This document shows positions 1 through 64,000 of a stretch of DNA of 64,000 bases, in pieces (position 1 is the stretch's first letter; every line of letters begins with the position of its first letter). The position numbers were made by a program, and so were the translations under genes. The stretch covers positions 20,088,001-20,152,000 of the forward strand of contig CM120645.1 of assembly GCA_051362555.1 (NCBI GenBank), read 5' to 3'. The DNA comes from Lingula anatina (taxonomy: Eukaryota; Animalia; Brachiopoda). The notes beneath the pieces are model-generated. The model saw only the letters and a list, made by a program, of their open reading frames with translations. It made no database searches and was not told where the DNA came from.

Positions 1-2030
1 GGCATTCCAAACGTTGTTTCATGACAGAATATGAATATTAGATTTTAAACATGAGCACTGTACTTGAAAATGTTTTTAATGTTACAACACAAAAGCCAAG
101 CTTGTTGGACTTGAAGAGAGAGAGAGAGGGGGAGGATTTATTTGAGCATTTGTCTTTAGGACTCAAATTGGGTCAGTTTCTTAAGACTCCAGTTGTTACA
201 TTGTCTATATGTACATTTGAACTGTTTGTACTTTGTATTTTAACATGCTGACTATTTAGTTTTTAGATTTGTACAGCTTTGTAGGTGGTTCTGTCATAAC
301 TCAAGATGTTCATTTTTGCTGAGGCTATATTTTAACCAGAAACATGCAAAGGTATTTTATTTTGTCTTCGCTGTTAACTGCCATTCCTTGCAGTTTTATT
401 TTGATGCTTTTGAGTTGTTTCCTAGTGTTAAAATGTTTAAAAAGTAGTAGAAGTAGTAGTAGCATACTGACGTTTGATAAAGGAAACTGAATTGTTGATA
501 ACATGTGCCACACGTTGTTTTGATGTTTTAGATATTTGACTGAAAAGTATCTTTGCTCTGCAAGCTAGTTAAAGGTACAATTTAATTGTATTCGTATTTT
601 AAAGTTGTAAATTTTTCCTTCCTGCGAGAAGACAAGTTGCCATCCTATGTATTCTGCAGAATTACTGCCACCTTGAGCACTGAATTGTCCTATTTGATAT
701 TTATTTCACCTTCAAATAGCTGAAAATGCTACACCATTTGTTATAAAACACTGTTAAAATAAATCTTAACACTAGCACACCAAGGTACATTTGGACACAC
801 GTCCAAACACCACAACTTCATTTCAGGGGTATTCTTATTTAGCAAAAACGCTCGGAATCACCCAATGTCCAACACCGTCACGCTCACTGTTGTTCCATCT
901 GGCACACTCTGCAGAATTGCTCACAGTTTTGACAAATTTATAAAACTATAATCACCTATCTTAGACGCGTAGTTGTCTGGTTCTATTTGTACATTGTATG
1001 TAGAGAAAAAACCCAATGTATGAAGGTCTAAAGTATTTTTACATTCCCGATGTAACTGTAGATCAGTCGATGGATGACGTTTATCTAAAATAAAATGTCA
1101 GAATTTATTTTGTTGTTCTGTTTACTAACAAGAGAAAACGGTTTATTAGCGTGCATATATTAATGTTTATTGCTCCCACCGAGTGCAATTCACTTGTGTT
1201 AGCGGCGACATCTTCGCAACTCTTGATATCCTATCCATTGTGTTTAATCTCGCATAACACGATTTGTAATGGTCTTTCTAGATCTTTCGTTGAACTTGAA
1301 TGCATTTACATAATAAATACCAAACATTTCTGATTACTAAACGGCACATTAGTACTTTTACAACTTATCTTATGCATTGATATACATAGAGTTAAAATGT
1401 TTGTTTTGGAATTTAAAAAATGCATGAAAAGTATACTTGAAAGAAATCTCAAAATGGCACTATTTGGCTGCTTGCAAATGAAAATTTGCTCTCCAATGGG
1501 TAATGCAACATGTCGTCCTGGAAACAGTTTTGTGTAAACGTCAATATCAATATTTACAAAAACAAGCTGCAAGAAAAACAAGTCTCTGGCAATCAAATCC
1601 TTCCACCTTTCAACAATTTTCGCCGTATGTTATCTCACAGGTTTACATAAATAATCTACCGACATACAACTCTTGTTTCCAGACGTTTATCTTTCAGCAT
1701 TCATTTAACAACTAGTCCCTTCCTATCTTTGGAAAAAGTAAGTGACCATTGGAACCGATTTGAGAGTTATCAGCATATACAGTAACCGAAGACCTGTCCT
1801 AATTCTCAACAGTATTTGTTACAGTGAAAAAGAAAATTACTAATCGTTTTCTTGACATTTATTGATACAAATGATCACGGTTTCATTTAACTGGTCTTCA
1901 ATCCAATATAATGCACAATCAGCGTATAAAACAAATCAATGGCTGTTTGCCAATTACACAAAAATTGAACCTGAACCCGAAGACCCAAGTGTTCACAATT
2001 GCAAAATAAAATGTAATCAGATTATAAACA

Positions 2031-5000
2031 TCACATAAGTTGGCATGTAGCACTCCGCCCTCTGATCGGTTCCCTTACAACGGTGCAATTATCATTACTG
2101 CTGCAGCAACCGTTTGGGCTGCTCTCCTGTGATTGTGACGTCTTGATTGACTCCTTGACGTCAAGCTGGGACTGTTGCGTCACAGGAACCGATGTGACGT
2201 CACTGTTACCATTAGCGCCACTTCCGCCTTTAACACTTGCTGCGGCGCTTTGTTCCGATGTTTGCTTCATAGATGGGGTGTCCTCGGGATCCAGACGCTG
2301 GTACTGAGCGTCCGACTCATCAACAACTAGGTCGGGTCTCTTCTCGTCTTTCCCGACCAGGAAGTGTGTGTGCATCACTCCTTTACCTTTGACGTTAAGG
2401 GCGCCTCGGGGCTGGAACTGGTAGCGACAGGCAGCGCCTTTCCTCATCAGTGCCCTGGGGCAAAGCGAAGTTTGAGACATTTAGTCAAATTGGTGTGCCA
2501 TTCAGGAAGTTTTAAATTAAATAGTATGAGGTTCAAGATCCAAACATATTTGAATACATTTAAATGAAATAGTAAGATTTATTCGTGGGAGAATTAGTAA
2601 AAAATATAAAAATGCATTTTCTGTCTGTTTCCATTTGAAACGCACAGACATATGATCAGAACGAAATTCAAGCATTTTACAGTGGTGGGATTGAGGGGTC
2701 AGGCCCATTCGGTTTCTGGGAAAAATCACACCAATATTCCTCTTTTGATAATAGAATTTAGAAGAGCTGAATAATGGTTCTTAACTGTATCAAACGGTAC
2801 CGTTGTCCTCCAAAACACCAAGATTTTTCCCACATCAGTGGGCCGAGGGTCGGCCTCACATCCGAAGCCTGTCATTCTTAAAAATCTGGACCCCCTTATC
2901 AAATAATCTTGGATCCGCCCCTGTTCTATGAAGTCATGGAACAGTCCATTCACTTAAGAATAAACACCTACACTGTAATTTTTTTCTGTTGTTGTAAATT
3001 ATATATGACAGTCATAGACTTCGCTCTTTTTAAGAACTGCACTGCTTAGCGTGGCACCCAAGTGGTATCATGAATAAATAGAAGACTGCAAATCACCTGT
3101 ATGTATCTGGACTGAGGTGTATTTTGCCAGGGATGCCATGACTCTCCATTCTGGAGGCGGTATTCACCGTGTCTCCAAATAAGCAATACCGGGGCATCTT
3201 CAGTCCCACCACGCCGGCCACCACGGGTCCACTGTGCATCCCGACACGGATCTGGGATAGAAAAATAAGAAAATGATATAAGAATATTAATGACCAGAGC
3301 TATCTCCTGATCTACTGAACAGGCCAACGTTGCCTCGGTATAAGGCCTTACCTAATAGGCTTCATATTTACGGCAGGTTATGGGTTGTACACGTGCATAC
3401 TACCATCGGAAATTTTATGCACCCCACCCCACCAGAAAATGTTATAACAGAAGGCAAGTTACTTTTTTTTCTCAAACTGATGACTCAGAAATAATATCCA
3501 AAGGTAAGTGGTCGGATTCCATTCAAAGATATACTAAATACCTTTCCTAGTTGGAGCAAGTACAGAAATCGCCATTACTTGACCACAGATTACGAACGCA
3601 CATGCATAGATTTGTGGTCATTGAAGTTCCCTGCGTCCATGAAAAAAGTGACCAACCTGCAGCGCTCGGCCAGTGGCCGGAGACTTGACCTCTGAGGCCG
3701 CCGTCACCATGTCCAACGCCTGGTCGCAGACACACTCGGCGTGGTCCTTGACCACTTCCGGAACTCCGGACACCACCATGTAAGCGTCCCCTATTGTCTC
3801 CACCTGCGATTGAGTAACAGGGAATAGGTGACACATATAAGTAAACAAAATGAAAGACATATCTATAAATAAGTATTAACATGCAATGATATACCGATTG
3901 ATGAAAATCTTCACGTGCGCAGTGGACATTAAGATTTTAAAGAATGCACTAATACAGATCTAGGACGCAATATTTCTTCCGAATACAGATATCGAAAACA
4001 AAAGACTATCTTGCAGTAATTAGTGACGTGCTTTTATATGCCAGATCAGTCAGAGTATTCGGCCTTATATTCTACGAGATAGGCACCAAGCATGTAAGGT
4101 CGAAAAGTGAGGAAAGTGCAAGATACACCTCATCTGAGTCTTTAGTTCTTGATGTCTGTCATTATCTAGATAATTATACACAGATGCAACCAATCTAATC
4201 AATCTAATCCAACATTCTTACTGACCTTGTAAACGTTGTTTTTAGTCGTTGAAGCATCAAACTTTGCATACAGATTGTTCAACATATGTACTATATCGAT
4301 AGGCTGGCAAGCTGCGGCGATGTTCGTGAAGGTAACTATGTCACTGAATAGGATGGTGACTTCATCGAATTTTTCTGGAAGTAAAGAAGCAATGGAAATG
4401 TAGCCTATATACAGTGTACTAGTATATTAACTCGCAAAAGATATAGAATTGGATTTCTTATATCTATGTAGAACAGCTGCAGTATCAAACTTTATGATCG
4501 CGTCTTACCGTAAACGACTACTGTTTAGTTGATGCACATACACACGAACAAACGCGAATGCACGTGTGCCCACGCACGCACTCGCGAGCAAAACAAACAA
4601 ACTCATTCGGATTCGAAAACATATCATACCTGCATCAACTGATTTTCCTTGCTTGAGTTGGTCTGCTACTTTCTTTGGCAACATTTGATGCAGGAGAAAC
4701 TCTGTCCTCTGTTTTTCTCTTTCGAGTGCCAGAGATGTGCGCTTTAGTTCAGCAGTGGTCTCGTCTAATTTTTTACTAAAGCATACAGTAAAAGGTAAAA
4801 CATTACAGACCTTGGAAAAAAATTAAAGTGTTTTAAGCTTTCTACTGCATATGTTAATCAACTTTATTTGGTGACTTGAAGCATTTGATGCAGGCTTCTC
4901 AACTATTTAGGTATATATTCGATCTTTCCTCTCCAGCACGTGGCCAGGCATAAAGCGGTCAATTTAAAGCCAGAAGTTTGGTTAAACAGCAGATACACTA

Positions 5001-7092
5001 AGACAAATCAAACACACAAGCAAAATATATCTACAAAGTAAATCTAATAGCAGTTATCTTGGCCCGAGTTTCAAGGGCAACGCAAGTCAACTCCTTCATT
5101 GTGAAGCACATTTTCATATTGACCCGCTCAATGACAGTCCAATGCAAATCTTATTGAAATGGAGATTCGAAAATAACGGGACACGTCTCAGATATGAATC
5201 TCAATGCAAAGTATCCTTACCTCACTTCAATTTCAGCCTCCCTCTGCTGATTGAGGAGAATCAACTCCCTAGTGACATCATAAATAGGAATGTCAGACAA
5301 ATAGAACTGCTTGTCCATTAACTCATTAAGGTTAGTAAGGCGTGGGGAACAGATGAACAGCATGGCGTCTAAGTTGAGGAGAACGATTTGGCCTGAAAAT
5401 AGAAACCAGGGATGTTTTAAAATGTAAGCCTCAACTTGGAACTTGGAACGCTTCAAACAAATCTCTGACTCAATTAGTCACAATTCAGGACTCAACTTTT
5501 GTGAAGAAAAAAAAAGGCAAATAGGCCTATTTCGCGTTGACTAAGAAAAGAATCCGAAAGACCACATTTAGTTGAAAAAAAATTAGGGACAGGTTGATAA
5601 AGAACAACTAACACAATTTATAAGGCAAAACTTGACACAATTTCAACTAACACATTCAACTTAGACGTTTCTCAAACACAAAATCACATGTTTAAAGCCG
5701 AGAACAGAATTATCTACCCTCACTTGTAAGCCCAGGTATGAATTTTAAATTTCTATTTTACAGTTTAAAGTCACCAGCCTTTGTTTAAATAATGCGGAAA
5801 AAACATTATACATAATACAGCAAAATACATCGTAATTTTGTCAACGGTTTTGGATAAGGGTTCTTCAATTGTTTTTAATACGGGAAGGTCAAGCGCTCAT
5901 TTTCTGTTTGCAAGGTACCTTTTAACGGCATTCTCGTCTGCTTGACCGAGAACACAAACACTGCATTAATGAACATCACGATGTTATCCCAAGTCATGTT
6001 GATAAGGGGATGTTCCAGGACGAAATTCTCCCGCAAACTGCTACCCGCTGCCCGAATTTCAGGGCACAGCCGCTGGATACCCGTGCCGCTCTGTAACACG
6101 CACAACTCACGGTCAAATATGATGTGAAAGGGAAAAGCGGTGCAGAAATTTCGAGGATCAATGTGAAGGGAGTCAGGGAAGTGAGGACTGAAGTCCTTTG
6201 ATTCCGCGATCACTGATGTCCCGTTTGTTGCCCCGTTAGGGGTGCTAGTCTCTTTGGCTGCGGTTGTTTTTGATGTTGTTGTTGTTGTTGTTGTTAAGGA
6301 GTTTTTGTTTTCCGTAACCCTGAAGATCACGTGGTCCTGAGCCGCCATGCCAACGTTGTTGGTGTTTGTTTGCTCTCCCAGCCGATCTATCACTTCTATA
6401 GTACAGTCGATGTTGAAAAGTTCTCTCCCCACTGCTTTAACAACACCTGAATAATAGATTTTTACAAATTTGAATAACTCATTAAAGGTATTCAATGCGC
6501 ATTAGGTACTTCGATAGCAATAACATTCGTTTTCCTTGAAATTTAACTTATTTCCCATCAATTCATTTACTCGGATTTTCACTTATTGATACGTGGAACT
6601 CGGTTGGTGTATCCTGGTAATAAAAGGAGTTGAAATTTCCAAGAAGATTGACATTTTGCTTTATAAAAGGCCTAACGGGCATGATATGTCACGTAAAAGT
6701 TCATGTGCACGCAAAAACACATACAAGATTATTTACGCCTATCTTGGTAGTTGACCGAAAGAAGATATACGTTATTGTATTACAGATCGACATAAAAAGG
6801 AAGGAAATGTTTTTGTAAATCTCTTTTCTCCGTTTTCTTGTCAATACGCTTACCTATCACGATGGGGTAGAGCCCCTTGCGAGGGGAGATGTAGTGTAAC
6901 GTGAGGGTGCCGTCTTCATTGCTCTCACACCTGAAAAGGTTTAGGCTTGAGCTTAGTTCATTTACTTTTCGCGTAAGGTTTTTACCTCACATACGCACAT
7001 TCAGACATGCACACACAAATACAAGCACATACACACACAAACGCACACACAAGTACACAATATGAATGAACGCACCAGCACAGTAACGCGCG

Positions 7093-7127
<35 letters not shown>

Positions 7128-9073
7128 CTTGGAGAATGAGAAAAAAAGGTCAAATGAGCAATCTGCATTACATGCAGTTGGATGAACATTTGCCATTGAA
7201 AGAGAGAGAGAGAGAGAAAGAGAAAACCTCATCTGGTTCCGCGTTTCTTTGGCTGACCTCTCGCGCACAAGGATCAAAATGCAGTCGAGCCAGTCCTTGC
7301 CCTACAAACCCGCCTTAGGGCTTATTTTTCATCAGTGAGAAAATAACGCCCAGGAAATTTGATGGTTCATCTGTACATTGATGTATCTTGTTAACACCTT
7401 GGGCACTCTACAAGGAATGATTATAGCGCTAGTGTCGACGGCATCAAGTGGGCAGTTTATTGACAACGTGCAGGAAAACCGCCAATTTGTTCTTTCCATT
7501 TTCACAGCTCCAAGTCATAAACCAATCACCGATGATGAACACTTGTGTTATTGAATTGCCATTTTACCATTAGACCCAATGTAAGGTGTAATGAATGCAG
7601 CCAGGAGGAAAATTTAATTTGGGACAAAAAAGAAATCACCGTTTCGGAACAGACTTTTGAGGGCAATGAAAACGCCACGGAAGTGCAAAGTGTAAACATC
7701 ATCCAGACAAACAGGGCATCAATTTCGCGGCCCGTCGACATCCTTTATACATGTGAAACAATAGGCAAGAGAATGACTATCAACCCCACGGAGGCATCCC
7801 CCCCAAAAAACAATACTTATTCAAAATAATAAATAAATGAATAAATAAATAAATAAATAAATAGATAAATGAATAAATAAATATACACGTTTACGTAGGT
7901 GAACTAAGGTAACCATCAATTGAATGTAACGGCATTAAAAGAAGAGTAAAGTAAAAGTAAATCATGGATGTGAGACGAGAAGATCGACCACTGCTAGAAC
8001 TGAGGGTGTCAGATGAGACGATCATAAAGACGGGCTCGAAAGAGATAGACGGCGGTGTCCATTAGACGGACACCACCTTACCAAAAGAAAAGAGGAAGGC
8101 CAAAAGCAACCTGGGCCCCGTATCTCGAAAGCATCGCACATTGCGGTCGTACGCAAGCGTCTCGATTCCATAACTCGCCCATACTCGTCCCATATAATAC
8201 ACTGTAGCCTCTATTTGATATAGCTATTCGCAAGACGCGATGCTTTCGAGATACGGGGCCTGGTTCAGAACACTGATGAATTGGATGAGACGGGTCTTTC
8301 GTTGGACGAGGTTCTGGTAAAAGCAAGAGACAGGGCTGAAGGGCATAGGGTTATTGTGACTGTGTCTCCCTCTCGACATAAAGAGAAAAACCAACTAAAT
8401 GAAAAGGAACTTCAGTTTAAGTAAACCTCCCATGACCTTTGGCAAACATACTGTACATTGATGTCTGATTGTTATCGGATAGTTTCAAGTCAATATTGAA
8501 AGATATTGTTTTCCAATTTCCATTTTTTGGGTATTTTGTCAAACTTTTGACGTTGTGTCATTTATATAAGTCTTTTATTAGTTTTAACTAATATTATTAA
8601 AATAATAAATATATTTTTACAACTGAAGCACCAGTATGAACTGGTATAATTGTAGGGAATTATTATGAGCAGAAAAGAGACACAAAAAAAAAAGAGACAC
8701 AAAAAAAAGATGATTGGTTATGTTTAAGATTAAGCTTTATACTTATTTACTTATTTATTCATGTATTTTCAAAATGACCATCTCATGGGAGTTTGGAGCC
8801 CACTAGACGAAGATAAGGGGGCATCTGAGCACGTCGTTTACCTGAACGACGGGGCCTCAATGTTCCTGTAAGTTAACGCCAGCAGAGAGTGCAAGGGGTC
8901 CAAATTTTGAATGAAATCCTTGAGATTTCCCCCGAGTGTGCGTAACATTTTGTCATAGCCATGTTGAAAACAATAGGTGAAGAAATACTCTCCAAATAGT
9001 TCAAGGACGGCCGGTACAGGGACGCCTGAAATGAAGCAAGTAATAGAATTATTACGGATATATTATTGGGAAC

Positions 9074-9128
<55 letters not shown>

Positions 9129-9130
9129 CA

Positions 9131-9177
<47 letters not shown>

Positions 9178-12100
9178 AGTTACGAGTACTAGCGCATATT
9201 ACAATGATTATACCAACATTTTTTCGTAAGTACAAAACTAGACTAATCCTTGCTTGATCTAAATTCCGTAACGCAAAGCTTGCGGTGTGAAGGTCATGGT
9301 ACCAAACCTACTGGGGTACCAATTCCAAGATATATCACTACAAGGTTTTACTTTATACTCATTACAATATCAAGTGTGTTATTCATTTTAAACTTCGAGC
9401 AGATGATGTTGTATGCTATTTACTGGATTGCCAAGTAAAGTCTATAAGATTTAGTAATTATATAGTACGATTTCAGCTGAGGGAACAATCCATTTTCTTG
9501 TAGAAACACAGTTGTTTAAAGAACATATTTGTACACCACGCCGAGAAAACTATCGACTTTTTATTTGCAGTTGTAAAAATCGATGTAGCGTTCTAAGTAG
9601 GAGCTAATGAATTCAATTTGCGCTAAATATCTCATAGTTTCCCAGACTGTGATGGTGAAGGCGGCATCGTTATTTTTACTACACAGGCAGACGGACTTGA
9701 CGGGAGAGACGCAGATCTTCCAAAGCCATGACCGCCATGTGGCGTCGAAAAGCGTGTCTGCGAGAAAATTATTCAACCTTTTTCTCTAATTATATACATG
9801 CACTTTTATCTGGTAAATGTTAGAAAAAAAAGATGAACTTAAAGATATTGAACCGGTATTGACAAGTTAAGGCCGCTTTTATTTATGCCAGCGTGACAAG
9901 AATTGATAGTCCCCTGGCAACCGTAGTCCACTTCCAATTACTTTGTACAGGTGGCATTCGTCTTACATACTAACCTCATGAATACTAATAACCCTAACGT
10001 GTACTAATCATATTGGACCCCGGACTTCATTCCTAGTACTATTATTTCTGTCACAACTGGCCCAATAACATTGACCAACTGACCATGTAATCATAAAGGT
10101 AATCAGAAATTACTGATAAGAGTGCTTAACTATGGCGTGACCTAAATAAATGGTAACCAGTTGTGCACTGAGGGATTTTTCGAGTTTTTAAAAAAATATT
10201 TTATGGTACTTTCGCCCCCCACCCAACCTCCGTCTTTATCTCGGCGCATCGTATTGTGTGTTGCAGCCATAACGGGATCCGCCATTTGACAAAAACTTGC
10301 CACCAAAATGATATATTGAAAGAAACATCTACCGGTACCTATTACGGCCATTAAAGCAGATGAAGTCTTACCCAATATTTCTGAGACAGATACAATAAGA
10401 CCGACCGTTCTTTCGTCGGAGTAGTAGTGAAATACCAAAAAGTCGTCGATGTCATCACACCCGGCCTTGGCACTGCAAAAAAGAAATATTTTATAGTAAG
10501 ACAGAGTTCTGAGTGTCCAAGACTGAAAAAGCATACAGGATATCAATTTCCACATAAAAAAAAAGAAAAAAACAAATCTGAATGAGAATCCTCCGTCACT
10601 GTCAAGAAAAAGGTGAGAATGCCATAAAAATACATAGCTTACAACACCATTTTTCAAAGCTGAAGTTGATACGAGATTAATTTCATTATTGTAATGAATG
10701 AGACTTAATTACAGCTGGGAGGTCTCTGATTCATATATTGTCTGTGAATTCAAAGTTTTTACAAATTGACAAATATTTTACGTTTCTATAATGCGCTATT
10801 TATAGTGACACATAGGCAAAGCAGAGCAGGCAGTCACTGCAACCAGCGTTCAAGCAACTGCTCGGCAGTGATATGCAGTACTTCTGTGTTGCAGTCAAAA
10901 TACCATTAATCAACCTACATCTTTATAGTAAAAAGAATGTGAGAAATCACCTAATTTCATTAGCTGCCATACAGCGGAGAAACTTAATCTATGTCAAATG
11001 TAATTATTAGCTATGTTTCTCAACGCTTCCGATAAGAAATTTTGAATGGTCGTGTCACAAGATCTGTGACAGACTAAGTAATGGAAGATTTACTAAAAAT
11101 TGGCAATACGTTTTTTCTTATCTGCGCCTTTGATATTTGTAATTGGATGCTGTAATACATGCTTATTTTTTTTAAGTCAGTAAGTTGTAAACAATTCTGC
11201 ACCCGCCTTTGGGTTTGTCATATCGGCAGTATTCAGTTAAGTCGTGCAAAAACACCCAAAATTAATTCAAAAAGAAGGGAAAAACGTTATATAAGCCACA
11301 ACCTCTATTTTATGGCTACGATAAGTTGATAAATGCATACAAATAAAAAAAATCTCATCAAGCAAGGTAGCGTCTTAGTCACCAAGGTTACCACAAATTC
11401 AGTAAACTCCAACTATCCCAATGAAGAACTAACACGAAAAAAGATGCAAATATAAGGAAGTAATCAACTAAAACGACAGTACCGTCGAGGCCTAATGCAA
11501 AGATAGCATTACGCGATAGAATCTAATCCCTTGAAGAGTGACTAATTGCTTTAGTTGTCATTTTGTTAACGTGATATCTATACGTTTAAATAAATCATTA
11601 GGCGCGAGAACGTGCCGGTGGGGAGCCGTTGTAATGAAGTTTATTCAGAAGCCTGGTGAGAGAATAAACGCTAAACCTGCAATGTTTTGGCAGCCATAAT
11701 GCAGACTATGGTTTGTGTAACACGGCACTTTTTCTTTTAGCGCTGTTTTCGTGGTGCTAATCATATTTTTTTGTAAATAAAATACTTGAGTTTAGCCTCG
11801 ATTTCGCCACAGCAGGTCACAGGGGAGAGGCGCTCCTGCTTTTTTTATATTGATCTACACCAACGCATCCTTCCAGGGAAAAAGGAAAGAAGAGAGACTA
11901 AACCAAGTATTTTTCCATACCTGTGTCCTACATATTTACCCTTTAACATTGAGCGGGCATTTAAGGATATTGTAAGCCTTTATTATAATCAAGATACCGA
12001 AAATGAGTTTTTCCTGCATCTAATTATTCTATAATGCATCTATCTTTGTGCTGATTTTAAACAATGAAAAAACCTCAAAAATATAAAATATCGGCTTTTA

Positions 12101-15100
12101 TATTTTTCGTTGCAATGTATAAGCATAGGCAACTCAAAGCTCTAATCGTCAATTTAACACCTTTCTATTTTAAGGTGAGATAGCAATCGGTATGGGGCGT
12201 GACTTCATTCCTGAACAACTTTTATTGCGAAAATTGTTGGCTGCAAGTGTATAATCCTGTGTATAATCCCGTACCGTCATTTTGGTTTAAATGTTTTTGT
12301 TATGGAGTTATGAGCCACTAATTACAGATTTTCATTATACAAAAGCATTATTTTGCTTTATCAACGATAAAATCTAAACTAAGACTTTTAAGAAAAATCA
12401 CTGGCGGGGTTTTGGAGTACTAAAAGTACTAAATAGTGTCATTAAATCGGGTTTAAAACGGTGATCGTGTGTGCTCAGGAAAAGGAGAAATTTCAGAAAG
12501 CAATTTTTCAGTTTTACCTGTACCCCCAAATCGCAATTATGACGTCACCCGTAAGATGACATGTGTGTAAATGTTAATTAATTTAGTCACTGAACACTGA
12601 AGATTTATATATGTACCCAAAAGAATGTATGCAAGGCATTAAATAAGGAGTTTTGGGCGAAGGGGGACAATATCCTTAACTGTATTTGTCCACTTTGGCA
12701 GAGCCTAACATGTTACCTGTATTACGCTATAGGAAGTGTAAGTCCTGTTCACAATGTTTGAGCATTTTCCAGTGTCATATTTTTTATGGCTACGTATCCC
12801 GCAAAGCTACTGAAAAAAATCAAATCAGACCTATATAATATCTATGTAGGCTAAAGGTACCTGACATTGATGATTCCTCTTGAAAAATAAAGAAAGACAT
12901 TGCTGTCCCGTCATTTAGAAGTGGATAACTGAACAAAAATTGAATGATTAAAATAGCGAAGAATTTTCATCAATTTTAAAGCACTTCAGGTCATTTCATT
13001 GCTCTAATTCAAGTATTTTTTTACCTAATATGTTTCATACACATGTAACCTTTGACAGTCCTCACTGTAAACATGAACATATTAAAGAATACAACCTGCT
13101 AGAAAAACGAGCATTGTGACTGAAAAAAGAAAGCAAGTCAACACTTGAGTTCTAAATATTGCATCGCTACTCTATCACTTCCTTGTCAAGCATTCGCACC
13201 ACAACGTCTCAGATGACTCTTAATAGAATTCTACCATTTCAAAAACGACCCGCTGGGTCCAATGCTTAAAACCAAAGTGGTGTATTAAGCGTCACGAACG
13301 CTGTTTTACTCTGCGGGCCACTAAGGTGAATGGGGCTGATTAGCTGACTATTGACGAACTACACGCTGTGGTCTGGGGCCAGTTCAACAAAAGAACTTAA
13401 GCCCGATTTTGGGTCTAAAGTTTTAGACAGAATTTTGGTCGACTTCCGTTCAAGTCAAACCCATAGCAGTTTATTTAGGGGTAAAGTATTATGAGGTCTA
13501 AACAATGACCACGTCTTTTTTTTGTTGAACAACAGGTGCAATGTTTCAGTGTACAACATGTGGTTCTACATGTACACTTGGGCAATGTAGGCTTAAATTT
13601 AGATCTACAACTTGTAACCAATTCTCGGACTAAATTTCTTTTGTGAAAAAGGTCGCTTGTGTGATTTATGGTGCACATTAAATGAAGGATAAGTTACCTT
13701 AAGTATTCTAAAGTGTACAAAAATACTTATCACACCCTTATGGCTATCATTCTATTAAGACTATTATATTTTTTAGTCATTCTAGTCATTTTAGACTTTC
13801 TTTTCATTCTTACACGTTCAAGTCATTCTTAGAAGTTTAACTATGTCCTACTTGTATCATGACACATTTGGATTTGAGAGAGAGAGAGAGAGAAAGCTAT
13901 TTAGCTGTACCAAACACAAATCAAGCAATTCACAGTTTCGCAAAGATTGCTTTATATCCCTGTAAATTAATTAAGATAAACCTGATCCTTCGCCTTATCT
14001 GAGAAATTCAGACTTCGTTAGCATTACTGGAAGTCAAATTGTCTTTATTTCATCTACCCAATTCAAAACCTCTTCCTTCCTTAATTAATTACACCAATTT
14101 TACGTGAATGGTGACAAATGAATACACTTATCGTGGATAAAAAGTTTGTCTCAGGTTACCCTTTTCAAGAGTACGGGGTTGTATTCGCTCATTGAAATCG
14201 ATCTAAAAAAAACTCAATAATAATCAAAATGAACAAGTTTTGTTGCTGTATACATGTAGCTATCGGAACGTTTAATTTGACTCGGTGCTCGTCGATATCT
14301 ACCCATGTAAAAAAGTCTTTAAAAAAACCCCGGAAGTTGGCTTTAACTTTTGTCATTTCCAATTCTGTGAAAATCTGTAGCCGTCTTCAAAAATAGAGTG
14401 ACTACCGGCCTTAGCCTACTGGCGTCATTTATTTCTTGTTGTAAAACAAAGGAAATATCTCGCCTGATTGGGCTTTTCTTGGACGTCTGTTTGGGTAGAG
14501 TAGACTACAGTTTTGGTCCAAAATATAATACCACCTTCGGTCCTTAGTTTTTTCTGTTTGAAATGGGATTTGATCTAAATCTAAATTTGCACAATTGTTA
14601 TTCTTTTTATAAAATGACGGAACAAATACAATCTATTTAATAAAAGTGAAGGCTTTTGAGTTGCGGTTATTCCATTTTCTTCTTTGAAGCAGTGTTGGTG
14701 GTGATTTGCGTGTAGGCCTATTTGATGCACGGGTACTTTAAAAATGTCGATAAAGATACATGGACCAAGAGCAAAGTGACACACCGGTGACAAATGGGTG
14801 ATTGTTTCTGTCACTGAATTGATAAATACTGGTGACACTGGGGCAATGCAATACGACACAACGGATATATAGATGACGCTGAAATGACAGTGAAATAATG
14901 GTATTGAGATGTGAAATGATATTAAAATGACACCAGAGAGAAGGGGGCACAATGTGGGCATGGAGTGATATCACAAACTGGTGACACAGATATGACATCA
15001 GAAAACACGAGGCTGACACAAGTGCCTTCCAAATGACACTATTCCAGCTGTTGTCTGACTTAAGAGGCCAAGAAGGAGGCTTTAAGAGGACACGTGGAAA

Positions 15101-18100
15101 CAACGTGGGGACAAAAGAAAGACAGTAAAGTGACGCAAAGGTCACAGTGAAATGCCATAAGGTGATATTGAAATGGCACAAGGAAACAAAGTGCAAAGTA
15201 ACGGAATGAGACACAAGATATAACAGAATAGACCACAGGGAGACATGTGATGACGCTATGCTGACATCAAGGAGGCTCTGCTGTGACCCTCGATGACAAT
15301 GAGAGGACATGGAAGTCATTGTGACACCGAAGGATGCGACCATCAGGAAAAAGGCTGTCAAGGGAAGACAAACACTAGGAATATCTCACACACCATATTG
15401 CCCCTTCCTTTCGATGGGTCCTTTCTTTTGCACTATATATAGCACATGATGATGGATGAAAAAACAGATTTTGACTTTCCTGCGCAGCAAACGTAGGCCT
15501 ACTTTTTCCGACATCCTCTTTCTGCAAATTACCTTCATCGTGTCCAGTGTGCGTATGTTAAAAGTACTCAAGATTTCATTTGTAGGGCAAATCAATTCCG
15601 GCTGGATTTGGTTTTGTTGCACATTGTAGCTTTGACTAATCTATACTACCCGCGTGATACGTCCGTAAGAAATACACCACTATGACGGGTTTAGAAAGAT
15701 GAATATCCCCAAAACTGAAATAGATACAATTCATTCATTCTCATTTTAGACGAAGAAGGCGGGGTATACTTGGCACCGACAAGAAGTGTGAGATAATACA
15801 CTGTCACCCGAGCGATATGTGAAGGTATCGCCCGAGATCCAATGACGACCATTCCTCTATGTCCAAAACTTTTTATGACAGCTTATCTAATGAATGTTGC
15901 ATTTATAGGTAAAATGCTTTGACATGTTTGGGACTCTGCTACCGCATACAGCATCAGATTCTTATAAATGGTTTTTATCTCACTTCACGCAATTTTTCAA
16001 TTGTTTGTGTGCAATAAACTTACAATCGGAAAGTCAATAAAAATCAAATTTCCATTTGATAACTAATCAATCATGTTATTCACACACATCCTACGCACTC
16101 AAATACTCTTCCGACTTCAACCCAACGTTCGCTGCATATCAAAGCCAAACATTTGATGGCAGCTTATTAGATGAAAATGAATAACTTTACTGAAACCCAA
16201 TTCACCATTGCTGTAATTTTGACAGATCTCTTATTTGCAGCTTTCATAGACTGATAAGATCTGCTCGTCTGCGGGAAAGATATGCAGAAATTTATATTCA
16301 TTTAAAGACATGGACGAATGGCCAAATAACGTGCTAGGGGAAAAAATGACACCCTCCCATCCAGAAAAAGTGCTTTATCCAAGTAAACGCCTAACATACG
16401 TAAATCAATCTGAGATACAGTACACGAATGCAAATCATAAGATGACACCAACTGTTTTTTTATTTTTTAAAAAGCACCATACAGTGTACACTTATAATAT
16501 AAGCAACAATTTACCAGTAAAATCCTAACACCAAATATTCAGTTGTCTACATGGAGTATTTCATATGGCACACATTATAACCAGGAATCCAGCACTTCCT
16601 GAACATCCCCGTGAACTGTTTCAGGGCGGTGTATTGAATATGTATATTATGTATATTATGGATGTTACAGGGTGTAAAAAACACCAGGGGCCTGCTTCAC
16701 AAAATAACTTCCTAAGGTCTGAAGTTGGTTTTAATTTTGAGACTCAAAGTTTTAGTCTACTTTGACTTAAAAGAAACCAGTGGTCGTTCAATTACGAGCG
16801 TATGTGAAACATTTTTCCTGATTTATAGCAAGAAATTAATGGCTTCTCTTTCAAACCAATTGTCATTATTTTACAAGTAACCAACTTCGAAGTTATCCAG
16901 AATTGACGTTTATTACAACTTTGATAGAGTATTATTTAAGTCCAACTTTCGGCCAAATAAATTTTTTTGTGAATTTTTCACGCAACATTAGGCCTTCTGC
17001 CCATATTTAAAATTTATACAACAAATACTCCCCAGTGTGCTATAACCTGAAACCAATGATCTGAAAAGGAATCGCAACGCAAATCATGATAGAGAGACAC
17101 TTCTTATTTTTACTCAAATTCTTTAACTAACTCAAATTAAATTCTTTGAATAATCTTAGAACGCTTGCCTAACCGTGACCATACACGGTCAATTTGATGT
17201 TTTATTGACACAACTTAAGATTACCAAATTCGTGAATTGCAACCTCTGCGAACAACGGAGGCAAACGACAAGTACATAATGGAATGTACTGTGTCGCCTG
17301 CCAATGCCGGAAATGAACGAATATGGGCGAAAGGCACCGACGATGCCCTGGATGTCAGTAAATGTCTCAGGGCTTATTGGATTGGTGATGACAATGATGG
17401 ATTTGCAGGTGCGACTATCTTAAGGGTAAGATTTATCCGTGTCTCTCATGTTATCCGGAACAGCTAAAAAGTTACTAGTAACATGTACATACAGTTGTAG
17501 CCTGAATGTGACTGCGTGAAACCCTATCATCACGTGGAAATGACGCAGTTATGTACAGTATATATGGGCGTAAAATAAGCGACGGTTATTGTGGTGTGAT
17601 TGTTATACCACTATCAATGATTCTTCTTAGCGAACGTCAGAACGCGTGTGTCTTTAATCACTTTCAAGTCATCTCAGTTTCATTAGATACCCCAATGCAT
17701 TTGTCTACGCCAGCTCTGCCAGCAAGCAGATACCTTATGCATCGATTACTCTCAAAAATAGCCACAGCGATCTAAAGATGCTGATAAAAACCATCAGTGT
17801 TAATTCTCAAATGACTTTCTTTCGCAGATATATTCACTGAAAGAGCAAGTAGGAAGTTGCGAAAAAGCTTCGAGTTATAACACCGAAACGAAGTTTTGTA
17901 TTATTAAACCCTTTATGACCCTCGAGAGGAAAGGAGACACAGTTAACTGCACCTGGCTCACTGTTACCCGACTTAAAAATCGTTCATTTTATTTCCCAGG
18001 TGATTTTTGATAGCTAATAAAAGAGGTCAAAAAGCATATATTCCGTAGCCTATAGTAGTGAAACTTGGAAAAAGTTGATAGGCTATTCAGAAAATGATGA

Positions 18101-21100
18101 ATCCCCTGTATTGATGCCAATACAAGGAAGTAAAGAAGGTAGCAGAAGAAAAAGTCTGATACACCTTTCCAGGGGGCTCACAGAATCTACCTCTTTCACA
18201 CTGGTTTTTAAATTATGGAATGAATTTTTACGCGCGTTTACACTGACTTAGGGTTCACTACAAACTAAAAAACATGCAATTACTGTTTTCAGTCACCGCA
18301 CAGTAACTGGAAACTACAGGGGCATATGCCAGAAGTGGTAGTTAATTTCCTGTAATCTCCGCAACTCAGGGTACTCTGTCGGCTCACAGGTCCAAAGTGA
18401 ATTGATAAAAGGCCTTGTGGCAGTATCTCCCAATAATTACCCTAATCTCAAAATGGATTTTTTTATTATTTGGCTGATGTAGGATTATTATGTACCGGCT
18501 GACATGTAACCCAAAGGCTACATGAACAAACAGTATGTATGTTTTAATATCACGAATATTCTAGTTCATTATTCAAGTCATGTGCATTAATATGATTTAT
18601 TCAAGTCGACTGATGGATGCCATACTGTTTTCAACCAATAAGTACAGTGCATGTCAGTTTGCACGCACACACATTCTAAGACCCCATTTCCATAGTTAGA
18701 TCGACCTACTTTAGATCGACCCAACTCCCTGGGGGTTCACGCTAAATAGCTGTCAGCCGGGCGGACACGAAAGTTAATTACCCCTTACAGCTTGTAGTAG
18801 GCGGGACGGACATTTAAGTCGGATTATCTGAAAGTAATCTAGTGAGACTCCCCGCGGGGATAGATCGATCTAAAATCTATGGGAATAGAGCCTAAGTGAA
18901 AATCTAGATTTTATCTTAAGCGTAAGGCTATAAAAATCACGTCATTTAAAAACTACGAAGGCTTTTAGGAACAGCAGAATTAAGAATTTCATGTCACATC
19001 AACTATATACTGACTGGTTTTGTTTTAGGGCCTTTATCAAAAGTTGCTTTCTAGAATATTGGGGAAATTTATACTGTATTTTCAAATCCAGGTGTTCTAA
19101 CAGTACACGTGTCATGCGATTTTAAGATGTAACCATTTTGATTGGTCCTCGTGGCCTTCAATAGCTATCCCATTGTGCGTGTTGAAGTTACACTATAAAT
19201 ACAAATACATTTGGGCACAGTTTTAAAATCAATAAATAGATAGCTCAATTTACGATTAACTTTATGCACATTTACATCTTCTTGGAATTATTTCATCACA
19301 CAATACGGCAATACAATAGTTTTAAGGTCATTTATTCAATGCATGCTGATGTTGGTACCTTACCAGGTAAATACAACCATCACAAACATTACACAAATGA
19401 TAATAGGGCGACACTTCTTAATACAATGTTTCGTGTATGTGTATATACAATGGCAAATGCACTTGCACAGCTTAATTGTGTACACTCACAATGGCCACTC
19501 ACATTGGTCCTACACACAAGGAGAATGCCAACTTTCGTTTTTTAATAGAACAGGAAAAAAATTAGCGACACAGAGTGGCGCATGTTACGAAATGTTAGAT
19601 CTTTTGCATATTATTCGACTTCCGGTATATCAAAATAAGGTTCATTTCTCTCATGAGAGACCCATCATCATTGTCCATTTAAATGAAAGGATTGGTGTTT
19701 TGTCATAGTACTAATCTACATCGATTTCCCTTCTATGTTCCATCCACGGCGGAAATTATTATACAATGATATAATGTATTAAATACGTTTATAGGCAGGT
19801 CTATATAATCATGTTGTGCAACTAGACTAAATGATTCATGTGCGTTTTCTTTTTTGCCTTAACGCGGAACTAAAAATCAGAAACCCTTTTATTTACAACG
19901 CACAAAGGAAGCATCTTTTTTATTTTTCCATTGAACAGAAAAAAAAGGAAATGGAAACGGTTCTCATTATAAGTCTATTGTTATCATGGATGTTGTAACT
20001 ATTGCATGAGGCACTCTGCAACCGAAAACTCCGCTGGGATGGTTCTTCAATGTTGCCAATCACAGCCAAAGTGCTCTTGCCGTCAAATGACATACGTTCT
20101 CCCGTTTAAGCTCTATCACATCAATTATTACAAGGTTTAACACTGCATAATGCACAGTCCGCATTCGGAAGTTAATTTCCAAAAACCTCTCGATTCCCTG
20201 CAGCCCTTGGATGTTGTATAATGCTGTAATTGGCTTATCGGTTTCATAAGACGGACCACAGGGGTTCAGCGAGTTCGTTTGGCAGTTAGCCCGTTACAGC
20301 GTCCATCCAGCTTCACCGAGATACAAACTAAGTTTTTAACAAGATTCATTGGTCAATAAAAGTCCATGGGCACCATGGGCAGATACAGGACACAAAGGTC
20401 TTAATATAACAGCAATGTCCAGTTTAGGGAGGGGGGGGCAGAGGCAGCACGCGCCCCATTCTAGATTGTAAGGGTACCCTTCTTTTCCAATTTTCCTTCT
20501 AGAAAGCATTCTGATGACAGAAGGACACTAAATTAAACAATATACAAACCTCTTATGAAGTAAAATTGTTCCCGTCTAGTCTTCACATCAAGAGAGTGGA
20601 AATATGTGTCTTAATTTTAATTTCCAATGTTCCTCTGAAACTCAGGGTGGGCCCTCCCCTCCCCCCCCCCCCCCACACTCCACCAACCCCACTCCCCAAC
20701 CCCGTCACAGCAGAGTCCCCAGACCTTCAGTGAACAGCTAGATGTCGGGGCATTGATAAATCACATTTATCACTGCATAACTCCATATTTGATCAAAGTC
20801 TCATTTATCACTTTATAGCATCGTAGTTGACAGACGAATTTCCTTGTGAGACCCGTGCCTTGTTACGCAAATAGAATTACTTATTTTGATATTGAAATGG
20901 ATTACATGAGGGCAACATTGAACCGAGGGCACGTTATTTTATCAACAGTGGAGACTGGCGGCTTTCACAAAGGGAGGGGCGCTACCTTGTTTGTTACAAG
21001 CCAAGTTCAGGTTTGAGGGAGGTGAAAGCATTTCCCGAATACGACCAAATTTCCATCATACCCAGATAATGAAAGATACTCATTTGTACCTGGGGGTGTC

Positions 21101-24100
21101 TCCGAAAAAAAATTGCTTTCGCTCAACAGTCAGTTTTACAAGAAATGTCGAAAACTGACAATTTTCTTTATTTTAGGCAAAGAAAGGTATCTACACTGAA
21201 GCGATAAATTCCTATCCTATGCTATCCTATGCTTTTGAACTGAAACACCTGCGCGGTTATGGTCAGCGTGACATTGAATTCAGATTCATTGAAAACTTCA
21301 TTCTAGTATCCGTGGATGCCTGAATTAGGCCCTTAGTCTTAACTCGCTACCTTGTACAGTGGATTAGGGGGTCTTAAAATCAACATTATGTATTTGAAAT
21401 ACAAAGAAGCAAACGGTGTTCCCTTTTTGGAAAAGTGGCATTCAGACACAAAACACATTTTTCAAGGCACACAATGAGCGATGTGGAGGAAACATTTTCT
21501 TCATTTGAACACCAAAGTGTAAACCGTACACAAAATTACAATTCATCAACCCGTTTTTGAGTTCCAAGTCTCTAGTTTCGCTCGTGGAGGCATAAATTTG
21601 AAATTCAGAACTCGAAATCGGGCTTGCACATGTACATGTACAATTAAGCTGTGCATTTTCTACACGTTGTTGGAGAGGGTGTGACTTGGTCATAAAAGGA
21701 ATATGGCTGAAATTTCCAAAAGAAAATCATAAGAATAATAATATTTGTTGTATAAAAAATCTAAAGCGTATTGTTTGCCTTCCATGGCCATATATCTGTC
21801 AAACTTTTCAGATCTCCAAACCTTACAGGCAAAGTTGACTAACGAGCCAATAAAGGAAGACAGAATCTAATAACCGTGTGTTCGTAATACGATAAAGAAC
21901 AGTGTCAGTTATGTATGAGGTTTGAATTTGAACAAGATTCAGCCTATGTGTGGCGAATCTTAGACCCCATTTCCATAGATTTTAGATCGATCTATCCCTG
22001 TGGGGAGTCTCACTAGATTACTGTCAGCTTAGCCGGCTTAAGCGTCTGTCCCGCTTACTAAAAGCTGTAAGGGGGTAATTAACTATGGTGCGCGCTCGGC
22101 TGACTGCAATTTAGCGTGAACCCCCAGGGAAATAGGTCGATCTAAATTTTAATCTCTGGATCAATCTAAATCTCTGTGAATACACCCTTATAGATGATGC
22201 TTGTTTCATGGATCCTCTAAGTGCATTCGCTCACGTAGGGTACATAGCGGAGAAAAGCTGATAACCTGAACCATATAGGTCGGTCAGATTAATTTGACGA
22301 GAGAAGGATACGAAGATGACAATCTAATCTGTTTCTAACTTTGACATATTCGTGGGCTGATATTTCAATTCTACTTTCAAGTTTTATCGACCACAAAAAC
22401 CTTGAACGCTCGACCAATTCTTGACTGCACATGGCGGCCATGACACCTAGAGCCGACATTTTCCGTCGTCTGCTTCATTTCTTCCAATCATTCCTCAGAC
22501 GACTCCTTCTGCCCTTTTATCTCTGTTTTTCTACGACATTTCTGCTTTGTGTTGAATAATACTCACTGCGTGAAATGTTGTTTAAGTTCAGCACGGCAAC
22601 AAGAGAGCACAGTGGGAAAAAAGTAATTTGCTGGGAAAGTCTCTATTGGAGTTCAAATGCGTAAATCTAAAGTGACCACAGAATAAACAATGCTAATTTC
22701 GGGCGAACAAAAATTACCGTGAGATTAATGGTCTCTTTAGAGATGTCTTATTACTATACCAAACAGTGCACAGGTTAGACTAATTCTAAAATCAACTGCA
22801 TTTAAAAAAGAACTTACTTTTAATAGCATACTTACATGTCGTAGGTTCTGCTCTTGAGAGAAAACGAGATCGATTTAGACTTTTCAATTACGTAAGTTAA
22901 AGAACACCGGCTAATACCAACCGTTCAAATCGAAGATACCCGCATCAGGGAAACAGTTTAATTAAGATTTAAAGTACTTGTCGCTTTCTCAATTAAAATT
23001 CTTTTACGTAAAAATGTCCATTTAAGTGAAAACATGTTAGGTGTCTTCACTGAAGATATCTCTCCATTATTGAAAGAAAATTTAACGCATGTCCATTTAT
23101 TTCTAAGTGCAAGTCCATCTGCGCTTTTGGCAAGCCCGTAGCGCACATTGCCACTACAGCATAATGCTAAGACATTAAACATGAACATAACACTAGAGCA
23201 CACGCATGCACACACGCGCGCCCATTCCATGTAATAAACATATTATTAAGTTTGTTTCAAGTTCGAAAATATCGACAAGTTTGGAAAATGTAGACGGTTT
23301 TTTGAAAATGTAGACGTCTGTTGCCAAGTCAGCTTCCTGTGAGTGTTTGGAAATAGACCGGTTCTTAGCAGCATGTAACGATATTGCATCACCACCTGAG
23401 GACTGTGAATAAAAACACTGTTTTTTATAAAGCTGCTAATGGATATCAACCAAAGGCAGACAAACATAAGCCCTGTGGATACGTACATACACACACTTGC
23501 ACACATAAATATGCATATACGCGCACGCATACCCTCACGAGCGATCACTTTCCACAAACAAATTTCCCGAAGCTATCAACCGTTGGGAATATGTCTAGTC
23601 TCCTTTTTGGAAAACTAACGCTAATAGGGTAAAGGCAAAATAAAAACTGGCGCGGAATGGACTGCTCTGAAATGATCCGGGAAGAACGCCCCTATCATTT
23701 GGAATATTTAACCTGGTTCGTTGCTGACAATGCGCTCGTCTTGATCCTCTAATAATCGATAACCACATTCCAATGAAACAAACGGAACCAGATGGTAACG
23801 AGCCGTCCATCCCATTAGTGAGTGAAATATCCCGCAGTGAGGTGTGATTTCCAGCTGCACATGTAACATTAGGAGATTTGATTGTTTCGTGGGAATTATT
23901 TCGGTGACTTAATCTTTTGGTTGCAGTCTCTAATGACCCTTGTAACGTTGGCCGATTGCCGTCGAATGTTACTCGTATTGTATGCGATATTTTGTTACCT
24001 GACTAGTCTTTATTTTGCTGCTCTAGTGCCGCATGTAAGCCACGTCTTGGCTTGGTGCATAATGGAATATTCGTTGGACGACTTAATTCTTTCTTACTTA

Positions 24101-26900
24101 AAAGACAAACACGTCGCTTTGTGGTTGCCGTTTAGCCACATGATGCGACATTTGCATTTCATATATGCCAATAAACTTGCACAGTTAATTAAAAAGACTA
24201 ACTTAATTTAATAAGTGCAATTCAATATTATGAAGTTTTCAATAACAAGAGTATCTTAATAACAAGATCTGAAATAAATGAAAGTTGTCGTAAACCATAA
24301 CATCAATAATTTTGTCGCCTTAAAGATTGCTTGTGTACCCATATAACAGCTGATGCAGCACGCTTTATTCGGAGCCATCCTCAATCATTTCAAATGTACT
24401 TCCAAACTAATAGAGCTGCCCCGATAGAACTATTCAGTAAAATCAAAATGGCATTTGGCAGTTTAGTGGATGTTGCAAATTGAACAAGATCTGCAGTTAA
24501 AACGGTATCAATTAAACAAAGTGACTGCATAAATGCCAGGTAGAGGTCATTTAAGTCGTGCCCAAAACTGGCCAAACAAATGACCGATGTGGCGTTTTCC
24601 ACATTCAGATATCCTCACTTCACTTTTCCAAGACGATCCACCGGAAGTAATTAGAAGCATTTGGGAATTTGACAAATAGGCAAAAGCCAAATCAATCAAA
24701 CGGGCTAGTTATAATATTATTGTTAAACAAGGTAGATATGCAAGCCAGAGGCCCAAGATGTGCGTTCTTGGGCAGCACTGACAACACGTATTGCTTGGCA
24801 TTACAATAATTGGTCATTCAATTTGTATGAGATTAATCAAAGCCACGAGGGAGCAAGGGGTTTAACGTTCACTGAAGCGAAATGAGGAAACATCACTGTT
24901 GGGATTCAGAAAATGCTCCATTCGGAGTAAATTAATAAAGTATCACTGCGTCTGCTGTTATTGAATGGGTCATATGTTTTAATGTATTACAGCCATTAAA
25001 GATTTGCAGCATGTAACTTCGAAGTGCAGTGCAGCCACAGTGGACTTGCCATTTTGCGAAAGACGCTGATTGTGCTGAGATTTGAAATATAGCATTCTCT
25101 CACTGAAAAAACCAAACCAAATACTTGGTTGTTTACACTACCTTTAGATTATCGTTTCATTCATTCATTCATTCATTCATTCATTCATTCATTCATTCAT
25201 TCATAATTCTTAAAGAATTTTCAACTGAATTCAACAAACAGACAGTGGAGTTTGGTTAATAAATAACATATTAAGGGAAAGTGTTATTAGGGCTAATGTC
25301 ATAAATCCCTAATTTTTCACGTCCTTTAAGATGCAACTCATGTTCAGTTAATAGATTACGTAACTCTATAGTTTTTTTTCTTTTTTAGCGCTTCTCTACG
25401 TCGTATGAATGCATATTCTGGTGATACACGCCAACAATAACAAAAACGGCTCAATAGTGTGCTTTAAAGTCACTTTTGTGCGTTTAATGTTACCTTTATA
25501 ATGCCTTTCATCCGTTAAATACGTTTTAATACTTTTGACTGATAAAGGTGTCCGATGGATATTGAAACGCTTCAAGTAAGTTGAAGCTAACTTTTGTGAA
25601 ATAAAAGAAAATATAACGTCTTATACAGTTTATATTGCCTTTATCTAACCTATGGGCTTTATTGGACATTCCTTTCATTATTTTTTAATATTGGCTTAGA
25701 CCCCAAGTCACCCGTCAGTGACGCACATATTCGGTTTGATACTTGCATAACTGTTACAAACCACATTTTAATTACTGTTGACTTCTTACCACACTGGAGG
25801 ATATATACTGTTGTAGTAAACAGAAAAAATATTGGAGAGAGTCAGATTCTTGCAAATATCACACAAAATGTGAGCGTAAGTGATGTAACTCACAGAGTGA
25901 CTTTTTTTTGCTTATTTGCCATTAAATCGATGGTGTGTGTGGGTGTCAGACAAGTTGAAAATGGAATTGAAATGAAACTTCAGTGCCCAAGCCAATAATT
26001 ACACGAAATCACACTGAAAATGAGAGGGTGATTTCTATTATTACCTTAAATACTTTCAACTTATTACAAAGCGCAGCCATTGTATTTCATTGTGCTAGGC
26101 GACTTTGGTGCATTGGGTGTGACGTCACTGATTGTGTTAGGAGTGACATTGTGTTAGGTGTGACATTGTGTTGGCGGTGATAGTTACTCACAGAATCTTC
26201 TCCCAGACTCCTTTCCCAAACTTTGATATCACCAGGTCCTTGACAACGACATGGATTTGTCCATACTGAAAGATAGAAAATCACATCAAACGTCAAATTC
26301 ATCGTTTCAGTATATAGAGCTGTAAAGAGATTTTAATGTGTTATTAGCAGTATTAGCTCTAATACATAAAGCATGTTATGCAACAGTTTTAGGGCATAAA
26401 CAATATAAACCCTGTATACGTAAAATTTGTTTACTTTTCCTCCATGTGGTCTGCTATAAAAAGGTTGTGTCCGTAGAGAAGAAATTAACATAGATTAATA
26501 ATAACTACCAGACTATTTAAATTTGACGTATTGAAAACACACACACACACATACATTCATATGTTTTATTTCATGAACCAGTTTAAACCAAGACATGATA
26601 AAAAAGTGTCACTAGATCTACAGTTGTGTTTCTGTAACTGAAACTGGCAATCACGCCAACTGACAACGTTTCAGTAAAAATCTAGCCGAGATGAGATTAA
26701 GACAAAACCGTCGACAAGATTCCAAAAGGGTGGATCTAATTGGCACGGCTATTCGACAATATAGACATCAGTATAGACTGCCCAATTCTCTACCACTCTA
26801 AAGTGGGGTGAAATAAAAATTAAAACACAGCTGAGGAAGCGACCCACCTCCAATAGCCACTGACGTTACCACAAACATACGGCAAAACTCAACTCACCAT
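2031..26900 (-). CDS. GUCY1B2: Soluble guanylate cyclase beta-2-like subunit (H-NOX, PAS/HNOBA, coiled coil, cyclase, CaaX), ~719 aa
   Basis: Coding exons in transcript order: 26898-26900 (gctgccATG|gtgagt), 26192-26265 ([24 protein letters not shown]), 10372-10472, 8842-9025 ([30 protein letters not shown]), 6854-6930 ([10 protein letters not shown], YxSxR), 5919-6446 (FCTAFPFH), 5221-5392 ([15 protein letters not shown]), 4630-4775 ([11 protein letters not shown]), 4226-4374 ([12 protein letters not shown]), 3657-3803 (VETIGDAYM), 3097-3251 ([24 protein letters not shown]), 2031-2454 (ends CQLM*). All introns are GT-AG with consistent phases; total 2160 nt. The beta-2 assignment rests on recalled N-terminal similarity plus the CaaX end. 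Confidence 0.92.
7096..7220. repeat. (CA)n and (GA)n microsatellites
   Basis: Directly visible dinucleotide runs. Confidence 0.95.
8111..8263. mobile_element. MITE family B, copy 1
   Basis: TIRs GGCCCCGTATCTCGAAAGCATCGC / GCGATGCTTTCGAGATACGGGGCC. Confidence 0.75.
9074..9176. repeat. (AAT)n immediately followed by (ATT)n microsatellite
   Basis: Directly visible; the two arms are reverse complements. Confidence 0.95.
18680..18892. mobile_element. MITE family A, copy 1 (PIF/Harbinger-like)
   Basis: Imperfect TIRs GACCCCATTTCCATAG..TAGATCGA / TCGATCTAAAATCTATGGGAATAGAGCC, flanked by TAA on both sides. Homologous to four other copies in the window. Confidence 0.8.
21963..22187. mobile_element. 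MITE family A, copy 2 (inverted relative to copy 1)
   Basis: TTA|GACCCCATTTCCATAGATTTTAGATCGATCTA..GGGGAGTCTCACTAG..TACACCC|TTA, with a 3-bp TTA target duplication. Confidence 0.8.
25157..25204. repeat. (TTCA)n microsatellite
   Basis: Directly visible. Confidence 0.95.
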
Positions 26901-29351
26901 GGCAGCTTAAGACGGATCCCAAGAGAGTCTTAGCAGTCTGGCCACTTAGCTCAAATATGTATTATTCAAGGCTACTTCTTAATTGAATGTAACGAGTATG
27001 GTTAAGATGACATTTACTCCATCGAAGAAAGTCTTGCACTGGATTGCGTAAAAGAGTTTTGATGTTAAATGCGTTTTGTATTTGCTTCAAACTAACGTAA
27101 GAATCCTTTGACCTTTTATATTTCAATAGCAAAGGAATCGTTGCTCCCGCTACAGATTGATATACTGTATGAAAGTGACCGTATCCCTTTCTTCATTACC
27201 AAAACTTTATACTTTTTAATTCTGTTTCAGCCTCGCAACGTGTTCCGTCGAAGCAAAACCGCCAAAGACCGTTGACATCAACTTTTAAGTTCTCCACTAT
27301 TTGAGGCCATGAAAATGTCGTGCATTCCTTGCAATGCAGGCATACCCTATATATGTACTTCTAATACTAGCACCCTGAGTGTGGTCCATCCATGTCGTAA
27401 GGCATACAGAGGAAAGTTCCTACAAATTGACGGGTGTTAAACAGACCATTGCCCCGTATGGCGTACATCGCAGTTTACTCGTGGAAGAGACCGTGGCGAG
27501 CACTCTATAGTGTAACGGTAGACTAATAGAATGTCACCTGTGTAGCTGTCCATCAAAGCAAACGAACTAGAATAGATCGATGAGAAGGAGGCAACCGCGT
27601 CTAATCACGGCATCCTTCACATTATACGCGTGTCTTGATTGTCCTGTGGCTTGAGATAGAAGATTCACGAGTAGGATTTATGATTCAGATGTGTTGCATG
27701 AGAACTGTTCCTTGGCGCATTACAGGGATGTCTTCGAGGAGGGATTTTAGTCTATGGTAATACCAGGGGCTTAGTAAACAAATAATTTTAAAGCCATATG
27801 CCTTACTTAATTAAACATTAAGCAAAATTATGGACCATGCTTATTTATAATTGGGATAGGATGGCACTTTCTTCTATCAAATTCTGCAAAATTGAAAACA
27901 GGTGTCAGATGCCATTACGTCATAGGATAACATGTATCATAACGTTGGGCGTGGACATCATAAAATTTTGACGTGAGCATCATAAAATAGTGACGTGGAC
28001 ACCAGAACACGATGACGTGATGAACTTGTTTTCGTTACCATTAATTAAGATTTCGTTTCTAATGATTCAACGAAGAAGACCAATGTCAAATTCTGAATTT
28101 TCCATACCAATAGAAAATTATATGGAATATTGAGCTCTTTCCCAGCCCAGTTCTTCAATTTCTTTCTCTCGTTACTACTCTTTCCGTGATACTGTTTTTT
28201 TAAAACAACACACCCTGTAAAGATGTTTTTAGAATGAAATATTTAAATTGAAACACGTTTAGTCAATGTATCATATATGTACTGAATCCTCCTGCATTGT
28301 TTTAACTTTGACACACAACAGGTGCTAGTGCTAGCATAAAATCCAACCGACGAATTTGAACATGTAGGGGCCTACTTGTCGCACTGCGCTGATCGACGCA
28401 AAATGTTATAGAAACCATATGAAATGGAAAGCACTATCCGAAACTACCCCAAAACGCCGTAAACAGTACTATTTTGCCCACGGCAAAGCGAGCTGTAGAT
28501 GGCTTAATCATCTCAATTAAATCTGCCAATTAGTCCGAATACAAAGCATTAACGTCAGTTAATGACATTTCTATTCCACGGACATCTATTAATGTGAAGT
28601 GACTTGTCACAATTACCAAAACGTTCAATACAAAATGAAGTATTGGCGGATACCGGGATAATTTACTAAGTGCTGACCCGGACGAACTGCGCAGAAAAAT
28701 GGACTGGCCATTCTGCACTGTTTAATACCGCCTTCAATATGAATGAATTCCGTAAGGTCATGAGTACTCTTTTCTTATTTGTCTTTCGTAAATCTTGAAA
28801 AATGGTGCCACCATCCCGATCAAGCCGGTAGCTGCGCGTCAATAGCAAACTTGGTTATTTTATATGCTTAAGTGTTCTGGCAAACTCGTGTTGTTGTACG
28901 AATATCGTACTAAGTTTGTCATGTGAATAAAGCAAAGGAGCATCAATTGCACGCATAATCGCTTTAATCAAAGCCAATTCGCTTCATTCATTTAATTCGT
29001 TTTATCCTTCTACCTATTAATCTATATATGTACCTTTATTGTGCATACATTTAAATCTTCAGTGAGAAGTCATTAAACAATTTCGTTGACATGTACGTGT
29101 CGACATCTACGTTCCCAAAGTACATGTGCAGAGTATATAATAAATAAAAGATAAGAAATGGAAACATTATCAGGTTTGCACTATCAAAAGGCACTCCAAA
29201 AACGATTTAATATGTAAAGCTTCACAGGTTCTAACCCGTTATGTCGTTACGCTACCATTTATTGCCTTAAAAACCCATTTACGTCTTGAAAAGACACTGG
29301 CGTTAAAAAAAAAGATTAGGTACATGTTATTTTTCAATACTAAAAATATAT

Positions 29352-29548
29352 CAGGCCCGTAGCCGGGGGGGGGGGGGGGGGGGGGGGGGGGTTCGGGGGG
29401 TTCGGGGGGTTCGAAAGAACCACCCTTTTTGCTGGGAAAAGGTCCACTCTGGGTAAAAATTGACCTATGTACTTGAGGATTTTATTGTAAAAGGTCCACT
29501 TTTTTCAGAAAACGAACCCCCCCTCTGAAATTGCTGGCTACGGGCTTG
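29352..29548. mobile_element. MITE with poly-G tract
   Basis: TIRs CAGGCCCGTAGCC / GGCTACGGGCTTG, with an internal repeated AAAAGGTCCACT. Confidence 0.7.
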
Positions 29549-31131
29549 TATATTAAGGCTCAGGTCTTCTTTTGTCCATACAAATTTGAAATACAATATT
29601 CCCTATTAAATACTTTATATATGGTAAAGGTATGTATTTTGACGGTATGGCGCCCTATCAAAGAACCTTTCTTTACAAAAACGTAGCAAAATATTAAATG
29701 GACGGTTAGGAATAATTGAAGATAACCACTTGCTTAATGGACTTTAAAGGTATCAATTCCAACTTTTCTCCAATTAGAGTTTGTTTTAATTTGTCTCTCT
29801 GCTCTTGGCTTTGGGTTTTAATAGTGGACTAGAACCATTTAGGCCTACTGTGCATGCCGTGTGAAAAAAGATCTGCCCAAGGGAATAGGATTTCTGAGAA
29901 CCGTTCTGTATGTTTCAAAATTATTTGAATATCTAAAAGTACAGATATCAGCAGGGCAAACTGCGGCATGAAGACTGCAGCGCCGCCTGGTTTTCTGCAC
30001 TAATGAGTTTTAAACAGAATTATGAAAATGATTGTCTTTTTGCAGCTTTGTCCCATCCAATTCTTGTTGTACGCTAGACAACAGATTGAAACATAATATC
30101 CGGATACTTTGGTACATCGGAATGTGGTATCTATTGGGAAATTAGAAATAAGACCCGGTTTGGCAGGCTCCTGCGTTTAATGTGCAATAAAACCACTTTG
30201 GAAGGTGAACTAAGGCGATTCGTTTTCCTTTTGTTAAAGGAGGAGAATGGATGTCGGATTAGGTTAGCACTGGACACGTTTTGAGGGAAAACTGTACAAG
30301 AAAACAGCACATGCAATTTATTTAGATCCCCAAAGTAGGGAAGAGCAGTCAAAAAACATGCACCAGAAAAACCAATAAAAAAGTGAGGAACAAACAACTA
30401 AATGCATTACATTCACAAATTTCGAGACACTAAAACAAACATCGAAACCCCTTGAAGCGCTTGAACTGATATCCCCAGAGAAATCAGGAAGAACTGAACA
30501 TCAGCGGTTGACTGTCGTATTGCCTTAATAAGACGCCCAATATGCGCTGCTTAAAAGTTGTTCAGAACCACTGCAACGTCTGGTAACGAATCACAATTAA
30601 ATAGTCCTACAACCACCAAGATATTAGACCTCCAACTACAAGAGTCGATATTAAAGATAGTCCCATTGCATTAAGAAGATATCTTGGGCCACTCATTCAG
30701 TGTAAATGCTACGAACTTATAAAAACGTTTGGAGACCCTTTATTGAATTCGCGTTACCCGAACACGAATGTCCCTGGCTATTTATCATAAGAAGGCGTTC
30801 AACCGTCATTGCTCCGAATTAAGTTTTCTGCTAGTGGATTTATTTTCTCAGGGAACTGGAGACACAAATTAACGGCATACTTCTGACTTGAATGTAGTAT
30901 CTCAACGGGGAGTTAGACAATCAAATGTATTCGTCATGTATTGAATAAATACTCTAGATTCTATTTTCGTGGGATTCTTTTGAAACGAATTGATATACGA
31001 GTGTTGGTCACTGCTTAAAAGTTAGGAAACTTTTACGGACAACTGTAGAAAGGAAAGCGGGGTAATCATTGATACATACACACAATTGCAAGAGTTTCTC
31101 TCGCTCTCTCTCTCCTTTTCTCTCTCTCTCT

Positions 31132-31167
<36 letters not shown>

Positions 31168-33187
31168 TTATAAGGACACCCTATGAATTACGTTCCTATG
31201 CTGGAAAAACCGTCTGCTCAACTCCATTAGTGGAATCCTTTAGAATATTGACGAATTTAAAGAGCAATTTGTTCTGACTTAACATATGACGTGGTTCGGA
31301 AAAATATCGACAGCTTATTATCTGAATGAGTGAAAGGTAATCATTGCTATGGCAACGGGTGAAAAGCAGACGACAGGCAGGAACAGATTGCCCGAGTTGA
31401 CGAGACTGCTGGACAGGTTTTCTTAATGGGATGTTTTTTTTTACTCAGAAAACCCTAATACTAGATTACATTTGTGTCTTTTTCTTTTACCCAGATAATA
31501 TAAATTTCTTTGATAAAGACACTGACATTTCCCTCATGCCTTCTTGGAATTTAAATTTAAGCTTAACATTTGAATAACCGGAAATGATTCTGAAAGAGTA
31601 TGCATTGGGTCTCCGGTGTGATAAGATACTATTAATTAGTCCATCTTTTTAGGGACAATTGAATACTCGCCATCCCATACTTTGTGAAATACGTCCATTA
31701 CAAACAGACGTGACTATTTTTCTAAACGACGTTTAGAGTCGGCATTAGAATTGTCATGAGACGAACGAAACCTATTTTATAATACATGTGTATTAAAAAC
31801 TGTGGACAACAGGTTTGCATCACAAACAAAACATATTCAATAATAGGCCTACATGCGAATTGAAACAGTAGCCTACTGTTCTGAAAAGCTTACATTTCTT
31901 TAGACTCAAGCGTATTAAAGAGAGTTTAATAACACTGCATTATAATATTCATATTCTTAACAAAGACAATCTCCGGCAGGCTTGCCTCCGAAATTTGGTG
32001 AGAATTGGTAGCCGTGAAAACTGTTTTCTGAAATAAATCTGTGATATACTTTATAGATGGCGGAGGAAACTTCTGTACACAATTTGCACTTGGTAGCGAT
32101 AATTAAACTCCACTGTGATTGGTGTATTTATAGAAAGAAGGGTACAGAAAAATAATCAAGCTTAGATAACATGAAAATAAAATACAGTGCGCTGTCATAG
32201 CTGAGACACAGCACTCATTCAACAGAGTCAGCGCTCGGAAATTCGCAAGGCGGGGGACTTAGTTAACCCATTTGCACAGAATAACTAGACTCGTGTGTCG
32301 CATATGAGGCATGCTGAATTGAACTTAACTTTGGAAAAATTACAAACGCTGCAATAACCACAAATCTCTGGTAATTCAAGTCAATGTTTCAATAGCCGCT
32401 GCATGAGTAAAGAGGTTAATTTTCCAGTACAAATTTATAAAACATTCGGAATAGGAAAACAAATCTTAATAAATATCGAGTAGTGGAAGGCGTAAAAGGT
32501 ACACAAACAAAAAAGAAACCCTAAAAGTGCATTAATCCATTTACTAAGCGTTTATGCATCCCCTTAAACTCTTAATGGGCTTCATTCTTAATGTTGTCAC
32601 AAACTGAAAACGCTTGCGTGTCTCAACAGCGTAGAAAAGCCATATGGATCAGAGAGTGCAAACGTAATTTTCAAATGACCAATTCTTGATTAAACGAAGA
32701 TCACCTATAATCTGGCGTAGAATAGATAAAAATAAGGAAAAAGACAACGCACAAGTGTTCATGGTGATAACACTGGAATAAGGATACTCGTAAAATTCTT
32801 ATACAACAGGGCAATAGGCTTAGAAAAATAATGCTGGGGGTGGGGAGGGGGGGCTGTTTCAGGTCTGTTATATACCTGTAAGTGCAAGCAGGTCAACTGC
32901 ACTACCTGGAGTACCCATCTGGACATTGACTGAAAAAACCTTAGAGACCGCTGAAGTACTGGGAGAACGAAAATGGCCAACGCTTTCTAAAGAGCCCCGA
33001 AATACTCTAAAAAAAAAACATCCCCGCAGCCTACGACCCTGAAGATATTCATTAACACGTTGACGACATTGTCTACAGACAGACGTTCTCTACAGTTTAA
33101 ATCTCTGGCACAACACATTTCTTTACTTCTGACCAGACACAACGGGCCTGAAGTCAAGGGTTTTAAGTGAAAAGGCAAACCATCCTA

Positions 33188-33398
33188 TGTCAGAGGAAGA
33201 GGACCCAGACTACGCTCTATGGGGCAGTCCCTGCAAAAAAGTCCTAGAGACATCCAAGACATGGCACGAGACAGGGAAGTTTCTCTACTCCATGTCAAAG
33301 GAAGAGGACCCGGGCCTCGGTTTTTTGGGGCAGTCCAGTCGGTAGAATAGATCTCAAGACAATTAAGACGAGGCATGAGACAAGGAAGTTTCTCTACT
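33188..33398 (+). repeat. Degenerate tandem duplication, ~105-bp unit
   Basis: ATGTCA(G/A)AGGAAGAGGACCC..GGGGCAGTCC..GGCA(C/T)GAGACA(G/A)GGAAGTTTCTCTACT occurs twice. Confidence 0.8.
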
Positions 33399-35132
33399 GC
33401 TTCAGATAACAAGTCAGCCGGCAAAAGCACGCGCTCATTTTCATGTTCAATGAAGGATTTCGTTCTCAGTTTGAGTAAACTGAATCGCAAAACTTTTTCC
33501 ACTAGTCTTAAAACCTCCCCTCAGAATCTCTCAACTCAAACATTACAGTTTATTTCGTAATTGGCAGAAAATAATTCAATTTGACAGATCACTAATTTTA
33601 CTCTTCTAAACCGCCCTAATGACGTAACATAAGTAACAAGTAAACTTTGAATGTGACTGAATTAGTGCGTCAATTGCGGATTATTTACTTACATAGACAA
33701 GTCATGTAATGGATTTCTTTGCTTAGTTCAGAAAAGCGAGGGTATAAAACGCCAGGAAAAACAGTAAATTGGCGTGAAATACAATCAAATCATTTAAACA
33801 GATGGTTTTTTCAAGCGCAATCCTCTACAGGCTTTTTCTTTCATTGAACAGCAAGCACGCAAGTATCGAAAGCCATTAGTTTAAGGTTCCTCACCCTAAA
33901 CCGTTAATCACTTCTGGGAATAGCAAATAAAAGAAAAACGTTTAGGTTTATTGTTTTTCCTTCAAGTGCATGTTTATTTTTATGAAAGTAATAAATTATG
34001 CATTTTTAATTATCGGTTATAAGCTCATCATATTGGTTGATTCTACACGTACAAGATGACCATGCATTTTACGATGTTACACCAAAAGGAAAAACGCTAA
34101 CATTATGAATGACCATATTTTGTTTTCGGATATTTTAGCTGGAAAACGGCCCGTAGTAGTTAAATAATAAATGAATTGCCTTCATACATTGGCAGAATTT
34201 ACAGCTCTGTTCCTCTAAGTGAAAATGGAATACTCACCATTTCTCTCTCTGTCAGTTTCCGCTCATATAGTAGACGTCCATCACGTTACCTTTTCAGCGC
34301 AAATGAAACAAAAAAAGGCTTTCTCTGTCGCTATGGGGGATCACGTGACCAGCACAATACACGCGTGTAATGCGTGACGTCATAAAAGTGGAGGTTCTGT
34401 TGAGACAGCGCCAATTCTGCTGCGTTATGAGTGGGTCGCACAGCAGTATGCTCATTTCATTTCTCAATGCTCCTTTCTAAATAGGAAATCGAACGGTGCT
34501 TGCATGACGATTGAATGCACCAAGTTTCAGGGACCGCTTGCGCTGTATATTGTTTTATGTATAGAGTCATTTGCACTCCCAGTAGGAACACTGAATCCTG
34601 AATACGTCTTGCGAAATGGGATTAAAAAAATAATGATGATAAAATAAAAAAGACATCAAAAATGTTTCAGAACAGAACGTGTTACATCAATGCATTAATA
34701 AGTAATTATTTTAATATTGATCATTCGCAACAACAAGAGCACAACTCTCACAGCGGTAATGTGAGGACGTCACACTGGTTACGTCGCCATTAGTGATATG
34801 GAGGCAAGAAGGCCGCTTGTTTTGTTGGAAAACTTGAAAAGCGCGCTTGAAAATAAACCGTCCTCGTTCATTTTTCGTTGCAGTCTAACTGACATCCATT
34901 CGTCTTTGGACTTCTCTCTCCAGCAATCTACTCTCTACCAGTCATCAACGAGATAATGACGTCATTTTTTTTTTTTTTTTTTGCAAAAAGTCTTGCTGGG
35001 CAGAAAAAGTGCAAAGACTTAGCCCGAAAAATATCTGTAAATAGGCTATCCAGTGAAAGGAACTCTATTACCTTAGTAGAGAACAGAAATTATGTGCATC
35101 GAGTCAAAAACAAAGCTGATCAGAACGATTTC

Positions 35133-35134
<2 letters not shown>

Positions 35135-35169
<35 letters not shown>

Positions 35170-35212
35170 CGTGCGAGCGTGCGTGCGTGTGTGTGCTACA
35201 AGGGGGGGGGGG
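35135..35212. repeat. (GT)n/(GCGT)n microsatellite plus G-run
   Basis: Directly visible. Confidence 0.95.
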
Positions 35213-36036
35213 TTAGTAGGTGTACGTATTAGAATTAAGAGTCAGATTGTTGTTGCATTTAAATTTTCTGAATCATGTAAGATTTATTTTTTGTTATTTT
35301 TTTCAGATTGTTATTGTGTTAAAATTTAAGGAATCGCGTGTGATTTAATTTAATTTCCAAACATCATATCAGAGCAAGACATTTACATTACGAATATTAA
35401 CAGTAAATAAACCGGGCAAAAGTGCGCATTAATCGCGGAAAGCCTACTTCATCCCTTTCGGCCCTCATTTCCTCACTCAAAAATGGCACAAGGAAAAGAA
35501 CGCATCGAAGCGCAGAACCTGAGTGTATTCAGCGCTCGCACGCGATACAATCAGTTGCTGACCTTTCATTTAATTGCCTCGAAACAGATTAAATCGAACT
35601 GATTTGATTAGAGCTTTGAGAGGAAAAAATATCATCTTTTCTATCGTTAAATTGCTGACTTTCCAATTGCTTACACGGCTGAGCAAATCTTGACGCGGTA
35701 AAGTTTTAAGTAAGCTTCAGGACGTAAAGTTGATAGTGGCAATCAGTTTCAGCTCTTCTGAGTGCAAGAACGGTCTGTGTGGCAAGAATGTTTTTACAGC
35801 ATAAAAAAAAAAATCAATATTGTCACGAGTCACTGACGCTGAATATTCAATAAAATTCCCACATGCTACTTGACAAGTTTTGTCTATAAATGAATAAATA
35901 AATCACAGTTTTCTTTTACTCAAATAAATTCAAAATTAAAAAAGGAAAAAGACATGATTACCGAATGTTGCCACACAACATATCACTTGCGGGACCCTTG
36001 GCAGGAAATGCATCGACCTCCCCCCCCCCCCCCCCA

Positions 36037-37899
36037 ATCAAAATTTTCACTAAAACCGAGTTGGTATAGAATTTATATTTTCTTTCGTGTGCATATCAAA
36101 CGCAAGCAACGAACACATCTGACTAACAAATCTACCTGAACAAGGTGAATGACCGTGGACTAAAAGCCAGAGAAAATGTGACATTTTGCAACAGGAAATA
36201 ATTTCACTGTAAATAAATAAATAAATAAATATAGATAATATATAAGAATAATGAATAAAATAAAAGTATAAAAGGCAAAAAGAGAGAAAACTAAGTCTCT
36301 TTCCATTCCTGTACCATATGTATTATTGCCGACACAGCGGCAAGTATGTAGGCATGATATTATATTTTATATTTATATTCTTATGTTTAACAACAGAATG
36401 TGTTAGGAGTGACAGTGGTTAAACTTCTCAGTATAAGTTAACGGTTTTCATTTGTCATGGATTAGAGTAATATTGCCCTTGTCTACTGTTTTTATATTTG
36501 CTGAACAAGGTGGAGATTTTAATCCTTATGTCCGCCCCCCCACCCCCACCCCCCTCTCCCCAACAAGACACTGGAATCGCCTGTACATACCTAACGGTTG
36601 ACAGCACGTCAGGAATGGAAGTGCAGGGCACCATATAATAAGTGCAGCTTATGGTAAGCCGAAGTATCGCGGTTAGTGAATAGGGGAATGTCAAATGGGA
36701 AAACGGACTGCGGATCACAGCAGACTAACACTCCTGTCCCGCACTATATTGGTATATGAAACTATTCCCTTCCCCAAGTCACCCTTTCTATGAAACGAGT
36801 GGTCCGGGCTAACAAACAAATACATACCAATCCCTCGCATAAAATTTGAATTTGCTCAATGTCGTACAAAAATGAGCTTTGCGATTCGTTTAAAATGATG
36901 CCATAAGTCTTTGAAATTCATTTCCTGAAAGAAAAAAAGAGAATAATCGATGGACCTTCTGTCCAATTACCAAGATCACTTTGACTTACCTGCCTCAATG
37001 TCCTCAATGTCCAATAAAGGTCCATTTTATTTCGTTTTTACAAACAACAACCCCACTGGTGGTGCATACAAATTACAATTTTATTTACAAGATGCATAAC
37101 TTTATTACACAAAACGGCAGTATATCGCAGACTTAACAATCTTTCTTTCAGTGTAAACTACCCAGACCGGTGTAAAGAGACCGAGGACCTGTGTAACTGG
37201 AAGTCCGCTCTCCATTAAATTCATGCAGGTTAGGATTAGCCCAACGTAAGTCGCTCAATCTCTAAAACGGTGCTTATTAGTTAAGCCTCCTTTACACTGG
37301 ACGACGTCCTTTCTGCCTCCCGTAGTAAGACCCCGTATGAGAGTACCAAAAAAAAAAAAAATAAAATAAAATAATAATAATAATAAATAAATAAATAAAA
37401 ACACGTGCCGACAACTGGCGGATCATTGGGCATTAATTTTGCAACCAAAGAGATGCTCGTTCCTCCTTTCTGCGACCCCAGTGATGCCAGTTTCATGTTC
37501 ACACAAAGAATGCAGAAAGGACACTGTCCAGTGTAAAGTTTTTTTTTGTCTGTATAAATCAATGGGAACCAGACCCTGTACCACAACAGACTCTCTCTCG
37601 TACCCGATTCCAGTAACAAGTCTCCCAGGCTTTATTTCTCGACCTCCCTCTCCCCTTCCCCTCGTAACGCAGAAATTCGTCTTAACACGTTTTAAAATAT
37701 TACTATTCACGGTACCCAACCCGACCACATCAAAATTTTCACTAAAACCGAGTTGGTATATAATGTTCATTTTCTTTCGTGTGCATATCAAACGCAAGCA
37801 ACAGACATATCTGACTAACAAATCTACCTGAACAAGGTGAATGACCGTAGACTAAAAGCCAGAGAAAATGTGATATTTTGCAACAGGAAATCATTTCAC
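36037..37899 (+). repeat. ~170-bp direct repeat pair (36037-36207 and 37729-37899)
   Basis: ATCAAAATTTTCACTAAAACCGAGTTGGTATA...GCAACAGGAAAT occurs twice with few mismatches, 1.7 kb apart. Confidence 0.9.
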
Positions 37900-39188
37900 A
37901 ATGCAGCACGTCCTATCTGAGGAGAAAAGCACTTCCATGGTTTCTTCAATCGTTCAGCTAAGATTACAATTATTGTTCTCCAACATTCTAGTTTGCCAAA
38001 TAAGAGTCTGTAAGGAGCGATGGAGAACAATTTTCCTCAGCCGATCGATGAAGAAACAGTTTGCATGAAGGCCTTTTTTTTTCAACAGTTGCAGTGAAAC
38101 ATACCACATTAAATAAATTAATCAACCCGACAAGCAATTAAAATCTTTCAAAAATTCAAAAATGATCTATCTCATTCTTAAACTATAATAGCTGGTATGC
38201 ATTATTAGAGATCTTGGTCTCAAAAATGATGAAATGTCTATTCAAATGCAGAAGAAAAAAAAAAAAAAAAACTGCCATTCAAATAGCATATGTCATTTAG
38301 TCAATGCATTTACAGATAATGACTTATAAAAAAAAAAGTTATTTCATTTCACTTGGATGAAATATTCCTCCTGTTTAATGAAAAGAAATGGCAAATGTGG
38401 TACACCAATAGTAACTTATTCCTAGTGGACTACTTAACATTTACCCAAAAGTTGCAGTCTTAAAAACTAAGACCTGGGGTCCCTTTCACAAAAAGGGCCA
38501 AGTTCTTGGGCTTAGACTGCTAAAATCACATCAATAGCCAGCCACGCAAAGTTGACTTTAGCTTGTGATATTGCTTTAAGAGCTTCATAATAAATACATT
38601 TCACATACTATAAATTAAGAATCTATGTAAAGAGAATTGCAATTTGGTCATTAGAATTTGCCAAAAGTTAAAAACAAACAAACGAAAAAAAAAACCGAGA
38701 TAAACTGCCTGGTACACTCTTTTATATACAACTTAGTAAGTGAAGTCTAAGTAAGGTGGAAAACTGACCCAAAAACTTATTCTTGACTTGCCCTTCAAAA
38801 AATCGACAGAAAATGTCTCAGTAAATTTTCAAATTTGAACGGGCATTGTAGAAGTATGGCAGCTTAAGGTCTGTACACAAATGCGATATCATGTAAACTT
38901 TGGCTTGTCAGCGTAAACAAAATGTACTGAACGCATCGAAAACAAGCATGAGAATGCTAAGTTTTATACTATGCATCAGACGCTTCATTTTAATTGACAC
39001 CACAGTGTGTTAACGTTGGGCATGACAGGAAAACCAGCGAAAAAAAAAAACATGTACTTGAAGGCATTGATTTCTTGAAGGGTGAGTCTACACTTTTTTG
39101 AAAAATCTGACCCCAGCCTTCTGTCTACAGTTCATCTGTGAAACCAGCCCTGTGATTATAAAGTCCATCATTAAACTAGTCCAGACTG

Positions 39189-42100
39189 TCATTGAAATTC
39201 CTTCTCAGTACTTGATCCTCCTCCGAAAAAGCTAGCAAATCCAGAGGGTGCTGGTCCTAACTGACTGGGGTCTTCTGGCATCTGTTCTAATGGACTCACT
39301 GGAAGAAGAAGGAAAACACCATCATCACATTGTGTTAGGTGTGACTTGATGGGGCAGAAAACAGACTTGTGAATGCATTCAAAGATTCAGCGTGGTGGGA
39401 CAGAATTGTCAATGTATTCAAAGTGAGGCGGGGGGGGGGGGGGGGGGGAGGGGGGGGGGGAGTGGCAGGGTGATTTTAAATATGCTTGAATACACAGGAT
39501 ACATACATTTTGGATAATTTATACCCCAATACTTAAGTCAAAATCGTTAAAATTTTCAGGAATTGGTTTTTGCTCTATATGGTCAAAGGTACACTGCATG
39601 CTTTTTTATCTTCCAAATTGGTGTTTAATTCACTTGCTTTGCCAAACTTACCAGGTTTAAACTGTTCTGCACTCATCTTAGTCATGGCTATACTAACTCC
39701 CTCTATTAGAGCTAGTAATACACACCCTACAACGAGTCAATACATAATATTTATATTTCACAAACCAAGTTACTTTTTTTACTTATTTGTTGAACTTTAT
39801 AATTTCAAATGAAATATAAACAGAAAAAAATAAGGTTCCTTTCTGATCTTTGTGACATAGTATTTCTTTACTCTTGAAATTCAAAATAAAGCATAAGCTA
39901 TTGGACAACCTCAAACATAGTTTTCCCCCCTAAAAAGATAAACTCACTGATAACTGATCAATCATACTACTTTGACAGAAACAAATATAAAACAACATCG
40001 CTCTACAGTCCTCCGCTTATCAAATTCTTAACAATGAAAATAGTTTAAGAAAAAAGACACCACAAACCTATTACTGCTGAGCCGAACATTGCAGTATAGC
40101 CCTCTGAAAAACAACAAAACAAAGTGACTGTGTGAAAATCTGTGTTCAAACCACTGCCTAATATGGCTGTAAAAGGCAGTGCATTACTGGCAAAACCATC
40201 ATTCATCATTATTATTACTATTATCATTATTTAGTTTGTTTTTTTTTGTATCCCTGCCTTTAAAAAGTTCAAAGCCTACTATTAGCATTTGAATTTTCAA
40301 GTTTACAAATAAGAATGACGTTGACATGGCAAAGACTTCAGACCCAATGCCATTTGTCTTGAACAGAAGGTTCAAAACATAATCAGAACAAAGTGTACGT
40401 ATTAGAATTAAGCTTGAACATTAAAATAAAGAAGAGAATTATCTGTAACAAACTGTCAAATTTACTCTCAGTCAACAGAACACATGTATTCCTCAGAGCT
40501 GAAACTTCACAATCCTGACAGCTTTTCACCTGCCTGTGAATGAAAGAACTGACAGCATATAAAGTGGCAACTGATGCTTCTAAAATATTACAAACCAATA
40601 CTCACGCCTAAATGACAAAACCGCTCCAGTCACACCTCCACTTATTATGGCGTTCCATGGATCCTCCTTCCCCCGAAGAGCCACCAATGCACAATCTGTG
40701 GCTGAGAATGTGAAACCCCACTGAGCGAATGCTCCTGAAAATTAAAGTGGACATATTAGATAGCATTATAAGGCTGAGAAAGCGAAACCCCACCGAGCAA
40801 ATGCTACTGTAAAGTATTACAAAGTGAACACAATCATTACATATGATAACAATACATGACTGAAAAGTGAAACCCTACTATGTCAATGTTCCTGGAAATT
40901 ATACTGAATGATAACTTTATGTGACTGAGAAAGTGTAACCCTGATGAGTGAATGCTCCTGGATGTTTTAGAAGATAGCAATTGTGAGGGAAGGAAATCCC
41001 CGTCCAAGCTCACTCAGAAAAATACCAAGTACAGGGTGGAGGTGGGACAGCACATCAGGCACCTGCGACTCTAGCCTCCACCCACCCCCTACCCAATGAC
41101 AGGCCCACACTTGTATAAGATAGCAACTATGAGGTATGGATATCCCCAGCCGAGTTCACTCGAATAAATACCAGGTATATTTCACACACTTATGGATGGG
41201 TGGGTGGGGGTAGCACAACAGGCACCTGCCCCTCCCTTCACTTATGAGGTAGTCGCTTACCCCCTCTGACAGACCCACAATTACTGTAACTGACCTATTA
41301 AATGGGCTGCTTTCAAAATACGATGGGCCAGCATTAGGAACTTACTAAAGACAGAAATTATAATAATGGGAGCAGCCTTTACTTTTTTTCATTTTGAGAA
41401 TACAATTAGTATCAGTTTCTTGTTAAGAGTGGTTCTTGTCTGTAGTGGTTTTGTTTTAGAATAGGTCACAGGCTATATATATATATAGTATATATAGTAT
41501 ATATACTCACCTCCAGTCTTTGGAGCGTTTGTAGTTACTGACATAAAACCTCCCTTCAACCTACTTCCCTAAAATATGGATGAGAAAATGTATATTAATA
41601 TATCCTCAATGTACATTTTATTTCATCATAATACTTTTGATAAACAATTTATTTTATTCTCATTTAGTAAACTTAATTTATATTATTGTACAATCTAACT
41701 TTTTAAGTTGCAAATAAATATTATTATTTTTTTCATATATTTTTTTTAAGTCATTAGCCACAAATCTGGATCTGGTTGTATCAACACTGAATATAGCATT
41801 CTCCTGCGGATTAAACTGTCCATTTCAACATGACAGCAATATTATTCTGATATCTGAGGTTGTCTTTCGACCACGCGACCTCCATTGATGGCTATACTCT
41901 GTTATAATCTCTTAAGAGATTTTAACAAAAAAACAAACTTTTTAGAAAAAAAAAAAACAGGGACTAACTTTGAATGTAAAAATGGATTTTCCTGGATTTT
42001 TGGCCGAAACGAAGAGTTATTATCCCTTTAAATACATAAATATCTAGCATTTGTGAATTACTTTATTCACAAGATAGCTGGTGAGAAACAAAAATCATTG

Positions 42101-43741
42101 TTGATAAAACTAGAGCCAGTAAGCTTAAAACAGCAGACTAAGAGACCATTCCCACAGATATTTAGATCGATCTATCCCACTGGGGAGTCTCACTAAATTG
42201 CTGTCAACTTGGCCGGCTTAAATGCCTGTCACGCCTAGTAAAGCTGTTAGGGGGTAATTATCTTTACCCTAGCTGATTCGGTAGGCATGACAGACATTTA
42301 AGCCTCTTGAGCTGACAGCAATTTAGCATGAAACCTCAGGGAGTTAGGTCAATCCAGATGGATCGATCTAAATTTGTGGGAATACAGTCTAACAGATCCG
42401 TAGATCCAATATGGCGACCCACTTAAAAGCTTGCTGTTTAATTCCCGATTATAATAGATACTGAATAGATTCCCCGCGGGAATTACACAACAAGCATTCA
42501 AGTGGATCAACCATATTTGATCCGTGGATCTGCCATTCTGCTGTACATTCTGAATGCACTCTAAGAGAGACTTTTATCCCTTCGAAATGTGTCTAGATGT
42601 CTCAATATATACATATGTTAATGGTAAAATGTAAGACTGGGTTCCCATGCCTAGATCGATCCTTCTGGATCCAACTATCTCCCTGGGGAGTCTCACTAAA
42701 TCGCTGTCAGCTTAACTAGCTCAATTGTCTTTCACACCTACTGAATCAGTTAGGGTAAAGATAATTACCCCCCTAACAGCGTTACTAAACGTGACAGACA
42801 TTTAAGCTGGTCAAGTTGACAGCAATTTAGTGAGACTCCCCAGGGAGATAGATTGATCCAAATATTTGTGGGAATGGTCCCTAAGACCCTGGCTTACCTT
42901 TGCACTGTCCTTGATACCTTTGATAAAATGGAATATCGAGCCTCCTATCACTCCCAGAGAAAATGCTCCACCACAATCATCTACTATACGATACGGACTG
43001 GAAAAGATAAAAGACAATATACAACAGAAAACAGAAAAAAAAAATCACCAGTTCATAGCATTTTCAAATACCAATAAAATCCTGTTCTGATATGCACTGC
43101 CCATATGCAAAGCGACTGTGAAAGGAAACATTGATAATGTCTTTCATAAATTATAGGCGTACAGAGCACCTTTTACTTTGATGTGACAATATGAGACTGG
43201 GCAGTGTCTTCTTAGGCACAGCTAAACAAAAAATAGTAAACTACTGCCAGTTATCTGCCTTAAATCCGCCACTGCACAAAGGGTCCTTTCAGTCATTATT
43301 GAGTCCGACCTATATCAACCACAACCTCACCGGTCCAACCTCACAAGTGAGGCACGAACAACTCCCTTGGTAACGTATGACTCGAAGTCAATGAAACAAG
43401 CAGTTGTTGTTAATACGAATAGAGGTCTATAGAGATCATCTATATTTGACTAAATACGATGTGCCACAGTTTCTGTCCAATCTAGCAGTCACTAATCGAA
43501 ATTGGCATTGAAATTGCATCACTGCTAAAAACTTCACCAAATCACGAACAGTACCATGGGGTAGAAATCGATGCTACAATAATACTGTTTTAAGAACTTT
43601 AAAAAATATTAACACAATATGAAGCAAAGTAAAGTAGTTGATGTTTAAAGATATTTGTTTTTCCATCACATTGTCATATACCACTGATAAAATAAATGCA
43701 GTTTAAAGGACTCACCAAGGTTCACGTGTGTATTCGTCCAT
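39189..43741 (-). CDS. TIMM17: Mitochondrial import inner membrane translocase subunit Tim17, ~177 aa
   Basis: Exons 43716-43741 (MDEYTREPC), 42898-42997 ([19 protein letters not shown]), 41511-41568, 40606-40734 ([25 protein letters not shown]), 40068-40103 ([11 protein letters not shown]), 39652-39726 ([10 protein letters not shown]), 39189-39298 (..EKEFQ*). GT-AG introns, phases match, 534 nt total. Confidence 0.95.
42142..42389. mobile_element. MITE family A, copy 3
   Basis: TAA-flanked; contains TAGATCGATCTA..GGGGAGTCTCACTA..GGGGTAATTA shared with the other copies. Confidence 0.8.
42635..42881. mobile_element. MITE family A, copy 4 (inverted relative to copy 3)
   Basis: TAA-flanked; its reverse complement aligns with copy 3 over most of its length. 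Confidence 0.8.
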
Positions 43742-43912
43742 GATGTTTCCTGATGCTCACTCAACAACTGCGCATTATACAACTTTCCCAGAATGCATCA
43801 AATATCGACCTTGACCTTTGTGTAAATTATCCCGCGGTATTTGTGATTACTGATTTTATTTTACGCTCGAGTAAAAACCAAACGGCATTTTTGTTGAGTT
43901 TATGAAGTCGTT
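43742..43912. promoter_or_regulatory. Bidirectional promoter TIMM17/RAD18
   Basis: 171 bp between divergent ATGs. Contains TTCCCAGAATGCA (43785-43797, ZNF143/Staf-like), GACCTTGACCTTTG (43807-43820, nuclear-receptor/ERR-like), TGCGCA (43769-43774) and ATCCCGCG (43829-43836, E2F-like). Confidence 0.7.
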
Positions 43913-44251
43913 ATGTCAGTTTTAAATAGCGAGTATCCTGATCCAAGCGACTGGCCTGAGGATTTCGAAGAAGTTAAGGTACGAGTGGTAATGTTTTGGG
44001 TGACGGGTGAGCACTTACGCACATACTCCGCACATGAATCCATGACAATCAACTGGCACCTTTTGGGAAAGCCAATTTTCATAGCAGTACTATACTGTAA
44101 AAATTTTTATAGAGTAGACTCATGCAGTGTTGAGATAACAACCTTAACTGTACTCTCTATGTATGTTTTTTGTTGCTGTTTTAACATTAAAAAAGTATTT
44201 AAATAACATTTTGTTGTAAACGTTGTTGTTGTTGTTGCTGTTATTTAATAA

Positions 44252-44296
<45 letters not shown>

Positions 44297-46575
44297 CATA
44301 AGTAGCACTACTAGTAGTAGTATTAATGTAATTAAGTGTAGTTCTAAGCTTCTAAGCTTTATTATGTTGTCCTTTGTATATCTATCATTGATTGTACCAA
44401 AAATGCTAATTTGAGGGGGAATGCACAGCCAATAAACTACTGTATACCTTGATAAGCCAAAGAGTAAATCATTTAAAAATAGATAAAGAAAGGAAAGGCT
44501 TAACCTGTTATGCTCTAATTTGGAATGCCCTCACTGTAACAAAAAGGTAAAAAATAATTCAAAGTTGCACTCGCATGGTCATATGATTTTAAAAATAGTT
44601 CATATTTATCAAGACACATTTGACTAATTTAAGCTACATGGTCTTTAACATACATTTATGTCAAGAAATCTTCATAATATAAAATCACATGAACCCTGAT
44701 TTTATCAATACAAAGATTTTCTCTTATTTTTCAAGGGCTTGGAGACTCTTCTGCGCTGTCCAATATGCTTTGACTACCTGAACACAGCTATGATTATCCC
44801 TGAGTGCTCACATAACTGTAAGAACACAAAAATACAGTGGAAAGTACAGGAAGAGTAGGGCCCGTAACTCAATAGCATCGCGTATTGCGAGTAGTGACAT
44901 CACATAGAGGCTACAGTTTTTTTATATGGGGCTAATATGGGCAAGTTGTGGAATCGAGATGCTTGCGTTCGGTCGCAATGCGTGATGCTTTCGAGTTACG
45001 GGGGGCCAGGCCTGTTGCCATCAATTAAAAAGTGCTGGGGGGGGGGGGGGGGGGGGGGGGAGGGCTCAAAAATTGGACCCTTTCATTCCGTTAGTGAACC
45101 AACATGAGAAATGACATAGAATCAAGATCAAAATTTGGTTCAGAATTGGCCATTTCTGGCCCTAAAGATGTTTCTTTTGAAATTCCACCCTCACCACACT
45201 CTATCCCCTGCCAATGGTCCTGAAGTGTTCTGTAAATCTTAAGAATAAAGAATGGGTATTCATTTGATTTTTGTTGCAGTTGCTTCCAGTATATAAAGAA
45301 ATTTAATTTCATGTCTAGTCAGGCCACAGGTTGGGAAGCTCAGCAATGTATTTTAAACCTTTATTTATTTATTTTTTTATTATTATATTTTTATATTGTA
45401 TATTTATATTATATATTAAAGAGATATATTTGTACCCATTTTAGGACAATGGATTTGACATTATTTCTTTCTTTTTTTCAATTTTTTATTACTTTTCAAA
45501 ATATTTTTCAGATTGTTCTTTGTGTATAAGAAGATTCATTAATTACAAAACACAGTGCCCAACTTGTTCCACAGTAAGTAAAAATTGGCCAGCATTGATG
45601 TACTTCTATGTACACTGACCCTAATCTCATGCAAAATGTCAGTAAAATCGAAGTTGGTGAAATACAAAATGAGTTATTAATTAGTCTTGTAACATTGCAA
45701 TCTAAACTGTATAATGTTGCCACAAGCAATAGCATTAAAGCATATTCACTGTTAATTCCTGAATGCCTTTTTCATTTTACTTTTTTTTATAAGAGTCAAT
45801 ATTTTTTATTACTCATAGAAATGTGCTTTCTCACATGAAGCCAACTAACTATTCAAAGCTCTTAAAACAAAGTATTTTTAAACACTGCATTAATGTCATT
45901 TTTATGTTGAATGACAAAGCAGTGCAATGGTACACCTTACGTTCATGGACTTAATACGTATAAAAACAATGTTGGATTTGCTTTTGTTTAGTGGCAGTCT
46001 GTAGTTTTCGTTATAATTACGCCTGCTGCAGTATGTTCATTATCAGTCAATGTTAAAGACATACATTAGATAGTTATATATGAATTGATTTATTTGTTTC
46101 ATTTAAGCCTGTGTCTGAGCGCGAGTTAAGGAATAACAGGCTACTGGACGATATTGTTAAGAAGTTCTTGGCAGCAAGGTAGGTACTAGAATTACAACTT
46201 GTATCCAACAATTCTATTATGCTTTGAGAAGAAACTGTTAAGTTCATAACTTCTTAAAAAGTATCTTTATTTGTTGCTCTCTGTTAGTTCTCCTAACTCA
46301 GTCGATGGTACCTATCCAAGAGGCGGTAATACCGCTCTGATCATTTACTTACACCTTAAAAAAATTGAATTTGACATATCAAATAATAAGCATTGAAATA
46401 AGCATTGAAATCGTATATTTTTAAACAGAATTTAATAATAGTTTAATTTTTTCTGCATCAGATATTTTATAATAGTATTACTGTAATTATTTCTCTTTGT
46501 TGTTATTTTTTTAGTATTTTATTTATCTTTATGCTGTGCATAGTACTGTGACGAGTGCAGAGCCGGTTTTGAGGA

Positions 46576-46614
<39 letters not shown>

Positions 46615-49600
46615 AATTTTCCCATTAGGTCAAGACTTTTGCAGAGTGCCAGATCTCTGAAACCATGCTCTAAAGATGACCAGGTCCAGTCCCCCTCCAC
46701 AAGCCAGGTGGCCACCTCTGGAATGCTGCTAGGGTCTATTAAAAGTCAACTCCCTGTGGTCAAGCATTGTCCAGTTCCTAAAGGGGAGAAGTCAGAGATC
46801 AAAGACTGGACAAAGTCAAAAATGTCAAATGTGAAAAACAAGGAAGATAAGGTACAGTTTTTCTAGGTTATAAAAAATAAGTGTTACAGTATAAAAATTA
46901 TGAATTTATTCTTAATAAAGAGAGAATGTTGTGTGAATTGCAAAGTCTCACAAACAATGCAAAACATACACTGTAGGTGTCATACACTGTAGGTGGTAAA
47001 TTGTATATATGCACTGTAACAGACATGTATGATTTAAAGTGATAAATATAAATATGCTAATAGTATGTTGTATGACATTTGTCATTTATATCCACATTTT
47101 ACTAAATCACTCTTTCTGTTTTGAAGTCCACTAAGGGAAAATCCAAAAACAGTGTATCAAGAACTCTGCATTCCTTTTACAACTCACCAGGAAAGAGTAA
47201 AGTGGCACCACCTATGGAGGATGTAGGTGACAGCGATGTCATCATATGCGACAGCGAAAATGAAAGTATGGAAGTGACAGAGGACAAAGTGACCACTAGG
47301 AGAGATAAACTAGAATGTACGTTTTTTTATTTGAAGAATTTATTTGAAATTTTGAAAAATACCCAAAATTGACATTTTATATGTAGATTATGTGCACTAT
47401 AGTCTTTTTTTAATCAATGATTATCTTGATTTTTGTCACAGTAGACTCTATATGTAATAGCTAAGTCTGTAACAAATGTATTTGCTTATGTGCTGAAAAA
47501 TATCAGTAAATGAGAAAAATGAAACTGATAGTTACATCGTATTGGGTGAGAATTTCATATTTATTGTCATCTTGTAAGGTGGTAGCATTTTAAGCATGCT
47601 GTTTACCAAGTGATATGTGAAAAATGTAGGGAAAAGATTAAGAGCAGGCAGTCAAATTATATCTGAGGAGACTTACAATGTCCTTAATTTTCTCATTAGA
47701 CCATAGTCCTGAGAATCCAGATACACCAATAAATAAAACACCAGGAAGCAGCAAACCTGACAAAGGTGCAGATTTTCTTGCTTTAAGTTCTGCCACAGGG
47801 GGCACCACAAGTACCCCTGAAAGAAAACCGGAGGACACAGGTAAGTTTGTGAGATTTTTGAATGAATGAAATATCCATGAAAATAACAATTTTAAGTGTT
47901 TGATACTATTGTGGGAGCTTACAGTTACAATTGTTTTTTAAAGGTGTTTTTAATCTACTCAAAATATGAAAGATATTATGTTACCATTAATATATAGAAA
48001 AGGAAAGTCTTGTGGAGGGAATCACAGAATTCAGATCTAATAATATGTGAAATGTTAAAAGCTTGATTTGAATGTGGACTTTGGATTCCGAACTAGAAAG
48101 TTTGTCCAAGTAATGTGAAGCTTCCTGCTGGTCAGTGTTCACTATTAAGTTTCAGCTAATACCAAAGAAAATTCATTTTCACAAAGTTTGTTCAAGTCAA
48201 GATATCACAATCATAATTTGAGGTAAAAGATAATGAATTGTGTGTATTTCTTACAATAATACTTTATTTTATTTCTCAGAGATCTAAATAATTCGTTGCA
48301 TGTATGATGAATTATTTACGCTGATTCTGTGATCAATATTCTCCTCAGTGGACTGTCCAGTTTGTGGAGTAGCCATTAAGCAGAGGAACATCAACCTCCA
48401 TCTTGACCAGTGTCTAAACAGGAGTGAAAAAAAGGAGGCTCTCAGAAGGTATCCCCCACCCCCCATAAAAAAAGAATACTTAGTTCATTTATGAATTAGG
48501 TAATTAAATATAATAATCATGATAAACTTCTGTATCAAGGAGGTAAAAAAAGCAAGGGCTGTTCCTGCGCATGACCATTTACCTGCAAACTTTGAGAGAA
48601 ATGTTATGCCCATTCGAGATCAAAAATGTAAGTTGTTTATATCAATATACTTTAATATAAATTTATATAGGAGCCTAGATTTAATCCGTTTGATTGCTTG
48701 GCCCCTGCAGGCCAGGTGCGTGTGGTAGGTGGGGTCAAGTGGGGTCAGCCTTACACTTGTTTACCAAGACTATATATTTACTTATTTTTTATTCAGACAT
48801 GCTGAAAATTTTTCAGAATGGCCGGACATTTGGACCAGCAGTAATGAAAAATTTGCTGGACCGAATTGATTTTTGTCAGACCGAAAATCACCCTATTCGT
48901 TTTAGACAGATACTACCAGTACGATTAGGGTAGCTTACTTTGTTTGTGAATGTGATAGTTTTGAAATGGAAGGGAAAAATGCTTTGGGCTTTATATAATT
49001 TTATTAGTGAAGTATGACTGTTAATTCAAAATTGCGGTTCTTAAAACTCTTGTCGGTCCTGTGGACCGACCAAGTCCAATTTTCTACCGGTCCAGACAAA
49101 TTTTCCCGGTCATGACCGATCGGACCGACAGTTTCAGCATGTCTGTTTATTTATTTTTTTTTATTTCATTTTATTTATTTTATTTTATTTCATTTCATTT
49201 CATTTCATTTCATTTCATTTCATTTCATTTCATTTCATTTCATTTCATTTTATTTTATTTTATTTTATTTTCAGTTCTAAGCCTCAGAAAAGGAAACAAA
49301 TGGCAAAACTGGTGTATAACTTGATGTCAGACAAAGACATCAGAAAGAAATTAAAAGATATAGGGCTACCATCACAGGGAGACAGGCAGGTTAGATTGTT
49401 GCTCCTTATTCAAATTATTATTGCATCAAACTGTAATTTTTGTTATCACTATCATTTCAGTTATCACGTAGGAATGAAAGTTATTCACAAAAAAAAAATG
49501 GGTGTTGTATTTATACCCCCAGGGCCCCAACCCCTCCATACAGAGCTGCCCTTTGGTGCCTGCATTTTAAAGATTTAAAAGGCCTTCTGTCATAGCTGAT

Positions 49601-52600
49601 CACAAATTTGAACAATTAGTGGTAAAGATGAGAGCCACATTGCACCCCATTCTCATAGATTAGATTGACCTACATTGGATCGACCTAACTCCCTGGGGGT
49701 TCACGCTAAATAGCTGTCAGCCGGGCGGACACGAAAGTTAATTACCCCTTAAAGCTTGTAGTAGGCGGGGACGGACACTTAAGGCGGATTATCTGACAGT
49801 AATCTAGTGAGACTCCCCGCGGTGATAGATCGATCTAAAAGTTGTGAGAACAGAGCCTTAGACACAACATATAATGTGATTAGATTTTAACTGACAAAGC
49901 ATTATATGTAAATACACAGTGGTAAATATCACATCAAACACAATCAGGGGACTGTTTCACAAAAAGAGCATATTGTTGAAAATTGGTCTGAACTTTCAAA
50001 ACCCCAATATTTGGTTTACATTAGATTGAGATAAATTTGTTTTACCCATTAATTAAGTATTGGTCTGTAACAGTTGCTATGTTTTTCTTTTAATAAAGCA
50101 GGGCTAAGTTATGTATCATTTAATTGGATTAGTAGTAAATTTCAAAGCAGACTAATTTTTTTGTGACAATTTCAGACCAAAGTTTGTTTTTGAAACCAGC
50201 ATCAGCTGTTACACCCAAACAAATAAGTTGTCACATCCAATGCAATCAGCTGTCATACCCAACACAACAGTTGTCACAACCAACACAATCAGTTGTCACA
50301 CCTAACACAACAGTTGTCACACTGAGTCAAATTTGCTAAAACATTAAACATAGTAAAATTACCCTTATGATCTTTGCTAATGTTTTTCAGACACTAATTA
50401 AGAGGCATCAAGAGTTCACAATGCTATATAACTCACAGTGCGACTCACTGAACCCAAAGTCAGGTAGGCAGTATCCACCAGGCAAACTGGGATAATGTAC
50501 TATTATAATTGTATTAGAATCTCTTTTATTCACCTAGTTAACTGTAGTAATAAGATGGATGGTAGAATGGCTGTCAGCTTTCTTTGGAAGTAAGTAAACA
50601 GAACATGAGAAAACCATCTACAGAATAGAGCATTTACTGCCAGAAAAGCTATTAGATTCTGTGCCAAAACCTTTTTGGCCAACTGGCAAGCGAGGCTTTT
50701 AAATCTACTGGTCCCAGTGAGAAACAGTGGCCAGAAACTCTACAAACTGACGCTATTGAACTGGCTTGATTTGATTGTTACTGGCATTTTGCTTGTGTTA
50801 ATGAAGTATAGTGTTATTATTTTCAGCTCAGGAGATTATAAAAGACATGGAAAGACACGAACGTACCAAAAGCAAACTTGCCCTAACAGCAAGCACACAA
50901 ACTGTGAGTACCCTTTTTTTCATCTTTGTTATTTTTTCCTTGAGAAATTAATGTGAAAATTCAGATAATGTGCCAGAGAAAAGCGAATAATGAAACATAA
51001 AAAGGAAAGTTTACTCTGTGAAGAACATATAAGAAGGTGAAGTGTGTAATTTTCTTATAAAATTCATCAGTGACAGTGCTTCTGACTGAAACTGTTAACC
51101 CAATCATAAAAGTTGTTTCTTTTTAAAATATATTTCTTTAAATATTTATTTATTTTCAGAGACTGGCCTTTGAAAAGGGAGACTCTGCAGAAAATGTGGA
51201 AAAAGCTCAAAAGGAGTATGGTAAGACAGAGCATTTGTGCCTACTTCATCACCGTCTAGGTGCAATAACTTTGAGGCACTTTAGACTTTTTTGTAGCAAA
51301 GTATAAAACTTCCCAGTAAATATTTCCACTTTTTCCCCCTAATCACTAAGACATACCTTAAACAATGACCAAGCTATGATCTATGAATATTTTTTTGCAG
51401 TTTAACTATAGCTTGCTTAAAAACTTTTGTTAGACATGAAAATTCATTTTAAGGCTTAATAACGAAGAGCTTTTCCATTTATTTTCAGTCAAGAAACATA
51501 AATCTCAGTTTGATGATCTCATTGCCAAGGCCAAGGCTAACATGAAAAAGAAGAAAGCTGAAAAAGAAGCCTCATCAGCCAGTCGTACTGTTACAACTAG
51601 CAATGTACCTGAAGGGACATCATCAACAATAACAAGTAATGACACACTAGATGTAGATTCTTTGACCTCCATGACCTCTATGACCTCTGTGACCCTCATG
51701 ACCTCTGTGACCTCCATGACATCTGCAACCTCCATCACTACTGCCACTCCTGCAACAAGTGATTCATTGTCATATGGACATCAGTATTCAGATAAGGATG
51801 TAAAGGGAACAAAAATATCATTTGTGAAAGGAATTCAAAAGACAAAAGATTCAGATTTGTCTACTGATGCAACTGTGACAAAGACAAACTCATTACTAGC
51901 ACAAGAGGAAAAGGAAAATGTGCTTAAAATTGGAAAAGTGGAAGATTTTAATAGTTCAAGGACATCTAATATCCTTGATGGTTCAATAACCCCACCTCTC
52001 ATTGACTCAGACCCAGAAGAAGAAATTGATGGAGACGAGGACAGAACCCTTGGATTTGACCCCAATGTCAGTGTCAATAGCAACCGTGTATTTGGTGGTG
52101 AAAACCCAAGTGCACCCCTTGCCACTGGTGTTGTAGACCCTAATGCACTCCTTGCCATTGGTGCTGTGGACCCCACTGGCAGCTGTCCGTCAAATCGAAG
52201 TCCTGCTGCCAGTAGCACGGATGATTTGATTGACAATATCGTGAATAGTCCTCCGGTCACAAATGTGGACTACATCGATATGCTGGTGAATGGCAATGTT
52301 GATGTTGGCGAGGTTGATGACAGTATTGATAATTTATCCAGATCTCCAATTTTGCATGGGGAAGGCTCTCCTGTGTTTGAGAGCATAGAACGAAGTGGTG
52401 ATGGAGATGGTGTGAAGGATTGTCTTGACAGTTCTCCCATATTTGAAGGAAACAATGCTATAAAGTTCAAGGATCATGCTGACGGAAAAGGTAATGTGGA
52501 AGCAAGTGCAAGTAAACTGATTGGAACCAAGTCTAATGTTGAAAATGGATGTGACTTTAAATCAGGTTCTGGTGTATTTGAAAGAAATTTTGTTTCAGAA

Positions 52601-53878
52601 ACAAACCTTGGTCAAAATCAAGATCTCCAGGTTAGAACAGTGAGTAGGAATACAGATTTGAAAGATGCATATCCTGATAATGACACAAATGTTAAATCTC
52701 GTGATGTACACCAGAAAGATGAGGAATTTGGAAACTTTAATCTCCTTGACTCCAGTCCTTTTTTCCAGTCACTTGGAGGATCTGACAATAATAGTAACAC
52801 TTTGAAAAATACAGTAAGAGAAGGTGAGACTTAACACCTTAAATTCTTAATTGTGTGCATTTAATTGTTTGGAAAAATGCTTGTGTTACAAGGATTCATA
52901 AAACTGTTGATATTGTGTCAGAATCTTTATGATACAAAATTAGAAACAATTACATTAGTTAAGAAGTGTAAATGTTCCTCTTTCTGTCATGGCTTTAAGT
53001 GAATGTTCTTTTGAATATAAAATACTACTTATATCATAGTCACGTGGTGTGAACTCATTGATTTGAATTTATATTTGTTATTCGGTTTTCACTTTTTTTG
53101 TTAGACAAACAGGAAAGAAACATGGATGACATAAGCCTCTCTGGTACCAGTGATAATTCTAACCAGTCAGAGTCATTGCTTCCATCTTCTTACATCCAAT
53201 CTGCCCAGCCTGAGCAGGATTTATGGGCCAGCCAGGGATCAAGGTCATCTACTGGGTCAAGGTCATCAGCAGGGTCAAGGTCATCTAATAGATCAAAGAC
53301 TTCTGTTGAAGTTGATTCAACATTTCAATCTGCAGTCACTGAGGAAACTGTTAGGAGGTCAAAGAGGGGAAGAAAACGGTGAGTTGTTGTGCCGTAGAAA
53401 ATTATATGGACTCTTATTTGTTTCCAAACCATCTAATTCATTTTGAATGTAGTCTTATGTCCATGTTTCCAGCAATGATAGTTATTCATCAGAATTAAAG
53501 GTTTAATCTTCCTCTATTGTTTACTTATTAATTAACATTTTACCTCTTACAACCGAGAAAAAAAGAAAAAGAACTGCCTTATTTGAATCACAATAAAGGA
53601 TACAAGTATGTTTTCAGACAAAATATTGGTCAGTAGCTTCAAAAGTATACCTTTTACCTCAGTAAAGTTATATGAGACATCAGAAAGCAGTAATTAAACC
53701 AAAAGCACGACATTGTTTACTGGTGATTATGTGAGAACCTTGCTTTTACAGATCTGTAGACACACACCCTGATTCTGCCAAGTCGACAGGGAGAAGAGGA
53801 AAGAGAAAGCAGCCCGCAGTGCCTGAGCTTAGTCCAGAACCAAATCAAACAAGAAAACTGAGAAAAAGGACAAAATGA
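43913..53878 (+). CDS. RAD18: E3 ubiquitin ligase RAD18 (RING, UBZ4, SAP, RAD6-binding helix, long acidic tail), ~998 aa
   Basis: Exons 43913-43978, 44736-44817 (LLRCPICFDYL..CSHN), 45512-45573 (YCSLCIRRF..CPTC), 46108-46178 (LRNNRLLDDIV), 46629-46851, 47127-47316, 47700-47840, 48349-48448 (UBZ: CPVC..INLHLDQCL), 49275-49389 (SAP: KLVYNLMSDKDIRKKLKDIGL), 50391-50463 (LIKRHQEF..YNSQCDS), 50827-50903, 51160-51220, 51489-52823 (KHKSQFDDLIAKAK...), 53105-53378, 53752-53878 (basic end, TGA). Total 2997 nt in frame. Confidence 0.92.
44858..45010. mobile_element. MITE family B, copy 2 (opposite orientation)
   Basis: GGCCCGTAACTC..GCATCGCG / GCGTGATGCTTTCGAGTTACGGG; the interior reverse complement matches 8124-8180. 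Confidence 0.75.
48794..49145. mobile_element. Non-autonomous DNA transposon (MITE) in RAD18 intron 8
   Basis: Perfect 14-bp TIRs CAGACATGCTGAAA / TTTCAGCATGTCTG, subterminal GGACCG repeats, TTTATT on both flanks. Confidence 0.75.
49146..49272. repeat. (TTTCA/TTTTA)n pentanucleotide repeat forming the pyrimidine tract of RAD18 exon 9
   Basis: Directly visible; abuts the acceptor at 49273-49274. Confidence 0.9.
49642..49857. mobile_element. MITE family A, copy 5
   Basis: Internally near-identical to copy 1 (CTCCCTGGGGGTTCACGCTAAATAGCTGTCAGCCGGGCGGACACGAAAGTTAATTACCCCTT); ends GAGCC|TTA. Confidence 0.8.
50203..50322. repeat. ~22-bp minisatellite CAGTTGTCACACCTAACACAA
   Basis: About five degenerate tandem units in RAD18 intron 9. 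Confidence 0.8.
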
Positions 53879-55107
53879 ACCCATCCAGGATTTGCACCTA
53901 AAAAATCTTCCAAGGCTAATGAAATTCTCAAGTGTTTAACATGATCAAGTTGTCTTTCCATTTCAGTGAGAGTAGAGTTCATTTTGCATTTGTTGTCAAC
54001 ATGAGGTATATTTTACCAAAAAGTGCAAGTTATTCAGGTCACTACTCAGGAGCCATTTTGTAGCTGTGTTCAGAGCATTTTCACACAAAAATGTTTAAGC
54101 TCCAAGCTCAAAATACTGAGGCCAGTTCCGCCAAATAACTATCAATAAAGTCTTAAAGTTGCTCAACTTCTTGAACAAAACTCTCGTCTACTTCAACAAG
54201 TAACTGAACTTTGACAAATCTATCTTAGATCAGAGAAGTATAAAGTTCTGTTTGTGAAACAGACCCCTGCAGTCTGGCAGCATTTATATAACTTCTTAAT
54301 ATGTCAGTTAAATGATGCCAAAGGAAAAGCAAGTATTCATAAAAAGAAATGAGAATCATGGTTGTAATTAAAAGTAACATTTTATTGTTGTCTTACAGTG
54401 GTATCATGTGGAATGTTCTCGAGTTTCATAAACAGATTATGTGTAAAACAGGTACCAAATAAAACAAAATTCTACACATTTAACAACTGCATAGTCATTT
54501 CATTTTGTTTGTGATCAGATTACAAAATGGAAAGTGAAGAGTCGATGTGGAAGATACCAGCACCCTGACCAGCTGTTATGAATAATCTTCATGGCTGAAG
54601 ATGTGTTTTATTTATTTTCATTTATGTAGCACCTTCACTCTTCTTGCTATGCTGGAAAACATTAACATTGAAGAAATACTTCATGCATTGAAGAGTCCTT
54701 ATTGCAACTGTATTCAACTTATAATAATGAGTTCCTTTAAAAAAATGGCAAAGTCTTTGTATCAAAATAAAGCAATATACATGACAGAGTAGCTTGTGTG
54801 GGCAAAAAGTTCACAATATTCAAACTGCATTAATTTCATAAAAAAATCAGCATTGTTTAGTGAAACAATGAGGCTAAAATCAGCATTGTTAAGTGAAACA
54901 ATGAGGCTAAAAATGTAAGATATAGGACTAAATTTTAGTTCGAAATAAATGACATTTTGCCTTAATGCATTAAACTATTGAAAATTCATCATAAGTGGTA
55001 GTTCACAACAATAATTAGACCCTCTCAAACCTTCAATACTTGGCTGTCACAGAAAAATTGACATACTATAGTAAGCTTAAAATGCATAAAATAAAGAGAA
55101 AATAACA

Positions 55108-58100
55108 TCAGAGCTCGTCCCTCTCAGCTGTTGGTTTTATCTGCTTGTAGTTTTTGTTTCTTTTTGGTTTAAATTTCAACAGTTTGGCATATTGTTTCAG
55201 GAGCTTCTCCCAGTAACATTTTACATCCTCCATTCTCAGGTGGTCCCATATGAACTGACGTCCTCTGTAATGAATCATATTCCAAGATAAAGAAGTCCTT
55301 AAATTTCCACATTTGCTATAAGTGATCAAAGTTAAAGTTACCACATAACTGATAATTTTTTGTTTTTTTGGACCAAACATACAGAAATCAAGTTTTTTCT
55401 TCCTTCGTTATAAAATAACACATTACATGATATGTATTACTGTTTTAAACTTTACATCCAACCACTGCATGCAGTTCTTCTAAGTCCATACCTTTTAGCA
55501 ATCTCTCTAACAACATCATCATTAGCTTGTGCAAATTCCAGGAGTTCCCTGAAAATAAGTTAAGAACAGAAAATGTTAGCCTAGAGGCAACCTTGTATTA
55601 ATAATATCATCTGATGTTGAAAAACAAAATGAACAGTGAATCAAATATTTATTGCAATGATCAAAATTGCATTAATTTTGCTTGCAAGGTCAAAAGTGAA
55701 ATGATATTTTACAGTGTCATTGAGCAACACTCTGGAGATCCCATTTTACTAAACACAAGCTTTTAGAGAAGGGCATTATGAGAACTTAAGGTAGATAAAT
55801 ATTCCCCAAATATAAATGGAACAAACTGCCTTAAAATACTGAAAAGTCACAAAAAACTATAGAAGTATTTTACTTTATCTCCAATATATATAATTTAATA
55901 GATGAAAAGAGTTGAAAATACACTGACACTAAAAAAATAATAAAAAAAAAAAACGGGGCCTGTTTTCATCAAGGCTGGATAGCGCTATCCTCTGAATAAG
56001 CTATCCAGCATTTTTAACCACTGGATAGTGCTATCCAGCCTTGAGGAAACCTGGCCCTGTTTTTTTTTATTATTTTTTTTAGTGTCATTATATTTTTAAC
56101 TCTTTTCATTTTTGCAAGGTGCTTCAAGATTTCACTGGAACTCCCTTCATAACAGTTAAATGAAATACTATCACTGTTATTATCATTATACTTACTGAAC
56201 ATCTGAGAGATCTTGTTTCACAGGAATATAATGGACCCACGGTTTCATTGCTGGGTAGAAGAATTCCAGCCATTCATCCCCAACATGGAATACAACAGAG
56301 TCGCAGAGGAAGAGATGCTTTAACCTAAAACTGGCTGCTACTCCACGGAAGTTGAACAAATATCTGAAAATACATGTTTATGCAACTTTTAAGAATTACA
56401 GCTAAATACTGACTACAGAAACCAAAATAATATCATAATGCTTATTTTGTTCACATCAATGCTTATTTAAAGGGCTTGTATCCAAAATTAACTAGTTTTT
56501 CAAAGAAATGCTATTACATTCTTGAGGACCACACACACTTAGACTAGAGATAGATTGCTGAAGTAAATATTAATAAGAATTAATTTAAAATAAATGCATT
56601 GAAATAGCATTACTTTACTGTTACAGTAATACTTTTCATCAGTCATTTCAAAATATAGTTGATTCACAAAAAAATCTTACGACTGAAAGCAGGCTTAAAC
56701 TTAAAGAGTAAATTCTCTACTTTGACATTTATAAGGTGGCCCTGTCCGCTAAACCACCTTGCAGTCAGTGAGTAATAACAACTACTCACATCAGTCTGAT
56801 GAAGACCTGCGTCCAGGTTGGCCATGAGCTAACGGTATGAATGTTTTTTAGCTTGTGTTTGATAATTTTCATTTATGATTGTACCTATTGTATGAAAAGT
56901 AAGCAATAGCTAATATAAGAACTGTAAATTTAATATTCCTTTTCAGAGGATCCTGCACTAAATCAGACTTTCAGTCTTGTATGAAACAAGGCAGATCTAG
57001 ATATAAATAAATGGTCTTGCAGAGCCTCGTACAGCTACCTACTTGTATGGACAGTGGTCCTCCAGCTTGACCTCCTGGGCAGGAGGCATATGGAGTGTGT
57101 CCTGGAAGGACCAACAGAATCATTAACTGGCTATTTCATTACTGTGGTATTTTTCCTCATATGTAAAATAAATAAATATTACAAAAATAAATATATAATA
57201 ATATTAGAAGTGTATGAATAGAGTAATCAATGAATTTATAAAAAAGTTATGATTGATTTAATATGTTTTAAATATAAAAAAATAAACAATTCTAATAAAA
57301 AGTATAAAAATATTGAAAGTCAGGCCTGGCAAACTGTGTCTGGATTCTACAATATTGTAGAATGCATTTGAAATTACTTCCTCAATTAATATAATTCTTA
57401 TATAACATTTCACAGTTTATATATACAGAGGTCTTTGCGTAACTTGGACAATTTGGGAGCTGAAAATTTGTTTGAATTTAGAGAAGGTTCTGGTTGGGTG
57501 ATAAACACAAAATTCACCTTATAATGAAGAAAACATATACCCCAAAATGTTATCATTATATCTGATGATTCAAGTTATAGGGCAATGAGTTAAGCAATGT
57601 CTACAGCATATGATTTTCACATCTCATTATGTATCTCTCAGCCTAGGCGCTATATGTGTGAAGAGGTATTTAGATTAAAACTCTTACCAAAGCCATATCA
57701 TACATAGGTTCAAATGTGGGTTAGGTCAATATTTTTTGTAAACAAAACAGATAACATACCAGGTAAACTGATTACTTAAAGAGGAAATAGGGCCCAGTAC
57801 ACAGGGCGTGTTTATACACACCTACTAGTACAGTCAAACTCAATGCAACACCAGGCATCCAATTTCTTATAATGCATATATACTGACAGTCAATAAAAAC
57901 GCATCAGAAAACTTTCTTATACCTTTTTACCGAGAATCGATTCCAACCATATAAATGAGTACAAATGCACTTGTTTGGTCATAAGAGAGTCACCTTGTTT
58001 GACTGAATAATGGGTCATATTTCACACAGAAACTGTTATTTTCTTAATGTTCCAAAGGAACTTTAAATATTATTTGATAAATAAATGATGTGTTTTCATT

Positions 58101-58878
58101 GACTGTCAGTATATTAACTTTGAGTGCCTTCCCTTTCCCCCCCTTTCTCCTTCAAATAACGGAGGAAAAATCTGCCCATATTTCCTGTTGCATACAGTAA
58201 AACATTAAAAGGGTGTCTTTCTCAAAATTACCTGCTAAATCGCCATTATTTTGCACATAACATATATAGTAACAGATGTGTGAGAACACAATACACAATG
58301 AAGTGACAACATAACACACCACAAAAGTGTATTAAAATACATGCAAAAAGACACACAATAGACAATGACAATAACAGACATGCCTCATTTCAACCTCATG
58401 AATGAGGCAAATCACTTACCTTGTCTGACTTCCACGCTTGGTTTTTAGTGTATTGTGCATCGACCAGATCAGGCCTTTTTCGCGAAAGCAGTATAAGCGG
58501 ATCTCTCTCATCACTGGTGCGTGAGCCTATGAAATACCCAAGATTTTTCTTTTTCTCCCACGGCCACTGTTCGGCTTTTCTGATAAAAACACAAAGTAAA
58601 ACATAATACATATTACATCTGAGCAATAGACCAGGATTCATTCACAGCTGCAGCCAGCTGGGCTTAATACAACAAGATCTTTGACTGAAATTTTGACCAA
58701 GGCACTCATAAATATCATAAATAATATACAAAACACATGTTAGATTAAGCCCAGGGTTGGCTGTATGATAATTTGGGGGTTGGGAGGGGGACAGTTGCTA
58801 AAAAATTGCATCTTTACAACCTCCAAGAAACAAAACTTATTCAGCTGGTAAATAAATTAAGGTCAGGGTTGGTAGCAG

Positions 58879-58928
<50 letters not shown>

Positions 58929-61900
58929 CTTTTTTTTGGGGGGGGGGGGCTTTCAAACTTACTCTGGTATCACCTCTCTCATGAGATCCCACCTTCCTAT
59001 GCCCTTGGGGTACACAGAGATGAAAGGCCCTCCCTCCCAAAATGTCCAAGCAGGGTACATTATATCATACTGCTCCTTAGTCTACAAAAATAAAAAAATT
59101 TATAAAAAATCTGTGAGAAGGAGCCACTTACTTCGGGATAATATCCCGCTGCTGGTCCCAGCGTCCTAGTCCCGTGGGATAAATTGGCCACACAGCAGGG
59201 CCTCCTTCCCAAAATGTCCATGCTGGATACATAATGTCATGATGTTCTTTTCTCACCTGATAATTATTATAATATAGACAATATAAATTTACTTGCTGAT
59301 ATTGAAAATTTATGTTGTTAAAGTTACAGCAATACTCATTTAAAGGTTTTATAATGGAAAGCATAAATAGTTTCCAAGTGGACAGCAGTATAAATAAATA
59401 ATAAAATAAAAACATGAATTACTAATAAAATAAATATATATTCAATTAGTTTACCGATTTATATAAATAAAACTTAACAACCAATAATTATGCTTCATAT
59501 AAAAACATGATTGGCATCAAACATACACTATAATATTATTAATTTGCTAAAATAATACCAAATAAATTAATCTGACTTACGAAAAAGAAAGAAGAGTTTG
59601 ATTCAAAATATAGATAAAAATATATCTACCTTACTAAATGAAAACACAGGCAGGGGATCCCAATACTTGGGTGACTGTGGATAGTCCCTTGTGTTCAGTA
59701 TAAACTCCATGTCTGGAAGTTTTTTAATAAGTTCCAGAACAAAGTGCTCTACACCACTACACCTGAAATAAGACGATAAAAATTACCAATGGAAGTTCTC
59801 AATAAAACATTGTCATACAATGTGATATTCATTACAAATTAAAATCAGTGGAAGAAAAAATCCAGTAGAAGAATTAAAAATAATTACATATTTATGTACA
59901 TAGATTACCTCAATTATATTTGGAAACTCACAACAAAAATGTCAAATATGAAAACTATGTGAGACTGACAAAATTATGACTATGTAGTGTGACTGTTAGT
60001 GCAGGATTGATCAAACCATCACTTGTTTCATTGTTTTTTTTTTTCTTGTTACTTGCACAATTTAAAATGTGACCTTATATCAGAGCTGACTGGGGAGTTT
60101 TGAGCATGAACAAGAAATAGTAGTGTGTCTTTCCATCTTTTGTTTTCTGGGAGAGCAACATCTACGTATCTTGATTGGCATATTATATATGTGACACTTT
60201 GATTACAATGTGAAAATTTTAAAAAGTACATGCAGGTCCTTACAAAACTTTCCTATCTAATTTTAATTGAAATTAAAATATATTTAACTTGGACTTACCT
60301 AAATTGAAACATGCAGTCATCTTCTCTATACAGCTTGTGGTTGATGATTTGGTAGTGAGTTCCACGTTCTTTAGCTGCATCAAATTTTTCTTTCAAGATT
60401 CCTCCTGCTTTCTTCCATACTGCTAAGTCTTCCTCAATAACCCTGCAATTAAATCACAGTGTTAACTAACCAAATCATAATTATTATTACTGATGCATCT
60501 CTGAAGATCTACTTTACAGACGTCATATATAACTGGATTATATATGACATCTGTAAAGTAGATCTTCAGAGATGCATCGGTAATAATACTTATTTTTCCT
60601 TAAAAATCTATACAGTGAATTGACATGAATCTTTGGACCAACCAAATCATCAAACACTTTTGTTTGAAATCTTACATGTGTGAAAGAGATGGGTGAATTA
60701 TTGGGAGAGTCATGACAGAAAAAAATATAGAACTCAAAAAACAGGTAAGACGACAATAATTTCCTTAACAATATTGGGAAGGTTTTATCTTGGATTAAGG
60801 GGGAATTATTTAAGTTTTCAGGAAATTTTTCTTTTGTTACATGAAAATCACATGGCTGTACATTTTGAGCAATTTTTAAAAGTTGCACTCAGTAATATTC
60901 TCAACAAATTATGTGTTATTCTATTGCTAACATTATAAAATAATAATTCCAAACATATTTAATCTTGCTTGATGCTGATGTACTAGTAAGCATTGTTCAC
61001 ATGAATGTGTTTGCACAATTGATAATACACCTTATAGAGGACACAGAAAGCTCACTACTACCAACATGGCATAATCTCCCTCAGTATTTACTTCTCCAGA
61101 GTATGTAGTAAGCGTAGGAATGTAGGCCATCTTTGAAGTGTTTTCATGCATGCCTTTTCCCTTGTGATATTTCATAGTATGTAGACTATAATATATAGTA
61201 CTTACTCTGCATGACAGGAACAATCTTCCTGGATACACTCCTTATAATTTTTCACCGCATTTTCAATTTTCTTGTAATATTTTTCCCATCGAGGATCTAC
61301 AAACACAACAACAACAATAATAACAATAGCTATGCTCAATAAGTAAATCTTTTATATTATCAAGAATCTTAAATCTTGAACCTGTTCTGTAAGCATTGTT
61401 CGGTACATGTTTGGTAAAGAAAATGAAAAAAAAAAAAAAAAAAAACATTGGAAATACACTGAAATAGGTTTTTCGTGGTATCCTTAGCAGTGATGATAAA
61501 AATTAATTGTTTCATCTCTTTAGAAACTGCCTAGTAGTATCCAAAGGTCAAACCACTTAAGAACAGCTTTACTTTTGATGATAATGGAAATACATAATGG
61601 ATATATTCAAGCAGTATAGATGTTGGTACCTTCATCTTTGGTGTGCAGAAATGAATATATATTCAGTAAACTTATAACACAAGATGTGGCTAAAACACAA
61701 TAGTGGCTATGCAAAAAGTGACAACAATTGCTCCACAACATTTCAATTTGAATTGATTTTTATTAAAATGGGTAGCAAATTGACTTGAGTTTCTCTTAAA
61801 CACTAAAAATCATGTACTAGTATTTGACTTCAATTTTGACATAACTTACAAATTAAATATTTCAATCCTAACCATTGCCAGGATAACGTGACTGTTTACT

Positions 61901-62440
61901 CTTTTCAATTAAACTTACACTGATTTGCTTTTTCTCAAAACCAGGAGGAAAATAATGAGTCAAAAATATAACGGCAAACATACATGTACTAATACATAAA
62001 CGTAAGCCACATTGTAAGGTTAGCAAGGTTATTAGCAATATTAATAATTGGATAACAGCAACAATGGCCAGTGGCATGATCTACATTTCCCTCAATGCAT
62101 AAACAGCAACAATAAATAGCACTGTGACTTGCGATAATGTTAGACCTTACTCTGTAACATTTTTGCTGCAGTTTACATGTAGACATACCGTGTAAATATA
62201 CATGTAGCACAGGCAAACTGCAGCAGCTGCACAAGCAGACACGGGCTCAAACAGGGGCGACGATTCGGCGACCGGTGTAACACCAAACCAAGAAAATTCC
62301 ATCAAATGAAATAGCAAAACAGTTCAAATGCGAATTCAGCGATATTTACCTGTCTTGGTTTCTTTATCTGAGATCGACGTCTCGACATTTAGAAGTAAAA
62401 GTATCGCCGCCGCTCCGACGATCCTCAGCAGCGTGTCCAT
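55108..62440 (-). CDS. POGLUT1: Protein O-glucosyltransferase 1 / Rumi (CAP10/GT90), ~394 aa with exon 5A or ~392 aa with exon 5B
   Basis: Exons 62350-62440 (signal peptide [18 protein letters not shown]), 61206-61296, 60299-60442 ([16 protein letters not shown]), 59630-59762 ([30 protein letters not shown]), 59132-59256 ([14 protein letters not shown]), 58420-58579 ([27 protein letters not shown]), 57043-57101, 56196-56363 ([34 protein letters not shown]), 55492-55548, 55108-55264 (ends RDEL*, ER retention). Confidence 0.96.
55902..56109. repeat. ~208-bp imperfect palindrome with a central MITE-like core
   Basis: ATGAAAAGAGTT..TGACACTAAAAAAATAATAAAA..GGCC..TCAAGGCTGGATAGCGCTATCC is mirrored by GGATAGTGCTATCCAGCCTTGA..GGCC..TTTTATTATTTTTTTAGTGTCA..AACTCTTTTCAT. 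Confidence 0.85.
57881..58111. mobile_element. Tc1/mariner-like MITE in a POGLUT1 intron
   Basis: TA|TACTGACAGTCAATAAAAACGCATCA ... TGATGTGTTTTCATTGACTGTCAGTA|TA: ~26-bp TIRs with TA flanks. Confidence 0.75.
58879..58948. repeat. (ATT)n microsatellite plus T and G runs next to the exon 5B donor
   Basis: Directly visible. Similar (ATT)n runs lie at 44254-44296 and 46580-46610. Confidence 0.95.
58963..59081 (-). CDS. POGLUT1: POGLUT1 alternative exon 5B (paralog of exon 5A at 59132-59256)
   Basis: tttttgtag|ACT AAG GAG CAG TAT GAT ATA ATG TAC CCT GCT TGG...ATA CCA GA|gtaagt encodes [39 protein letters not shown]. It is open and has the same entry phase (0) and exit phase (2) as exon 5A. Confidence 0.88.
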
Positions 62441-62854
62441 CGCTTCACACCGGAAATGCTCTTTTTCTAAACTTCTTTGTCAAAAGAGTGGCGGTAACCA
62501 ATGACGCCATGTGAGATTAACAGAGCAAGTAGGCGCAGGGAACTCGGCTGAGTACTAGAAAAATTCAGGAATGATGTGACCAAAGTTATTGGGATCATTT
62601 GACACGCAGTTGAATATTTACATCTGACATAGATGGAAAGTTGAGGACACACACTTTATTTTCACGTGGAGTTAAAGGTTATTTCACATCGAGTACGACC
62701 ACACTTTCGAGCCCGACCAACAGTATAACAGAACATAAATATTCGGAATATAATTGAAAATTGTGCGAAATGAGTAAAGCAATTTTCGAGCAGAATATGA
62801 TTCAGTCTCATGACAACATAAAATGTAGCTGATACAATAAAGCTGCAAAATGTG
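62441..62854. promoter_or_regulatory. Divergent promoter region POGLUT1 / DPY-30-domain gene
   Basis: About 0.4 kb between divergent ATGs, locally CpG-retaining, with ETS-like CCGGAAAT near 62450 and CCAAT near 62498. Confidence 0.55.
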
Positions 62855-63623
62855 ATGGAAAATGAAAAAAAGACCGATTCTACGGGTGGTAGGCCTACAA
62901 GGGACACAGGTGACACGACCCTCAGGGACACACATTATCTTCAGGATCTTGCCGAATGCCTTGTTATGGCCTTAACAATATTGGTGGAACAACGTCCTCA
63001 AGACCCCATAGAAGCGTTGGGGTTGATGCTTAGGAAACACGGAATGAAACTACGGGCGGAGAGGGCACAACAAAAACTGGCACCGGTACATACACTGTAG
63101 TATTAGTCGAATAGTGACTAGGAAATTGTTCCCTCTGGCATTATAATAGGCTGTCCCTTTTAACTTTGATATTATACATAAACATGAGAGTTAACGCACG
63201 AAAGCCCCCCCCCCCCCCCGGCCCTATGCTACTACATGTGCGCCTATGAGGTGAATATAAATATGCGAATGTTAGCAAGTACGTACCACATATACATGTA
63301 GCTACATGTAGCGCCCCCAGAACATTGCACTAGTAGCTTTGATAACAAACGAGCAGGCAAACAGATTTCTGAATCCATTTGGAAAATCATGGAAATAGTT
63401 AAATTCAGTAATAAAACTGTGATGAGGTTTAAATAAATTTTCAATCAATTGATTAATTGTTAAATTGCAGGTTTCGAGTGCAGCGTTTTCACAGCCCGCA
63501 GTTGTGACGTCAGCACCAGTGACTTCAACATCAGCTGTGACGTTTGCCAGTATCACCCATGAAGACTGTTTATCATGTATACAGGAAATTGGAGATTTAT
63601 TTGACGACGAAGACATAAATTAA
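62855..63623 (+). CDS. Small DPY-30-domain protein (DYDC-like), ~127 aa
   Basis: Exon 62855-63085 contains YLQDLAECLVMALTILVEQRPQDPIEAL, a Dpy-30/RIIa dimerization-docking motif. Donor CCG|gtacat joins acceptor ttgcag|GTT at 63471 in frame to TAA at 63623. The unspliced ORF stops at 63100, so the second exon is inferred. Confidence 0.7.
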
Positions 63624-64000
63624 GGCCTGTAAAAGAAGTGATGTAGCCTAAAATTATAAAAAGGCCACAAGGCAACAAATACTTTTTATGTCCATTACAG
63701 ACAGGGTATATATACCAGTACTTGTTTCTATGAACTTTTTGTTACAATACATGTACATAAGTACAGGGCATAATGCGAATGATTCGAGGCCGACAAATGA
63801 TGAAGTAAGATGACTTGGAACAGTGAATCAAAAATGATGAAATAACAGACGACCCTTTACATCGTGTAAGAATAATTTGATAATCACAGAATACCATATG
63901 ACGTGCCATTATAGACAATTCATCGTGCACGAGTTTATGTGTGTAATGTGCAGTAATAAAACATCGTCTATCAGTTATAGTTTGTACAATGTGTTTGATG

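Follow-up and report, generated by a model that had tools for sequence, protein, structure and literature searches.

The POGLUT1/Rumi gene of the brachiopod Lingula anatina contains two alternative copies of exon 5 (5A and 5B), both of which are joined to exon 4 in mRNA and which, judged by alignment, encode a human-type and a fly-type version of Loop 2, respectively. The splicing class itself, that of mutually exclusive tandem duplicated exons, is ordinary; what is apparently new is that one POGLUT1 gene swaps these two loop types. We consider it probable that the gene yields two full-length enzymes, which likely never contain both exons and which would differ modestly in their turnover and in their affinity for acceptors rather than in the motif they target.

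Gene model and the loop encoded by the two exons

All coordinates are positions within the window, i.e., the whole 64,000-nt stretch of a Lingula anatina contig that was analyzed. The ten-exon gene, with two copies of exon 5, runs on the minus strand from 62440 to 55108 and is composed as follows.

62350..62440, minus strand: coding exon 1; ATG and signal-peptide-like helix, with Ala for Val at residue 11 as the sole mismatch to XP_013398028.1
61206..61296, minus strand: coding exon 2; its letters are carried by exon 3 loose-end reads
60299..60442, minus strand: coding exon 3; RNA reads and gene-model translation
59630..59762, minus strand: coding exon 4, common to both forms; joint reads, RDYPQ motif
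59132..59256, minus strand: exon 5A, the major alternative; 125 nt, CAG/GTAAGT, RefSeq X1, long Trp-Pro Loop 2
59082..59131, minus strand: intron between 5A and 5B; 50 nt
58963..59081, minus strand: exon 5B, the minor alternative; 119 nt, TAG/GTAAGT, RefSeq X2, short Loop 2
58934..58955, minus strand: C-rich intronic arm that can pair with 59021-59042 of 5B; the stem, not significant, might silence 5B
58420..58579, minus strand: coding exon 6, common to both forms; reached by 5A loose-end reads
57043..57101, minus strand: coding exon 7; gene-model translation
56196..56363, minus strand: coding exon 8; gene-model translation
55492..55548, minus strand: coding exon 9; gene-model translation
55108..55264, minus strand: coding exon 10; the protein ends in RDEL-stop

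The gene is Lingula anatina POGLUT1/Rumi, of family GT90. Exon 3 is a 100% match to Lingula anatina POGLUT1, the Glyco_transf_90 domain (PF05686) was found at 357 and 364 bits in the two isoforms, and Foldseek gave an E value of 1.8e-50 to human POGLUT1 (5L0R) versus 7.6e-25 to POGLUT2. The RDEL at the C terminus is presumably a signal of the endoplasmic reticulum retention type, and the RDYPQ motif in exon 4 maps to the catalytic Asp133 when positions are counted along the human alignment. WEGG is present in 5A as well as in 5B, and both the WXGG motif and Loop 2 are described as missing from POGLUT2/3 (PMC7803782). As for the neighbors, a soluble guanylate cyclase-like gene lies at the start of the window, and an HNOBA domain match was found at 5875-6411 on the minus strand (E value of 1.2e-17). 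A convergent gene on the plus strand (about 49400-54600) ends near the POGLUT1 3' end; it contains a 464-codon low-complexity open reading frame (51440-52834) and, near 49400, an exon that we take to be SAP-domain-like from its appearance.

Both copies of exon 5 start in phase 0 and end in phase 2, so that either one on its own gives a full-length reading frame (394 amino acids with 5A, 392 with 5B). With 5A and 5B both included, translation ends after 201 codons within 5B, 544 nt short of the last junction; with neither, it ends after 175 codons in exon 6, 378 nt short of that junction. An earlier note on this DNA had described the two exons with the coordinates, peptides, canonical splice ends and phases that we found again on rechecking, and had rightly held that both or neither would shift the frame. 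The two isoforms are already in RefSeq (XP_013398028.1, or X1, for the 5A form and XP_013398029.1, or X2, for the 5B form, each one residue off the window translation), but as automatic models with generic names, whose entries are silent on exclusivity, loop type and function. Otherwise the pair is apparently undescribed: in agreement with the earlier note, which knew of no description, none turned up in the literature searched on POGLUT1/Rumi splicing and evolution or on Lingula exon duplication, a body of work with subscription papers mostly outside its scope. A further Lingula RefSeq model of 431 amino acids from another scaffold (XP_013392096.1), which falls in the same cluster and combines 5A and 5B in frame by means of shifted splice sites, probably reflects misannotation of a second haplotype or gene copy.

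The segment swapped between the isoforms is Loop 2, which in human POGLUT1 comprises residues 170-181, lies between the UDP-sugar and the EGF acceptor, in contact with EGF and UDP, and is one of two loops that supply >50% of the buried surface (PMC5543122); the earlier note, which had placed this loop at the EGF acceptor site, was correct. The structure paper further reports that the backbones of Ala172 and Pro178 bond the EGF domain and that Trp174 stacks on the EGF C2-C3 turn, where in hEGF12 it gains further contact with a side chain of the substrate; fly Rumi has a single Lys in place of Trp174-Pro175, and thus no Trp174, and according to the supplement Trp-Pro is found in all animals but Ecdysozoa and sponges (PMC5543122).

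By alignment to 5L0R, the 12-residue Loop 2 of 5A is identical to the human one, as expected for the vertebrate-type loop previously assigned to it, and the DIMYPAW...GRWD stretch of 5A is likewise the human sequence. The Loop 2 of 5B has 11 residues, the fly length, and aligns to fly Rumi without a gap, with five residues before DIMY versus six in 5A; 5B retains WEGG, the counterpart of Pro178 and GRWD and has Phe at the Ala172 position. The shorter loop and the Phe for Ala after GGP had been noticed before, but not that this is the fly, ecdysozoan and sponge form. Among 398 motif matches, the residue after GGP is Ala in 378 and Phe in nine, three of which are Lingula 5B itself. Exon 5 contains neither the catalytic Asp133 nor the elements for donor specificity. 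AlphaFold models of the 5B and 5A forms reached pLDDT values of 90.3 and 89.9, the 5B model lying 1.4 A from 5L0R and 1.5 A from Drosophila Rumi (5F84), but they are silent on loop geometry, given that the loop has a pLDDT of only 61-75 in both.

Further proteins also carry Phe after GGP. The Logan protein P0334 is an intron read-through reading frame in which a short-loop exon with Phe after GGP (GGPFLSIYP) directly follows an exon-4-like end; by path length in the tree it lies closest to 5B, with a long branch of its own. L076, L078, L079, P0402, P0404 and P0413 are POGLUT1 relatives, probably from protists, in which GGGPF follows a WTFW motif and the loop, ten residues long, is a different one.

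Use of the two exons in RNA

RNA evidence was taken from eight of nine same-species raw-read runs (X1 to X8; X9 was left out), using 6-26% of each; joint counts exclude loose ends with short overhangs, mates may be counted twice, and a threshold of three reads applied to the listing of 5A-5B joints and of loose ends. Exon 4 was joined to 5A in 174 of 194 joints (51, 54, 58, 0, 2, 0, 5 and 4 reads in X1 to X8) and to 5B in the other 20 (3, 11, 1, 0, 2, 2, 1 and 0 reads, i.e., in six of the eight runs). These are the junctions 59630-to-59256 and 59630-to-59081, for which the earlier note had proposed a count. On the downstream side, its proposal came out in part: 121 loose-end reads leave the 5A donor carrying exon 6 letters, while at the 5B donor no row of loose ends reached three reads in the eight runs. 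The reads were aligned to a stretch that does not include exon 6; the joint of 5B with exon 6 is suggested by depth arithmetic (in three runs, the depth is that of a single read with its end at the 5B donor; 0.38 = 20/53 or 19/50) and by RefSeq XP_013398029.1, which contains this join.

Neither a 5A-5B joint nor a loose end for a skip from exon 4 to exon 6 was seen at the three-read threshold in the eight runs, although decay of such transcripts could hide some, and 5A-5B splicing could also escape through the threshold itself. With both exons joined to exon 4 in mRNA and no joint between them at this threshold, the pair behaves as mutually exclusive, as had been proposed from the sequence. 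Readings of 5B as an artefact or a pseudo-exon are ruled out by the joint reads, together with the silent variants and the codon saturation described below.

The 5B share of joints was 15/178 (∼8%) in study P1, 4/6 in P2 and 1/10 in P3, and its share of depth was 5.9%, 57% and 5.7%, respectively, so that in two of the three studies 5B is a minor form, at about 6% of depth. The share differs between P1 and P2 (Fisher p of 0.001 on reads and 0.03 when halved for mates), where the excess of 5B in P2 amounts to very few fragments, taken from samples with poor expression and not assigned to tissue, and also between runs X2 and X3 inside P1 (p of 0.005). The use of 5B may vary by sample, tentatively suggesting regulation by tissue or stage; we do not go beyond this suggestion because P2 is thin and the samples are not assigned to tissues. 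Should the choice of exon be regulated, EGF O-glucosylation, for which Lingula has 744 motifs in hEGF domains according to the structure paper's supplement (PMC5543122), would be subject to control at the splicing step.

Exclusion is likely enforced by the 50-nt intron between the two exons, compared with 227-1318 nt for the other introns of the gene, and by the frameshift stops. This intron would place the branch point of 5B too near the 5A donor for the two to be joined, and double or skipped products would be cleared by nonsense-mediated decay. The adenines that could serve as branch points are 18, 29 and 41 nt away from the 5A donor, inside the donor-to-branch distance of <50 nt used as a steric criterion for human exon clusters (PMC5740500), which may not be the limit in Lingula. 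Within the same intron, we observed a cryptic pyrimidine-CAG acceptor ending at 59111 and, in run X3, ∼27 nt of coverage from one or two reads.

In addition, a stem might hold 5B down. The 22-nt arm past the 5B donor is 86% complementary to the loop codons of 5B (-27.7 kcal/mol versus -15.0 for 5A), but this pairing is not significant, given that 117 of 2000 synonymous recodings pair as strongly (p about 0.06), with a z score of -1.47 for the region, and it is based on a C run. Pairing of the inverted repeat (58934-58955 and 59021-59042) would place the 3' half of 5B, together with its donor, in a loop, and the arm in 5B contains none of the six read variants of this exon.

Age and origin of the exon pair

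The two exons are identical at 26 of 39 aligned residues and at 65% of the DNA. Where identical residues are degenerate, the same codon is used in 6 of 22 cases, compared with 8.8 expected at saturation, which indicates from the codons that the duplication is old and its synonymous sites saturated. All six read variants of 5B are at third positions and five are synonymous, against 20% of possible changes being silent (p of 0.0016), and seven of eight variants of 5A are synonymous. 5B thus appears constrained, without decay. An old duplication with selection on both copies, as previously inferred, agrees with this saturation, with the kept protein core and with variants that are mostly silent.

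To place the two loop types, we used named homologs hand-picked from the hits. The exon encodes 39 amino acids in 13/13 ecdysozoans and also in the choanoflagellate Codosiga, which has the short loop; 41 in 13/13 spiralians and in 10/10 ambulacrarians, amphioxus and tunicate; and 40 in 10/10 cnidarians and 10/10 vertebrates. With 41 amino acids in 5A and 39 in 5B, and as far as loop sequences tell, 5A carries the Trp-Pro loop seen in most other animals and 5B the short loop known from arthropods, nematodes, one choanoflagellate and, according to the structure paper, sponges (PMC5543122). In profile comparisons, 5B reached 103 bits with the ecdysozoan profile and 70-80 with each of four others, and 5A scored 142 bits on the spiralian one. 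In a tree of the exon (41 columns, with 2 of 35 branches starred), 5A grouped with annelid and mollusc exons (86/95) and 5B fell on the short-loop side of a branch supported at 81/82. AU tests rejected neither a clade of 5A with 5B (p of 0.29) nor 5B with spiralians (p of 0.23); a recent duplication, which the former would allow, is rejected on codon saturation. A control tree without exon 5 placed Lingula near molluscs, and whole-gene paralogy of ecdysozoan Rumi is conceivable because this tree is mostly unresolved.

A pair older than the protostome split with reciprocal loss is an attractive explanation, and one we regard as quite possible. Short Loop 2, being the choanoflagellate, sponge and ecdysozoan type, would then be ancestral, and arthropods and nematodes would have kept the short copy only and most other animals the long copy only. 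If so, the difference between fly and human in a core Notch-modifying enzyme would go back to reciprocal exon loss and not to a deletion in Ecdysozoa, and the patchy distribution of loop types across animals, which the structure paper records without explanation (PMC5543122), would be accounted for.

We lean slightly, however, toward a duplication confined to the brachiopod or lophotrochozoan line, with the short loop of 5B arising by convergence with Ecdysozoa. Both AU tests permit such an origin, 5B ends in REVIP, similar to the spiralian (E/D)IIP and unlike ecdysozoans, and the N-terminal length difference lies at the acceptor, where it may shift easily. Among the metagenome loci and the cluster members listed, Lingula was the one species in which both exons were seen. 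The metagenome search gave 95 matching stretches, of which 80 were kept, 40 with the exon between introns and 14 spanning exons 4-6 (11 distinct peptides); none of the 80, among which none was identified as brachiopod or phoronid, has a second copy of the exon (best second match 1.3 bits versus 76-79 in the window). Nor was a long and short pair outside Lingula seen in 29 other clusters among the members listed (15/147 and 15/40 in the large ones), a comparison that included mollusc, echinoderm, amphioxus, tunicate, cnidarian and chelicerate proteins, six members without a readable motif and a further group whose members were not compared individually. Against this origin, 5B would have to shed the extra residue at the N terminus as well as the Trp-Pro residue and to regain I-S-x-Y-P, and its best profile score is the ecdysozoan one, with 5A scoring 142 bits on the spiralian profile.

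Consequences for the enzyme and comparison with known systems

Having a human-type and a fly-type Loop 2 in an otherwise identical enzyme amounts to a natural loop swap, which can reveal the role of the Trp-Pro stack in EGF recognition. The 5A form would keep this stack on the EGF C2-C3 turn and bind more tightly; the 5B form, without it like fly Rumi, would bind more weakly and turn over faster and might be altered further by its Phe at position 172, and the share of 5B would, tentatively, be set by tissue or stage. For hEGF12, the reported KM is 7.7 uM for the human and 21 uM for the fly enzyme, with Vmax of 0.18 versus 0.48 and Vmax/KM of 0.023 and 0.022, and both enzymes refuse the same altered substrates, including changed C2-C3 lengths (PMC5543122). 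By analogy, kinetic tuning seems likelier than a specificity switch because human and fly Vmax/KM are equal on Notch EGF12, even though the KM gap cannot be assigned to Loop 2, since the two enzymes differ at many other positions.

It is unlikely, in our view, that 5B is an interchangeable spare, active but without a meaningful difference and kept since 5B transcripts must work. The equal Vmax/KM and common loop-length preference of long- and short-loop enzymes would fit such a spare, as would the backbone nature of the Ala172 and Pro178 contacts (PMC5543122) and the low depth of 5B in two studies. A copy used at 6% would nonetheless be expected to decay, and 5B shows synonymous saturation, an intact core and mostly silent variants, with a share that appears to move between samples.

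An improbable reading is that the 5B enzyme is damped or nearly inactive, its Phe at Ala172 crowding the cleft and lowering O-glucosylation. Yu et al. 2016 reportedly found that an Ala192Phe change lowers the activity of fly Rumi, a mutant of which we saw no mention in the literature searched, again with subscription papers mostly outside its scope. Phe after GGP is rare (9/398 motif matches versus 378/398 for Ala) and the POGLUT1 cleft is described as narrow (PMC13084666), but aromatic residues occur naturally at this position (Tyr in Trichinella and Phe in six further proteins), the catalytic-site motifs around the Phe are kept, and activity could be lowered more simply by a frameshift followed by decay. 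Finally, two forms that glucosylate different EGF repeats or prefer glucose versus xylose donors, the strong version of what the earlier note had inferred, are very improbable, since, although Loop 2 touches the variable C2-C3 loop and the UDP-sugar and Trp174 reaches an hEGF12 side chain, donor choice was assigned to residues 212-227 and 272-278, beyond exon 5, and motif recognition is mostly by backbone and common to both loop types (PMC5543122).

Modest kinetic tuning remains the explanation that we prefer; the fuller picture, in which Lingula kept an ancient short and Trp-Pro pair and uses its splicing to tune Notch-type EGF O-glucosylation in brachiopod tissues, is offered tentatively.

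Human POGLUT1 (5L0R) and Drosophila Rumi (5F84) of CAZy GT90 are orthologous single-domain enzymes that share PF05686 with the Lingula protein. They have one loop type each, and no two-loop isoform pair was seen among the retrieved vertebrate or fly proteins, whereas Lingula encodes both loops, 5B with Phe at the position of Ala172/Ala192. Clusters governed by docker and selector RNA pairing rely on conserved competing pairings; here, one 22-nt stem was seen (p about 0.06). There is also a likeness to tandem duplicated exon substitutions, e.g., in GALNT13/Pgant5/gly-5 and ATE1, which have the same phase, a kept core and variation at the binding surface, as here (PMC9741552). Such events are reported to be usually old and tissue-specific, and POGLUT1 does not occur in the main text of that work (PMC9741552). 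The Lingula pair differs from the cases described there in that each of its two copies has a character state that is fixed in other phyla than that of its partner.
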